A DNA stretch of 64,000 bases from an uncultured Alphaproteobacteria bacterium. GTDB lineage: Bacteria > Pseudomonadota > Alphaproteobacteria > RF32 > CAG-239. Under the pieces are notes generated by a model that made no database searches, had not been told where the DNA came from, and saw only the letters and a program-made list of their open reading frames with translations. Position 1 is the stretch's first letter. Every line of letters starts with the position of its first letter. The stretch covers positions 73,288 through 137,287 of the forward strand of contig CALXVZ010000002.1 of NCBI GenBank assembly GCA_944392235.1, read 5' to 3'. Position numbers and translations under genes: made by a program. Positions 1 to 64,000 of this stretch are shown here, piece after piece.

Positions 1-2
1 AA

Positions 3-268
3 TACAATCACAGCTTAAACTGGATTGTATGCCAAAATAACTTATACCCCACAACTAGACTTGAAAGTTATGAAGAATTAAGTAAAAAATCAAAACTATA
101 TGGTTTCAGAACGCCACCACCATTAAATTTTAGATTTGCATATCAAAATATCACATCAGGAATTTCTGCACAAGACAGAACCGAACCCTCATTAGAAAAA
201 ACACTAACATATGAAGACATTTGCGCCAAAAGAGAAATAACAAAACTTGCAGAATTTATTTTTAATTG
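3..268 (+). CDS. 3' end of an upstream gene truncated by the window edge (unknown product)
   Basis: Frame 3 is open from the window start to TGA at 266-268 (88 codons) and has no start codon in the window. No recognisable motif. Confidence 0.3.
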
Positions 269-346
269 ATAAATAACCTTTACAAGAAATACAAATAGCA
301 TTAAGGTGCATTAGAGTTTTTAACATTTAAGCTAAAAGGAAAACAA

Positions 347-1966
347 ATGATAGAAACAGTAACAACCACCCCGTATACCGATCAAAAAATGGGAACAGCT
401 GGACTAAGAAAAAAGACAGCAATCGCAATGCAACCACATTACATTGAAAACTTTTTACAAAGTATATTCAACACCATACCTTCATTGGAAACAAAATCTT
501 TTTTAGTTGGAGGGGACGGACGTTACTTTAATAATATCGCTATACAAAAAATTATCAAAATTGCCGCAGCAAATAAGGTAAAGAAATTATACATTGCTCA
601 AAATGGATTAGTATCAACTCCAGCAGGCTCTTGTATTATATTAAAAAACAAACTAGACGGGGGTTTAATTTTAACAGCCTCTCATAACCCTGGCGGAAAG
701 AACGGAGATTTTGGCTTAAAATACTCCACCTCCACAGGCGGACAATGCCAACCGCATGAAAGCCAAGCAATTTTAGAGCAAACACTAAAAATAACAGAAT
801 ATAAAATATCAAATGCAACCGATTTTGACTTATCTCAAATAGGCATTTTCCACTGTGAAGAAACTGAAATTGAAATTATTGACCCCTACACAGACTACAT
901 CGAGACAATGAGAAACATTTTCGATTTCAATAAACTTCATGCATTATTAACATCAAATTTCAGATTTGTATTTGATGCCATGAATGGTGTAACCGGACCA
1001 TATGGCAAAAAGATTTTTGAAGAAATACTAGGAGCACCTGAAGGAAGTGTCTTAAATGCAACACCTAAAGAAGATTTTGGAGGTTTGCATCCTGATCCTA
1101 ATTTAATTTACGCAAAAAGCCTTGTTGACTTAATGTATTCGGATAATGCTCCTGATTTCGCAGCCGCCAATGATGGTGATGGCGATAGAAACATGATATT
1201 AGGTTCACATTTTTTTGTTTCACCCAGTGATAGTTTTGCCATTTTAACAGATAATTACAAAATCATCCCTGCATATAAAGATGGAATTTATGGAGTAGCA
1301 AAATCCGCTGCAACATCTATGGCAGTAAAAAGAGTTGCAGACAAGCTGAAAATTGGTTTTTATGAAGTTCCGACCGGATGGAAATACTTCATAAATTTAA
1401 TGGATTCTAAAAGAATTACATTTTGCGGAGAAGAAAGTTTTGGAACAGGAGCCACACACATACGAGAAAAAGATGGAATTTGGGCTATTCTATTCTGGTT
1501 AAGCATCATAGCCACTACCAACAAGAGCGTAAAACAAATAGCTCTTGATCATTGGCAAAAATACGGAAGAAGTTACTATCTAAGAAATGACTATGAAGGC
1601 ATAGCACAAGAAATTGCCGATAAATTAATGTCTGACCTAGAAAACAGATTACCGGAATTAACAAACAAACGATTTGGTAATTTCACCGTTTCGTCAGCTC
1701 ACCCATTCATCTACAACGATCCCGTTGATAACAGTTCAACAAAAAATGGCTTAATTGTCCACTTCACAGATGGATCAAGAATTGTCTATAGATTATCTGG
1801 CACAGGAACAAATGGAGCAACATTAAGAGTTTATATAGAAAGATACGTTACAGACAAGCTATTAGAAGAATCAAATGAAATCTTACAAGAATTAAGTAAA
1901 GTATCACAAGAAATTTCCCATGTTTGCACACTAACAGGTAAACAACAACCTGATATCATCACATAA
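347..1966 (+). CDS. pgm: phosphoglucomutase (alpha-D-phosphohexomutase family)
   Basis: 539 aa. Active-site serine loop TASHNPGGKNGDFG and metal-binding DGDGDR motif. Length matches Pgm. Confidence 0.9.
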   Translation: MIETVTTTPYTDQKMGTAGLRKKTAIAMQPHYIENFLQSIFNTIPSLETKSFLVGGDGRYFNNIAIQKIIKIAAANKVKKLYIAQNGLVSTPAGSCIILKNKLDGGLILTASHNPGGKNGDFGLKYSTSTGGQCQPHESQAILEQTLKITEYKISNATDFDLSQIGIFHCEETEIEIIDPYTDYIETMRNIFDFNKLHALLTSNFRFVFDAMNGVTGPYGKKIFEEILGAPEGSVLNATPKEDFGGLHPDPNLIYAKSLVDLMYSDNAPDFAAANDGDGDRNMILGSHFFVSPSDSFAILTDNYKIIPAYKDGIYGVAKSAATSMAVKRVADKLKIGFYEVPTGWKYFINLMDSKRITFCGEESFGTGATHIREKDGIWAILFWLSIIATTNKSVKQIALDHWQKYGRSYYLRNDYEGIAQEIADKLMSDLENRLPELTNKRFGNFTVSSAHPFIYNDPVDNSSTKNGLIVHFTDGSRIVYRLSGTGTNGATLRVYIERYVTDKLLEESNEILQELSKVSQEISHVCTLTGKQQPDIIT

Positions 1967-1991
1967 AAATTCCTGTCACAACTAGGAGCCA

Positions 1992-4646
1992 TTGATGTTC
2001 AGAAATAAAGATATACGACCGGATAAAATTTTAGAAGAGCGTCTCTTACTACTTGTATTTATGCTAACAGCCACAATAGTAAGTATAGGTTTTCTATTTG
2101 CTTATCCGGCATATCTTCGCCCAGTAATTTTACTAGTATTTTTATTTATTATCCTAAGCATATATATAACCATAACAATACTCCAATCTGGAGAAAGTGC
2201 CATTTTATATGGAGGATTAGCAAATGAGATATTAAAAAATCGCAAAACATGCTACATCATACTAAATTCAGAAGGTAAAACAATTCTGCAAAACCAAATT
2301 GCAAAAGATTTTTTAAAAGAAACCCCTATACTAAAATTTTTAGAAGATAATCTAGTTAAAACAGAAACAAACCAACAAAAACTAAAACAAATTCAATTAT
2401 CAGCAACACATTTTAAAGAAGACACAGTAGAGATTGCCCTAAAATTTAACAACACAGCCATATTTTCCGGAGAAGAATGGTATAGAATAACTCTTCGTCC
2501 AATCAGTTTAAATCAAAAAGACATAAGCGAAATAGATAATTCAAGCAAATTCAATATTAAATACAACACATATCTACTATGGAGTTTAGAAAATATCACT
2601 TCTGAAAAAACAATAAACACCATTTTCCAAGAAGAGAGAAGATCTTTTTACAACTTCCTCAATTTTATGCCAATAGGTTTATATATCTTAAACAATAAAG
2701 GAAAAATTGAATACATAAACAAAACGCTAAGCTTAATTTTAAATACCCCGAAAGAAAACATTTTAGGTAAAGACATCACAGATTTTTTACCTATTACCTC
2801 CGAAAGTATTGAAAAAATAAACAACACCAGCACACAATACATAACCTATATAAAAAATGCGAATAAAGCTCCGCAAGAATATTTAGTAAAAGTCGACCAA
2901 TTTAAACAAGGCAATGAAGTCCAAACAAGAGGAGCCATTATAGGCAATATTCCTACAGATTCGAAACTAAAAATAGCCTATGATGAAGCAATTTCTGAAG
3001 CAAATAGCATATTCAACTTATCACCATTTGGTATGTTGCTCTTAGATACAGAACTTGTAATTAAAAGAGTCAATCAAAAATTTACAGAAATCTTAGGTAT
3101 CCCTTCTTCCTCTCAATTATTAGACAACTATCTAGCCAATTATTTAGATGAGGATAGTATAGGCAAAATTAGAAAACAATTAAATGTCTTTACATCAGAA
3201 ACAGACAAACTCCAGCCGGCCTATTTTGATTTAAATTTAAGAGATAGAAAGAAGAATAAAATACTACGTATATATATCTGCCCTCTATTTAATTCTCCTT
3301 TACAAACAAAAGAGAATATCAAAGGAATTGTTCTGTTTTGTTTAGATACAACTGAACAAAAAAATCTAGAAACCCAATTTGCACAAGCCCAAAAGATGCA
3401 AGCGATGGGACAACTAGCCGGAGGAATAGCTCACGATTTTAATAACTTGCTTACTGCGATGATTGGTTTTTGCGATTTATTATTACAAAAGCACAAAATC
3501 GGAGATTCATCATTTGCCGATATAATTCAAATAAAACAAAATGCAAATTGTGCCGCTGAATTAGTAAAACAACTATTGCAATTTTCAAGAAAACAACCCT
3601 TACAACCAGAACTAAGTGATATAACAGATATATTAACAAACTACACACCTTTATTGAAAAGAACCGTCGGAGAACAAGTTGACTTACACTTTAAGCACGG
3701 TGAAAATTTAGATTATATAAAAGTAGATAAAGTCCAATTTTTGCAAGTTGTATTAAATCTATGCGTAAATGCAAAAGACGCAATGAACAAAAAGGGAGCG
3801 CTGACAATCTCTACGCAAAAAGAAACATTACTTGAGCCATATCACTTTGGAGCTGAAACAATCGAAAGTGGAAGCTTTATCAGAATGGATGTAACAGATA
3901 CAGGATGTGGTATTCCACTAGAAAATCTATCCAGAATATTTGAGCCATTTTTCTCAACTAAACAAAATGTTGTCGGTTCAGGGACTGGATTAGGTTTAGC
4001 TACTGTATACGGAATTGTACGCCAAATGGAAGGCTTTATAAAAGTAAAGAGTACCATAAATGTCGGCACAACTTTTTCAATATATTTACCAGCCTACCCA
4101 ATAGAAACATCTGCCAAAAAAGCAGAAGAAACATCCATGCGTAAGATATTAAATGACAAGAGAGGCAGAGCAATTTTAACACCAGCAGAAGTGCAAACAA
4201 CTAATAAAGACAAAGAAAAAATTATTTTAGGACTAAACTTATCTGCAATTGAAGACCCAGAACAAAAACCCGAAGAGATAGAAAATACAAGAATACTCTT
4301 TGTCGATGATGAGAATTCTGTTCGCACATTTGCCCTACGAGCTCTTCGTAAAAAAGGATATGATGTTATAGGATGCAATTCTGCAGAAAACGCCTTAGAA
4401 ACACTAGAGAATGATAAAAACTTCCAATTGATGATTACAGATATGGTAATGCCTGGACAAAATGGAATTGAACTATCCAAACAAGTTTTAGAAATTTTAC
4501 CGGATATAAAAATCATATTAGCATCAGGATACTCTGAAGACATTTTAAAAGGTGAATTTAATGATATAGATAATTTATCATTTATACCTAAGCCATTCAG
4601 TTTAAGTGATTTAACGCAAAAAGTTTATGAGGTTATGAAGTCATAA
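1992..4646 (+). CDS. cckA: hybrid sensor histidine kinase/response regulator, CckA-like
   Basis: 884 aa. N-terminal TM helices, PAS-like regions, H-box GGIAHDFNNLLTAMIGF, HATPase G-box GTGLGLATVYGIVRQ and a C-terminal receiver (VDDE...ITDMVMPGQNG). The H-box matches alphaproteobacterial CckA; the symbol is tentative. Confidence 0.7.
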   Translation: MMFRNKDIRPDKILEERLLLLVFMLTATIVSIGFLFAYPAYLRPVILLVFLFIILSIYITITILQSGESAILYGGLANEILKNRKTCYIILNSEGKTILQNQIAKDFLKETPILKFLEDNLVKTETNQQKLKQIQLSATHFKEDTVEIALKFNNTAIFSGEEWYRITLRPISLNQKDISEIDNSSKFNIKYNTYLLWSLENITSEKTINTIFQEERRSFYNFLNFMPIGLYILNNKGKIEYINKTLSLILNTPKENILGKDITDFLPITSESIEKINNTSTQYITYIKNANKAPQEYLVKVDQFKQGNEVQTRGAIIGNIPTDSKLKIAYDEAISEANSIFNLSPFGMLLLDTELVIKRVNQKFTEILGIPSSSQLLDNYLANYLDEDSIGKIRKQLNVFTSETDKLQPAYFDLNLRDRKKNKILRIYICPLFNSPLQTKENIKGIVLFCLDTTEQKNLETQFAQAQKMQAMGQLAGGIAHDFNNLLTAMIGFCDLLLQKHKIGDSSFADIIQIKQNANCAAELVKQLLQFSRKQPLQPELSDITDILTNYTPLLKRTVGEQVDLHFKHGENLDYIKVDKVQFLQVVLNLCVNAKDAMNKKGALTISTQKETLLEPYHFGAETIESGSFIRMDVTDTGCGIPLENLSRIFEPFFSTKQNVVGSGTGLGLATVYGIVRQMEGFIKVKSTINVGTTFSIYLPAYPIETSAKKAEETSMRKILNDKRGRAILTPAEVQTTNKDKEKIILGLNLSAIEDPEQKPEEIENTRILFVDDENSVRTFALRALRKKGYDVIGCNSAENALETLENDKNFQLMITDMVMPGQNGIELSKQVLEILPDIKIILASGYSEDILKGEFNDIDNLSFIPKPFSLSDLTQKVYEVMKS

Positions 4647-5383
4647 TGGATAATCGTTATAATGACAAAACCGGACAATATAAAATAAAATTTAGTCCTC
4701 GCAATGACTTAAGCGAAGAAGATTTCATGGTAACTTCGTGCAATGAAAATGCCTATAAAGCCATTAAGATGTGGCCCTACTGGCAACACTTTGCATTAAG
4801 CATTTACGGTCCTGAAAGTTGCGGAAAATCCCATCTTGCTCACATGTGGACAGACAGAATTCAACAATCACTTCCCCGTCCAATACAAATACCAATCATT
4901 GATGCACACAGTTTGAACATGAAAAATGTCAACAAAATCGCTAATGAACACAATTATTTGGTTATTGAAGATATGGACGCAAATATAAATGAAGAAGCTT
5001 TCTTCCATTTATACAATTTCTATAATGGTCCTGAACGATATATACTATTTACATCAGAAGTACCACTGTCAAAAATTCCACTAAAACTACCGGATTTACG
5101 ATCAAGATTAAACATTATTCCAAATATAGAAATAGAACAACCGAATGATGAAATGCTAACGGCTTTAATCGCAAAACTATTTAACGATCGCCAAATAATC
5201 ATCACACAAGAAATGCTTGATTACATATTAAAACATACAGAACGCTCATTTTCTTTTGTAACCAAATTAGTAGAAGAGATAGATGACATATCGTGGACAT
5301 ATGGAAGAGCTGTATCAATTCCTATAATCAAAGAAGCATTAAACAATTTAACAAAGAACCAACAATTGGAATTATTTATATGA
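4646..5383 (+). CDS. hdaA: DnaA-homolog regulatory protein (Hda/HdaA-like AAA+)
   Basis: 245 aa. Walker A-like YGPESCGKSHLAHMW and Hda-like size. The stop overlaps the truB start (ATGA). Confidence 0.55.
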   Translation: MDNRYNDKTGQYKIKFSPRNDLSEEDFMVTSCNENAYKAIKMWPYWQHFALSIYGPESCGKSHLAHMWTDRIQQSLPRPIQIPIIDAHSLNMKNVNKIANEHNYLVIEDMDANINEEAFFHLYNFYNGPERYILFTSEVPLSKIPLKLPDLRSRLNIIPNIEIEQPNDEMLTALIAKLFNDRQIIITQEMLDYILKHTERSFSFVTKLVEEIDDISWTYGRAVSIPIIKEALNNLTKNQQLELFI

Positions 5384-6282
5384 GTAGTCACTACACTGAA
5401 AACATCAATGGTTGGATTATCTTAGATAAGCCTCAAGGAGTAAGTTCCAATCAAATTTTGCGAAAAATCCAATACGAATTACAAGCCAAGAAAGCCGGAC
5501 ACATAGGCACATTAGATCCATTTGCAACAGGAGTATTACCCCTAGCCTTTGGAGAAGCCACAAAGCTAATACCATTTTTAGAAGAAGGAAATAAGACTTA
5601 TGAATTTACACTAAAATTAGGTATTGCAACAACAACTGATGATACGGAAGGAGAGATTATAAAAACTTCCGATCAAATCCCAACAAAAGAAGAAATAGAA
5701 GAAATACTCCCTAAATTTAGAGGAATGATAAAACAAATTCCACCCAAATATTCCGCCATACACATTAATGGGCAAAGGGCTTATGAATTAGCAAGAAAAG
5801 GAGAAGACTTTGAAATTCCGACAAGAGAAATTCATGTATATCAACTAATTCTGAAATCATACAGAGCAGAAAAGCATGAAGCAGATTTTCGTGTAACTTG
5901 CAGCAAAGGAACATATGTTAGAACGCTAGGCCACGATATAGCGGAATCTCTAAATAGTTGCGGACATCTAACCTCATTGCGACGCACACAAAATGGAATT
6001 TTCAAAATAGAGAATACGATTTTACTGGAAAATTTAAAAAATATATTGTATAAGGGGCAAGGAGTTTCAGCAATTCTTCCCGTTGAAACATTTCTGTGCG
6101 ACATCACGGATATCGCTTTAACAGAAGAAGAAGCTCAAAAGCTTAAGAATGGTCAAAGTCTTTCAGATCAACGGTTTAAGCCGTTTACTGGCAGAGCTGC
6201 CGCCATATACAACAATAAGCTTATAGCCCTAGTTGAAAGAAAGGATAACACCTTAATTCCGATTCGGGTATTTAATCTATAA
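5380..6282 (+). CDS. truB: tRNA pseudouridine(55) synthase
   Basis: Catalytic Asp motif GHIGTLDPFATGVLPLAFGEATK. The ORF track begins at 5293, but ATG 5380 (MSSHYTENINGWIILDKP) fits TruB N-termini and overlaps the hdaA stop. Confidence 0.9.
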   Translation: MSSHYTENINGWIILDKPQGVSSNQILRKIQYELQAKKAGHIGTLDPFATGVLPLAFGEATKLIPFLEEGNKTYEFTLKLGIATTTDDTEGEIIKTSDQIPTKEEIEEILPKFRGMIKQIPPKYSAIHINGQRAYELARKGEDFEIPTREIHVYQLILKSYRAEKHEADFRVTCSKGTYVRTLGHDIAESLNSCGHLTSLRRTQNGIFKIENTILLENLKNILYKGQGVSAILPVETFLCDITDIALTEEEAQKLKNGQSLSDQRFKPFTGRAAAIYNNKLIALVERKDNTLIPIRVFNL

Positions 6283-6313
6283 ACGTATAAAAAATTAGAA
6301 AAAGGAAAAAAAG

Positions 6314-6583
6314 ATGTCGATTACAAATGAAAAGAAACAAGAAATTATTGCACAATACGGAACAAAACCGGGCGATACAGGTTCTCCTGAAGTTCAAATT
6401 GCAATCTGGACACACAGAATTAATGCATTAATTGAACACTTCAACACTCATCAAAAAGACCTACACTCACGTTTAGGTTTGATGAAAATGGTAAGTCGCC
6501 GTCGTCACTTGCTTGATCACTTAAAGAAGACAAGTGAAGAAAGATATCAAACATTGATTAAGAAATTAGATTTACGTAAGTAA
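6314..6583 (+). CDS. rpsO: 30S ribosomal protein S15
   Basis: 89 aa with typical S15 sequence ([11 protein letters not shown]...[11 protein letters not shown]). Conserved rpsO-pnp linkage. Confidence 0.95.
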
Positions 6584-6595
6584 TGTTTGAAACAA

Positions 6596-6626
6596 ATAGC
6601 GGGGCAATGGGGCTCCGCTATTTGCA
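6596..6626 (+). promoter_or_regulatory. GC-rich hairpin in the rpsO-pnp intergenic region (terminator/processing-site candidate)
   Basis: aatAGCGGggcaatggggctCCGCTatt stem-loop, unusually GC-rich for this genome. In E. coli this position holds the rpsO terminator and the RNase III site of the pnp leader. Confidence 0.4.
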
Positions 6627-6677
6627 AAATCCTAGTATTACACTAGGTGAGGTATTTTAGAAGGAAAGGTAAAAAAT

Positions 6678-8792
6678 ATGGTCAATTGGAATGTGTGCCG
6701 CAAAGAAATAGAATGGGGCGGACGCAAATTAGTATTAGAAACAGGCAAAGTAGCAAAACAAGCAACCGGAGCAGTATGGGCGAGTTATGGAGATACAGTT
6801 GTTGTCGCAACGGTTGTTGCCGCCAAAGAAGTCAAAGCAGATCAAGATTTTTTCCCTTTAACTGTTAACTATCAGGAAAAATATTATGCAACCGGAAAAA
6901 TCCCTGGTGGCTTTATGAAACGTGAAGGTAAACCATCTGAGCATGAAGTATTAGTATCACGTTTAATAGATAGACCAATTCGTCCGTTATTCCCTGATGC
7001 ATTTAAGAATGAAGTCCAAATCATCTGCACAACAATCGCACACGATAAAAAGACCGATTCAGATATATTAGCAATGGTAGCCGCATCAGCAGCATTAGCT
7101 GTTTCCGGCATTCCATTTTTAGGCCCGATTGGAGCAGCAAAAGTTGGCTACATCAATGGCGAATACGTATTAAACCCAACAGTTGAAGAATTGAAAAAAT
7201 CAGAATTGGAATTAACCGTTGCCGGAACAGAAGAAGGCGTTTTGATGGTTGAATCTGAAGCAAACGAACTTTCAGAAGAAACCATGTTAAACGCAGTTAT
7301 GTTTGGTTTTGATAATTTCCAACCAATCATCAAACTTATCAACGAACTAAAGGCTGAAGCAGGCAAAGAAGCATGGGAAGCACCTGTATTTCCAGCTGAA
7401 TTTGACACTTTATACGAAAGAATTGAAAAAGAATTTCGTAGCAAATACGAAGAAGCTTTCAATGAAGTTGACAAGCAAAAACGTGCAACACGCTTAGGAG
7501 AATTGAGTGCCGAAGTAAATGCGACAATTGATCCAGAAAATGAATTGGAAGTTCGTTACTCCTTAGATGCAATTGAAAAATTAATGCACTCGGTAATGAG
7601 AGAAAAAGTATTAACAACAGGAAGACGTATTGATGGACGTGACACAAAGACTGTTCGTCCAATCACATGCGAAGTAGATGTATTACCAACCACTCACGGG
7701 TCAGCAATATTTACCCGTGGTGAAACTCAAGCACTTGTTGTTACAACTTTAGGAACTGCCGAAGATGCACAAATCATCGATGGTTTAATGGATGAAGAAC
7801 GCCAAGAATTTATGTTAAACTACAATTTCCCACCATTTTCTGTTGGCGAATGCGGTAGATTAGGTTCTCCAGGAAGACGCGAAATCGGACATGGAAAATT
7901 GGCTTGGCGTGCAATTCATCCAATGATGCCAAAAGATAAGAGCGTATTCCCCTATACGGTAAGAGTTGTATCAGATATTATGGAATCAAATGGTTCATCA
8001 TCAATGGCAACTGTATGTGGTTCTGTATTATCATTAATGGATGCCGGAGTTCCTTTGAAAAAGCCTGTTGCAGGTATCGCTATGGGTTTAATCAAAGAAG
8101 ATGATGGCAGAGTAGCAATTTTAACCGATATTTTGGGCGATGAAGATCACCTTGGAGATATGGACTTTAAGGTAGCCGGAACAAAAGATGGCGTAACTGC
8201 TTTACAAATGGATATTAAAATCACATCCATTACCAAAGAGATAATGAAAAATGCTTTAGCTCAAGCTCATGAAGGAAGAATTCACATTTTAGGTGAAATG
8301 GCAAAAGCGTTACCAGCACCAAGAGAAGAAATTTCTCCACGTGCTCCACGCATTATTTCTATCAAAATTCCGGTAGATAAAATCCGTGAAGTTATCGGTA
8401 CAGGAGGTAAAGTTATTCGTGAAATCATCGAAAAGACCAATACCAAAATTGATATTGACGATGATGGAACTGTAAATGTAGCTGCTGTTGACAAACAAGA
8501 TGCAGACGCTGCTATTGATATCATTAATGGCATCGTTGCTGTTCCAGAAGAAGGAAAGAACTACCATGGTGTTATAACCAAAATCATGGATTTCGGAGCT
8601 TTCGTTCGTTTCTTAGGAACAACTGAAGGTCTAGTTCACATTTCAGAAGTAAAAAATGAACGAATTGCTTCTGTTAATGATTTCTACAAAGAAGGCGATA
8701 AAATCTGGGTTAAATGCTTAGGCACAGATAATCGCGGTAAAATTAAGCTCTCTGCCAAAAGAGTTAACCAAGAAACTGGTGAAGACGCTTAA
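6678..8792 (+). CDS. pnp: polynucleotide phosphorylase
   Basis: 704 aa. Two RNase PH domains, then KH ([15 protein letters not shown]) and S1 ([15 protein letters not shown]) domains. Confidence 0.95.
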
Positions 8793-8814
8793 TTTAAATA
8801 CAGTGTTCCAAAAC

Positions 8815-8843
8815 AAAGGCATCTGTAGAACAGATGCCTTTTT
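8815..8843 (+). terminator. rho-independent terminator after pnp
   Basis: aaaGGCATCTGtagaaCAGATGCCttttt hairpin followed by a T-run. Confidence 0.6.
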
Positions 8844-8886
8844 CATTATCTATAACAAATAATACTGACAATTTGCACTATTTAAA

Positions 8887-9546
8887 CTATCTTAAGTAAT
8901 GTTCATTTGCTTTCAAAAACTCACGCGCAATATCTTTACCTTCCGCAGTTCCTTCATACCAATAGAAATTATTATTTTCTTCCTTAAGTTCCAAAACAGC
9001 AGGCTTTGTCATTTGCTCATATTCAGCTAAACGTTCGGGTAAAACTTCATCATCTTTACGCTTAATTAAACGTCCACCGCAAGAGCATTTCCCATCGCTA
9101 ACTTCATGAGCCATTCCGCATTTTTCACAAATACGACGATTTTTTACTCTTTCTAAAATTAAATCAACAGGAGTATCTCTAAATATAACAGCACAATTAT
9201 ACTGAGTGACGAGTTTATCAAACTCTTTAACCTGAGCAACTGTTCGAGGATATCCATCTAAAATTAAAATTTTGGCTTTAAGACGTTCAAACAAATCACT
9301 CAACATTTCATTAACCATTGCGTCCGGAGCCAAACCTCCCTCTTTCATATTTGCAGCCAATTTTTTACCCAACTCCGATTGAGCTTTAATTTCTTGACGG
9401 ATCATCGCACCAACAGAAATAGAAACAATATCCCCTAAAGAAACACCATATCTTTGTGTTAAAACCTCAATTAAAGAAGAAGCAATATACCCTTTACCAG
9501 AAGCAGGAGCTCCAATCAAAGAGATAACAAATTTTTTATCCATCAT
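8887..9546 (-). CDS. adk: adenylate kinase (Zn-lid type)
   Basis: P-loop GAPASGKG, LDGYPRT motif and a Cys4 lid (CEKCG...CSCGG). Confidence 0.8.
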   Translation of the reverse strand: MMDKKFVISLIGAPASGKGYIASSLIEVLTQRYGVSLGDIVSISVGAMIRQEIKAQSELGKKLAANMKEGGLAPDAMVNEMLSDLFERLKAKILILDGYPRTVAQVKEFDKLVTQYNCAVIFRDTPVDLILERVKNRRICEKCGMAHEVSDGKCSCGGRLIKRKDDEVLPERLAEYEQMTKPAVLELKEENNNFYWYEGTAEGKDIAREFLKANEHYLR

Positions 9547-9639
9547 CTTTCCTCAAAATCTTTTATCGTTTAAAAACCATAAAAAAGCTCCAAACAAATA
9601 TTTGAAGCTTTTACAAAAATACAACATAATCCTTAAAAT

Positions 9640-10884
9640 TTATTTTATGTATTCATCTAAATCGTCAACATAAATCTCTTCAAATTTAGGCTCATATTCC
9701 TCACTATCAACCTCGAATGGTCTAATCTCCTGAGGCTCCTCAGGTTTCAATATAACTCTATCAGATTTCACAATTGTATCTGGAGTTATTTTTATCGGTT
9801 GCATAGGATTAATATATTGCTGTTCCTCTGTATTTCCAAAAGACTTATTATCAACACTTGGTTCATCTGGTTGAGCAACTTTTTTTTCTGTTTCATTTTC
9901 ATCATTCAAACCAGATGTTTTACTATCTTGTTTTTCACTCTGAACTTTTTCATTTTCAGAAGTTTTTTCTTCTTTTTTTAACTTATCATCAGAAGCTTCT
10001 TCTGGCAATTCTTTCACATCGGGTTTAACAACGCTCTTATCGCTATTTTGGGAAGCTTTTGAATCAACTTCATCAACTTTCATCATCAACTCTGGACTAA
10101 GAGGTTGCGCATCCTTAGGCAAGCGAATAAGCCCATAACCAGAACCACCACCCATAGCCGGACCAGAAAGTCCTATTGAATAATATCCTCCAATATAACC
10201 ATAATCTAAATCAATATAATCAATATCAAACATAACACGAATTGTTGTCGTTCCAACACTTGTTACATCACATTTAAAGCCATTACCATTCAAAACGATA
10301 TTATTATTACCTTTAACATACATCATTGCCTTATCAGGCTTACAAACAAAAGGTGTCTGTCCGTTATAGCTTAAATTATAACCCAAAATAAGATTAATAG
10401 CGGTCTTACCTTTTACTGCCGATGCATCAACAATTTTAACTCCATCAAAGAACATATAAGCAGGAGTAACGCCTATTTTAGCAGGCACTGTCAAATATGA
10501 ATTAATACAAACATGCGCCTGAGGATTAGCCTCACAAAGCAACGCAGTAGCATCTAAATTATTATCCACTAAATGAGCAAGTGAATTAAAAATATACTCT
10601 CTCGCCATAAACAACTCAGTTGGTGCACATTGTTTATCTCTACAAACGATAACAGAATTCAAAGGAGGAACTCTTTTATTAAACACACGTGCAGCCTCAT
10701 CTGGGTTCTGCATATACCCTTCAACTTGTCCTGAAGGAAGATTTTCATCATTAAAATCCACACCTTTATCATCAACTAACGGCACATACTCGTATTCGCC
10801 ATTATTCCACCAAGAATTCGGAGCCGAACAAGAAGCCAAAGCTCCAAAACTGACCAAGCAACACAGTTTCCAAAACATTTTCAT
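9640..10884 (-). CDS. lipoprotein with a long acidic/lysine-rich disordered C-terminal tail (unknown function)
   Basis: Signal peptide with lipobox (LASC) after MKMFWKLCCLVSFGA. C-terminal ~150 aa is low-complexity K/E/D/S-rich. The track start at 10899 is TTG; ATG at 10884 is preferred. Confidence 0.45.
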   Translation of the reverse strand: MKMFWKLCCLVSFGALASCSAPNSWWNNGEYEYVPLVDDKGVDFNDENLPSGQVEGYMQNPDEAARVFNKRVPPLNSVIVCRDKQCAPTELFMAREYIFNSLAHLVDNNLDATALLCEANPQAHVCINSYLTVPAKIGVTPAYMFFDGVKIVDASAVKGKTAINLILGYNLSYNGQTPFVCKPDKAMMYVKGNNNIVLNGNGFKCDVTSVGTTTIRVMFDIDYIDLDYGYIGGYYSIGLSGPAMGGGSGYGLIRLPKDAQPLSPELMMKVDEVDSKASQNSDKSVVKPDVKELPEEASDDKLKKEEKTSENEKVQSEKQDSKTSGLNDENETEKKVAQPDEPSVDNKSFGNTEEQQYINPMQPIKITPDTIVKSDRVILKPEEPQEIRPFEVDSEEYEPKFEEIYVDDLDEYIK

Positions 10885-10953
10885 GGACACGCTAACCAAC
10901 CTTTAAACAAATTTAAGTATATACTGGAGTAAAAATATAATGAAAGTCCTGCA

Positions 10954-11523
10954 ATGAAAAGAAAATTGTCAAAAATATACACATATTGTCTGAGTATTGC
11001 GCTAGTAAATTCAATATACACAGCGATTCCTAACGTATACGCTAAAGATGAAGCCTCTACAAATCTTTCTCAAGACACATGGATAACATCTTCAAGCAAA
11101 ACAACCATTAAAGTTATAGATGGAGACAGTTTGGAAATAGGAAAGAGACGAATACGCCTGATGGGAATAGACGCTCCAGAATACAATCAAACGTGTAAAA
11201 ATGCTAAACAAGAAATATATGCATGCGGAAAGCGTTCGATGGAATATTTAGAAGAATTACTCACGAAGAACAATTTAAGATGCAAAGTCCACAAGCAAGA
11301 CAAATACAAAAGGGATTTATGCACCTGCTACACAGACAACAAGGACATAAACGCTCAAATGATAAAGAGTGGCAATGCTATAGTTTATCTAGAAAGCGCC
11401 TACCACAAAGAGCAAGATTACGCCAAAGAGCACCGACAAGGAATATGGTCAGGAAGTTTTATTCACCCACGTTTATTTAGACTTTTAGAAGAAAAAGCAA
11501 AGAAAAAAAATCAAATTATTTAA
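10954..11523 (+). CDS. secreted thermonuclease (SNase-like)
   Basis: N-terminal signal peptide. Staphylococcal nuclease motifs IDGDSLEIG...RIRLMGIDAPE. Confidence 0.75.
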   Translation: MKRKLSKIYTYCLSIALVNSIYTAIPNVYAKDEASTNLSQDTWITSSSKTTIKVIDGDSLEIGKRRIRLMGIDAPEYNQTCKNAKQEIYACGKRSMEYLEELLTKNNLRCKVHKQDKYKRDLCTCYTDNKDINAQMIKSGNAIVYLESAYHKEQDYAKEHRQGIWSGSFIHPRLFRLLEEKAKKKNQII

Positions 11524-11616
11524 ATTAGACATCAGATTCCTATTGACTCCTAAAAAAAGTTCTGTATATTGCACAAAAAAGTTATGTTTAAATTTCGAAA
11601 AAACAGGTGATTTAAA

Positions 11617-11916
11617 ATGTATGCAGTAATAAAGACAGGCGGAAAGCAATATAAAGTATCGTCAAATGACGTTATCAAAATTGAAAAAATTGCTGGAGAT
11701 GCCGGAAGTGAAGTAATTTTTAATGAAGTATTAGCAATGGATGACACAATTGGAACTCCATTAGTTGCAGGTGCAAGCGTAAAAGGAACAATTGTTAAAC
11801 AAGCTAAAGATGCAAAAGTTATTGTTTTCAAGAAAAAGAGAAGACAAAACTACCGTCGTAAAAGCGGACACAGACAAAACATCACAATCGTAAAAATAAC
11901 CGATTTGTGCAAATAA
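11617..11916 (+). CDS. rplU: 50S ribosomal protein L21
   Basis: MYAVIKTGGKQYKV... typical L21, followed by rpmA. Confidence 0.95.
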   Translation: MYAVIKTGGKQYKVSSNDVIKIEKIAGDAGSEVIFNEVLAMDDTIGTPLVAGASVKGTIVKQAKDAKVIVFKKKRRQNYRRKSGHRQNITIVKITDLCK

Positions 11917-11934
11917 GAATTAGGAGATTAAGAA

Positions 11935-12192
11935 ATGGCACATAAGAAATCAGGCGGAAGCTCATCAAACGGACGTGATTCTATCGGACGTCGTTTAGGT
12001 GTAAAGAAATTCGGCGGTGAATCTGTAATCTCCGGCAACATTATCATTCGTCAGCGTGGAACAAAATTCCACCCAGGTGAAAATGTTGGCATGGGTAAAG
12101 ACCACACAATTTTCGCAACAGCCGAAGGAAAAGTTGAATTCAAAACAAAAGCAAATGACAGAACATACGTATCTGTAATCCCTGCTGAATAA
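11935..12192 (+). CDS. rpmA: 50S ribosomal protein L27
   Basis: [16 protein letters not shown]...[15 protein letters not shown] typical L27. Confidence 0.95.
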
Positions 12193-12214
12193 TTCGACAA
12201 GAAAAGAAGAAATA

Positions 12215-12246
12215 ACGGGGATGACAACATCCCCTTTATTTTTCAA
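12215..12246 (+). terminator. rho-independent terminator after rpmA
   Basis: GGGGATGacaacATCCCCtttattttt. Confidence 0.6.
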
Positions 12247-12284
12247 AAAAATATCATATACTGTTTACAAAAGACAGCATCTAG

Positions 12285-13358
<1,074 letters not shown>

Positions 13359-13377
13359 TTAATAAAAGGAAAGATAA

Positions 13378-13722
13378 ATGACGAAAACTGATAAAAGTTT
13401 ACTTGAATTAGTTCAAAAAGTTTTAGATGACAATAAAGCAGAAGATATCGTAACAATAGATTTAAAAGGCAAGACATCTATTGCAAATTACATGGTTATC
13501 GCTAGTGGAACATCAAATCGTCATGTAGCATCTTTAGCAGACAAATTAAAATATGAATTAAAGCAAAATGGCTTTTCTTGTTCATCTGAAGGAGAAGAAA
13601 AAGCAAACTGGGTTCTCATCGATGCATTTGACGTCATCGTTCACATATTCTGCCCAGAAGTAAGAGATTTCTACAATTTGGAAAAAATGTGGGGATCAAT
13701 TGCAGAAATGCGAAAAGCATAA
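13378..13722 (+). CDS. rsfS: ribosomal silencing factor RsfS (Iojap)
   Basis: 114 aa with DIVTIDLKGKTSIANYMVIASGTSNRHVASLADKL. Conserved position after obg. Confidence 0.85.
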   Translation: MTKTDKSLLELVQKVLDDNKAEDIVTIDLKGKTSIANYMVIASGTSNRHVASLADKLKYELKQNGFSCSSEGEEKANWVLIDAFDVIVHIFCPEVRDFYNLEKMWGSIAEMRKA

Positions 13723-13816
13723 GCTTCGATATAAATTTATCGACAAGATCAAAAAAGCACTTGATTTATTATTTCGAAGCGTGTAATTAGGGTGAAGAAA
13801 TAATAAAAAAAGAGAT

Positions 13817-13892
13817 AGGGGTATAGCTCAGTTGGTAGAGCACCGGTCTCCAAAACCGGGTGTCGTGAGTTCGAATCTTACTGCCCCTGCCA
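13817..13892 (+). tRNA. tRNA-Trp (anticodon CCA)
   Basis: Hand-folded cloverleaf: acceptor AGGGGTA/TGCCCCT, D-arm GCTCAGTTGGTAGAGC, anticodon loop CTCCAAA, T-arm GTGAG-TTCGAAT-CTTAC, discriminator G, encoded CCA. Canonical position upstream of secE-nusG. Confidence 0.9.
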
Positions 13893-13926
13893 CTTAAGAT
13901 GAAGACGCTGAAAAGCGTCTTTTTTC
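13884..13926. repeat. direct repeat copy 0 (tRNA-Trp 3' end CCCCTGCCA + CTTAAGATGAAGACGCTGAAAAGCGTCTTTTTT), att-core-like
   Basis: The same ~43 bp recurs at 15081-15122 (identical) and 16031-16072 (3 mismatches). Confidence 0.85.
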
Positions 13927-13930
13927 TTTT
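13901..13930 (+). terminator. rho-independent terminator downstream of tRNA-Trp (part of repeat copy 0)
   Basis: GAAGACGCtgaaaaGCGTCTTTtttcttt: 8-bp stem plus T-run. Confidence 0.6.
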
Positions 13931-13950
13931 TAAATCAATGCGTTATTCAA

Positions 13951-14000
13951 GTCCGTGTAGCGTGTATCAGTTGAGGTTGTCTCCCGCTTTTTACACGGAC
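13951..14000. repeat. cassette-leader inverted repeat GTCCGTGTAG...CTACACGGAC (copy 1)
   Basis: Perfect 9-10 bp arms with a ~32 nt loop. Homologous hairpins lie at the same relative position in cassettes 2 and 3. Confidence 0.7.
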
Positions 14001-14173
14001 TACACAAAATAAAATTCTTTGATTTACAAGAGGTTAATCCAGTATGAATCTGATTTTGTTTTGGGATTTTTGTTCTTTGAATAATAAATTTGCAAAAGAA
14101 AAATAATTGCGATAGACTTCGAAAAATAAGTAATTTAATCTTACAAAAGAGCAGTTCGATTGGGAATTTTGGC

Positions 14174-14641
14174 ATGATATATTTGGTTTATCCTGGATTA
14201 GGAAAAACTTTTTTAGCTAAAAAAGATGTTGGATTTTGTGATATTAATGTTCGCAAATTCAAGGATGCTGACTTTGATAATTATACTTCAAGTTATCGGG
14301 GAACTAAAATTAAAAATATAAATCCAGATTTTCCAAACAATTTACAAAGCTACCTATTGGATAAAATCAAGTTAAACATAATTATTTTAATGGCCTTTAA
14401 GAAAGCAACAATACAGCTCCTTGAGAATATGAAGCTTGATTATGAAATTGTTTTACCCGATGAATCAAAACTTGAAGAATTAAAAGACATCTATAAACAG
14501 CGTGGTGATAGTGATAAGTATATTGAGCAAAATACAACCCATAGGTATAAGGAAACTTTATTTTTAGCCAGACAATCAGGAAAAGTCATTAGGTTTGTTG
14601 CAAAAGGTTTGTGGTTAGAAGATGTTATTATGGAAAAATAG
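14174..14641 (+). CDS. cassette 1 cargo: small P-loop (PGxGKT) kinase-like protein, unknown function
   Basis: YPGLGKTFLAKKD P-loop-like motif near the N-terminus. ~155 aa if ATG 14174 is used (the track alternative is 14090). No further recognisable family. Confidence 0.4.
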   Translation: MIYLVYPGLGKTFLAKKDVGFCDINVRKFKDADFDNYTSSYRGTKIKNINPDFPNNLQSYLLDKIKLNIIILMAFKKATIQLLENMKLDYEIVLPDESKLEELKDIYKQRGDSDKYIEQNTTHRYKETLFLARQSGKVIRFVAKGLWLEDVIMEK

Positions 14642-14756
14642 TTGAGATGAGTTTTACAACCATATTTAATGAAGAAATTGATGTGCTTTGTACTGATTGT
14701 ATGGTCATGGATAATAAAAAGTTTATGGCTTAATTGATTAAAAGGAAAAACAAATA

Positions 14757-15053
14757 ATGAAGGTCATTACAATTTGCGGTTCTTTGAAATTTGAGAAAGA
14801 TATTAAATATTGGGCGGAAAAATTGACCTTAGAGGGAAATTGTGTCTTATCAATTATCTATCCTATCAGTACAGATTTAGGTGTTTATACTTCTGAACAA
14901 CGAAGTTTTTTTGCCGAAGCTCATTACAAAAGAATAGATTTATCTGATGCCCTTTTTGTTGTTAATAAAAATGGATACATCGGCGATAGTACTCAAAAAG
15001 AGATTGAATATGCAAAGGCTCGCGGAAAGGAAGTTATCTTCTTGGAAAATTGA
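14757..15053 (+). CDS. cassette 2 cargo: nucleoside 2-deoxyribosyltransferase-like (Rossmann/SLOG-type) small protein
   Basis: 98 aa. N-terminal MKVITICGSL and C-terminal DALFVVNKNGYIGDSTQKEIEYAKARGKEVIFLE match the D...G..G.T..E..YA...GK.V signature of Nuc_deoxyrib_tr-like proteins. Confidence 0.55.
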   Translation: MKVITICGSLKFEKDIKYWAEKLTLEGNCVLSIIYPISTDLGVYTSEQRSFFAEAHYKRIDLSDALFVVNKNGYIGDSTQKEIEYAKARGKEVIFLEN

Positions 15054-15060
15054 AGAAATA

Positions 15061-15122
15061 GTCCGTATATTGTCCTATATCCCCTGCCACTTAAGATGAA
15101 GACGCTGAAAAGCGTCTTTTTT
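15061..15122. repeat. direct repeat copy 1 (cassette right end TAGTCCGTATATTGTCCTATAT + tRNA-3'-end/terminator core)
   Basis: 15081-15122 is identical to 13884-13925. The preceding 20 bp is shared with copy 2. Confidence 0.85.
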
Positions 15123-15145
15123 ATTATAAATCACAAGTCAGTTTA

Positions 15146-15195
15146 GTCCATGTAAGATATGTTTAATGAAGCCAATTCCCGCTTGTTACACGGAC
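15146..15195. repeat. cassette-leader inverted repeat GTCCATGTAA...TTACACGGAC (copy 2)
   Basis: Arms differ from copy 1 at 2 positions. Same position relative to the core repeat. Confidence 0.65.
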
Positions 15196-15329
15196 TTTCA
15201 TTTCTAAGTTTTTTTATTTTATAAGTGCTTAGCTAAGTGGGAATCCTATTAGGTTTCGGGATATTTTTGTTTTACAATAAAGGATTTTTCATTTACAATA
15301 TATCCTAGTTGAAAAAGGGGAGTTTTAGG

Positions 15330-16001
15330 ATGTCAATCTCAATAGAAGATGCAGAAAATATGGTTGATAATGTAAGGAAAAGGTGGATTGCACTTGGGCG
15401 TAAACCAGAGACCTTATATATGTATGACAATCATATAAAAGGTGCGGCAGTTGTTGCAAAAACAATAGCTACGCATTTGGAAAGCATAAATCCAGAACAA
15501 GCCTATGTTTGCGCTTTTTTACATGATATTGCAAAAATTGATGAATCTCCAGAATCTATGCTTGGGCGCTTTCATGGGATATTAGGATATGAAATGTTAA
15601 AAGATAAAGATTCCGCTGTTGCACGTGCGTGTTTATTACATGAAATTCCTTTAAATAGAATTACAAAATATACAGAAGCAAAATTTTTAGGTAATACAAA
15701 AGATTTTGATTTTGTCGTTGATTTTATCTCCAACACATCTTTAACTGATGAAGATATGCTTATCCAACTTTCAGATAGCATGGCTAATAAATCAAGTATT
15801 GTAACATTGGAACAGCGGCAGGAAGAATATGAGGCAAGATTTAATAAAAAGTTGCCTCCTGAATTTACTGAACCATATTTAGAAATAAAAGCATATTTTG
15901 ATAAAAAATTAGGTTTTAATTTGTATGAGCTGTTTCCAAGCCTTAATCAAAATTCTAGAAATACATATAAAATAGTCACAGAAAATATTAGGTATCGGTA
16001 A
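15330..16001 (+). CDS. cassette 3 cargo: HD-domain phosphohydrolase
   Basis: H...AFLHDIAK HD motif. RBS AAAGGGGA 8 nt upstream of ATG 15330 (the track start is 15309). Confidence 0.6.
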   Translation: MSISIEDAENMVDNVRKRWIALGRKPETLYMYDNHIKGAAVVAKTIATHLESINPEQAYVCAFLHDIAKIDESPESMLGRFHGILGYEMLKDKDSAVARACLLHEIPLNRITKYTEAKFLGNTKDFDFVVDFISNTSLTDEDMLIQLSDSMANKSSIVTLEQRQEEYEARFNKKLPPEFTEPYLEIKAYFDKKLGFNLYELFPSLNQNSRNTYKIVTENIRYR

Positions 16002-16009
16002 ATGAGGTA

Positions 16010-16078
16010 GTCCGTATATTATCCTATAAGCCCTGCCATTCAAGATGAAGACGCTGAAAAGCATCTTTTTTTCTTTTT
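16010..16078. repeat. direct repeat copy 2 (GTCCGTATATTATCCTATAAG + CCCTGCCATTCAAGATGAAGACGCTGAAAAGCATCTTTTTTT), slightly degenerate
   Basis: 3 substitutions relative to copies 0/1; the terminator stem carries one mismatch. Confidence 0.8.
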
Positions 16079-16097
16079 AAATCAATGCGTTATTCAA

Positions 16098-16147
16098 GTC
16101 CATATAGCGTGTATCCATTGAGATTGTTTTTCTCTTGATACACGGAC
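16098..16147. repeat. cassette-leader inverted repeat GTCCATATAG...TACACGGAC (copy 3)
   Basis: The ~95 bp after the repeat (16078-16170) is ~85% identical to 13930-14020. Confidence 0.65.
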
Positions 16148-16315
16148 CGCTCAAAATAAAATTTGTTGTTTTTTAAATAGTTAGCATGGTGAAACCTGAT
16201 TTTGTGGAGTTTATGCTCTAATTTTTTGATAGACTGACAGTCATTATTTATTGACACGATTATTCTTTTGTGCTATATACAATAATGAAGTTTATTCTAT
16301 ATGAGGAGAAATAAA

Positions 16316-16756
16316 ATGACTGAATATATTAAGTATTCAAATGATGAGGAACATGCTAATTTGTTTCTAAAAGTTGAGGATGATAAAGTTGTTGATTCTG
16401 TGAGAGATAAAGTTTATGCCGATAGGTATGGCCATAGTATTACCAGAAATTTGATTGGTATGAATATGGCTGATGTTGAGGAAATAATGAATTATGATGA
16501 TAAAATGTCTGCTCCTCAAAAGATTAGTGTTAAAGAGTTTTTAGAAGCAAAATCTAACTTTTTGAAAATTCAAAAAAAGGAGCATCAAATTGATGTTGCA
16601 AGAGCTAATACAACAAGAATACAAGATACAGGTACAGATAAATTGGCAGAAAAAGAACGAAAATTAAAGCGCAAATTAAATCCTGACCGTTATGAAAGTG
16701 AAGAAGCTATGGTTGACCAAAGAGTAAAAATTGCAAAAAAATATATGACTCGATAG
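16316..16756 (+). CDS. cassette cargo: hypothetical lysine-rich protein, unknown function
   Basis: RBS AGGAG 7 nt upstream of ATG 16316. No recognisable domain. Confidence 0.4.
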   Translation: MTEYIKYSNDEEHANLFLKVEDDKVVDSVRDKVYADRYGHSITRNLIGMNMADVEEIMNYDDKMSAPQKISVKEFLEAKSNFLKIQKKEHQIDVARANTTRIQDTGTDKLAEKERKLKRKLNPDRYESEEAMVDQRVKIAKKYMTR

Positions 16757-16789
16757 ATTTTTGAGCTAATTGTCGTAATTGGTTATTGA

Positions 16790-16878
16790 GCAAAAGGTGA
16801 AGGTTCGAAACCGGCAAGAGAGTTCGATGCTGAGGCTCACGAAAAACACGAAAAAGAAGTTATCTTTTGGGAAAATTA
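16790..16878 (+). pseudogene. decayed 3' fragment of a second deoxyribosyltransferase-like cassette gene
   Basis: Reads AKGEGSKPAREFDAEAHEKHEKEVIFWEN* against the intact GDSTQKEIEYAKARGKEVIFLEN* of the 14757..15053 protein. Preceded by an in-frame stop at 16787. Confidence 0.5.
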
Positions 16879-16894
16879 AAAGTATATGCAGATG

Positions 16895-16930
16895 AAAAAA
16901 CCCGTAGAACAATAGTATCCACGGGTTTTT
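16895..16930. terminator. weak bidirectional hairpin terminator candidate
   Basis: aaaaaaCCCGTagaacaatagtatccACGGGttttt: 5-bp stem, long loop, flanking A/T runs. Confidence 0.3.
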
Positions 16931-17285
16931 GTTAAGTTAATAATTCCAGTTAATTAACACATACAGTCTTTAGGACAAAAAACTCCAAGGATTTGACTGT
17001 ATTCCTAAACTCTTGTTGGTGAACGGATCTTTACATCGAGGAAAATCCATCTAATGCCACTTAGAACTACAATTACTTTCCTCTTTAAGTAATTTAGCAC
17101 TAGAAAGAGTAAATATTGGGGTTCACCATAATCCTGAATTATTTTTAACTGGGATATTACATAAATAGTAAGAGCCAATAAACAAAGCAGGATTAGTATT
17201 CCACAGTAATTCATAAATTATAAGATTTATCGTCACTAAGCTATAAAAATTAAAAATAAAAGTCAATGTTTTATTATTGATAAAA

Positions 17286-17350
17286 GTCCCTGGATTATCC
17301 TATATTCCCTACCAATAAAAAAGGAAGTCTTAAAAGAGACTTCCTTTTTT
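17286..17350. repeat. degenerate 4th copy of the cassette-end/tRNA-core repeat followed by a perfect terminator hairpin
   Basis: GTCCCTGGATTATCCTATATTCCCTACCA versus GTCCGTATATTGTCCTATATCCCCTGCCA, then GGAAGTCTtaaaagAGACTTCCtttttt. Same core+terminator architecture as copies 0-2. Confidence 0.6.
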
Positions 17351-17351
17351 A

Positions 17352-18161
17352 TTATAAAATATCTGTCATCATATTATCCTTTGAAGATTTCAAATTCATC
17401 TCGCTAAAACGTATGACAGATAGTTCTTGCTTAGAGCTTATTTTAAAGGCAATGACTGGATAGATTGTTTTTCCAATTAAATGCCCTACTAAAAAATCTT
17501 CGTTTTCTTGCGGATTTTTCAGCTCACCAGGAAAAAGATGTGTAACATTTAATTCATCATAAAAACGATGCAATGCACATGGATAAATAATATATTTTTT
17601 TCCTGTCTTTTGTGTTAAAAGCCAGATAGGTTCATCATAACTCGTTATTTTTAATTCTATGTTTTTTACTCCTTTAATAACTTCTTTAAAAGGAAAGTTA
17701 TTCAATATATCAGTCGGAGTCAAAAACAAGAGAGGACAATCAGTTCGATGCTCGTAATAACAACTCATCCCTAAAAACTGAGGAAGATAAATTTGTTCTC
17801 TTTTTTCAGAGATTGCAAACTTAGTTACAACGCTTTTACCTTTGATTTGCCACTGACGAAAAACGGAAGTCCACGCATTGGAATTATTTTTTTCTATAAA
17901 ATCATCAATATCAAATCCATTTCCTACATTGACGCTCTCGAGCGAGCAGAATTCATGATTAAATATCAAGTATTTAATATATTCTTTACCTAATATTGTC
18001 ATAGGGATAATCCATTGAGGTGTAACATCTGGAGAAGATGCTCTCAATATAATATCCTGCTCTCTGCATAATTTATATTCCAGTCCCTTTGCTTGAGAGC
18101 AAAGATAACCAACCAACGCTAAAATATCTTTAGCTTCGGTAATAAGTTCTATTGTCTTCAT
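17352..18161 (-). CDS. hypothetical protein (269 aa), island cargo
   Basis: No recognisable motif. Lies immediately downstream of the macro-domain gene on the same strand. Confidence 0.4.
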   Translation of the reverse strand: MKTIELITEAKDILALVGYLCSQAKGLEYKLCREQDIILRASSPDVTPQWIIPMTILGKEYIKYLIFNHEFCSLESVNVGNGFDIDDFIEKNNSNAWTSVFRQWQIKGKSVVTKFAISEKREQIYLPQFLGMSCYYEHRTDCPLLFLTPTDILNNFPFKEVIKGVKNIELKITSYDEPIWLLTQKTGKKYIIYPCALHRFYDELNVTHLFPGELKNPQENEDFLVGHLIGKTIYPVIAFKISSKQELSVIRFSEMNLKSSKDNMMTDIL

Positions 18162-18294
18162 AATATAATATTTTAATAGTTTAACATCATAATTTTATTT
18201 TACCTAAGTATATGGCTTCAAGGTAAAATGTAAAGAATTTATAATAAAAAAGGCTTTCCCTCCAAAGAGAAAGCCTTTCTTCATGTAGATAACA

Positions 18295-18903
18295 CTATTC
18301 AGGCAAGAGTCCCATTCCAATAAGCCATTCAGCTAAATTGATTTTCTTTTCGCCAGTTTCAATTTTAAAATCAAAAGATTGACTAGCTAAAACAGTTTCT
18401 GCCGGAACAGTTGAATTCCGAAAAATAACCAATCTGACCTCTTTCACGCAAGAATCAGGATAACGAGTACTAAACTGATCAATCGCAGAAAAAATCACCC
18501 GAGCAGATTGGTCCTGAGTTAAACGTCCTATAATGCCTGTTCCAAGTTCAGGAATAGCTATTCTACTAAACTTACGTTTATCAGCTTCTTGCAGAACACG
18601 CAAGATAGCCTCAAACACCACTCTGAACTGTTCAGACTTTCCAGCCCCTGCCGTCGCAACATGAGCCAACTGAATATTATTTTTTCCAGAATCTGTAATC
18701 ATAATCTCGCCATATTTTAACGGCTTTTTCTGCACAGCAAATTCGTAACGATCCAATCCTGAACACATTCCGTTTGCTGCTATTGCACCACCAACTCCGC
18801 CATAAGAAGCACCGTTTGTAAACTCCGGAACAACAATACAATCGACATTTTCCATAGCTATGTTACCATTTTTTACGATAACATCAACATTTCTAATCTT
18901 CAT
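18295..18903 (-). CDS. macro-domain (ADP-ribose binding/hydrolase) protein
   Basis: NVDCIVVPEFTNGASYGGVGGAIAANG matches the macro-domain N..A.....GGGV.GAI signature. Start preferred at MKIRNV (18903); the track start is 18978. Confidence 0.55.
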   Translation of the reverse strand: MKIRNVDVIVKNGNIAMENVDCIVVPEFTNGASYGGVGGAIAANGMCSGLDRYEFAVQKKPLKYGEIMITDSGKNNIQLAHVATAGAGKSEQFRVVFEAILRVLQEADKRKFSRIAIPELGTGIIGRLTQDQSARVIFSAIDQFSTRYPDSCVKEVRLVIFRNSTVPAETVLASQSFDFKIETGEKKINLAEWLIGMGLLPE

Positions 18904-19097
18904 AATCTGTAATCTTTTAGTTAGACATAATGATAATTGAACAAAAAGGAGTTTAACACAAAGAATCATCCTTTTCAAGAACTAAAGTAGCATAAATATC
19001 TCTTCGATAAAAATATTGACATTCGTTACTCTAACTATAAGATAAAATTCGATAAATTATAATTTATATATCATTTAACACCTAAAAATATAAGTTT

Positions 19098-19607
19098 ATG
19101 GAAAATTACGTATTATTACATGGCAACCATTACTATAAATGGTGGCATTTTTTTCTAAGAGATTCAGAGAAATATTTCCCCTATCCTATCGTTTACGAAG
19201 ATGGTTTGATAAGCAATTTAAAATCAGACAAAGAAAACAGAAAAGTCTGGGGCTTCATTTACAAGAAGCACATTATTTCTATTTACGCAGAGAAGATGTC
19301 CCCTAAAGAAGCCAGAGAATTCTGTAAGAAAAACATTTTCGCAGGAAAAAACTACTGTATAGTTCCGATAGCGATAATGAAAAAGATCCTACAAAACACT
19401 TCTCTTATCAACTCATTAATTAAGGAGTTAGGAGGAACTCTCATCGAATCTCAATGGTATATGGCTGCAAATGACCGCTGGCTGGATAAAGATTTTATAT
19501 TAGATAAAAAAATGTGCGGAGTTCATCCTCAAATCAAACCAGTAAGAAATTGCTGCTTCATTGATGAAGAAACAAACGCATATTTTTATCCGGCAATTGT
19601 GTTATAA
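19098..19607 (+). CDS. hypothetical protein (169 aa), island cargo
   Basis: No recognisable motif. Confidence 0.4.
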   Translation: MENYVLLHGNHYYKWWHFFLRDSEKYFPYPIVYEDGLISNLKSDKENRKVWGFIYKKHIISIYAEKMSPKEAREFCKKNIFAGKNYCIVPIAIMKKILQNTSLINSLIKELGGTLIESQWYMAANDRWLDKDFILDKKMCGVHPQIKPVRNCCFIDEETNAYFYPAIVL

Positions 19608-19612
19608 TTCGA

Positions 19613-19645
19613 AGGAGGTAAGATAACCATTCTTACCTCCTTTTA
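19613..19645 (+). terminator. rho-independent terminator
   Basis: AGGAGGTAAGataaccattCTTACCTCCTtttt: 10-bp stem. Confidence 0.6.
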
Positions 19646-19865
19646 CACAACTTGAACCATTTAAATTCCATTTTCCGACATCTCAACTCAAAGTCTCAAG
19701 CTATTAATTGAGCAAACAAATAATATATTTATTGACATCTAAAAAATAATTTACTATGTTTCTCGCATTAGTATGGGTATATAAAAACGAGAACATTCTA
19801 CCAAAATGAAATAATCGCAGTAATATATCCTACCATTTTTCAAACATTAATAGAGTGGAAGAGCT

Positions 19866-20057
19866 ATGGGAAACACAAGTCCGATACAATTTTTTAGACA
19901 AGTTAAACAAGAAGTAAAAAAGGTTACATGGCCATCTAAAAAAGAAGTAACACGAGCAACAATTATGGTAATGATAATCGTTGCAATTGCTTCTGCATTT
20001 TTCTTCTGTGTAGATATGATATTTGCCGCCATAGTTCGTGCAATATTTGAATATTAG
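19866..20057 (+). CDS. secE: preprotein translocase subunit SecE
   Basis: 63 aa with a single C-terminal TM helix (KKVTWPSKKEV...). Immediately upstream of nusG. Confidence 0.85.
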   Translation: MGNTSPIQFFRQVKQEVKKVTWPSKKEVTRATIMVMIIVAIASAFFFCVDMIFAAIVRAIFEY

Positions 20058-20067
20058 GAGATGCCAC

Positions 20068-20601
20068 ATGACAGCACGTTGGTACGTTGTTAACGTATAT
20101 TCTGGATCTGAGAAAAAAGTTGCCGAATCTATCAGAGAGCAAGCCGTCTTAAAGAAGATGGATGATAAGATTTTGGAAGTATTAGTTCCAACCGAACAAG
20201 TAGTAGAAGTTCGTAAAGGAACAAAAGTAAACGCAGAACACAAATTCTTCCCAGGATATATTCTAGTAAAGATGGAAATGAGTGATGATGCATGGCATAT
20301 CGTAAAAGATACACCTCGTGTTAGTGGTTTCTTAGGAAGTCACAACAAGCCACAAGCAATTAGTGATGCTGAAGTAAAAAGAATCATGACACAAATTGAA
20401 GAAGGTGTTGAACGTCCATCTACTGAAATTTACTTTGAAGTTGGCGAACAGATAAAAGTAACAGATGGTCCATTTGCATCATTTGTTGGAGTAGTTGAAG
20501 AAGTTGACAATGAAAAGTCACGTGTAAAAGTTTCTGTATCAATCTTCGGACGTTATACTCCAGTAGAATTAGAGTTCAGTCAAGTAGAAAAAATTGCTTA
20601 A
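20068..20601 (+). CDS. nusG: transcription termination/antitermination factor NusG
   Basis: NGN domain WYVVNVYSGSEKKV plus a C-terminal KOW domain. RBS AGGAG 7 nt upstream of ATG 20068. Confidence 0.9.
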   Translation: MTARWYVVNVYSGSEKKVAESIREQAVLKKMDDKILEVLVPTEQVVEVRKGTKVNAEHKFFPGYILVKMEMSDDAWHIVKDTPRVSGFLGSHNKPQAISDAEVKRIMTQIEEGVERPSTEIYFEVGEQIKVTDGPFASFVGVVEEVDNEKSRVKVSVSIFGRYTPVELEFSQVEKIA

Positions 20602-20625
20602 CAGACTGAATAAGACAATAAAAAA

Positions 20626-20654
20626 GCCTCCTTTGGAAAGGAGGTTTTTTTTAT
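20626..20654. terminator. bidirectional rho-independent terminator
   Basis: aaaaaaGCCTCCTTTggaAAGGAGGTtttttttt. Confidence 0.65.
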
Positions 20655-20669
20655 ATTACTAAGAAACTG

Positions 20670-21116
20670 TTATTTTTGAGATGTCTCTAATATTTTCTCA
20701 CGAGCTTTACGAGCTTTCTCTGCAACTGTTTCTTTTGTTTTACTCTCTGTATCTCTATTCTGCATTTTTGCTAACTGATTTGGTTCTTTTTTTTTTAAAG
20801 AAGCCGCATATGCATACAAAATTTCATTTTCCGCATCAGGATTATCATTATATTTCATTTCACAAACATAGAGTGTTTCTAATTTTTTAATTTTACTAAT
20901 TGCTTCACTTTTTAAGCCTTCAATCAAAACCAAATCATCCTTAGAACGAGAAATTTCAATTAATTTATTTTTTTCATCCAACAAAAATGTAGGATTAGCA
21001 GGTTTACCCTCACCTGCATACAATAAAACCATAACTTCACCGGCATCATTATCCATCAATTCATAAACATTTTTAGGAGATAATGCTGTCGCATCTTTAT
21101 TTTCAGTCATATTCAC
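20670..21116 (-). CDS. hypothetical protein (148 aa)
   Basis: No recognisable motif; K/E-rich C-terminus. Confidence 0.4.
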   Translation of the reverse strand: MNMTENKDATALSPKNVYELMDNDAGEVMVLLYAGEGKPANPTFLLDEKNKLIEISRSKDDLVLIEGLKSEAISKIKKLETLYVCEMKYNDNPDAENEILYAYAASLKKKEPNQLAKMQNRDTESKTKETVAEKARKAREKILETSQK

Positions 21117-21271
21117 ATCCTTTTCTATAATTCTGTAGAAATAATAATAATAAGTTATTAAAAATCTCTTACCCTCAAAAAAGATAATAAATTTTTTATT
21201 GCAATCTAAAAAATATATGATATAAATGCGGAACAGTTTAACATTTTAAGAATAGAAAAGAGGTGATTTAA

Positions 21272-21478
21272 GTGGTTCAAGTTACTGTTATTGGTAATGA
21301 TGTAGCTCAGTCTTTAAAGATTTTAAAGAAGAAAATGCAACGTGAAGGAATCTTCCGCGAAATGAAATTAAGACGTTGCCATGAGAAAAACTCAGAAAAG
21401 AAAGCACGTCGCCAAGCTGAAGCTATCAGAAGAGCAAGAAAGCAGTTGCGTAAACGCTTAGATACAGAAGGTTTCTAA
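21272..21478 (+). CDS. rpsU: 30S ribosomal protein S21
   Basis: [35 protein letters not shown]... typical S21, 68 aa. Confidence 0.9.
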
Positions 21479-21539
21479 TCTACTGTTATAAAGGGAACAT
21501 AAAAATGTTCCCTTTTCATTTTACAGAAAGACAATTTTT

Positions 21540-22346
21540 ATGATTTTCGAAAATGCAAAAACTCTTTTAAAAAGAGAATATGAAAAATATTACAATATAT
21601 CCTCAGCACACGCCCAAAAAGTTATGAATGAAAAAACACGCCATTCATACCAAGTACTAGGAGTAGGAAATTACCTATTAAAGCACGAAGCTTGCTTTAA
21701 TACGGCATCACCTGAAGAAGTAACACGTTTAAAAGCAACCGTTCTTTTACATGATATTGGCCGTTTCTATGAAGTTTATAGAGAAGGTTTTGATGAAAAA
21801 GTAGACCATGGAGAATATGGTGCACAATTATTAGAAACCATCCCTCTTTACAAAGATATAAGAATAACTCTACCTATAAAGCACCATGGTCATCTAATCA
21901 AAAATCTATACAAAGATGAGACATACATCGACTTAGATGCAACGAAAAAAAAAGAAATAGAAAAAATAATTTATTTAGTAAGAGATTCAGATAAAATCGC
22001 CAACTTTTACTTACTTTCAAGAGAATTCCCAGACATGGAAGAGCTTTTTTTCTTTGCTCAACGCATGGATATAGGAAGCCAAGAAATATCTCAAGAAGTA
22101 TGGCATGATTTTTTAAATCACACAGAAGTTAATATAAACAATGTCCACACAGCAGCAGAAAACGCTTTAATGATACTAGCCTGTGCTTTTGATATAAGAT
22201 ATATCTCCTCATATCAACTGTTACAAAAAACACAAATGCTAACAAAACTATATAACTATATGAAAAAATTTTGGACAGAGAAAGATGCTGAAATTTGTTG
22301 GACTGAAATAAATCATCACATAAAAAAGAAATTAAGCAATTTATAA
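21540..22346 (+). CDS. HD-domain phosphohydrolase (unknown substrate)
   Basis: H...LLHDIGRF HD motif. Confidence 0.55.
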   Translation: MIFENAKTLLKREYEKYYNISSAHAQKVMNEKTRHSYQVLGVGNYLLKHEACFNTASPEEVTRLKATVLLHDIGRFYEVYREGFDEKVDHGEYGAQLLETIPLYKDIRITLPIKHHGHLIKNLYKDETYIDLDATKKKEIEKIIYLVRDSDKIANFYLLSREFPDMEELFFFAQRMDIGSQEISQEVWHDFLNHTEVNINNVHTAAENALMILACAFDIRYISSYQLLQKTQMLTKLYNYMKKFWTEKDAEICWTEINHHIKKKLSNL

Positions 22347-22550
22347 ATATAATTATTTTTTTACTCTCAAACACAAAAAAGCAAAAATATAAGTTAGGCT
22401 ATTTTTTATTATGATATAAATAAAAAGACCAATAACATTTTCATCAGATTTAGCTGTGTTTGTGCATTAAATTTATGTTGTTTTTAATTTTAAATATTGA
22501 TAATCTAAGGCTAGATTTTTGCAATAACCTATATAAAAAGGAAAATAAAG

Positions 22551-23852
22551 ATGTTGGATATAAAATTTATAATAGAAAATCCTGAATTGGTAAAAGAAGG
22601 ATTAGCTAAAAAAGGATACACTGAAGAACAAATCAACATAGATGATTTAATTAGTTTACACAAAGATATAAATAAACTAAAAACATCCACTCAAGCATTA
22701 GCTGAAGAAAAAAATAAACTTAGCAATTCTATTAAATCCGCATCAACAGAAGAACGTCCATCAATAATTGCAAAAAGTAAAGAATTAGGAGAAGAATTAA
22801 AGAAAGAACAAGAATTATTAGCTGCAGAGCAAGAAAAATTTGACTATATTATGTGGAGAATGCCAAACTTACCTTGCCCAGATTCTCCAATAGGACCTGA
22901 CGAGTCTGGAAACATTATCCTAAGAAAAGTCGGAGAGCCAACGAAATTTGACTTCACACCGAAAGATCATATAGAGTTAATGGAACTAAATGATTGGTCT
23001 GAACTAGAACGTATTACAAAAGTTTCCGGCGCCCGCACATATGCTATAAAAAATGAATTATCGCGCCTAGAATTAGCTATGCACATGCTCGTGTTAGATA
23101 AATTAAGTGAACATGGATTTACAACAATCACCGTTCCTTCATTATCAAAGCAAAAACCCCTTTATGGCATGGGCTACTTACCATTTTCAAAAGATGAAGT
23201 ATACTATATGCCAGCGGATGATTTGTATCTATCAGGCACCGCCGAATTAGTATTGAATTCTCTAAGAGCTGATGAAATATTATCTGAAAACGATCTACCA
23301 GTATTATATGCAGGTTTCTCTCCATGCTTCCGCCGTGAAGCCGGAGCAGCCGGGAAGGATACAAGAGGTTTAGTTCGCGTTCACCAATTCTTAAAGACAG
23401 AACAATTCGTTATCTGCAAAAATGATATCGCTGAAAGTGAAAAATGGCATAAAACCCTATTAGCTATCTCTGAAGAAGTATTACAAGACTTAGAATTACC
23501 TTATCAGGTACTAGAGATTTGCACTGGTGATATGGGAGCTCCTAAATATCGTCAATACGACTTAGAGGCTTGGACACCTTCACAAAATTGTTATAGAGAA
23601 ACCCATTCATGCTCAAACATTACAGAATGGCAAGCTCGTAGAACAAATTTAAGATACAGAGACAATAAAGACGGCAAAGTAAAATTTGTTCATACATTAA
23701 ACAATACAGGCATAGCAACACCACGTATATTAGTTCCGTTTATTGAAAACCATCAGCAATCCGACTACACCGTTAGAATTCCTGAAAAATTGCAACCATA
23801 TATGAACGGAAAGAAATATATTGGTAAAAATGCTAAAAATAAAAACGCATAA
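22551..23852 (+). CDS. serS: seryl-tRNA synthetase
   Basis: 433 aa. N-terminal coiled coil and class II core (GFSPCFRREAGAAGKDTRGLVRVHQF). Confidence 0.95.
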   Translation: MLDIKFIIENPELVKEGLAKKGYTEEQINIDDLISLHKDINKLKTSTQALAEEKNKLSNSIKSASTEERPSIIAKSKELGEELKKEQELLAAEQEKFDYIMWRMPNLPCPDSPIGPDESGNIILRKVGEPTKFDFTPKDHIELMELNDWSELERITKVSGARTYAIKNELSRLELAMHMLVLDKLSEHGFTTITVPSLSKQKPLYGMGYLPFSKDEVYYMPADDLYLSGTAELVLNSLRADEILSENDLPVLYAGFSPCFRREAGAAGKDTRGLVRVHQFLKTEQFVICKNDIAESEKWHKTLLAISEEVLQDLELPYQVLEICTGDMGAPKYRQYDLEAWTPSQNCYRETHSCSNITEWQARRTNLRYRDNKDGKVKFVHTLNNTGIATPRILVPFIENHQQSDYTVRIPEKLQPYMNGKKYIGKNAKNKNA

Positions 23853-23875
23853 ATAAGCAAAACAAAAGGAGAGTT

Positions 23876-24535
23876 ATGAAAAAGATTGATAAAATCATCA
23901 ATTTTATGCGAGCATTAGAAGAAGTTTGTATCGTAAAAAGAGACTTACTCTTATACGAAGGCTCCCCGGAAAATGATGCCATGCATATTTTCAAACTCTC
24001 CTTTTTAGTTATGCTTATAGCACCTTATCTCAAATCTCCTATAGATTATACAAAGATGTTAGAAATGGCATTAGTCCACGATATAGCAGAAGGAAAGGTT
24101 GGAGATTACACTGCAGCAAATCAAATAGCAAATCCATCCATTAGAGAAGAAAAAAAGTATAAAGAAGCACAAGCCATCAAAGAATTAAAAAAGCTTCTTC
24201 CAGCTCCCTTAAATAAAAAAATCTATGATTTATATGAAGAATACGAAGAAAAGCAGACCATTGAAGCAAAAATAGTCTCTGCACTAGACAAATTAGAAGC
24301 AAATCTGCAGGCAAATCAATATAAAGATGGCGATGTTCGCTATTGGGGATTATGTGAAAATGGTGGAGAATATTATAAAATGGCACTAAAGAAAAAGCCA
24401 CTCATAGCCGAATTAAATGAACCAATAATAAAAGAATTAGAAAAAGCCATTATAGCCTTATCTCGTGAAAACATGCAAAAATGTGCATTACATCCTGTAA
24501 ATAAGAAGAGGACAGATGCTACTATATGTAAATAA
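23876..24535 (+). CDS. HD-domain 5'-deoxynucleotidase, YfbR-like
   Basis: H..LVHDIAEGKVGDY motif of the HD_3/YfbR family. Confidence 0.55.
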   Translation: MKKIDKIINFMRALEEVCIVKRDLLLYEGSPENDAMHIFKLSFLVMLIAPYLKSPIDYTKMLEMALVHDIAEGKVGDYTAANQIANPSIREEKKYKEAQAIKELKKLLPAPLNKKIYDLYEEYEEKQTIEAKIVSALDKLEANLQANQYKDGDVRYWGLCENGGEYYKMALKKKPLIAELNEPIIKELEKAIIALSRENMQKCALHPVNKKRTDATICK

Positions 24536-25604
24536 AAAAGAAGAGCGTCGCAAAAAAATAAAAAAGCTTATAACAATAATAAGCATCATTTTATTCTGTA
24601 TTATCAATCTACTTTATTTACATAAACACTTAAACTATACAAACAACAATATTCTATCTTATACTTCCCCTATTAAAGCACCTGAGTGGTATACCCAAAC
24701 ATCACCAGTAGTAATATTTTATACAAAAGATAAGACACATTTTGCCATATTAATCCCAGAAGAATTAAATAGAGAAAATTTAAAAACAATATCTGTTGCT
24801 TTATCTAAACTTCCCTCTTCAATAAATAATCACTACTTTGCAGATAAAATAGAAAATAATAAAATATTGCTTGAACTCATTCAGTTTTACACCCCACAAA
24901 TACAACAGACACAAGACAAAGATAAAGCAGAACTTATAATAGCATCAAAAGAAGATAGTCTACTACCACTTTTAAACAACCAAAATTTTTACACCAAAAC
25001 AATAAATTACAAACAAATCAAGCATTATTCATTACCCTCACAAATATACAGCATAATAGACACTAATTATCCCATAAGTTTTACCCCAAAAACACAATTA
25101 GAAAAAGAACAAAAAAACCTTCAAAATTTCGCCAAAGACAATAAAGATAAGCTACTAAGCTATTTTTCTCAAAGAACTATCTCAAATGTAGATTTTCCAT
25201 TATCAACCGATAATCTTTTTTTAAAAAATGTGCGCCTATGCATTTCTGGAACATTAGAAAAATCATGTAGTTTGAAAAAGCACCTATCCTTAGAAAAAAA
25301 CATAGAAAATGCATTAAAAAAACTCACCACGCACGATAAACCTCAACGCTTATCGCTATTAACATCATTCAAAAAAATAGCAGATACTGAAACAATAGAA
25401 CAAGACGAAGGAATATTTTTCCGTTTTGAAAAAAGAGAATATCTAATGCTTCCCAACGAAATTGCTAAATATAAAGAACAAGATAGTAAAAATTTATTTA
25501 ACTATATAAAATTACAATCAGGAATAAACCCAGAATATAAAACATCTAAAATGCAATTTTATAAATTTAAGACAGTGGAGATAAATTTAAATGACAACAT
25601 ATAA
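24516..25604 (+). CDS. hypothetical membrane-anchored protein
   Basis: N-terminal TM helix, then an N/K/T-rich sequence. No recognisable domain. Confidence 0.4.
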   Translation: MLLYVNKKEERRKKIKKLITIISIILFCIINLLYLHKHLNYTNNNILSYTSPIKAPEWYTQTSPVVIFYTKDKTHFAILIPEELNRENLKTISVALSKLPSSINNHYFADKIENNKILLELIQFYTPQIQQTQDKDKAELIIASKEDSLLPLLNNQNFYTKTINYKQIKHYSLPSQIYSIIDTNYPISFTPKTQLEKEQKNLQNFAKDNKDKLLSYFSQRTISNVDFPLSTDNLFLKNVRLCISGTLEKSCSLKKHLSLEKNIENALKKLTTHDKPQRLSLLTSFKKIADTETIEQDEGIFFRFEKREYLMLPNEIAKYKEQDSKNLFNYIKLQSGINPEYKTSKMQFYKFKTVEINLNDNI

Positions 25605-27309
25605 TGGTTATGAATTAAACTACAGTATAGATGAGCTAAAAAAAATGACTACAGAGGAAATGACAGATGTCATTCTTTTATCACCAAATTCAGAAGAATA
25701 TCTCTCCTTAGAAGAAGGCGATAAAAAAGCCCTTAGGCATTTAGTCATTGCTGCCAAAATTTTTAATAACGTTAGTTTAAAACAAGACAATGCATTAAAT
25801 ATAACAATGAAACAAGCACTTGAAGAAGCTGCTCCTAATAATGAACAAGCAGCCTTATCATTAAAGATGTTCAATTCTTTAAATGGCGTAAGTGGACTAA
25901 ACGGAGTCGATAAAGAACCTATAACCATATTTAAAGGACTAATCACTCCTGCAGGTAAAAACTTTTACCCACAAGACTTAACAGTTGAAGAATTTCATCA
26001 AATACTTCTAAATATGTTTAATGAAGAAAAAGTAACTGAAATAGCAAAAATTTTATCTTCCAGAACAATGGTAATTCGTGATAAAAATGAATTAAAAGCC
26101 ATTGACTACACCGAATACTTTAAGGATGAATTTTCAGAAATAGCCAATGAATTAGAAGTTGCCGCACATTATTGCACAAACTCATTATTCAAAGAATACC
26201 TTTCATGGCAAGCCCAAGCTCTTTTACAAAATAACGAAGAGATGGACATGCTAGCAGATAAGCATTGGGCAATGATGCAAGATACACCATTAGAATTTAC
26301 AATAAGCCGAGAAAATTATGATGATGAAATGACTCCAACTGTTTTAGAAAATACTGAGCTAGCACAAAAAATAAAAGAAAAAAACATCGAAGTAATCGCC
26401 AAAGATATGCTTGGAGTAAGAGTTGGCATAGTCAACAAAAAAGGAACAGAAGTTTTATTAAAATTTAAAGATACAATGCCTCAATTAAGCAGTTTGATGC
26501 CTTATGCAGAAAAATACACACAAAGCATCAACACAACAACCGAATTAAAGCAAACAATGGTAGATGTAGATTTAATAAGTTTAACAGGGGATTACGCACA
26601 ATGCCGAGGCGGTATGACTGTAGCACAAAATCTACCTAACAATGACAAATTATCCATAAAGACAGGAGGCGGAAGACGTAATGTATATCACCGCCAAGTA
26701 AGATTGAGCCAAGATGCTGCAAGAACCCAAAAAATGCTAAATGCATTTTTACATCCTGACTTTCATAAATATTACAACATTGAAGCAGATCACTTATTTG
26801 TTATCGGTCACGAAAATGGACATTCCTTAGGTCCAAATAGTGAATATCAAAATTCTCCAGGAATATGCAAATCCATAATAGAAGAAAACAAAGCCGATAC
26901 AATTTCCATATCATTTATGCCTGAATATGTCAAAAAAGGTATTATCGATGAAACAACCTTAAAAGAAATATATACGACGTGGATTTTCCGCTTATTATTG
27001 AGAGCACAACCAATTTTTCCAACAGAAACATATAAAATTGTCGATTTAATTGAATTTAATACACTATTAAAACATCAAGCAATTTTCTTTGATGAAAATA
27101 AATTAATCCATATAAACTTCGACAAGGTAAGTCCAGCCATGTATGAATTGCTTAGCCAAGTGATAGATATTCAATTATCTAAATCACCTCAAAAAGCACG
27201 TCAATATATTGAAGCAAATACAACATGGAACGATTTGCATGAATATATTGCAGACACACACAAAAAATTAGGCCTAAAGAAATACAAGAATATTGTAAAT
27301 TTCTTTTGA
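25591..27309 (+). CDS. putative zinc metallopeptidase (HExxH; M64-like pattern)
   Basis: GHENGHSLGPNSEY resembles the HExGHS...EY motif of M64-type peptidases. Family assignment is tentative. Confidence 0.4.
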   Translation: MTTYNGYELNYSIDELKKMTTEEMTDVILLSPNSEEYLSLEEGDKKALRHLVIAAKIFNNVSLKQDNALNITMKQALEEAAPNNEQAALSLKMFNSLNGVSGLNGVDKEPITIFKGLITPAGKNFYPQDLTVEEFHQILLNMFNEEKVTEIAKILSSRTMVIRDKNELKAIDYTEYFKDEFSEIANELEVAAHYCTNSLFKEYLSWQAQALLQNNEEMDMLADKHWAMMQDTPLEFTISRENYDDEMTPTVLENTELAQKIKEKNIEVIAKDMLGVRVGIVNKKGTEVLLKFKDTMPQLSSLMPYAEKYTQSINTTTELKQTMVDVDLISLTGDYAQCRGGMTVAQNLPNNDKLSIKTGGGRRNVYHRQVRLSQDAARTQKMLNAFLHPDFHKYYNIEADHLFVIGHENGHSLGPNSEYQNSPGICKSIIEENKADTISISFMPEYVKKGIIDETTLKEIYTTWIFRLLLRAQPIFPTETYKIVDLIEFNTLLKHQAIFFDENKLIHINFDKVSPAMYELLSQVIDIQLSKSPQKARQYIEANTTWNDLHEYIADTHKKLGLKKYKNIVNFF

Positions 27310-27373
27310 AAAAGATTGCTAAACAATAAGAAGTAAGATATATAAAAAAACAAACATAATAGGAGTAAAAGAA

Positions 27374-27748
27374 ATGTTTGGAAAATTTGTTTACGGACAA
27401 TACTCATTAGCAGAAGCTTTTTGGAAATTTTCTGTATTAGGATTATTCGCCTCAAGTTTCATTGCTCGAGCATTAATGATTTTCTTAAAACAATCCGCAG
27501 GATATGAAACCAGATTTCTGCAAATCGTTTGGAATAATATTTCATTATTGAGTATGAATCCAACAACATTCATATGGTTATGTTTTTATATAGCTGCTTT
27601 TCTAGGAGTTGCAACATACAGCATTGTTTGCATCATTGGCATGTGGAACACATACAAAGAATATGAAAAAAGTAAAGTTTTAGCATTTATTTGTATGATA
27701 TTAGTCTGGATAATGGTTTATTTTGCAATAAAGTATTCCATTTACTAA
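27374..27748 (+). CDS. small integral membrane protein (3-4 TM)
   Basis: Hydrophobic segments only. Confidence 0.4.
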   Translation: MFGKFVYGQYSLAEAFWKFSVLGLFASSFIARALMIFLKQSAGYETRFLQIVWNNISLLSMNPTTFIWLCFYIAAFLGVATYSIVCIIGMWNTYKEYEKSKVLAFICMILVWIMVYFAIKYSIY

Positions 27749-27767
27749 ACACTGTATTATAGCAAAA

Positions 27768-27795
27768 AACTCTCCTAATCATGGAGAGTTTTTTT
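27768..27795. terminator. bidirectional terminator
   Basis: aaaaAACTCTCCtaatcatGGAGAGTTttttt. Confidence 0.55.
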
Positions 27796-27889
27796 ATGTT
27801 AATTTTTTGCATAAAATATATTTTTTTTAAAATTAGAGAAGAAACTCAAAGGCTTCTTCTCTACTTTTTTAATATTTAGCCAACAATGA

Positions 27890-30343
<2,454 letters not shown>

Positions 30344-30554
30344 TTATAATAAATTTCAAGCACACTTTAATATAGCACCATCACAATTTTAACCAAGTAA
30401 TTTTTGCAAAAAATGCAAGGTTATCCCCTATTTTTTGCAAAAATACGCAATTTATCAAAGCAATAAAATACAGCCATAAAAATTATCAAATTTCAAAGCT
30501 ATTTTACAACAAAGCAAACAGTTTATAAGCCTAACAGTTGAGAAATAATTTCAC

Positions 30555-30584
30555 AAAAAAAAATGCCTTCTAATAGAAGACATT
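30555..30584 (-). terminator. rho-independent terminator for the 30618..31259 gene
   Basis: Minus strand reads ATGTCTTCTattagAAGGCATttttttttt. Confidence 0.5.
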
Positions 30585-30617
30585 TTCATACAATATCATT
30601 TTATTAACGATTTAAGA

Positions 30618-31259
30618 CTAAAGACGTCCCATTCTTCTTTTCTGTTCCATAATTCGACGAGCCAGAACATTTTTTTGATGTTGAGCTCTAATATCTGAAA
30701 TAATATTTTTAGGAGCTTTCACTTTTTCCCCTTTTGCAATACTATCTACAATACGCTCTCCATTAGCTTTAACTGCTTTCCATTTTTCGTCATCACGTAT
30801 ATCCATAATACGTTCATCACCAATAGACAAAGGTACGCTCATATCAACATCTTTAAATCCAAACTGTTGTTCCAAAGCAACAATAATTCGTGGATCAGTT
30901 GTAACAATCATATCCGCACCGGAAGAAGTCATCGCCGCATATACACCGTTATTACGGCCCAAATACCCAGAGGCTATCTGCAGTTCTCCATTTTTCCTAA
31001 GATTAGTTCTTATATCCTCCGCCATATTTTTACAATTGCTTTTTCCTGTATTACTATCAATTCCGCCCAAAGAACGAGCAGGATCCTCAACCAGACGTCC
31101 AGATTGATCTCGACCAACTGCCACTCTTATTTTATGGGAATCATCTACATGTAAATAATCATTATCTTTAAATCCCATTTCCGTAAGAATTTCTTTCAAA
31201 GAATGAGGACGAAATCCCTCATTACCATAAATATAATCAAAAGCTGGATCATTAGACAT
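30618..31259 (-). CDS. conserved hypothetical protein (213 aa), co-directional with nrdG
   Basis: No motif confidently recognised. Confidence 0.35.
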   Translation of the reverse strand: MSNDPAFDYIYGNEGFRPHSLKEILTEMGFKDNDYLHVDDSHKIRVAVGRDQSGRLVEDPARSLGGIDSNTGKSNCKNMAEDIRTNLRKNGELQIASGYLGRNNGVYAAMTSSGADMIVTTDPRIIVALEQQFGFKDVDMSVPLSIGDERIMDIRDDEKWKAVKANGERIVDSIAKGEKVKAPKNIISDIRAQHQKNVLARRIMEQKRRMGRL

Positions 31260-31388
31260 CTTTTTTCTCCTCCCTAATTAAACATAATAAGAATATATAC
31301 GATTCTCAGCCACATTGTAAGAAAAAGCGCCATCATTTCTGTAAAATGACGACGCATGCAAATATAAGATTCTCAATAAAATAAGGCC

Positions 31389-32090
31389 TCATTTACGAAC
31401 ATCAAACACATCAAAAGATGTTTTCAAATATTGTAAAAGACCTTCATTTTCAACCAAAGCCAAGCATTGACTCTCAGTAGTATCTGTGTCAGAAGGAACT
31501 TTCCGATATTTTTGTAAATAGTATTCTTTAACCCCCATATTTTTCAAGGAGTCTGCTATTTTATAAATATCCTCAACAGATAAAAATCGCGGATCACAAG
31601 TTGTCCGACATTCAAAATGGATTCCAGAATCAACAAGGAGTTTCAAACTTTCTTGAACCTTGTATACATCTGCGATTCCCCCTGTTACTTCTTTATAATG
31701 CTTTTCATCAAAAGGAGCTTTAATATCAAAGCCCACCCAATCAATCAGATGAAGAACTTTTTGAAAACGAGTAGGATGATATCCTCCTGTATGAAGACCT
31801 ATCTGATAGCCCAAAGCTTTTACTTCATTAATAGCGTCAATCAATCCGTCTTGCACCAATGGTTCTCCGCCAGAAAAGACCACAGCATCCAAAACACCTT
31901 TTCTCTGATTTAAGAAATCAACAAACTTATGCCAAGCAATATCCGTATCGGCATTTACATCCTGAAGATGGACATTATGACAGAAAGGACAACGCCAAGG
32001 ACATCCCTGCATAAAGACAACAGCGGACATCTTATTCGGAAAATCGACGATACTGAATTTCTCAATACCGCCGATTTTAATAGGGTTCAT
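31389..32090 (-). CDS. nrdG: anaerobic ribonucleoside-triphosphate reductase activating protein (radical SAM)
   Basis: CPWRCPFCHN (CxxxCxxC) radical SAM motif, VFSGGEPL, and adjacency downstream of nrdD. Confidence 0.7.
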   Translation of the reverse strand: MNPIKIGGIEKFSIVDFPNKMSAVVFMQGCPWRCPFCHNVHLQDVNADTDIAWHKFVDFLNQRKGVLDAVVFSGGEPLVQDGLIDAINEVKALGYQIGLHTGGYHPTRFQKVLHLIDWVGFDIKAPFDEKHYKEVTGGIADVYKVQESLKLLVDSGIHFECRTTCDPRFLSVEDIYKIADSLKNMGVKEYYLQKYRKVPSDTDTTESQCLALVENEGLLQYLKTSFDVFDVRK

Positions 32091-32112
32091 AATTCAATTA
32101 CACCCAAATAAA

Positions 32113-32361
32113 TTATTCTGCCGCCAAAGCCAAAGTTTCATCTGCCTTGCAAGCACATTCACGAACTTCGCAACCATGAATAGCTTTTTCTTCGCAGAAG
32201 CATAATCTACTATTATATTCGCCTTTCTTACCAACATTAAATTCTGTAGTTGGACGAATATACCCCATAACTCTGGTATAAACTTCGCAACGTTGTCTTT
32301 CGGAATCATCCAACTTTACATCATCAATATTAATAATATTACTCATCGTTCTCCCTTTCAA
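32113..32361 (-). CDS. stand-alone glycyl-radical module corresponding to the NrdD C-terminus
   Basis: 82 aa with its own RBS (AAGGGAGA). Contains CEVYTRVMGYIRP, the RVxGY glycyl-radical motif that normally ends NrdD. Confidence 0.55.
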   Translation of the reverse strand: MKGRTMSNIINIDDVKLDDSERQRCEVYTRVMGYIRPTTEFNVGKKGEYNSRLCFCEEKAIHGCEVRECACKADETLALAAE

Positions 32362-32374
32362 TTAATATAATATA

Positions 32375-34486
32375 TTACGCTACTTCTTGCTTTTTTGCAA
32401 GCATTTTTAACTTTTCTGCCTTTTTTTCTTGATCACAGATCGGGCAAAATTCATGTTCACCAGCAATATAACCATGTTTCGGGCAAACAGAAAATGTCGG
32501 AGTAATCGTGATATAAGGCAAGCGATAATTAGCCAACACCTTTTTAATAAAGTCGCGGCAAACTTTTGCAGAGGAAATACGCTGATTCATATAGAGGTGC
32601 AGCACAGTTCCTCCTGTATATTTTGATTGCAATCTAGCTTGTAAATCTAGAGCTTCAAAAGGATCATCTGTATATCCAACTGGCAACTGAGAAGAGTTAG
32701 TATAGAAAGGAGCATCCGGAGTCCCTGCTTGAATAATACCAACATAACGTTTTTTATCTTCTCTAGCAAATCTTGTAGTAGCCCCTTCAGCCGGAGTAGC
32801 TTCAAGATTATACATATGCCCAGTTTCTTCTTGGAATTTCACTAATCTATCACGAACAAAATCTAAGAATTTCTCAGCAAAAGCCTGTCCCCAAACATCT
32901 GCAATATTATGTTCATCATTAGTAAAGTTTCTAATCATTTCATTCATACCATTAACACCAATAGTAGAGAAGTGATTACGAAGAGTTCCAAGATATCTTT
33001 TTGTAAATGGGAACAAACCATTATCAATCAAACGTTGAATAACTTTCCTTTTAATTTCCAAAGAAGTTCTTGCAATATTCATCAACTCATCAACTCTAGC
33101 AAAGAGTCCTGCTTCATTACCTTTATAAACATAACCTAATCTAGCACAGTTAATGGTAACAACACCAACAGAACCTGTCTGTTCAGCAGAACCAAACAAA
33201 CCATTACCACGAGCTAACAATTCTCTCAAATCCAACTGTAAACGACAGCACATAGAACGGATTTGCCCTGGTTTCAAAGAAGAATTCAAGAAATTCTGGA
33301 AATAAGGCAAACCATATTTTGCAGTCATTTCAAATAACAATTCAGTATTTTCATCTTCCCAAGGAAAATCCCAAGTCATATTATAAGTTGGGATAGGGAA
33401 AGTGAATGGACGTCCTTTAACATCACCACCCATCATAACATTGATATAGGCTTTATTAATCATAGCCATTTCTTCGCCTAAATCACCATATGTATAATCC
33501 TGTTCCACACCTGCAATTATAGGATGTTGATCACGCAAATCTTCAGGACAAACCCAATCAAAAGTAAAGTTTGTAAACGGAGTCTGAGAACCCCAACGAG
33601 AAGGAACATTAAGATTATAAATCAGTTCCTGCATACATTGTTCAACTTGTTCATACTTTAACTTATCTTTTCTAACATAAGGAGCCAAATAAGTATCAAC
33701 AGAAGAGAAAGCCTGAGCCCCAGCCCATTCATTTTGCAAAGTTCCCATAAAGTTAACCATTTGCCCAATTGCAGAAGATAAGTGCTTTGGAGCACCTGCT
33801 TCTACTTTACCTGGCACACCATTAAAACCTTCTCTTAATAAATTCTTCAAAGACCAACCAGCACAATAAGCTGCAAGCATACTCAAATCATGAATATGGA
33901 TATCACCATTTCTATGAGCTTCACCTACTTCTGCTGGATAAACATGAGATAACCAATAGTTCGCTGTAACTTTACCAGAAACGTTTAAGATTAAGCCTCC
34001 ATTAGAATATCCTTGGTTAGCATTTTCTTTAATACGCCAATCTAAATTTTCCAAATATTCATTAACAGAGCTTTCAACATCGATAACTGTTTTTCCATCA
34101 CCACGCATTCTATTTCTTTTATCTCGATACAAGATATAAGACTTAGCTGTTTTGAAATAGTTTGAGGATATTAAAACTTGTTCAACTACATCTTGAATAT
34201 CTTCCACAGAAGGCAAAGACTCATCAAATTTATGAGCTAAAATTTTCATAACTTGAGCTGTCAAAAGCCATGCATCATCATTATCAAATTCACCTGTAAT
34301 TTCACCTGCTCTAACAATAGCATTATAAATTTTATCACCATCAAAATCAGCAAGCGTTCCGTCTCTTTTAGTTATACTTTTAAACGGCAATTTATATTTT
34401 TTCACCGTTGGCATTTGCAACTCATTATTGGCCATTTTTTTATAAATCCCTTCGCTCAAATTTAACAAGTTCTTAAAATTCGTCAC
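32375..34486 (-). CDS. nrdD: anaerobic ribonucleoside-triphosphate reductase, large (catalytic) part lacking the terminal glycyl-radical segment
   Basis: ATP-cone (ITKRDGTLADFDGDKIYNAI) and class III RNR core. Ends after the Zn-ribbon CPKHG...CPIC without RVxGY. The track start at 34486 is GTG; ATG 34435 (MANNELQM, GAAGGGA RBS) is plausible. Confidence 0.85.
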   Translation of the reverse strand: MTNFKNLLNLSEGIYKKMANNELQMPTVKKYKLPFKSITKRDGTLADFDGDKIYNAIVRAGEITGEFDNDDAWLLTAQVMKILAHKFDESLPSVEDIQDVVEQVLISSNYFKTAKSYILYRDKRNRMRGDGKTVIDVESSVNEYLENLDWRIKENANQGYSNGGLILNVSGKVTANYWLSHVYPAEVGEAHRNGDIHIHDLSMLAAYCAGWSLKNLLREGFNGVPGKVEAGAPKHLSSAIGQMVNFMGTLQNEWAGAQAFSSVDTYLAPYVRKDKLKYEQVEQCMQELIYNLNVPSRWGSQTPFTNFTFDWVCPEDLRDQHPIIAGVEQDYTYGDLGEEMAMINKAYINVMMGGDVKGRPFTFPIPTYNMTWDFPWEDENTELLFEMTAKYGLPYFQNFLNSSLKPGQIRSMCCRLQLDLRELLARGNGLFGSAEQTGSVGVVTINCARLGYVYKGNEAGLFARVDELMNIARTSLEIKRKVIQRLIDNGLFPFTKRYLGTLRNHFSTIGVNGMNEMIRNFTNDEHNIADVWGQAFAEKFLDFVRDRLVKFQEETGHMYNLEATPAEGATTRFAREDKKRYVGIIQAGTPDAPFYTNSSQLPVGYTDDPFEALDLQARLQSKYTGGTVLHLYMNQRISSAKVCRDFIKKVLANYRLPYITITPTFSVCPKHGYIAGEHEFCPICDQEKKAEKLKMLAKKQEVA

Positions 34487-34496
34487 TACGAACGTT

Positions 34497-34545
34497 ATAC
34501 TACATATTGTATTAAAAAAGCATTAACACCTACAAGATATAGTAG
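34497..34545. promoter_or_regulatory. two 16-bp palindromes (ATACTACATATTGTAT, CTACAAGATATAGTAG) upstream of nrdD; NrdR-box-like operator candidate
   Basis: Centres 33 bp apart. 13/16 and 9/16 matches to the acaCwAtATaTwGtgt NrdR consensus. Confidence 0.3.
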
Positions 34546-34831
34546 AAAAATACTTATTCAATAAAAATTGAACAACTGCCCACATCATAAAAAAAACATC
34601 ATAATTGGCAAGCATTCGCCCCCTTTTTTTTTTATTTTTTTCATATCTCATTATAATTAAATTGATTTTTTTTTTTTAAAAGGTCCATAAATCTCTCTCC
34701 AAAATTTTTAAATACGTTACTAACAGTTTTTTTTATATTTTTCTCAAATTCTTTTTTATAATAAAAATTATTGACCTCAGCCATATATAAATATAATATA
34801 AGCAACGGATTAATTTTTGGGAGTATAAAAA

Positions 34832-35500
34832 GTGAGCAAAACCATAATTTGGGATTTAGACAATACCCTTTACTATGAAACAGATGAATACAAAAATAAA
34901 TTAAACGAAGCCACTGCTACAGCAGCAATAAAAGAATTTAAAATCCCACTAGAATTCAAAGAAGCTACAGAAAAAGTAAAAGAATCATATGCCACATACA
35001 GAGATGGCTTAGAAATTTTTGCCAGAGAATATGGCATACCCCACAAAGAACTATACAAATCATATCACAATTATAAAAGCGAATTAGTAAAAACAATCGC
35101 ACCATATGAAGGTTTATTAGAAGAATTACAGAGTCTCAAATGTCCACAATATGTATTTTCCACCTCATCTAAAGATATTTGCGAAAAAATACTAAAACAC
35201 ATCTCCCTATATGATTTCTTCAAAGACAAATTCTATTCTGTCGAAGATTTCGATGTATACAAAAAAAATGAAAGCTCTGATGTATACAAAAGACTATGCG
35301 AAACAATAGGTATCTCTCCTAAAGATTGTATATTTATCGATGACAGCTATTCTAATCTAGACTATGCGAAACAGTGTGGAATGACAACTATTCGTATTTA
35401 TTATGGTAACAACTCAGCTAAAGATAAGACTTTTATAGATTCTGCCTACAAAGGTATCTATGAATGTTTAGAAGGATTAAAAAAAGATTATAATTGCTAA
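34832..35500 (+). CDS. HAD-superfamily hydrolase (subfamily IA, nucleotidase-like)
   Basis: Motif I WDLDNTLYY (DxDxT) and C-terminal IDDS motif. Confidence 0.7.
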   Translation: MSKTIIWDLDNTLYYETDEYKNKLNEATATAAIKEFKIPLEFKEATEKVKESYATYRDGLEIFAREYGIPHKELYKSYHNYKSELVKTIAPYEGLLEELQSLKCPQYVFSTSSKDICEKILKHISLYDFFKDKFYSVEDFDVYKKNESSDVYKRLCETIGISPKDCIFIDDSYSNLDYAKQCGMTTIRIYYGNNSAKDKTFIDSAYKGIYECLEGLKKDYNC

Positions 35501-35518
35501 ACAATAGCGTTATAAATT

Positions 35519-36232
35519 TTAATCTTCATCAAATTGTGCGCACAATTTACTTTCTAACAGGTAATGCTCTGGGGTATCGAGTTTTACCTGTTCTTTTTCT
35601 ACATCTTTTCTCCAAATATCCACTTTATTTTTAAGAGTATTAACATATTCCGTATTAAGTTCTTTAGCCACTAATTTTCCATTTTGTCCTGACTGTAAAA
35701 TTTTAACTCCAACTGTTTCAAATAAATTATTAACTTCTTTTTTAAACTCAGGTAAAAAATAATCTAAAGCCTCAATATAGATTTGCATATGAGTTTTCTC
35801 ATGTCTTAAAGCAACTTCGTATAAGCAAGATTGCTTCTTTAAATCTTTTAGAATATAGATTGTAGGAGAAACATATCCCAAATGAACAGTTATCGTTTTC
35901 GGAAAGACACACTCATAATTACGACTAATTTCTATTTGTCCAACAGTCATATTAAAATTAAAAGTATCTCGAACTTTTGTTAAGCCAATAGGCTCAAATT
36001 CTACTGGAAACCTCAATCCATTTTCCTTAAATTTAATTTCAGTTTCATTCTTTAGGAAATCACGATCTTTTGAAAAATCATACATAAGATTCCCATACGC
36101 AGCAGTAATTTGGATTGAAGGTTTTTCAATAATGCTCAAACACTCTTTTTCATATTTTTCCAAATCATCAATAGCTAAAGCAGTATTACCTAAAGAACAC
36201 ATAAAAATTAAGGCAAAAAAAACTTTTTTCAT
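35519..36232 (-). CDS. secreted protein with HExxH motif (putative Zn-dependent protease, DUF922-like)
   Basis: Signal peptide MKKVFFALIFMCSLGNTALA; ALRHEKTHMQIY HExxH. Confidence 0.4.
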   Translation of the reverse strand: MKKVFFALIFMCSLGNTALAIDDLEKYEKECLSIIEKPSIQITAAYGNLMYDFSKDRDFLKNETEIKFKENGLRFPVEFEPIGLTKVRDTFNFNMTVGQIEISRNYECVFPKTITVHLGYVSPTIYILKDLKKQSCLYEVALRHEKTHMQIYIEALDYFLPEFKKEVNNLFETVGVKILQSGQNGKLVAKELNTEYVNTLKNKVDIWRKDVEKEQVKLDTPEHYLLESKLCAQFDED

Positions 36233-36273
36233 CTAAAATACTTTCAAGCACAACAATTAACGCGGAGATAGTT

Positions 36274-36945
36274 ATGAAATATATATATATCATAAGCATA
36301 ATCTTGTCCAGTTTTTTTGCCAACAATGCTATGAGTTCAAACAATCATAAAACGATTTTAGCCTTTTTCATTCCACAAGGAGCATTTCAGCAAAACAATC
36401 AAATTCAAGATATCCGTTTAATGAAACCACGATACATCAAAACAGAAACTCAAAGAGAACAACCTAAAGAAGAAATATTTGACAATCACATCTCACAACA
36501 ATCACCCCAAAATCAGCAAAATAACTACTCAAAATCACCCGCTATCCCACAAAAACAAATATCCACAAAAAATACAGAGATAAAAAGAAGAACAATACAA
36601 TCAAAAACCGATACAACAAAAAAAATAAAAGACACAGAAATCACAGAATCAATCCCCTCTTCAAAATATCAGTTAGAAGATAACCAAAAGAACAAATCAA
36701 CAACAACTTCTGAAACCTCACAAATAGCAGAAGTAAATATCAAAGACTTACACAAAAAAAGTCTAAAAGAACTATTATCTGAAATACCATACCCAGATTC
36801 TCATCAACCTAAATTTAAGCAATTATACGGTCTATATGGATTAGAGTTACGTTCTTTCCAACGTCGAGGAAAATTCCCTATCAACCGCGACCAAGAAGAT
36901 GCTTTAGCAAAAGCAAACTCTACAAAAAGATTTACTATTCAATAA
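36274..36945 (+). CDS. secreted low-complexity (Q/N/T/K-rich) protein
   Basis: Signal peptide followed by compositionally biased sequence. Confidence 0.4.
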   Translation: MKYIYIISIILSSFFANNAMSSNNHKTILAFFIPQGAFQQNNQIQDIRLMKPRYIKTETQREQPKEEIFDNHISQQSPQNQQNNYSKSPAIPQKQISTKNTEIKRRTIQSKTDTTKKIKDTEITESIPSSKYQLEDNQKNKSTTTSETSQIAEVNIKDLHKKSLKELLSEIPYPDSHQPKFKQLYGLYGLELRSFQRRGKFPINRDQEDALAKANSTKRFTIQ

Positions 36946-36996
36946 TCCACAAAAGAGCATTTTTATTATAAAAATTAAGAGGGAACATAGCCCCTC

Positions 36997-38799
36997 TTAA
37001 TCATCCCCAATACGCAAAGCTTCAATAAATGCAGACTGTGGAACTTCAACTTTTCCGAATTGTCTCATTCTCTGCTTACCTTTTTTCTGTTTATCTAAGA
37101 GCTTACGTTTACGAGTAATATCACCACCATAACATTTCGCTGTAACATCTTTACGCATAGCAGAAATAGTTTCTCGAGCAACAACACGCCCCCCAATAGC
37201 TGCTTGAATAGGAATTTTGAATAAATGCCTCGGGATTAAATCTTTTAATCTCTCACAAATTTGTCTTCCCCTAGATTCTGCCTCGCTTCTATGACACAAA
37301 AATGCTAATGCATCGACAGGTTCTTCATTAATAAGAATTTGAACTTTAACCAAATCAGATTGTTCATATCCAATCAATTCATAATCAAAACTTGCATAGC
37401 CACTTGTAATAGATTTCAATCTATCATAAAAATCAAAAACAATTTCATTAAGCGGAATACGATACACAACCATTGCGCGTGAGCCCACATAAGTTAATTC
37501 TTGCTGCAAACCACGACGCTCTGTGCAAAGTTTCAAAACTGCCCCTAAATATGTATCAGGAACAAGAATAGTTGCTTTAACCATAGGTTCTTCGATAGAT
37601 GCAACTGTAGACAAATCCGGCATATCGGCAGGATTATGAAGCATAATCGTCTCACCTTTTGTCAGATTAATTTTATAAGCCACAGATGGTGCAGTAGTAA
37701 TGATATCCAAATCAAATTCACGACCGATTCGTTCCTGAATAATTTCCATATGCAACAACCCTAAGAACCCACATCTAAAACCGAGTCCAAGAGCAGCTGA
37801 ATTTTCATTTTGATAATCAATACTTGCGTCGTTAAGTTTCAATTTAGCAAGAGCATCTTTAAGAGCTTCATACTGACTGCTATCAACAGGGAAGATTGAG
37901 CAGAACACAACAGGAATAGAAGGTTTAAATCCAGGTAAAGCTTCATCGCACGGGCGCTTATTATCTGTAATTGTATCACCAACGCTACAATCTCCAACAC
38001 TTTTAATGCTTGCTGTAATATACCCAACTTCACCGGCAGATAATTCTTCCGCTTCTTGCATTTTAGGAGTGAACACCCCTAAACGATCCACTGTATAAGT
38101 AGCATTATTACTCATCATACGAATAATTTGTTTTTTACGTAAAACACCATCTTTAATCCGCACTAAAATAACAACACCTAAATAAGGATCATACCAACTA
38201 TCAATCAGAAGAGCCTTAAGCGGAGCCTCAACATCACCTTGCGGAGCCGGCAAATAGTGAACAATTGCTTCTAATAATTCATCGATTCCTGCACCAGTTT
38301 TACCAGAAGTTTCAACAGCATTACCAGCATCAATACCAATAACATCTTCAATTTGACTTTTAACTTTTTCAACATCTGCAGAAGGTAGATCAACTTTATT
38401 AAGAGCCGGAACAATTTCATGATTATTATCAATAGCCAAATAAACATTAGCCAAAGTCTGAGCCTCTACACCTTGAGTAGCATCAACAACCAAAACAGAG
38501 CCCTCACAAGCAGCCAAAGAACGAGATACTTCATAAGAGAAGTCCACATGCCCTGGAGTATCAATTAGATTCAGCATATACTCTTGCCCATCTTTAGCAA
38601 TATATTTCAATCTAACAGTCTGAGCCTTAATAGTAATTCCACGTTCTCTTTCAATATCCATAGAGTCCAGAACTTGCTCCGTCATTTCACGTCTTTCCAA
38701 ACCACCGCAAGTTTCAATAATTCTATCTGCAATTGTAGATTTACCATGGTCAATATGAGCAATAATTGCAAAATTTCTAATTTTTGCCAAATCCTGCAT
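36997..38799 (-). CDS. lepA: translation elongation factor 4 (LepA)
   Basis: G1 [10 protein letters not shown]3 DTPGHVDF and the unique LepA C-terminal domain. Start preferred at [10 protein letters not shown] (38799); the track start is 38820. Confidence 0.95.
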
Positions 38800-38946
38800 T
38801 GAGCTATCCTTAAAAAACAAATTTATAAACTTATATTTCTACATAAAGTAAATTTTACAGGAACGCAACAGATTTTAAACACTTTACTGTTGCAAGTAAC
38901 ATAAAACTATGCTTAAATAGTAACAATAAATTATTCTGAAAGAAAT

Positions 38947-39396
38947 ATGGAGGCTGCAATGATTAAATTTATAGACATTGAATTTGGTTCAGGAAGATAC
39001 CAAGAGTTATTAGATCTAAGGTATAAAATATTATTGCAACCATTAGGATTAAAATTTTTAGATTCTTTCAGAGAAGAAGAAGCAGGTTTTCTCCACATTG
39101 GCTGTATAGATTCCGTTAGTGATAAATTAATCGGTGGTTTAATTATGGTTCCAATTAATAATGACGAGATAAGAATAATGCAAGTAGCCGTAGACGTAGT
39201 TCATCAAGGCGAAGGAATTGGAAAAAAATTAATTGAATACGCTGAAAAAACTGCTAAAGAAATCGGTTATAGCACTATGGTAATGCATGCAATGCTATCC
39301 GTTGTAGGTTTTTATGAAAAATTAGGCTTCAAGCAAGACGGAGATTTATTTGAAGAAAAAGGCATTAACTTTATCCGAATGGTCAAAGACCTCTAA
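38947..39396 (+). CDS. GNAT family N-acetyltransferase
   Basis: Motif A VDVVHQGEGIGKKLIEYAEKTAKEIG. Confidence 0.7.
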   Translation: MEAAMIKFIDIEFGSGRYQELLDLRYKILLQPLGLKFLDSFREEEAGFLHIGCIDSVSDKLIGGLIMVPINNDEIRIMQVAVDVVHQGEGIGKKLIEYAEKTAKEIGYSTMVMHAMLSVVGFYEKLGFKQDGDLFEEKGINFIRMVKDL

Positions 39397-39902
39397 ATAA
39401 ACTTTAATAAAAAATCTTTAATTATCTGAGCCGTCTGAAAAGGAGTTTGCTCATCATTACAGATGACCTTGTCTGAATTTAAAGGCATTTGATATCCTTG
39501 CTGATACATTTCAGCAATACGCTTTTTCTCTCGCTCAGAAAGTTCACGACTTCCACGATTCCTCAAACAATTTTCTAGAGATGGAGAAAGTGTAATATTG
39601 ATAAATTTATCATTTTCATCATCCCATTGTTTCCAATTTTCGAAATTACGCTGACTCATTGGATAAGCAAAAAACAAAATTTTATATCTTTGCAGATGCT
39701 TTTCCTCCTGAACAGATATTTGAAGTCTCTTCAAACGTTCAACAATTCCTGCTCTAAAATCAAGCTGAAGTCGTTCCTGTTCTTCATCTGACAAAAGCTC
39801 ATCAACCTCCAGAAAAAAGGCTTGATCAAAGAAGGTTGGCAAAATTTTTCCTACAGTTGATTTACCAGAATTAATTGGTCCATTTATATTAACAATTAGC
39901 AT
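39393..39902 (-). CDS. P-loop NTPase/kinase-like protein
   Basis: Walker A GPINSGKST at the N-terminus. Confidence 0.45.
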   Translation of the reverse strand: MLIVNINGPINSGKSTVGKILPTFFDQAFFLEVDELLSDEEQERLQLDFRAGIVERLKRLQISVQEEKHLQRYKILFFAYPMSQRNFENWKQWDDENDKFINITLSPSLENCLRNRGSRELSEREKKRIAEMYQQGYQMPLNSDKVICNDEQTPFQTAQIIKDFLLKFI

Positions 39903-39909
39903 ATTTATG

Positions 39910-40983
39910 CTAATCCAAATAGAGTGAACTTTGCTTATATCTTTTAACTAGATTACGCAAAAGAACGCCGATAATAGCAGCAACAGGCACAGCCAACATT
40001 AATCCTAAAAATCCTAAGAGGACACCACCTGCCAACAAAGCAAACATTACCCAAACAGGATGTAGACCTACATTTTCACCAACCAATTTTGGCGTTAAGA
40101 AGTTCCCTTCTAAAAACTGCCCACTCAAAAATACCGCAACAACATACATAACATGAGTAATATCATTAAATTGAGCAAACGCTAAAATAACCGCCAAAAC
40201 AAAACCAGTAATTGAACCTACATATGGAATAAAGGAAATAACCCCTGCAATAAAACCAACAAGTAAACCCAACTCTAAACCAACTAATTTTAAGCCAATG
40301 GAATAATACAAACCAAGGATAACGCAAACACTCAATTGTCCTCGAATAAAACCTGCAATAATTACATTAATTTCATGCATGCTTTGCATAATACCTTTTT
40401 TTGACTTCTTAGGCAACAATCCCTCAAATTTTTTAACAAAAGCATCCCAATCACGCAGCATATAAAATGCAACGATAGGTGTAATCAAAATAAGCGAAAT
40501 AAGGTTAATAAATGCAAAACCATTAGCAATTAGCCCTTGAAAGACCTTTCCGGCCAATTTAACCCCATTACCTATATTTGCTTTAATCACCTCTTCAATA
40601 TTACCGGCAACAACATCAGGAAAACGTTCCGCAAGATCTTTCAAAGTAGGACGAATTTTATCCAATAACAACCCCAAATATTTAGGAGTAGCCTGAATCA
40701 ATAAAGAAAGCTGACTTTCCACAATTCCTAGAAATAAAAAGATAGCCGGAATGAGAAGCAAAATCATGATAATACAAACTATAACCGTTGCCCAGGTTCT
40801 AGATATTTTGCATTTTTCCAATTTAATTGTAAGAGGATTTAAGAGATACGCCAATAAGATTCCTGCTACAAAAGGCATCAAAACAGAACGTAGTAAATAT
40901 AAAAAGAAAAAAAATACAAAAAATATAACAAACCACATATATGGATTAACATAAAATCGACTTTGCAATTTAGTAGATGGCAT
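39910..40983 (-). CDS. AI-2E family transporter (PerM/UPF0118-like permease)
   Basis: 357 aa with ~8 TM helices in the topology typical of the AI-2E family. Confidence 0.55.
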   Translation of the reverse strand: MPSTKLQSRFYVNPYMWFVIFFVFFFFLYLLRSVLMPFVAGILLAYLLNPLTIKLEKCKISRTWATVIVCIIMILLLIPAIFLFLGIVESQLSLLIQATPKYLGLLLDKIRPTLKDLAERFPDVVAGNIEEVIKANIGNGVKLAGKVFQGLIANGFAFINLISLILITPIVAFYMLRDWDAFVKKFEGLLPKKSKKGIMQSMHEINVIIAGFIRGQLSVCVILGLYYSIGLKLVGLELGLLVGFIAGVISFIPYVGSITGFVLAVILAFAQFNDITHVMYVVAVFLSGQFLEGNFLTPKLVGENVGLHPVWVMFALLAGGVLLGFLGLMLAVPVAAIIGVLLRNLVKRYKQSSLYLD

Positions 40984-42001
40984 AATATCCTCCTTCTTTT
41001 TTCAATTTATATCCTCTTAAAGCCAAATTAGCCTGCAGCTTTTCCCAAACACCGCTATAAATAAAGTTAAAATGAACTTTACCATTAGCCATAGACACCA
41101 CTTTAACATCTTTTACTTGCGGATAAGTATCTAAAAAGCGTTTAAGAGACAGCCAATCACTAAGCCTCACATATGTATAGACTACTTCAATTTTTTGATT
41201 AACAATTTCATCAGCATTTTCTATATTTTCAAGATGGTGAACTTTTTTAACATCTTTGAAAAAAGGCAAAGTTAAATCTATTAATTCCTGAGGAGAAGCT
41301 TGCCCTATAATAATCTCATTAACTTCACGACTAGGAAATTCCTTAACATAAACCTTTCCATCTTTAAGAGAATATTTCAAAACATACATATTATCAACAT
41401 TATTAAAAGAAGCCAATTCATTAAATTCGCTATCATTCATATCGTAAATACGATTAGCCTCAACAGCAGTAATATTCCCCAAATTTTTATCAATATCATG
41501 AAGAATCAAATTACCTTTACGAATATCTTTACGTTCAGTAAAAGCATTTCTCCAAAAATTATCATCTCCCCACAAATTCAGAGAACCATCTTGATTTTCT
41601 AAAACAGGAATAATCAAAACAGTTTGTTCTTCTCCAACAACAAAAGGGAGATTATTTTCTTCCATATAAGCTTTAAGAACATCTTCATTAACAGTAACCC
41701 GTAAATCAGCAATATATCTGACATTAGAAGATTTTTCCATTAATACCATCACCCCAGAAATAAAATGTTGTATTTGATTATCATTAAGGTTTTTAATATT
41801 TTCAACACTTTGAGGTGTGCTAATACTCAATAAGACCTCATTAAGAGCATCGCGTCTAGCCTTATTCATCGCTTGCTTTTTTGCATCAACAACACTCTCA
41901 GCCGTTACATCAACATTCACATCAGCATCAAAAAGAGAGTTAGCTATAACATTTTTAAAAGAAAACAACACCAATGTCAGAATAAAGAAAAACCTACGCA
42001 C
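40970..42001 (-). CDS. hypothetical periplasmic protein (signal peptide)
   Basis: N-terminal signal peptide MRRFFFILTLVLFSFKNVIA. Confidence 0.4.
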   Translation of the reverse strand: MRRFFFILTLVLFSFKNVIANSLFDADVNVDVTAESVVDAKKQAMNKARRDALNEVLLSISTPQSVENIKNLNDNQIQHFISGVMVLMEKSSNVRYIADLRVTVNEDVLKAYMEENNLPFVVGEEQTVLIIPVLENQDGSLNLWGDDNFWRNAFTERKDIRKGNLILHDIDKNLGNITAVEANRIYDMNDSEFNELASFNNVDNMYVLKYSLKDGKVYVKEFPSREVNEIIIGQASPQELIDLTLPFFKDVKKVHHLENIENADEIVNQKIEVVYTYVRLSDWLSLKRFLDTYPQVKDVKVVSMANGKVHFNFIYSGVWEKLQANLALRGYKLKKEGGYYAIY

Positions 42002-42139
42002 AACAAAATCTCCTAAATTAAACTATCTAAATGTTTATACCGTAAAAGCATAAAAATCAAACTTTTTTATTGCCTTTTAAAAGGTTATGATATTAACTGA
42101 AGAAAAATTTCGAACATACATCATAAAAGGACGATAGAT

Positions 42140-43144
42140 ATGAAAATAAGCAAATTTCTGGACAGCCTTTTAGAGAGAGCCTCTAAAGAGCCAAAAACAA
42201 TTGTATTACCTGAAGGAGAAGACGAACGCATCTTGCAAGCCGCTCATGTAATAGCAGAAAGAAAAGCAGCAAAATTAATCATTTTAGGCAATCCAGCAGA
42301 AATCAAATCATACTTTGATAAAAACAACTGGAAGATGGATGGAATAGAATTATTGCAACCAGAAACATCAGACAAATTAGAACAATATGCTGATTTATTA
42401 TATGAATTGCGCAAAGCTAAAGGAATGACACCAAACGATGCAAAAAAATTAGCCTTAAACTACAATTACTTTGGCACATTGATGATTAAAGCAGGCGATG
42501 CAGACGGTATGGTATCCGGAGCCAATCACTCAACAGCCGATACAGTAAGACCTGCACTACAAATTATAAAATCAGCACACAAAGATCGTAGCGTTTCTTC
42601 CGCTTTAATTTTAGTAGCCAATGATAAACCATATATTTTCTCAGATTGTGCTATTATCATTAATCCAAGTGAACAAGAATTAGCTGATATGGCTTTAGCA
42701 AGTTCAGAAACAGCGTTAAAATTTGGCTTATCACCAAAAGTTGCAATGCTCTCCTATTCAACCAGAGGTTCAGGTTCAGGTGGAATGGTTGACAAAGTTC
42801 GCAATGCAACAAAATTAGCACAAGACATGTTATTGCTTGACGAATATAAGAGTCTTCCAATCATGATTGATGGAGAAATGCAAGCAGATGCTGCCTTAGA
42901 TGAAGTCGTTGCCAAAAAGAAAGCACCGGATTCGAGAGTTGCCGGACAAGCCAATGTTTTAATTTTCCCATGTTTGGAAGTAGGAAACATTAGTTATAAA
43001 TTATTACAACGCCTATGTGGCTGTGAAGCATATGGACCAATGTTACAAGGCCTAAACGCTCCTGTAAATGACTTATCAAGAGGCGCCTTAGCAGAAGACA
43101 TTGTTGGAATGATTGCAATAACCGCTATCCAAGCAACCAAATAA
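42140..43144 (+). CDS. pta: phosphate acetyltransferase
   Basis: PTA_PTB family (SGANHSTADTVRPALQII, YSTRGSGSG). Followed by ackA. Confidence 0.9.
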   Translation: MKISKFLDSLLERASKEPKTIVLPEGEDERILQAAHVIAERKAAKLIILGNPAEIKSYFDKNNWKMDGIELLQPETSDKLEQYADLLYELRKAKGMTPNDAKKLALNYNYFGTLMIKAGDADGMVSGANHSTADTVRPALQIIKSAHKDRSVSSALILVANDKPYIFSDCAIIINPSEQELADMALASSETALKFGLSPKVAMLSYSTRGSGSGGMVDKVRNATKLAQDMLLLDEYKSLPIMIDGEMQADAALDEVVAKKKAPDSRVAGQANVLIFPCLEVGNISYKLLQRLCGCEAYGPMLQGLNAPVNDLSRGALAEDIVGMIAITAIQATK

Positions 43145-43168
43145 ATTAACCCGAAAAAGGAATATAAA

Positions 43169-44353
43169 ATGAAAAAAATTCTTGTATTAAATTCAGGATC
43201 ATCATCCCTAAAATATCAATTATTCAACGTTGATGGAAACAAATATGATGTTATAGCCAAAGGTAAAGCAGATCGTATTGGTATTCATGGTTCATTCGTT
43301 GAAATCAAAATAACTGGTGGCGAAAAAAGAACCAGAGAAGTAGCTCTTCCCACCCACAATGAAGCCATTGAAGAAGTTACAAAAGAATTATTAAATGGCG
43401 CTTTAAAATCTATGAATGAAATTGATGCTGTCGGCCACCGTATTGTGCAAGGCGGTGACATCTTCAAAAATTCTGTATTAGTAACAGATTCTGTTATTGA
43501 CCAAATTGAAGAATTATCCGAATTAGCCCCTCTTCACAACCATGCGCATGTATTAGGCATCAAAGCTGTAAAAAAACTTCTACCAAATATTCCACAAACT
43601 GTTGTATTTGATACAGCCTTCCACCAAACAATGCCCAAAGAAGCATTTTTATACGCATTACCAATTGAACAATATACAAAATACAAGATTCGTCGTTATG
43701 GTTTCCATGGAACATCACACGCATATGTTTCACAAAAAGCAGCTGAACTAATCGGCAAAAAAGGAAAAATCATCACATGTCACTTAGGTAACGGAGCATC
43801 AATTTCTGCCGTTGACAATGGCATGTGCCTAGATACATCAATGGGATTTACACCGCTAGCAGGTCTTGTCATGGGAACTCGTTGCGGAGACATTGATCCA
43901 TACATTCCATTATATATTTGCAAAACCCAAAATAAGACCCCTGATGAAGTAAACGAAATATTAAACAAGAAGAGTGGTATGTTCGGTCTCTGCGGATATT
44001 CAGATAACCGCGACATAGAAACACTTTATGGAGTTGAAGAAGCTGCAACAGATGCTTTAAATGCGTATATTCACAGCATTATTCGCTTCATCGGAGCATA
44101 TATTGCGGTTCTTGGAGGCGTCGATGCCATCGTATTTACTGCGGGTATTGGCGAAAATGGTTCTTTGGTAAGAAAATTAGTTGTTGAACGTTTAGCATAT
44201 TTAGGCATTACATTAAATGAAGAAGCAAATAGCAAACGTGGCGACATAACTGAAATTTCAACAAAAGATTCAAAGGTTCGCGTATTCGTTATACCAACAG
44301 ATGAAGAATACATGATAGCAAAAGACACTATGCAGATTGTATTCGGCGCATAA
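43169..44353 (+). CDS. ackA: acetate kinase
   Basis: MKKILVLNSGSSSLKYQLF N-terminal signature; VGHRIVQGG. Confidence 0.95.
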   Translation: MKKILVLNSGSSSLKYQLFNVDGNKYDVIAKGKADRIGIHGSFVEIKITGGEKRTREVALPTHNEAIEEVTKELLNGALKSMNEIDAVGHRIVQGGDIFKNSVLVTDSVIDQIEELSELAPLHNHAHVLGIKAVKKLLPNIPQTVVFDTAFHQTMPKEAFLYALPIEQYTKYKIRRYGFHGTSHAYVSQKAAELIGKKGKIITCHLGNGASISAVDNGMCLDTSMGFTPLAGLVMGTRCGDIDPYIPLYICKTQNKTPDEVNEILNKKSGMFGLCGYSDNRDIETLYGVEEAATDALNAYIHSIIRFIGAYIAVLGGVDAIVFTAGIGENGSLVRKLVVERLAYLGITLNEEANSKRGDITEISTKDSKVRVFVIPTDEEYMIAKDTMQIVFGA

Positions 44354-44373
44354 GTATCTATATACTTTTAAGC

Positions 44374-44409
44374 AAAAAGCTCTTCACAAAAGAAGAGCTT
44401 TTTTATTTT
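44374..44409. terminator. bidirectional terminator after ackA
   Basis: AAAGCTCTTCacaaaaGAAGAGCTTTtttatttt. Confidence 0.6.
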
Positions 44410-44426
44410 ACCTAATATAATAAGCA

Positions 44427-45866
44427 CTAATTTTTTCGAACATAGATAAAACCTCTATTATCATAATATTCATCCAAAAAGTCTTTATCATAAGTAGACA
44501 CGCTATGACAATCAAATGTAAATTTATAATCCTTAGTCATACATTTTCTTTTATCTTCCGCAGAAATAATTTTAGGTTTACGTGCCTTTAAGACATTATC
44601 TTCAACAGGAAATTCTCTACGATGAAAATGAATATAATCCAACAGTGCAATATAATCACGACCAAACCAATAATATCCCATTGCATCAAAACGTAATCCC
44701 CCTAAAGTAGAAGTATTACCAATAATGAAATCATTTTCATTAGATAGAGATAATTCAACAGAAGATAAATACACAAAAGAAGATAAATTTCCATATTTAG
44801 CCATAGTATCTTTCAATGTTAAATAATTAAAAGAAGCAATACTAATAACCCCTAGAAAAAGAAAACAACCGCAAATTCTATCAGCAAATTTAGCAAAACA
44901 ATATGCGACAACAATTGCAAAATAAGGATAGACTGACAACCAGTAGTGTCGGAATGGAGCATACACTACAAATTGCCATAAAAAAGACAAAAACAATGCT
45001 TGAAAAGCAATAAATTTCAAAAAAGGGTCTTTCGTTCGCCATAAAATTATTATAGCTAAACCATTGGCAATACCATAATACATCGTTAGATGAACAGGAA
45101 AGCGATACTCCATACGCATAATTGTATTTAATACCCAATTAAGCTCAAAATAATCTTTAAAAATACCTAAAAATAGCACACCAAATAAAAACAATCCTAT
45201 TAAGGCACAAACAGGAAACAATGCTAACAATGTCTTTTTTAACGATATGTGATACTGAAAAAATCCATAAACCCAAAAACATCCCATAGGAAATAAAATC
45301 AATAACGCTTTTTGTAGAGTTAAAATCGCCAACCCAAATAACAGAAAAGCAACAGAAAGGTCTAAAGTTTTCTCATTTTTCCAAAAACAAAACAAGAAGT
45401 AGATCCCTGCTAAAATAAATGTCATCATCAACACATCAGGTCGAAATGACGTTCCCTCAAGCATAACAACTTCCGGAGCACAAAAAAAACAAACAGCCAA
45501 CATCGCAAAGATATTGTTTTTAGAAATAAAGCGACAAATTTTTACAATAAACCAACAATCAATCACTATCAAAAAAAGGGAAAAAGCTCTAATTGCATAC
45601 CAAATATTTTCATTATTTAAGAATAAGGCAACAATTGGAGAAAAGATATACCATAGTAACGGATGATGATGTTCAAAAAAATCACGATAAGGCACATAAC
45701 CATTTAATACCAAAAAAGATGCATATACATGTTCCCGTTCATCACCGTAAAGCACATTATTAAAGGTAAAATAAGACAAGAAAAAGAAAACACATAAAGC
45801 GAAAATGAACAATTCTAAACGATATAAAAGTTTCGCTGATAACGAACTCATAAGCACATCTCCCAA
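44427..45866 (-). CDS. polytopic membrane protein (putative glycosyltransferase-like, ArnT/GT39-type topology)
   Basis: ~11 predicted TM helices. Assignment by topology only. Confidence 0.35.
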   Translation of the reverse strand: MGDVLMSSLSAKLLYRLELFIFALCVFFFLSYFTFNNVLYGDEREHVYASFLVLNGYVPYRDFFEHHHPLLWYIFSPIVALFLNNENIWYAIRAFSLFLIVIDCWFIVKICRFISKNNIFAMLAVCFFCAPEVVMLEGTSFRPDVLMMTFILAGIYFLFCFWKNEKTLDLSVAFLLFGLAILTLQKALLILFPMGCFWVYGFFQYHISLKKTLLALFPVCALIGLFLFGVLFLGIFKDYFELNWVLNTIMRMEYRFPVHLTMYYGIANGLAIIILWRTKDPFLKFIAFQALFLSFLWQFVVYAPFRHYWLSVYPYFAIVVAYCFAKFADRICGCFLFLGVISIASFNYLTLKDTMAKYGNLSSFVYLSSVELSLSNENDFIIGNTSTLGGLRFDAMGYYWFGRDYIALLDYIHFHRREFPVEDNVLKARKPKIISAEDKRKCMTKDYKFTFDCHSVSTYDKDFLDEYYDNRGFIYVRKN

Positions 45867-46012
45867 TCACTATTTTTATGCTTTATAACACTTTTAAATT
45901 TACGTCCAGATAATCATAAAACATTTACCAAACTAATTCAGGAAATGTTTATTTAATCGAGCAAAAAGGCTCTCTCAATCAAGAGAAAGCCTTTTCAAAT
46001 AATCAAGTCATA

Positions 46013-47155
46013 TCAAGAACCGAGTAATCCTCGCCATTGAGCCATTTCAGCAATATCGGCATCAAACCCATACCGTTCTTGATACATCTCAATCAACTGA
46101 GAATTAGCAAGTTTCACTAACTCTTTCTGTGCCGCAGAACAAAGACAATGATAATCCAAGTAATATTTTATCATCTCGACATTTCCAGACTGTATAAGCA
46201 ACACAACATCTTCATCAAACCAATCGTCATATTTCCGAATTTGTGTTTTCAAAAGTTCAGGATGACCTGCTTTAAGAATAGTTTCCACATATCGGGAAAC
46301 CTCTCCCAAAGCCGAAGGATGATTAAGAGAAGAAACTTCCTGAATTTTCTCAATCAGTTCAAATCGCCCCAATTCAAGCAATTTTCCCATAAATTTAACA
46401 TCCACCAACCAATTATCAAAATATTTCAGAATAACTTCATCAGAACAACGTTCAGCCATCAAAATAACATCATCATCCCAAACAAAACTATTATCCTCAA
46501 TATATTCTTCCAAAAGTTTTTGATTACCTTTCCAAATCAAGAGTTCACTACATTTCAAATAAGGAAAATACGCTCTCACTTCCTCATCTGTTCCAAAATA
46601 AACAAGAGCTTCCTCTTCTTCGTAAGTTAACTCTTCGTAGGTTAAATTAATACCTTTTGACAATGCTTGGCGCACCACTTCTAAACGCGCCAAATGAATA
46701 GGAGTTGGATTGTTCATTATCGGCTCAGGCATAACCAATTTTGTGTGAGGAACTTCTGGCGTAATATGGTTGATTTTAGGATTTACAGACTGACATACCA
46801 TCTCTGTCATTTCTCGAACAATAAACATCTTTTTAACAACCATTACAGAAGAACAACCCTCTAAGCGAGGTTTATTACCACACGTTCCATCAGAATAAAT
46901 ATAAATCGGAAAATTTATTTTATCTTTAAGACTTATAATAGCTTCACCCAAGGACAAATTTTCATCATCCCAAACAGCCAAACATTCATCTTTAAGACTC
47001 GAAGCAGTAAATTTTCCTTTTACAATCCCAATAGCGTTCATTTTACCAGAGATAATAGATTTACCAAATGTCCCATCAGGATAAAAATAGAAAGGATAAC
47101 CGATTTTCGCTCCGATATCGTTAACTCGTTTTAAAATAATATTTTTCATATGCAT
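46013..47155 (-). CDS. hypothetical protein with a duplicated N-terminal ~45-aa motif
   Basis: IGYPFYFYPDGTFGKS and INFPIYIYSDGTCGNK repeats. C-terminal alpha-rich region. Confidence 0.4.
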   Translation of the reverse strand: MHMKNIILKRVNDIGAKIGYPFYFYPDGTFGKSIISGKMNAIGIVKGKFTASSLKDECLAVWDDENLSLGEAIISLKDKINFPIYIYSDGTCGNKPRLEGCSSVMVVKKMFIVREMTEMVCQSVNPKINHITPEVPHTKLVMPEPIMNNPTPIHLARLEVVRQALSKGINLTYEELTYEEEEALVYFGTDEEVRAYFPYLKCSELLIWKGNQKLLEEYIEDNSFVWDDDVILMAERCSDEVILKYFDNWLVDVKFMGKLLELGRFELIEKIQEVSSLNHPSALGEVSRYVETILKAGHPELLKTQIRKYDDWFDEDVVLLIQSGNVEMIKYYLDYHCLCSAAQKELVKLANSQLIEMYQERYGFDADIAEMAQWRGLLGS

Positions 47156-47221
47156 AAAAATTTTAAGTTTTACAATAATTTTATTTTACGAAAATACTAA
47201 ATAGTCAAACATTTCCTGTCA

Positions 47222-47250
47222 ACAAAAATGACGAAGCATCTCTGCTTCGC
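47222..47250 (-). terminator. terminator for the OmpA-like gene
   Basis: Minus strand reads GCGAAGCAgagaTGCTTCGtcatttttgt. Confidence 0.5.
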
Positions 47251-47276
47251 CATAACTCAAACAAACCGTTTTTGAA

Positions 47277-47915
47277 TTAACGATTAATCAATACAATTTC
47301 AACACGTCGATTCTGTTCTCTACCTGCTGCAGTTGCGTTCGATGCAATAGGATTAGAAGAACCATAACCATTAGAAACAATACGATTAGCATTAACGCCC
47401 TTCAATCTCAAATAATTAGAGATTGAGTTAGCACGCATTAAAGAAAGAGAGTTATTAGTTGCAGCACTACCTGTGCTATCGGTATAACCATTAATTTGAA
47501 CCATAGTCTTATCATATTCATTAATAACTTTAGCAATAGAATTCAAGACCGGTTGAAAAGCTGGTTTAATATTAGCATCATTAGAATCAAAAGTAATATT
47601 ACCCGGCATAATCAAATAAATCTGACCATTGACTTCTTGAACTTGCACACCGGTATTAAGCAATTCCTGACGCAATTTACGAGCTTGCACATCCATATAT
47701 GCACCAGTTCCCGCACCAGCAGCTGCACCAACGCCAGCACCGATCAAAGCACCTTTTTCACCACCAGCAAGAGCACCAATACCAGCACCGGCAAGAGCAC
47801 CTATACCTGTTCCCCAAGCAGTATTAGAAACCTTACTTTGCCCTGTATAAGGATCCGTAGCACAAGCGGTTAACATAGAAACAGCTAACACACTGCAAAT
47901 AAGTGATTTTCTCAT
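47277..47915 (-). CDS. OmpA-family lipoprotein with glycine-zipper region
   Basis: Lipobox LTAC, glycine zipper GIGALAGAGIGALAGG, and an OmpA C-like domain (NGYTDSTGS...NRRVEIVL). Confidence 0.85.
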   Translation of the reverse strand: MRKSLICSVLAVSMLTACATDPYTGQSKVSNTAWGTGIGALAGAGIGALAGGEKGALIGAGVGAAAGAGTGAYMDVQARKLRQELLNTGVQVQEVNGQIYLIMPGNITFDSNDANIKPAFQPVLNSIAKVINEYDKTMVQINGYTDSTGSAATNNSLSLMRANSISNYLRLKGVNANRIVSNGYGSSNPIASNATAAGREQNRRVEIVLINR

Positions 47916-47981
47916 AAATTTAACCCCTCAATAAAAATTGATAACACATACAATTTATAGTCTGGAGAGCTTAAAATACTC

Positions 47982-48644
47982 TTAATACTTAGTCAACTTT
48001 TTAACAACATAATGGATGATTAATAATATATATATAGTTCCCAACCCCAGAATCAACCAATTTTTTAGTTCTCTATTACTAATTGCACGTGTAATTTTAT
48101 TAACATTAAGAGCACTACCAGTAACCTTAATTCTATCGGTTGGTTTTTCATGCAAAATATTAACGACATATTGATAATCAGGATTAAGAAAATCAAAGTT
48201 TAAAATTAAATCTTCACCATAAGGAACAACTTCCGCTGTAATAGCATTAGTTGTTTCGTCATTATCTAAATTATAATGTTGCATCATAGCATCTTGAGGA
48301 ACTTCTATTCGAATAGGATCATGCCCTAAATGAGAAACATCAGATCCAGAAAGTGCCTGTTCCCCCTGATTATATAAATAAACTTTAGTTAAATACAAAT
48401 CTTTATATTTTTTACCTTTAACATCAACATCATATTCATTAGTATTATTTGAAGAAATCAATTTAATAGTATTAGTCTGATATCGTAAAATAGGTCTACT
48501 AATATAAAATTGATAATAACCGAGAGCAATAGCAGAAACAGCTAATATAAAAGCTCCTGTCGGACTAGTCCAAAAGTTCCAAAAACTATTAAATAAACTT
48601 CTCAAAAATCTTTTTTCTACTTTTTTTTCATAATGAGTAAACAT
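47982..48644 (-). CDS. hypothetical membrane-anchored protein
   Basis: Two TM segments (N- and C-terminal). No recognisable domain. Confidence 0.4.
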   Translation of the reverse strand: MFTHYEKKVEKRFLRSLFNSFWNFWTSPTGAFILAVSAIALGYYQFYISRPILRYQTNTIKLISSNNTNEYDVDVKGKKYKDLYLTKVYLYNQGEQALSGSDVSHLGHDPIRIEVPQDAMMQHYNLDNDETTNAITAEVVPYGEDLILNFDFLNPDYQYVVNILHEKPTDRIKVTGSALNVNKITRAISNRELKNWLILGLGTIYILLIIHYVVKKLTKY

Positions 48645-48755
48645 ATATTTCTCCTTAAATTGTGATAGATATATACATCAAAAACCAAATTTAAAGAGCA
48701 AAAGAGCCCGCAATTGCGAGCTCTTAAATTAAATCCCTTAAAATAACTAAATCAA

Positions 48756-50573
48756 TTATGCTGTAGCATCATTTCTAGAACGTTTACGTAAAATAGGATC
48801 TAAAATTTTCTTACGCAAACGTAATGATTTCGGAGTAACTTCCAATAACTCATCTTGTTGAATATAAGACAAAGCTTGCTCCAAAGACATTTTGCGAGGA
48901 GGAATAAGATCAATAGCCTCATCTTTACCAGCTGCACGAATATTAGTAAGTTGCTTAGATTTTGTCGGATTAACTTCCAAATCATTAGATTTTGTATGTT
49001 CACCAATAATCATACCAACATAAACCGGACTATTGTGTTCAATAAACATAGGTCCCCTGTCTTGTAATTTCCAAAGAGAATAAGCAACAGCAGTCCCAGC
49101 TTCACTAGAAATAAGCACACCATTACGATGGCTTTCAATTTCACCTTTAAATGGTTCATAAGCATAGAAAATACGGTTCATAACACCCGTTCCACGAGTA
49201 TCAGTCAAAAACTCGGAATGATACCCGATAAGCCCTCTAGAAGGAGCATGAAAGATTAAGCGAGTTTTATTACCAACCTGCGAAGGAATCATCTCTAAGA
49301 GTTCTGCTTTACGTTGACTTAATTTTTCAACAACTGTTCCTGAGAATTCATCATCAACATCGACAACAACTTCTTCAACCGGCTCCAATAAATCACCATT
49401 TTCATCTTTATGAAACAACACTTTCGGACGAGAAATAGAAAGTTCAAATCCTTCACGCCGCATTGTTTCAATCAGAACACCCAACTGAAGTTCACCACGA
49501 CCTGCGACTTCAAAAGAATCTGTCATTTCGGTACGAGAAATTTTCAATGCAATATTACATTCTGCTTCTTTTTGCAATCTATCCCAAATCATACGAGAAG
49601 TAACTTTATCGCCTTCTTTACCAGCCAAAGGGGAATCATTTACAGAGAAAGTCATAGCCAAAGTAGGAGGATCAATAGGTTGTGCTTCAATAGCCTCCAT
49701 AACATCAGGAGCACAAATTGTATCAGCAACCGTTCCTTTAACAACACCGGCAACAGCTACAATATCACCGGCATGAGCTTCATTAAGAGCCACTCTTTCC
49801 AATCCTTTATAAGCCATAATTTTAGTAATGCGTGTCCGTTCGACTTCACCATTATCATTAATAACCTTAACAGCATCATTAACCTTCAAAATTCCGCTAT
49901 GAATTTTACCGGTTAAGATACGTCCCACAAATTTATCCGCTTCCAAAGTAGTAGCCAACATAGAAAAAGGCTTATCTTTTTCACAAACAGGTTCTGGAAC
50001 ATAAGAAAGAATCAATTCGAACAAAGGTTTCAAATCTTTTTTCTCATCAGACAATTCTTTAACAGCCCAACCATTACGTCCAGAAGCGTAAAGAACAGGA
50101 AAATCTAATTGTTCATCATTAGCATCAAGGCTAACAAACAAATCGAATATTTCATTTAAGACTTCGTCAGGTCTTGCATCTGGTTTATCTGCTTTATTAA
50201 TAACAACAATAGGTTTCAAACCAATTTTCAAAGCTTTACCAAGAACGAACTTAGTTTGAGGCATTGGACCTTCTGATGAATCAACCAACAGAACAACACC
50301 ATCAACCATAGAAAGAATACGTTCAACTTCGCCACCAAAATCGGCGTGTCCAGGAGTATCAACAATATTAATATGAGTTCCATTCCAATCAACAGCAGTA
50401 CATTTAGAAAGAATAGTAATACCTCTTTCACGCTCCAAGTCATTACTATCCATAACGCAGTCAGCAACTTTTTGATTATCTCTAAAAGTTCCGCTTTGAC
50501 GCAACAAGCCATCAACAAGAGTTGTTTTACCATGGTCAACGTGCGCAATAATCGCAATATTTCTAATATCCAT
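48756..50573 (-). CDS. typA: translational GTPase TypA/BipA
   Basis: G1 [10 protein letters not shown]3 DTPGHADF, and 605 aa length. Confidence 0.95.
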
Positions 50574-50680
50574 ACTCTATAAAATCCTTAAAAGCTAAAC
50601 AATAAAAGGGAAAATCCAATATAATTTCCCCCTTTTATAACAAAAAAAATTTAAATAGCAATACCTTACATCAAAAAAAG

Positions 50681-51697
50681 CTAAGCTCGTTTACCATATT
50701 GCACCAATTTATTACGCACAAACCCACGTAAAGAAACTTCTGGACGAGCTCCATAATGTCCAACAATTTCAGAAGCAGCAATACTACCAATCATTGCACA
50801 AGTTCCCAAACTACGTCCTTTAACCATACCATACAAAAATCCTGCAGCATATAAATCACCAGCACCAGTTGAATCCACAACCTCATCAACCTTTTCTGCT
50901 TCTACAAAAATTTTAATACGATTTTTAACAACAACAGAACCTCTTGCATCTCTAGTAATAGCTGAAAGCTCTACAATATTTTTAAGTAGATCCAAAGCTT
51001 TCATAAAATCTTTTTCATCAAACAAAGCCAATAATTCTTCTTCATTTGCGAACAAGACATCAACTTGTTTTTGAATAAATTCAATCAACTCCTCTCTATG
51101 ACGTTTAACACAAGCGGTATCAGACAAAGTAAACGCAACTTGTCTATTATAATGATGAGCCAAATCTGCCGCTTTTTTAACAGCTTCTTTAGAAAATTCA
51201 TTATCCCACAAATACCCTTCCAAAAAGATTATATTAGAAACTTTAATTAAATTTTCATCAATATCTTGAACTGTTAAACGACTAGAAGCTCCCAAATATG
51301 TAAACATTGAACGTGTTGCATCAGGAGTTACAAGCACAATACTACGACCAGTTGCTTGTCCTTCCCAAAGCGGTTCTGTAAAATAATCAATACCGGCGGC
51401 AGCAACTTGCCGTTTAAAAACCTGACCTAATTCATCATCATGGACTTTACCAATAAAAGCGCAATCAGCTCCTAAAGAAGCCAATCCTGCAACAGTATTT
51501 GCAGCAGAACCACCAGAAACTTCTCTTTCAGGAATAATATCATTATAAATTTGTCCAGCTTCACGAGCCTCAAGTAAAGTCATTCCCCCTTTACTCAAAT
51601 TTCGCTCACTTAAAAATCCTTCTCCGACTTTAGCTAAAACGTCAACAATCGCATTACCTATACCTAAAACATCATAAATAATTTCTTCTTTATTCAT
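50681..51697 (-). CDS. PfkB-family carbohydrate/nucleoside kinase (adenosine kinase-like)
   Basis: GGSAANT and DSTGAGDLYAAGFLYG signatures. Confidence 0.75.
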   Translation of the reverse strand: MNKEEIIYDVLGIGNAIVDVLAKVGEGFLSERNLSKGGMTLLEAREAGQIYNDIIPEREVSGGSAANTVAGLASLGADCAFIGKVHDDELGQVFKRQVAAAGIDYFTEPLWEGQATGRSIVLVTPDATRSMFTYLGASSRLTVQDIDENLIKVSNIIFLEGYLWDNEFSKEAVKKAADLAHHYNRQVAFTLSDTACVKRHREELIEFIQKQVDVLFANEEELLALFDEKDFMKALDLLKNIVELSAITRDARGSVVVKNRIKIFVEAEKVDEVVDSTGAGDLYAAGFLYGMVKGRSLGTCAMIGSIAASEIVGHYGARPEVSLRGFVRNKLVQYGKRA

Positions 51698-51752
51698 ATT
51701 AACACCTCAACAATAAAGCACCAACCAGACACTAACATTAAATTTATAAATT

Positions 51753-52271
51753 TCAAAGTTTAAAAAGCACTCCTAAAACAGCAGAAAGAATAATATAAAA
51801 AATAGGACTTTTTTTAAGAAAATAAACCAACAAAAAGAAAGCCACTGCAAAAATTATTGAAAACAAATCATGAACACTCAACTTCAACAATTCGAAACCA
51901 GCCAATAAAATAAGAGCGACCACAGCAGGTCTAATAGAGGACATAATTTCCTTAATCCATAAATTATCCTTATAGTGACTAAGAAGTTTAGACACCATAA
52001 TAACAATGATAACCGAAGGAAGAACAAGACCTAATGTTGCAATAATTCCGCCACCAATTCCTGCCGTTTGAAATCCGGCATAAGTTGCCATATTCACTCC
52101 AACAGGTCCTGGAGTAGATTGAGAAACAGCAATCATATTTGTTAACTCCTCAGCTGAAAACCAATCATATTTCTTTGTTAAATCAAATAGGAATGGAATA
52201 GTAACCATACCACCGCCGATAGCAAATAATCCTATTTTAAAAAATTCCCAAAATAAAACACCATAAACCAC
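51753..52271 (-). CDS. chrA: chromate transporter, short-chain CHR family subunit
   Basis: FFKIGLFAIGGGMVTIPF motif. Forms a pair with the upstream paralogue. Confidence 0.75.
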   Translation of the reverse strand: MVYGVLFWEFFKIGLFAIGGGMVTIPFLFDLTKKYDWFSAEELTNMIAVSQSTPGPVGVNMATYAGFQTAGIGGGIIATLGLVLPSVIIVIMVSKLLSHYKDNLWIKEIMSSIRPAVVALILLAGFELLKLSVHDLFSIIFAVAFFLLVYFLKKSPIFYIILSAVLGVLFKL

Positions 52272-52272
52272 T

Positions 52273-52827
52273 TTATTTATCCTTCAGACGTTTAAAAAAT
52301 CCGGCACAGGCTGCCAACAATACAACCGAGACAGCCGAAAGGTGAATACAAAACAATAAAAACAAAACCAATAAAAATAGAATCAGCTGAAATTTTGTTT
52401 CCACAGCTTTTTTAAATAGAACAACAACCTCTTTTAAGATAAGAGCAATAACACCTATTCTAATCCCCGCAAATGCATGAGCAACCCATTGATTATCAGA
52501 CAAAGTATTTAAGAGTCCGGCCAAAGCCATAATAATCAATAAAGAAGGCAAAACTATTGCAAGTGTCGCAATAGCCGCTCCCAATACTTTTTTAATTTTA
52601 TATCCAGTAAAAGTAGCCACATTAACAGCAATAACACCAGGAGTACATTGCCCAATTGAATAGTAATCAATTAATTCATTTTCTGAAATATACTTTCTTT
52701 TTTCAATAAGTTCTTGTCTAAATAACGGCATCATTGCATAACCACCACCAAACGTAAACAAACCTATTTTAAAAAAAGATACAAAAATTTTACCTAATTC
52801 ATTCATTAATATTCTTCTTTTACTCAT
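52273..52827 (-). CDS. chrA: chromate transporter, short-chain CHR family subunit
   Basis: FFKIGLFTFGGGYAMMPL motif. Confidence 0.75.
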   Translation of the reverse strand: MSKRRILMNELGKIFVSFFKIGLFTFGGGYAMMPLFRQELIEKRKYISENELIDYYSIGQCTPGVIAVNVATFTGYKIKKVLGAAIATLAIVLPSLLIIMALAGLLNTLSDNQWVAHAFAGIRIGVIALILKEVVVLFKKAVETKFQLILFLLVLFLLFCIHLSAVSVVLLAACAGFFKRLKDK

Positions 52828-52919
52828 TCATCAATTTTTAATAAAGAATACAAAAAAGATTCTTAAAATAAAGATATTTTTATGGTTATAAGCTCAAGAA
52901 AGATAAAATAAAGTAAAAA

Positions 52920-53516
52920 TTATTTTTTCGCATCAAGATAAGACATTCCAGCCAAATAAGTATTAAACAAGATTCTAACAACATACTTCTTATCCAAAGC
53001 AACAAACTCTTTTTCTGACGTCAGCAAAGAGCTAAGAGCAAAAACAGTCACAAATAAAACCTGAGAAGAAACTTCTCTTTCTTTCTGAGGTATTTTAACA
53101 AAAAGTTTTTTTAAATTTTTTTCTAATAACAACAAAAGACGCACAATTCGACGCAAATAAAAGATATCATACTCCTCAACAACATTTTGAAAATGAAAGC
53201 TATATAAAGCAAACCAAAGATTTTTATTATTAAGCACAAATTCTACAAATTTCTCCAATAATTTATTTAGATTAATATAAACATCTGAGCCCATTTCTGC
53301 AGAAAGCAACACTTCATATAATTCATCAAGAGTTTGAGCATTTTCTTCTAAAAAAAGATTATCCATGCTCTTGAATTGATTATAAATAGTCCCCACAGAA
53401 TAACCGGAATAATCAGCCAACTTTCTAGCCGTTAAAAACTCCATACCTTTATCAACTAAAAGTTCTCTAGCCTTAAGAATTAAATCAGCTCTAATTTCCT
53501 CTTTAGATTTAACCAT
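52920..53516 (-). CDS. TetR-family transcriptional regulator
   Basis: N-terminal HTH TARKLADYSGYSVGTIYNQF. Confidence 0.8.
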   Translation of the reverse strand: MVKSKEEIRADLILKARELLVDKGMEFLTARKLADYSGYSVGTIYNQFKSMDNLFLEENAQTLDELYEVLLSAEMGSDVYINLNKLLEKFVEFVLNNKNLWFALYSFHFQNVVEEYDIFYLRRIVRLLLLLEKNLKKLFVKIPQKEREVSSQVLFVTVFALSSLLTSEKEFVALDKKYVVRILFNTYLAGMSYLDAKK

Positions 53517-53534
53517 ATCATCAATCCAAATTCA

Positions 53535-53557
53535 TTCTCATATTAAAAATAAGAATA
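53535..53557. promoter_or_regulatory. candidate TetR operator (ATTCTCAT-N7-ATAAGAAT inverted repeat)
   Basis: 7/8 inverted repeat just upstream of the tetR start in the divergent promoter region. Confidence 0.25.
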
Positions 53558-53656
53558 ACTGATTTTAAAACACTGTTCAAGTCTTTTTTTTATAAAAAAG
53601 TTAACTATTAAGGATTAGAGTAAAATAAAGTAAAAAACAATATACAAGGATAGAAA

Positions 53657-55021
53657 ATGACAAAAATAGGATTCTGTGCAATTTCAGGCAGTGGCATGAG
53701 TGCATTAGCGCAAGTTTGTAAATTTCAAGGAAATGACATCTACGGAACAGATAGAAGTTTCGATCAAGGAAAAGATCAAAAAAACAAATCAGCCTTAGAG
53801 TCTCTAGGGATAAAGATTTATCCGCAAGATGGTTCCATGTTAAATAAAGACTTCTCTGTATTATATGCATCAACCGCCGTTGAAGATACGATTCCCGACA
53901 TAAAAAGAGCAAAAGAATTAAATATTCCAATCAAGCACCGTTCAGATTTACTTTCAGAAATTTTTGCATCATACAAAACTAGAATAGCAGTAGGAGGAAC
54001 AAGCGGAAAATCAACCGTAACAGCAATGATTGGATATATTTTGGATAAAGCTAATAAAAAACCATTAGTAATCAATGGTGCTTTATTAAAGAATTATGAA
54101 AATCAAAAAGGCATTCCTAATGTCATTTTAAATTCTGGAGATTATTGCGTTATAGAAGCAGATGAAAGTGATGGATCAATAGAAAAGTATACTCCAAGTG
54201 TATCAGTAATTAACAATATCACCTTAGATCATAAATCCATAGAAGAACTACAAAGTATTTTTAAAAATTTTGCTCAAAAAGCGGAATTAGGTGCAATAAT
54301 TAACAAAGATTGCCTCAATAGTAAAAGTCTAATAACTGCAAATAAGAAAGTACTTTCATTCAGCATAAAAGACAGCAGCGCAGATTTTCACGCTTCAAAT
54401 ATTTCACCTATAGCTGATGGAACAACCTATATTTACAATAATAAAAGCTACAAATTAAACCTCATCGGAGCATTCAATGTTGCAAATGCAATGTGTGCGG
54501 CAGCTTGTTGTTCTTTACTAGGAATTTCCGGAGAAACCTCATGTGAAATTTTGCAAACATTTTTAGGAACCAAACGCCGCTTAGAAGTATTAGGAATAAA
54601 CAAACAAATAACAGTAATTGATGATTTTGCACACAATCCAGACAAAGTAGATGCCTCAATGTCTGCATTAAAAAGCTATCAAGGACGTTTATTAATTATG
54701 TTCCAACCACATGGGTTCTCACCTATGCGTTTAATGGGAAAACAAATCATGTCTAGCTTTGCTAAACATATGAATAAGAACGATATATTACTAATTCCAG
54801 AAATTTTCTTTGCTGGAGGAACCGTAAAAAGAGATATCTCCTCAAAAGATTTAGTAGAGTACGCACAACAACAAGGTGCTAATGCTTTATATTTTGCCAC
54901 ACGTGACGAATTAAAAGAGCACATACTAAAAATAGCTCAACCTCAAGATAGAATTGTATTGATGGGAGCAAGAGATAATTCAATTACAACAATGGGTTAT
55001 GAACTTCTGGAGAAATTATAA
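53657..55021 (+). CDS. mpl: Mur ligase, likely UDP-N-acetylmuramate:L-alanyl-gamma-D-glutamyl-meso-DAP ligase
   Basis: Mur ligase N-domain plus GGTSGKSTVTAM P-loop. 454 aa (Mpl-sized) and followed by ldcA, a peptidoglycan-recycling pair. MurC is not excluded. Confidence 0.65.
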   Translation: MTKIGFCAISGSGMSALAQVCKFQGNDIYGTDRSFDQGKDQKNKSALESLGIKIYPQDGSMLNKDFSVLYASTAVEDTIPDIKRAKELNIPIKHRSDLLSEIFASYKTRIAVGGTSGKSTVTAMIGYILDKANKKPLVINGALLKNYENQKGIPNVILNSGDYCVIEADESDGSIEKYTPSVSVINNITLDHKSIEELQSIFKNFAQKAELGAIINKDCLNSKSLITANKKVLSFSIKDSSADFHASNISPIADGTTYIYNNKSYKLNLIGAFNVANAMCAAACCSLLGISGETSCEILQTFLGTKRRLEVLGINKQITVIDDFAHNPDKVDASMSALKSYQGRLLIMFQPHGFSPMRLMGKQIMSSFAKHMNKNDILLIPEIFFAGGTVKRDISSKDLVEYAQQQGANALYFATRDELKEHILKIAQPQDRIVLMGARDNSITTMGYELLEKL

Positions 55022-55908
55022 TGAGCCTTTTACAAAAAGGAGACATAATAGGATTTGCAGCAACTTCATCTGGTTTAGAAGGAAAAGATCTTTTTCCTGC
55101 CCTCAACTATTTTGAGAAAGTATTAAATTTAAGAGTAAAGCTAGCCCCTAACCTAAACCATGCTTACCGTTATATGGCTGGAACGGATGAAGAACGAGCA
55201 CAAGCTCTAACATCTATGTATAAAGACAAAGATATCAAAGCTATATTTACCATACGAGGAGCAGGAGGTTCTCTTCGTATGCTATCGCTATTAGATTATG
55301 ATGTTATTAAAAAAAATCCCAAACCACTTTTTGGATTAAGTGATGTAAGCTGCGTTCAAAATGCGATATTATCACAAACAGAAAATTCATGTTACACCGG
55401 CTTCCTACCTTTATATAATATAAATAATGAAATAAATGCAGAAATGGCACAACATCTTGATACCACTTTATTTTCAACTTCGCACAAAATAATCTCCGGA
55501 GAAGCCTCTATAGAAGGAGAAGCAGAAGGAGAGATTATTGGAGGCTGTCTTAGATCTTTTCTATTTTTAGCCGGAACAAAATATATGCCGGATTTTAAGG
55601 ATAAGATTTTATTGTTAGAAGATAAGGGTGAAAAGACATTCAATGTTGATTTAATGTTTGCACAAATAAAACAACTAAAAAATTTCGATAAATTAAGAGG
55701 TATAATTTTAGGTCAATTCACCAATTGCCCAATTATAGATAGTTTTGATGGAACTATTGATGATTGTATCAAAGATTTTATAGAAGACTTAAGAATTCCG
55801 GTTATAAAGAATTTCACCTATGGTCATATTCAAAACAGTCACATTATCCCTTTAGGAACAACAGTTAAAATATCCGCTTCTGCTACATCATGTACACTTA
55901 CATGGTAA
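55021..55908 (+). CDS. ldcA: LD-carboxypeptidase (muramoyltetrapeptide carboxypeptidase, S66)
   Basis: N-terminal LQKGDIIGFAATSSG; 295 aa. Confidence 0.65.
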   Translation: MSLLQKGDIIGFAATSSGLEGKDLFPALNYFEKVLNLRVKLAPNLNHAYRYMAGTDEERAQALTSMYKDKDIKAIFTIRGAGGSLRMLSLLDYDVIKKNPKPLFGLSDVSCVQNAILSQTENSCYTGFLPLYNINNEINAEMAQHLDTTLFSTSHKIISGEASIEGEAEGEIIGGCLRSFLFLAGTKYMPDFKDKILLLEDKGEKTFNVDLMFAQIKQLKNFDKLRGIILGQFTNCPIIDSFDGTIDDCIKDFIEDLRIPVIKNFTYGHIQNSHIIPLGTTVKISASATSCTLTW

Positions 55909-56596
55909 AAAAGGACAACACTTGAGCAAGATTTTGTTGGGTTAATCTATAAACGATATAGAAATATTTTTGAACACTAACCCACCCCCCATTATTAAAA
56001 GCAAGCACGGCCAAACACATCAACATATTTGCTCCAGGTAAAAACATCAAACAAAAGGAAAAGCCGACCTCATGAAAATCTGGTTGCTCACCATGAATTT
56101 GCACAAAAATACTTTCAAGGTGATAAGCAAAAAAATATCCAAGGATACCATTTATCAACAATCCTTCAGGAAATTTTTCTGAAAAAAACGTAATACCAAG
56201 CATTAGAAAAAATAAAAAAAGAGGAAAGAAATAAGGAGCAATCGTAATCAACCAATTTCCATTTCCTTTAAACCCCATAGCACCACCAGACTCATCCATA
56301 TTCAAATGAATATGAAACACTTTATGAAATGTCAGCAATGCAAAAAATATATGCGTAAATTCATGAGCTAAAATTTGCATCGAAACATTTGAACGAGAAG
56401 ACGCTACAATTTTCAAAGCCAAATACAAAAAAGCACCAGCTAAAAACGCAAAAAAACGTAAATTAGTAAAACTAAAATAGTCTAAGACATGTATTAAAGC
56501 AGGCAATACTAAAACCATTAAAACTGCAACAGGCCACTTTAATAAATTCAAAATAAAATCTAACCATCTATCCATAGCATCTCCAATCATCCACAA
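55898..56596 (-). CDS. membrane-embedded HExxH protein (M50B-like putative metalloprotease)
   Basis: LAHEFTHIFF HExxH within a hydrophobic segment. ~6 TM. Confidence 0.4.
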   Translation of the reverse strand: MWMIGDAMDRWLDFILNLLKWPVAVLMVLVLPALIHVLDYFSFTNLRFFAFLAGAFLYLALKIVASSRSNVSMQILAHEFTHIFFALLTFHKVFHIHLNMDESGGAMGFKGNGNWLITIAPYFFPLFLFFLMLGITFFSEKFPEGLLINGILGYFFAYHLESIFVQIHGEQPDFHEVGFSFCLMFLPGANMLMCLAVLAFNNGGWVSVQKYFYIVYRLTQQNLAQVLSFFTM

Positions 56597-56742
56597 CCAT
56601 AACCTACAAACTCCTAATTATTTTTGCAAATAGAAATAATATTTAGTGGAAAAATCACTTAAGTATTATATAAAAATAAAATAAAAAAGGAAACATATTA
56701 AAATAGCCACTCTTTTTACTAAAGAAAACATTCAGAAAAAAC

Positions 56743-56771
56743 TTGACAAAAAGATTTACTTCTGTGATACT
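56743..56771 (+). promoter_or_regulatory. candidate sigma70 promoter (TTGACA-17-GATACT)
   Basis: Perfect -35 hexamer, 17-bp spacer, and a 4/6 match in the -10 hexamer. Confidence 0.35.
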
Positions 56772-56778
56772 ACAGCAG

Positions 56779-56917
56779 TATTAAATTTGAATTGAAAAAG
56801 TAATGATAGGATTAAAAAATACATCTCTGCGTCTGCGCAGATTATCTTTGCGACGATGACTTATCAAGACACCGGTAAGTTAGTCGCGAGATTTGAGCTC
56901 ACTCAAATCTTTTTTTA
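56779..56917 (+). ncRNA. candidate small RNA or structured 5' leader ending in an intrinsic terminator
   Basis: Locally GC-rich segment with a 10-bp perfect palindrome TCTGCGCAGA (56832-56841). Terminator AGATTTGAgctcacTCAAATCTtttttt at 56889-56917, 30 bp before the GNAT start. Confidence 0.3.
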
Positions 56918-56950
56918 TAGCAGATTTTAGAAAATACGCAGAGGAAAATT

Positions 56951-57724
56951 ATGAATAAAAAACATTTAACTGTAAAAAAATTAGACATTAATAATTTGTC
57001 AGATGTTATGAAGCTCCAAGAAAAAATCATAAAAGGTTTACATCCTGACGAACAGCATTTCATTTTACACAGAACAGAAGCAGATTATATGAAATCTCTT
57101 AACGGAAGCAATTCAAACATGTTAGGAGTTTTTGATGGCGAAACATTAATTGCACAAACAGTATATTGCATGCCTCAAAATGGAGAAAGCAGAGACATGC
57201 CAGAATTTAAGCCTGAAATAGAAAACAAGGATCTCGTTTTATACGAAGCAATTTTAGTTGATCCCGCATACAGAGGATCAAGTTTAATGAAAAGAATGCT
57301 TGAATTTATTGAAAATCATGCAATAGATAATGGCAGAACCCATTCAATCATTCAAATAGCCATAGATAACCCCGCTAGTTGGATAAATGCATTACATCAT
57401 GGAATGTCCATTACAAAAGTAGATAAAGATCCAACAGATGGTGTTAAAGTAATCTATTTAGAAAAGAAAATAACACACCAACCAGATGATGACAAACAAC
57501 TTCCTCCCCAAAAAGATAGCTATTACATGTATTTAGGTGACAATATACACAAAAAAATCCCAACTTTATTTAATAAGATGCAATTTCTAATTCAAAGCGG
57601 TTATCAGGGAGTAAGCTTAGATAAAGAAACCCAAAGCCTAATATGGGAAAAACAAGAAAAACAAAATACAAATGTCTTAAATCTAAACTTATTTATGCAG
57701 AACAAAAAAATTAGCTCTTTATAA
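56951..57724 (+). CDS. GNAT-like N-acetyltransferase
   Basis: LVDPAYRGSSLMKRMLEFIENHA motif A-like segment. Confidence 0.5.
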   Translation: MNKKHLTVKKLDINNLSDVMKLQEKIIKGLHPDEQHFILHRTEADYMKSLNGSNSNMLGVFDGETLIAQTVYCMPQNGESRDMPEFKPEIENKDLVLYEAILVDPAYRGSSLMKRMLEFIENHAIDNGRTHSIIQIAIDNPASWINALHHGMSITKVDKDPTDGVKVIYLEKKITHQPDDDKQLPPQKDSYYMYLGDNIHKKIPTLFNKMQFLIQSGYQGVSLDKETQSLIWEKQEKQNTNVLNLNLFMQNKKISSL

Positions 57725-57729
57725 AAGAG

Positions 57730-58581
57730 CTAATTTTTTACTCTTCCCAAATAATACCACTCAGTATTCACGGGAGCCTGAAGATTTGGCAAAAGAATAT
57801 ACCCATCGTATGGAGCATATAAACATTCTCCATCATCATAACGAGCAATTTCTTCACCTTTAGCAACAGGATCGAGATGCTTATAATTACGAGAAAGCTG
57901 TCCTTCTTTTGTTTTTAAGATATAACTATCCATCTGAATATGCTCTTTTTCACGCTTATCTGGAGTAGATGCCTCAATCATATCAAAAACCGCCAATGTA
58001 TTAATAATAGCCTGATAAGCCAACAAGATAGCTTCTGGTGCTTTATGATAGCCACATTCTAAAGTCGTCGCAGTATTACCATACATATGAGCACAATGTT
58101 CAGTAGAAAAATCTTGAATAGCGTCTTGTTTACTATAAATATCTGGCCAACCTTCTAAAACAAAACCGACATTAAGAGCATCGATTAATTTCTTATTATA
58201 TTGGTCAGGATAATCACAAAACGCAAAAGGAACATCACCCACACAGTGAGTAGAATGAAGATCAAGAACCACTCTATGACTTTGAATTAAAGGACAAATT
58301 TCATTTGCAAGACTTTGCTCATAAGAGCAAGGATTTTCATGCATAATCATAACACGATTCAAATTTTCATCAATACTCCGCACATCTTTTTCATAAGCTT
58401 GAGGATTACAAACAGGCACTAATGTTAATTTTCCTTTTTTTAATTTAATAGCACCATTTTCAAATTCTTGTATCAATTTATAACAAGCATTTGTTCCAGC
58501 AGTTTCATTTCCATGAACTGCTGCTAGAATTAATAAATTAAGTCCATCTACATCTGAATCAAATTCAAATTTAGTAATCAT
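57730..58581 (-). CDS. succinylglutamate desuccinylase/aspartoacylase family Zn hydrolase
   Basis: LILAAVHGNETAGT (HGNE) signature. Confidence 0.7.
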   Translation of the reverse strand: MITKFEFDSDVDGLNLLILAAVHGNETAGTNACYKLIQEFENGAIKLKKGKLTLVPVCNPQAYEKDVRSIDENLNRVMIMHENPCSYEQSLANEICPLIQSHRVVLDLHSTHCVGDVPFAFCDYPDQYNKKLIDALNVGFVLEGWPDIYSKQDAIQDFSTEHCAHMYGNTATTLECGYHKAPEAILLAYQAIINTLAVFDMIEASTPDKREKEHIQMDSYILKTKEGQLSRNYKHLDPVAKGEEIARYDDGECLYAPYDGYILLPNLQAPVNTEWYYLGRVKN

Positions 58582-58937
58582 GCTATTTTTTCCTCATCCA
58601 CAATTTCTATAAATTTCTTATATCTCTCTGCATATTTATCTTCATATTTACTAGCGATTTCGACTAAAGATTTTTGTTCTTTAAAACGAGCAATAAGAGT
58701 ATCATCTGTTTTAACAGATAGTATTTCAGAAGTTGCATCATAATCAAGATACAGTCTAATCAGCTGTGCATGAAGTGGGAAAGCCATAATTTCATCATAA
58801 TAAACTTTGGGCAATTTAAAATGCACAACAAGCTGTGTAGTTTCTGCACCTAAGCATCTAGCCACTGTAGATTGCCGGATAAATTCCATAATTAAAATTG
58901 GAGAAAAAGGAACATCCCCATCATCAATATCAGCCAT
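58578..58937 (-). CDS. hypothetical protein (119 aa), probably co-transcribed with the AstE/AspA-like gene
   Basis: 4-bp overlap with the downstream gene. No recognisable motif. Confidence 0.4.
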   Translation of the reverse strand: MADIDDGDVPFSPILIMEFIRQSTVARCLGAETTQLVVHFKLPKVYYDEIMAFPLHAQLIRLYLDYDATSEILSVKTDDTLIARFKEQKSLVEIASKYEDKYAERYKKFIEIVDEEKIA

Positions 58938-59060
58938 AATGTTTCAATCCGTATAAAATTGCATCTAACGAACAACATAATAATACACTAATAACAGTTT
59001 ACAAGCAAAAAAATCTAGCTTTTTAATTCATTATATATAGAATTTAACAAGGAGAAAAAT

Positions 59061-59390
59061 ATGACACTGGAATTAAAAGAAAACCCAACATTACACGACT
59101 TTCAAGACTACATTTTACAAATGAAACAAGAACGTGGATTTAATACAACCGATAAATTTTATGAATGTTGTCTATTAGCAGAAGAATGTGGAGAGTTAAT
59201 TTCAGCTATCCGCAAAAATAGTAAAAAAGGCTCCATAGGAAGTGGATCAATAGCAGGCAACATAGAAGAGGAACTAGCAGATGTATTCATTTATGTATGC
59301 TCGCTCGCCAATATGCATAATATAGACTTAGAACAAGCATTTAGAAATAAAGAAGAAAAAAATAAACAACGGACATGGAAGAGACTATAG
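59061..59390 (+). CDS. MazG-like nucleotide pyrophosphohydrolase
   Basis: EECGELISAI and EELADVFIYV motifs. Confidence 0.7.
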   Translation: MTLELKENPTLHDFQDYILQMKQERGFNTTDKFYECCLLAEECGELISAIRKNSKKGSIGSGSIAGNIEEELADVFIYVCSLANMHNIDLEQAFRNKEEKNKQRTWKRL

Positions 59391-59619
59391 GTTCCTACTA
59401 GGTTGCTATAAAAAACATCATATAAATATGATTCTCCGAGTAGAAACACCATTTCCCAACAAAACAACAAGTATGAATCCCTTTAATCATTAGCCTATTA
59501 CTTGTATTAGCAATTTATAATACATTTAGCGTATCTCATTCCAAAGATAAAGGCCAAAAAAGAGAGAGATATTAAAAACATATCTCTCTTACACTCTGTA
59601 ATAAGTTTACAGATATAAA

Positions 59620-60678
59620 TTATTTTTCAAACAATCTATCTTTAAAATAATTAATACCCATAGCTGTTTTAACTTCACTTAAAGTCTGAGCAGCAACTTC
59701 TCGAGCTTTAATACTTCCTGACTCTAGCATATGAAAGATTTCAGGTAAATCCTGAGCTAAAAGTTCTCTTTTTTCACGTATTGGCTTAAGTTCGTTCTGC
59801 AAAATTTCATTTAAGAACTTTTTAACAGTACCATCCCCCAAACCACCACGACGATAGTGTTCTTTCATTTCATCTAAATTCTGATAAGCTGGCAAAAACT
59901 CTTGAAAATACTCATCTTTACAAAATGCATCTAAGTAGATAAATACCGGATTATTTTCTGTATGCCCCGGATCTTCAACACGAAGATGTGTCGGATCTGT
60001 AAACATACTTTGCACCTTTTTCTTAATATCATTAGAGGAATCAGATAAATAAATACAGTTTCCAATAGATTTACTCATCTTCGCAGCACCATCAATACCC
60101 GGCAAACGCGAACAAACAGAATTTTCAGGCAATACGGCAGTAGGTTCAACCAAAACCGGACTATACTGAGAATTGAAAGAACGAACAATTTCACGAGTTT
60201 GTTCGATCATCGGCAATTGATCTTCTCCAACAGGAACAATATTAGCTTTAAAAGCAGTAATATCTGCGGCCTGACTAATTGGATAGGTAAAAAATCCCAC
60301 AGGAATACTCTGTTTAAAACCACGCATCTGAATTTCATTTTTAACAGTAGGATTTCTCTGCAATCTAGAAACTGTAACCAAATTCATATAATAAAAAGAC
60401 AGTTCACAAAGTTCTGGAATTTGTGATTGAATAAAGATCGTAGATTTTTGCGGATCCAAACCACAAGACAAATAATCTAAAGCAACTTCAGAAATATTAT
60501 TTCTAACTTTATTAATATTATCAGCGTTATCTGTAAGAGCCTGAGCATCTGCAATCATAATATAGATATTGTGATACTTACCGCTATTTTGCAATTCAAC
60601 ACGACGTTTCAAAGATCCAACGTAGTGCCCCAAATGTAATTTACCTGTAGGGCGATCCCCTGTTAAAATAACATCCAT
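59620..60678 (-). CDS. trpS: tryptophanyl-tRNA synthetase
   Basis: HLGHY and KMSKS class I motifs. Confidence 0.95.
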
Positions 60679-60884
60679 TTTACAATCCTTTCATTTTGCG
60701 AGAAGGAATAACACAGAGAATATGTAATGTCAACAAAGATAAGTCTTTATATCAAAAGAAATGAACTAGAAAATAGTGAATTATCAAAAACTAACCTAAA
60801 ATTTAATTGCTTTTCAATAAACAATATGCTAGCACAAGAGTATAAATATAATCATTATGTTCAACTATTAAATTTTTATGTATT

Positions 60885-61160
60885 ATGGAACAATTACAAA
60901 CAATAATTTGCATTTACGGAGGCTTAGGAATACTTTGTTGTCTCTGTGCAATAATAAAGCTTAATAAGCAATCAAAACAATGTAAGCAGAAGAATGATTT
61001 TACTCCATTAAAAAAAACATTCTTTCAATTTATTGCAATATTCCTTTTAATTATAGCAGCTTTAGTTCTACATCTCAGTTGCTTAATAGGATCAATTTCC
61101 GGCACATGGCCGATATTAGTTCTGTTAGTATTAATGGTAGTAGGTATCTTTATTCTCTAA
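60885..61160 (+). CDS. small membrane protein (2-3 TM)
   Basis: Hydrophobic only. Confidence 0.35.
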   Translation: MEQLQTIICIYGGLGILCCLCAIIKLNKQSKQCKQKNDFTPLKKTFFQFIAIFLLIIAALVLHLSCLIGSISGTWPILVLLVLMVVGIFIL

Positions 61161-61232
61161 AAATGCTAAAAGAAACAAAAACATAAAAGCTCAATCTTTT
61201 CAAGGATTGAGCTTTTATTGTATCAATTAATT

Positions 61233-61418
61233 TTAAGAATTTCTTGTTAAATCAAAAGCCGAGTAAATTGCAGATAAACCAACAATAATATAAACAGCTC
61301 TTTCTAGCAACGGAGCAAACCCCAAGAGCATATTAACCAAATTAAAATTAGCAATACCAACCAAACCCCAGTTAATACCACCGATTATCGTTAAAATAAG
61401 TGCTATTTTGCCTAACAT
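61233..61418 (-). CDS. DUF378-like small membrane protein
   Basis: GINWGLVG...GLSAIY pattern in 61 aa. Confidence 0.45.
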   Translation of the reverse strand: MLGKIALILTIIGGINWGLVGIANFNLVNMLLGFAPLLERAVYIIVGLSAIYSAFDLTRNS

Positions 61419-61706
61419 GTTATCTCTCCTAAAATATTATAAACAAAGTTTATGTATGAGTGATAACAGAATTTTCAAGACATCTGATTTTTATTTTCTG
61501 AAAATTTCTTCCAGAATTTAAAATAGCCACTTTTTACCTTTTAATAAAGAACCAATTTCTTTAAATAAGAACTCAACAATTTTTATTTAGCATTCAATAA
61601 GTTAATCAACACACAAAATCATCTTGTTTTTTAATTTATATGCTTTATTATAATCAGATAAATAATATTATTAACTAAGAACCTACTGAAAAGGCAGTAG
61701 TTATAT

Positions 61707-62300
61707 TTGTGTATGAATAATATAGAAAAAAAAGTAAAACAATTTCAAAAGGACCATTTTACTTCCTTTAGAGAACTTTCTCCTGTTATGAAACAACACT
61801 ATCTAGCACTTGGCAGAATGTTGATTGAAAAGGAAGAAATGTCAGTAGAACAGCTTATTCAACAAGCACACCGCATTAAACCCTTAATGCGCCCCAAAGA
61901 AGGTAGTTCATTAAAAGAAGCCCTATACTGGACTAAGCCGGTGCCACTCACTCAAAGTTTCTACTTCAATTTCGAGGATGAATCGATTCTCAAAAAAGCA
62001 GACGGAGAAATCCTACCCGTTGAATCAATAGAAAAAGTATGTGAGTTTGTATGTTTCCATCGTTACGGAGGATATTATGGCTGTTTACGTCCTGGCATGG
62101 ACGAGATAATACAACAATTCCCTGCATATCTACTAGAGGATGAACAAGCTGAATATGCAGTAGAACTGATTTTCCCGTCTCTGGAAATACAAGATGTATA
62201 CGATTGCGTTCTTGACAGACATATTTCTACAGTAGTAGTTTACCGTTTAAAAAATGGGCTGCCACCTGAAGTTAAAGAACAAGAAGTCATATACAAGTAA
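61707..62300 (+). CDS. hypothetical protein (197 aa)
   Basis: No recognisable motif. Confidence 0.4.
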   Translation: MCMNNIEKKVKQFQKDHFTSFRELSPVMKQHYLALGRMLIEKEEMSVEQLIQQAHRIKPLMRPKEGSSLKEALYWTKPVPLTQSFYFNFEDESILKKADGEILPVESIEKVCEFVCFHRYGGYYGCLRPGMDEIIQQFPAYLLEDEQAEYAVELIFPSLEIQDVYDCVLDRHISTVVVYRLKNGLPPEVKEQEVIYK

Positions 62301-62400
62301 CAAAAAATAGTTCTTCAAAAGTAAAAACTTTTGAAGAACTATTTTATTTATAACAAATTCAAAAAACTTGAAAATACCAAATATCTATAAATTACCATTA

Positions 62401-64000
62401 TCAATCTCTCTGCTTATGAATTATATTCACCCAAGATGATTGTTTTAATATTTTTTCCATTTTTAAAGTCGTATCATCCAAACTTTTTATGAGACGATGC
62501 TTTAAGAAGTCCAAACGATTATCATCAATAAAATCAAACTTACCATTATTTTCCTTAGCAGACATAAATCTCATATGAGCTATTCTCAGTTCTCTTTCTG
62601 CAGGAGAATTCAACATTGCACCAGCCAAACAACTCAAAGCTGCTTTATTATCATTTTCCTTAGCAATTGCAAAATACTGCCCCAACCTATGGATTTTTGA
62701 TAATAATTGAGACTCTTTAAGAATATCTTCCTCAGCAACCCCCATAATTTGAGCTGCCATCTCTCTATTATACTCTGAACTCGGATATTGATTAACAATA
62801 TCAAAAGGGGCTTTAATCTTATCATTTTTATCCATTTCCGCTAACATAATACCATATTTGAATATTGGCATATCAGAAAAATGCATCTTTCCACTTAAAT
62901 CTACAGCATGAAAAAGTTCATGATAAATTCTGCGTTCATTATTATTCCAATTATCTTTATGCTCTGTTTTATACTTATGTTGAGCAAAATACTCATACGA
63001 ATATTTACTCGGTAAAACAACTATTGGGTATTTTTCACCTTTTTCAGTTACCCCTAAACTACAATATCCCCCATAAGATCCGCCATTTCCATTATGCTCA
63101 ATTTTTTCCTCATTACTTTCAAAAACTAAAGCTCCTCTGTTTTTCGTAAAATACCGATACATAGCTGATAAATAAGGACTTTGTCTTACTCTATTATAAT
63201 CATCTTCAAATACTTGCAAAGCATAAAAATGCTTTCCATAATCCTCTGGAAAATCAATTTTATCAATAGCCTGTGATAGCAAAGTTTCATCACTATTTAA
63301 TTTTAATCCTCTAATAACACAAAAATCCTCAGAGATACCATTTTCCTTATTTTCAAAATTTCTCAAACGAATTTCTGGAAATTCTTCTTGAATAGAACCT
63401 TTAATATACATCGCAGGATTTCCATTTCTATCAGAAAGATACAACGCAGCAGAAACAGGTGTTCCATTCGGAAAAGCATCAATATAATTACTTGATGTAT
63501 CTTGATATTCTTTAGCTATTGAATGACTATCCCTCTCTGGAGATAAAATTTTAAGCTGCAATATATGCTTTTTTATTTCCTGATATAACTTAATTTTATT
63601 TTTTTCAAAATTTGTTCGTTTATCCAATACATCAGTCATATTAGATACATCATGACCTCTAAAAAATTCAAAACTTTTTTTACTTTCTGGATGCAAATAT
63701 TGATAGACATATGTAAAATCTGCAGCAAATTTACCTTTTGTATTTCTTTGAAGAAAAAGTTGCTCTTTCAAACTTTGTTTATTTTCTAAATCATATGCTT
63801 TAATTACTTCATTTAAGAAATCCACAGGATTTTTTTCTTCATTTTTATATTGATTATACATCAATGTATGCAAAAATCCACCACCATTTCGCACATCTCT
63901 ATATCTCACTAGATCATGAGCATCCGGTAATAATTCTTGCAAATAACCTAAATCTTGCAAATAACAAGCAACAACAACATCCCTACACAGTTTTTGTCTA
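62401..64000 (-). CDS. large hypothetical protein, 5' end beyond the window
   Basis: The frame stays open to the window end. The track 'start' at 63960 is TTG. No recognisable motif. Confidence 0.45.
   Translation of the reverse strand, partial: RQKLCRDVVVACYLQDLGYLQELLPDAHDLVRYRDVRNGGGFLHTLMYNQYKNEEKNPVDFLNEVIKAYDLENKQSLKEQLFLQRNTKGKFAADFTYVYQYLHPESKKSFEFFRGHDVSNMTDVLDKRTNFEKNKIKLYQEIKKHILQLKILSPERDSHSIAKEYQDTSSNYIDAFPNGTPVSAALYLSDRNGNPAMYIKGSIQEEFPEIRLRNFENKENGISEDFCVIRGLKLNSDETLLSQAIDKIDFPEDYGKHFYALQVFEDDYNRVRQSPYLSAMYRYFTKNRGALVFESNEEKIEHNGNGGSYGGYCSLGVTEKGEKYPIVVLPSKYSYEYFAQHKYKTEHKDNWNNNERRIYHELFHAVDLSGKMHFSDMPIFKYGIMLAEMDKNDKIKAPFDIVNQYPSSEYNREMAAQIMGVAEEDILKESQLLSKIHRLGQYFAIAKENDNKAALSCLAGAMLNSPAERELRIAHMRFMSAKENNGKFDFIDDNRLDFLKHRLIKSLDDTTLKMEKILKQSSWVNIIHKQRD

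What the first reader, a model, noticed from the sequence alone, without database searches (positions are those of the whole stretch)
32113..32375. Naturally split class III ribonucleotide reductase: glycyl-radical module encoded as a separate 82-aa ORF
The 703-aa NrdD ends right after its C-terminal Zn-ribbon (CPKHG...CPICDQEKK...QEVA*) and lacks the terminal RVxGY glycyl-radical motif. That motif (CEVYTRVMGYIRP) instead sits in the next ORF, which has its own RBS (AAGGGAGA) and ATG only 13 nt downstream. One of the Zn-ribbon cysteines appears to reside on the small ORF. This is not a simple frameshift: there is a stop, an RBS and a new start. It suggests a two-polypeptide class III RNR with a detachable radical domain, reminiscent of the PFL/GrcA 'spare part' concept but built into the native gene.
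Basis: partly seen in the sequence, partly recalled or inferred. Interest (0 to 1): 0.65.

Follow-up and report, generated by a model that had tools for sequence, protein, structure and literature searches.

The report
Two-gene anaerobic ribonucleotide reductase, detachable radical subunit
The oxygen-sensitive enzyme that makes DNA building blocks without oxygen is here encoded in two pieces, with the radical-carrying tip on its own 77-residue protein. The same split occurs in many bacteria and phages, some phages carry only the small piece, and the searched literature does not describe it.

Summary
On the minus strand, nrdD (32375-34435, 686 aa) ends 19 residues after a complete Zn-ribbon and has no glycyl-radical motif. 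After a TAA stop and a 28-nt spacer holding an AAGGGAGA ribosome-binding site, a 77-aa ORF (32113-32346) carries that motif (RVMGY, Gly28). The activase gene nrdG follows.

Profile matches abut cleanly: Pfam NRDD positions 1-534 on the large ORF, 531-561 on the small one. The split is not an artefact. It is present in all 28 related GTDB species and in the 120 closest large-subunit homologues. Both genes are under strong purifying selection (dN/dS 0.085 and 0.036). The reading-frame relation varies between relatives, which rules out recoding as a conserved mechanism.

The same three-gene layout occurs in Cupriavidus necator H16, Paracoccus, Bradyrhizobium, Ralstonia solanacearum, Sulfuricurvum and phages. 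The small proteins form a very large family (7308 clusters). About one in six of the best metagenome loci are orphans, mostly in phage contexts.

I found no paper describing a split class III enzyme. A 2026 review leaves open whether spare-part proteins exist outside pyruvate formate-lyase.

Two details in the finding are wrong. The ATG lies 28 nt downstream, not 13. No Zn-ribbon cysteine lies on the small ORF.

The parts
32375..34435 (-). nrdD large subunit, 686 aa from the ATG at 34435 (the mechanical ORF starts at the GTG at 34486). It holds the ATP-cone, the catalytic barrel and the Zn-ribbon, but no glycyl-radical loop.
   Evidence: Pfam ATP-cone 5.5e-22 and NRDD 7.2e-177, covering profile positions 1-534 of 562. 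NF006126 scores 1111.6 bits against a cut-off of 548. Homologues of 684-687 aa start at the same Met.
33245..33250 (-). Cys-Cys pair of the finger-loop motif SMCCRL. It corresponds to the SCCR motif of T. maritima NrdD.
   Evidence: Translation gives CC. Both residues are invariant in alignment A4. The SCCR motif is described in PMC4493059.
32435..32485 (-). Complete Zn-ribbon, CPKH-x9-CPIC. All four ligands are on the large subunit.
   Evidence: Translation. Alignment to T. maritima NrdD residues 594-610. The Zn motif CxxxHx6CxxC is reported in PMC4493059. C651, H654, C664 and C667 are invariant in A4.
32378..32434 (-). 19-residue tail of the large subunit (DQEKKAEKLKMLAKKQEVA). It is specific to split forms, whose consensus is D-E-E-[KLI]-x-A-x-K.
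   Evidence: The tail is shared by alpha-, beta- and epsilon-proteobacterial and phage large subunits and is absent from the two fused relatives. dN/dS is 0.16.
32347..32374 (-). 28-nt spacer after the TAA stop (32375-32377). It contains the ribosome-binding site AAGGGAGA at 32350-32357.
   Evidence: Sequence. The KGR-encoding RBS is conserved in every locus of the clade. Spacers are 25-43 nt with variable frame.
32113..32346 (-). Small subunit, 77 aa, a free-standing glycyl-radical domain. It has a leader (residues 1-15), a core (16-48, ERQRCEVYTRVMGYIRPTTEFNVGKKGEYNSRL) and a Cys-rich tail (49-77).
   Evidence: Pfam NRDD positions 531-561 of 562. 32 close homologues, all of 49-98 aa. Aligns to T. 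maritima NrdD residues 615-645. dN/dS is 0.085. AlphaFold2 gives pLDDT 75.
32263..32265 (-). Codon of Gly28, the predicted radical site, corresponding to Gly621 of T. maritima NrdD.
   Evidence: Sequence. Gly28 is conserved in at least 90% of the 149 family members in A3. It lies between predicted strands 24-26 and 29-31. Gly621 is identified in PMC4493059.
32116..32202 (-). Cys-rich C-terminal tail of the small subunit (CFCEEKAIHGCEVRECACKADETLALAAE). Fused relatives and T. maritima NrdD lack it.
   Evidence: C49, C59, C64 and C66 are conserved in the clade. dN/dS is 0.16. A close Cys pair recurs on one of the two C-terminal tails in 49 of 81 split pairs.
31389..32090 (-). nrdG activase (radical SAM, 233 aa), starting 22 nt after the small ORF.
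   Evidence: TIGR02495 NrdG2 scores 206.2 bits against a cut-off of 131. Pfam Radical_SAM and Fer4_12 match.
31327..31355 (-). Terminator-like hairpin of 13 pairs followed by a T run, closing the nrdD-small ORF-nrdG unit.
   Evidence: The scan reports no terminator-like site on the minus strand between nrdD and the small ORF or between the small ORF and nrdG.

Best explanation
This is a naturally split class III (anaerobic) ribonucleotide reductase made of two polypeptides.

The 686-aa large subunit supplies the ATP-cone, the ten-stranded barrel with the Cys-Cys finger loop, and the Zn-ribbon. The 77-aa small subunit supplies the C-terminal loop that in ordinary NrdD dips into the barrel and carries the glycyl radical (Gly28).

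The three genes nrdD-large, small subunit and nrdG are co-transcribed. The small gene is translated from its own ribosome-binding site.

Inferred steps, not shown here:
- NrdG abstracts a hydrogen atom from Gly28 of the small subunit.
- The small subunit docks into the barrel of the large subunit, so that Gly28 faces the finger-loop cysteine.
- The split-specific tail on the large subunit and the LxDxERQxC leader on the small subunit replace the lost covalent link.

The most likely benefit is economy. The part that oxygen destroys by chain cleavage at the glycyl radical becomes a cheap, exchangeable subunit. An oxygen-damaged enzyme could then be repaired by swapping a roughly 60-80 aa protein instead of remaking about 760 residues.

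Orphan copies in phages would then be spare or extra radical subunits supplied in trans.
For: Shown by sequence and comparison:
- The profile break is clean and falls exactly between the Zn-ribbon and the Gly loop.
- The split is universal in the window's clade: 28 GTDB species, L001-L004, and 120 of 120 closest large subunits lack the motif.
- Selection is purifying on the small ORF (dN/dS 0.085; leader 0.07, core 0.07, tail 0.16) and on the large ORF (0.036).
- Frame and spacer vary, so recoding is excluded as the conserved mechanism.
- The same three-gene layout occurs in Cupriavidus necator H16 pHG1, Bradyrhizobium, Ralstonia solanacearum and Sulfuricurvum. Paracoccus and phages also carry the adjacent large and small genes.
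- ATGA overlaps in Ralstonia, Sulfuricurvum and phage locus L048 are consistent with translational coupling.
- The small proteins form a very large family. There are 4098 representatives at E<=1e-3, and the best 150 are all 49-152 aa. There are 7308 clusters at E<=1e-5, and the best 120 are all 53-102 aa. Of 148 representatives, 145 start with Met.
- Of the 80 best metagenome loci, at least 57 are split operons, 14 are orphans, 9 are cut by a contig end, and none is fused.
- Orphans lie beside phage genes.
- A predicted beta-hairpin surrounds Gly28.

From the literature:
- The Gly loop must leave the barrel to be activated (PMC4493059).
- Oxygen cleaves the chain at the radical, and PFL is rescued by YfiD (PMC8683613 and PMC13450708).
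Against: - No experiment or structure shows that the two proteins assemble.
- My AlphaFold2 model of the concatenated pair was too poor to use (pLDDT 46.7).
- The Foldseek search with the small-subunit model found nothing meaningful.
- The repair advantage is an inference. The split could be selectively neutral.
- The Zn-ribbon, which has been proposed to help the activase act on the Gly loop, stays on the other polypeptide. Activation of a free small subunit may therefore be less simple than for YfiD.
- I could not show that any genome holds both an operon copy and an orphan copy.
Confidence: 0.8

Rival explanations
1. Neutral gene fission. The enzyme works exactly as a fused NrdD does. The two chains assemble once and stay together. 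The split was fixed by drift and spread by descent and horizontal transfer, with no role in repair or exchange.
For: Split RNRs with no known exchange function exist in class I (phage Aeh1) and class II (NrdJa/NrdJb). Two fused relatives nest among the split forms at up to 76% identity, so both states are viable.
Against: Orphan copies away from any nrdD, mostly in phages, are hard to explain if the small chain is only a fixed structural piece. The split form dominates this NrdD subfamily in organisms that alternate between oxic and anoxic life, such as denitrifiers.
Confidence: 0.3
2. A fused protein is made after all, by stop-codon readthrough, ribosomal frameshifting or protein splicing.
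For: In about half of the clade's loci (for example L001), the two ORFs are in the same frame and separated by a single stop codon.
Against: In the window and many relatives the ORFs are in different frames, and here the small ORF's frame is closed by a stop downstream of the large ORF's stop. Spacers range from a 4-nt overlap to 142 nt. Each small ORF has its own RBS and ATG. There is no room for split-intein halves, because the tail is 19 aa and the leader 15 aa.
Confidence: 0.03
3. Pseudogene or sequencing or assembly artefact. A nonsense or frameshift error truncated an ordinary nrdD.
For: None beyond the bare fact of an early stop.
Against: The same architecture appears in independent assemblies of 28 species and in finished genomes of cultured bacteria. 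dN/dS is far below 1 on both parts. A conserved RBS is present.
Confidence: 0.01
4. The small protein is mainly a redox or metal-binding accessory through its Cys-rich tail. This would parallel NrdJb, which carries the Cys-rich turnover domain of split class II enzymes. On this view the radical motif is secondary.
For: The tail has five Cys and is conserved in the clade. A close Cys pair recurs on either the small or the large C-terminal tail in 49 of 81 split pairs, and on both in only one. In class II, the Cys-rich domain that delivers electrons is encoded as a separate gene in NrdJa+b (PMC5704485).
Against: The strictly conserved part across the whole family is the Gly-loop core, not the tail. 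C. necator, Paracoccus and Bradyrhizobium have no Cys pair on either tail. The tail could be an added function, not the main one.
Confidence: 0.1

Closest known systems
Canonical single-chain class III RNR. Examples are NrdD of T. maritima (PDB 4COI, 4U3E), phage T4 and E. coli. NCBIfam family NF006126/PRK08270.
   Same: ATP-cone, barrel, Cys-Cys finger-loop motif, Zn-ribbon, Gly loop sequence and an adjacent NrdG activase are all present. The fused relatives in Actinomyces oris and Acidithiobacillus ferrooxidans are 63-64% identical to the concatenated window proteins.
   Different: The Gly loop is on a separate polypeptide. About 30 extra residues are present: a 19-aa tail on the large chain and a 15-aa leader on the small chain. 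The small chain also has a 29-aa Cys-rich tail. The literature describes NrdD as an alpha2 homodimer (PMC5704485).
GrcA/YfiD of E. coli and Y06I of phage T4. These are autonomous glycyl radical cofactors, spare parts for pyruvate formate-lyase.
   Same: A small free-standing protein that is essentially a glycyl-radical domain preceded by a short leader. Some copies are phage-encoded, as Y06I is. The logic is the same: replace the oxygen-cleaved piece.
   Different: It is homologous to the NrdD C-terminus, not the PFL C-terminus. Only PF13597 matches, and no other Pfam family reaches E<=0.01. In the window it is the only radical domain of its enzyme, so it is an obligate subunit and not a back-up for a full-length partner. 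The review PMC13450708 states that formate lyases are the only GRE class with known spare parts.
Split RNRs of other classes: NrdJa/NrdJb (class II, Pseudomonas aeruginosa and other gamma-proteobacteria) and NrdA-a/NrdA-b of Aeromonas phage Aeh1 (class I).
   Same: The catalytic chain is encoded by two adjacent genes. In NrdJa+b, it is likewise a C-terminal functional module (the Cys-rich turnover domain) that is encoded separately.
   Different: The RNR class and the detached module differ. Here the detached piece carries the radical cofactor itself. No mobile element is inserted. By my recollection, not checked in a paper here, the Aeh1 split was caused by a homing endonuclease gene. Here the spacer is 28 nt.

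Membership tests
Class III RNR catalytic component (NrdD) | NRDD barrel domain, scoring above the curated family cut-off | tested here: met
   Large ORF: NF006126 1111.6 bits (cut-off 548), TIGR02487 468.4 bits (cut-off 326), Pfam NRDD 7.2e-177.
Class III RNR catalytic component (NrdD) | Finger-loop cysteine(s) for the thiyl radical | tested here: met
   SMCCRL, with CC at 33245-33250. Invariant in A4. Equivalent to the SCCR motif of T. maritima NrdD.
Class III RNR catalytic component (NrdD) | Zn-ribbon between the last barrel strand and the Gly loop | tested here: met
   CPKH-x9-CPIC on the large ORF. The motif type is the one reported in PMC4493059.
Class III RNR catalytic component (NrdD) | C-terminal glycyl-radical motif RVxGY on the same polypeptide as the barrel | tested here: not met
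   The large ORF stops 19 residues after the ribbon. The motif is on the separate 77-aa ORF. Taken together, the two ORFs contain every NrdD element.
Class III RNR catalytic component (NrdD) | Cognate radical-SAM activase NrdG | tested here: met
   TIGR02495 scores 206.2 bits (cut-off 131) for the ORF at 31389-32090, 22 nt downstream.
Class III RNR catalytic component (NrdD) | Ribonucleotide reduction dependent on a glycyl radical | not testable with these tools
   Needs an enzyme assay and EPR.
GrcA/YfiD-type spare-part proteins | Small autonomous protein consisting of a glycyl-radical domain | tested here: met
   77 aa with its own RBS and ATG. The family comprises 49-152 aa proteins.
GrcA/YfiD-type spare-part proteins | Homology to the C-terminal radical domain of pyruvate formate-lyase | tested here: not met
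   Only NrdD models match (PF13597, TIGR02487, NF006126). No other Pfam or NCBIfam family matches at the thresholds used.
GrcA/YfiD-type spare-part proteins | Coexists with a full-length partner enzyme whose cleaved radical domain it replaces | tested here: not met
   In the window and its clade the partner has no radical domain of its own. For orphan and phage copies the partner is unknown.
GrcA/YfiD-type spare-part proteins | Radical installed on the free protein by the partner's activase, with restoration of activity | not testable with these tools
   Needs biochemistry.
Split RNR caused by an inserted mobile element (Aeh1 NrdA type) | Homing endonuclease or other mobile gene between the two halves | tested here: not met
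   The spacer is 28 nt here. In relatives it ranges from a 4-nt overlap to 142 nt. No ORF lies between the halves.

The most novel reading that the evidence does not exclude
The glycyl-radical domain of this NrdD subfamily is a consumable, exchangeable protein cofactor. On this reading, the 60-80 aa proteins would be the first spare-part or radical-carrier family for a glycyl radical enzyme other than pyruvate formate-lyase. Phages carry orphan copies to plug into, or rescue, the host's NrdD during infection. In lineages such as the window's, the Cys-rich C-terminal tail (a CxC motif that appears on either the small or the large subunit, almost never on both) acts as a redox shuttle. That shuttle would re-reduce the active site, as the C-terminal cysteine pairs of class I and II enzymes do.
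Probability: 0.3. Interest if true: 0.9.

Novelty: new variant of a known kind. Interest (0 to 1): 0.8.

Why it matters
Class III RNR is described in the literature I read as a homodimer of one long chain that carries its own glycyl radical (PMC5704485).

A two-chain version places the radical on a roughly 60-80 aa protein. That would change how activation can be pictured, because the loop no longer has to flip out of a covalently attached barrel. It would also change how oxygen damage could be repaired and how the enzyme could be regulated.

Two papers state the open question directly. Andorfer et al. 2021 (PMC8683613) note that spare-part proteins may exist for other glycyl radical enzymes. 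A 2026 review (PMC13450708) says it is yet to be determined whether they exist outside PFL.

This family supplies concrete candidates, including in culturable organisms such as C. necator H16, Paracoccus denitrificans and Ralstonia solanacearum. Phage-borne orphan copies suggest a new kind of auxiliary metabolic gene.

In databases the small gene is often unannotated or called 'hypothetical protein'. The large gene is named as if complete.

Tried and rejected
- AlphaFold2 of the concatenated large and small chains. The allowed shallow alignment (21 rows, at least 82% identical) gave pLDDT 46.7, which is unusable for docking.
- A mixed MAFFT alignment of large and small sequences misplaced the small ones and was dropped.
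- Foldseek of the small-subunit model against the PDB gave no meaningful hit. phmmer of the small ORF against the PDB gave only chance hits.
- tblastn of phage-type small proteins against 50,697 GenBank phage records gave one weak hit each, one of them to a full nrdD of ANMV-1. The phage copies seen here come from metagenome-derived contigs.
- Six metagenome loci first scored as 'fused' were rechecked. All are split, with long stop-free overlapping frames in high-GC DNA.
- A charge-complementarity idea (basic large tail, acidic small leader) holds in the window's clade but not across the family. The median tail charge is 0 and the median leader charge is -2.
- Siedow et al. 1999 on the C. necator nrdDG genes (PMC93980) is not held, so I could not check what they reported about the C-terminus.
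- No second copy of the small gene exists in the 64-kb window.
Full report
**What is in the window**

All relevant genes are on the minus strand.

- The nrdD ORF runs from 34486 (GTG) to 32375. The conserved start is the ATG at 34435, which gives 686 aa, the length of almost all close homologues.
- It contains an ATP-cone and the NRDD barrel (Pfam 5.5e-22 and 7.2e-177; NF006126 1111.6 bits against a cut-off of 548).
- It has the finger-loop motif SMCCRL (CC at 33245-33250).
- It has a complete Zn-ribbon, CPKH-x9-CPIC, at 32435-32485.
- Nineteen residues later it stops at TAA (32375-32377).
- A 28-nt spacer holds AAGGGAGA (32350-32357), 3 nt before an ATG at 32346.
- The 77-aa ORF that follows (to 32113) reads MSNIINIDDVKLDDSERQRCEVYTRVMGYIRPTTEFNVGKKGEYNSRLCFCEEKAIHGCEVRECACKADETLALAAE.
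- Twenty-two nt further on, nrdG starts (31389-32090; TIGR02495 206 bits against a cut-off of 131).
- A 13-pair hairpin with a T run follows at 31327-31355. The scan reports no terminator-like site on the minus strand between the three genes.

**Where the break falls**

The profiles abut. Pfam NRDD covers positions 1-534 on the large ORF and 531-561 on the small one. NF006126 covers 3-653 and 649-681.

Against T. maritima NrdD, the large ORF aligns through the Zn-binding stretch CEDGH...CPVC (residues 594-610). The small ORF aligns to residues 615-645, which contain the radical Gly621.

The T. maritima paper describes the Zn-ribbon as inserted between the last barrel strand and the C-terminal loop that carries the radical, with Zn bound by CxxxHx6CxxC (PMC4493059). 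The cut therefore lies exactly at the junction between the ribbon and the Gly loop.

All four Zn ligands stay on the large chain. Cys20 of the small chain is not a displaced ribbon cysteine. The fused relatives have it too (CEVWTRVMGY) in addition to a full ribbon.

**It is not an artefact and not recoding**

- The small ORF has 32 close homologues, all 49-98 aa.
- A scan of one genome per GTDB species found 28 species, all uncultured gut or rumen Alphaproteobacteria. In every one, the Gly motif lies in an 81-105 aa stop-to-stop segment downstream of a truncated nrdD. Four further metagenome contigs show nrdD (686 aa), a 75-aa gene and nrdG.
- The 120 best homologues of the large ORF (at least 82% identical) all lack R[VIL]xGY and end ...CPICD(E/Q/K)EKKAEK....
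- Within the clade the spacer is 25-43 nt and the frame offset between the two ORFs is 0, 1 or 2. In the window the offset is +1, and the small ORF's frame is closed by a stop that lies downstream of the nrdD stop. Readthrough or frameshifting cannot be the conserved way to express the Gly loop.
- Nei-Gojobori estimates over 31 distinct loci give dN/dS 0.085 for the small gene (leader 0.07, core 0.07, tail 0.16). They give 0.036 for the large gene, and 0.16 for its new 19-residue tail, at dS of about 1.

**The split is widespread**

A profile of the small proteins was run against 1.84 billion cluster representatives. It found 4098 hits at E<=1e-3 and 828 at E<=1e-10. The best 150 are all 49-152 aa.

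Of 148 retrieved sequences, 145 start with Met. They share LxDxERQxCE(V/I)WTRVMGYxRPxxxFNxGKKxE after diverse leaders, with no ribbon upstream. They are therefore not contig-edge fragments of long NrdDs.

A second search found 7308 clusters at E<=1e-5, and the best 120 are again all 53-102 aa.

Annotated genomes show the same three-gene operon:

| Organism | Large | Small | Notes |
|---|---|---|---|
| Cupriavidus necator H16, megaplasmid pHG1 | 676 aa | 66 aa, annotated 'nrdD' | followed by the activase |
| Bradyrhizobium barranii | 678 aa | 63 aa | followed by the activase |
| Sulfuricurvum kujiense | 704 aa | 58 aa | ATGA overlap |
| Ralstonia solanacearum | 685 aa | 58 aa, 'hypothetical protein' | ATGA overlap |
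| Paracoccus denitrificans | truncated nrdD present | present | unannotated in the plasmid table |

Named small proteins also come from Undibacterium, Rubrivivax and Burkholderiaceae.

tblastn against plasmids and chromids found 161 records. Of these, 132 are Ralstonia.

Neither Pfam nor NCBIfam release 20 has a model for the small protein. It only grazes the C-terminal ends of full-length NrdD models, far below their cut-offs.

**Fused relatives**

Actinomyces oris (659 aa) and Acidithiobacillus ferrooxidans (627 aa) have ordinary single-chain enzymes. They are 63-64% identical to the concatenated window proteins. Their ribbon-to-loop linker is only 11-12 residues (CPRCAAEEPATIPRVCEVWTRVMGY).

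The split forms share two derived pieces. One is a tail on the large chain, D-E-E-[KLI]-x-A-x-K... The other is the LxDxERQxC leader on the small chain.

In a neighbour-joining tree of 52 large subunits (no support values), the two fused sequences nest among split ones. They are up to 76% identical to them. This fits either an old fission followed by occasional re-fusion, or several fissions. I cannot decide between these.

**Orphan and phage copies**

- In IMG/VR, 19 viral loci encode the motif. Two phage groups have a truncated nrdD directly upstream. One of those nrdD genes also carries two intein-like insertions. The remaining loci have no nrdD within the 10-kb flanks fetched, and three of them (L047, L053, L054) look degraded.
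- Other small genes sit among baseplate and sheath genes (L033), among small phage-like genes (L035), or beside T7-type tail and lysozyme genes (L062, L063).
- Chromosomal orphans lie after an autotransporter gene (L059) and next to pyruvate kinase (L061).
- Among the 80 best metagenome loci, at least 57 are split operons. That count includes six first mis-scored as fused. Fourteen are orphans, 9 are cut by a contig end, and none is fused.
- Neighbours of six sampled orphans match phage families. These are tail fibre assembly (L085), tail protein plus reverse transcriptase (L096), reverse transcriptase (L104, L116), rIIA (L117) and a phage family of unknown function (L099).
- Whether these phages or their hosts have a fused, split or absent nrdD is unknown.

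**How it most likely works**

Shown by sequence: every element of a class III RNR is present, distributed over two conserved, co-transcribed genes next to the activase gene.

AlphaFold2 of the small protein with 149 relatives gives pLDDT 75. It predicts a beta-hairpin (strands 24-26 and 29-31) with Gly28 between the strands, followed by a helix. The T. maritima paper describes a very similar radical-loop conformation across several glycyl radical enzymes.

Inferred: NrdG makes the radical on Gly28, and the small chain docks in the barrel. The split-specific tail and leader hold the two chains together.

The literature states that the buried Gly must undergo a large movement to reach the activase. 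It also states that oxygen cleaves the chain at the radical, and that for PFL this damage is repaired by YfiD or by phage T4 Y06I.

A detachable radical chain would make both steps cheap. Two observations give circumstantial support. Several of the named carriers (Cupriavidus, Paracoccus, Bradyrhizobium, Ralstonia) are, by general knowledge, facultative nitrate respirers or denitrifiers. And phage-borne orphans exist. Neutral fission remains a serious rival, which I put at about 0.3.

**The Cys-rich tail**

After the core, the window's small protein has C49, C51, H57, C59, C64 and C66. C49, C59, C64 and C66 are conserved in the clade.

Across the family, tails are Cys-rich (5-7% Cys against 0.9% in leaders). 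Of 357 sequences, 84 have a close Cys pair, mostly CxC, against 58 +/- 4 in within-tail shuffles. Among 50%-identity representatives the count is only 21 of 146.

In 81 distinct split pairs, the close pair sits on the small tail in 37, on the large tail in 11 (for example ...QQACAC*), on both in 1, and on neither in 32.

This near-exclusive pattern suggests a shared function. The samples are phylogenetically clustered, and classical denitrifiers lack the motif.

A redox shuttle is one reading. It would resemble the C-terminal cysteine pairs of class I and II enzymes, and the separately encoded Cys-rich NrdJb domain (PMC9669993 and PMC5704485). Metal binding is another. Neither was tested.

**Comparison with the literature**

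Known split RNRs are class I (phage Aeh1) and class II (NrdJa/NrdJb). NrdD is described as an alpha2 homodimer.

Eight full-text searches and eight papers searched for relevant passages turned up no description of a split class III RNR or of an NrdD-type autonomous radical protein.

[quoted passage not shown] It also says it is yet to be determined whether such proteins exist for other GREs.

The library lacks most subscription-journal papers, including the 1999 C. necator nrdDG paper. Prior notice elsewhere cannot be excluded. Databases already hold these genes, but only as 'hypothetical protein', as a second 'nrdD', or unannotated.

**Verdict**

The finding is real and conserved. To the extent I could search, it is undescribed.

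It is a new variant of a known kind: a class III RNR in which the radical domain is a separate subunit.

Confidence by step:
- Two-gene architecture: near certain.
- Two-subunit enzyme: likely (0.8).
- Exchange or repair rationale, and a redox role for the tail: hypotheses.

Noticed in passing
window 34530-34545 and 34497-34512 (minus strand): Two 16-mers resembling NrdR boxes lie just upstream of nrdD, 33 nt centre to centre. The core ACWATATNTWGT occurs only at these two places in the 64-kb window, where about 0.35 matches are expected by chance. The pattern was derived after seeing the sites.
   Followed up: partly
L050 6281-9958 and L051 7391-9958 (IMG/VR phage contigs): The phage nrdD large ORF (1226 aa stop-to-stop in L050) holds two intein-like insertions, after VPSRWG|C... 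and after LYLGG|C...HNT. It is also followed by a separate 61-aa radical-domain gene, so one gene combines inteins and a split.
   Followed up: no
window 32116-32202; L056, L080, L088, L095, L100, L106-L111 (large-subunit tails): A close Cys pair, mostly CxC, recurs at the C-terminal end of either the small or the large subunit. It is present in 49 of 81 distinct split pairs and on both subunits in only one. Many tails end in AAE, AA or VA. It is absent from C. necator, Paracoccus and Bradyrhizobium.
   Followed up: partly
L096 3131-4285, L104 3027-4247, L116 3935-5380: Several orphan radical-domain genes lie 0.6-1.8 kb downstream of a phage reverse transcriptase gene. In L096 this sits next to a tail protein gene. 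The layout resembles diversity-generating retroelement phages.
   Followed up: no
L066 (Actinomyces oris) and L067 (Acidithiobacillus ferrooxidans): The only two fused relatives retrieved nest inside the split large subunits in a neighbour-joining tree and have short 11-12 aa linkers. This hints at secondary re-fusion of an ancestrally split gene.
   Followed up: partly
window 30618-31259 (minus strand): A 213-aa ORF downstream of the nrdDG terminator has no Pfam or NCBIfam hit at E<=0.01. The gene at the same position in related contigs (209-210 aa) is recorded with Peptidase_M15.
   Followed up: no
L047 about 10001-10111; L053 2956-3057; L054 9965-10066: Some phage copies of the radical-domain gene look degraded. 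L047 has an in-frame stop inside the RVMGY motif (RVM*Y). L053 and L054 have a stop after the NYNP stretch.
   Followed up: no
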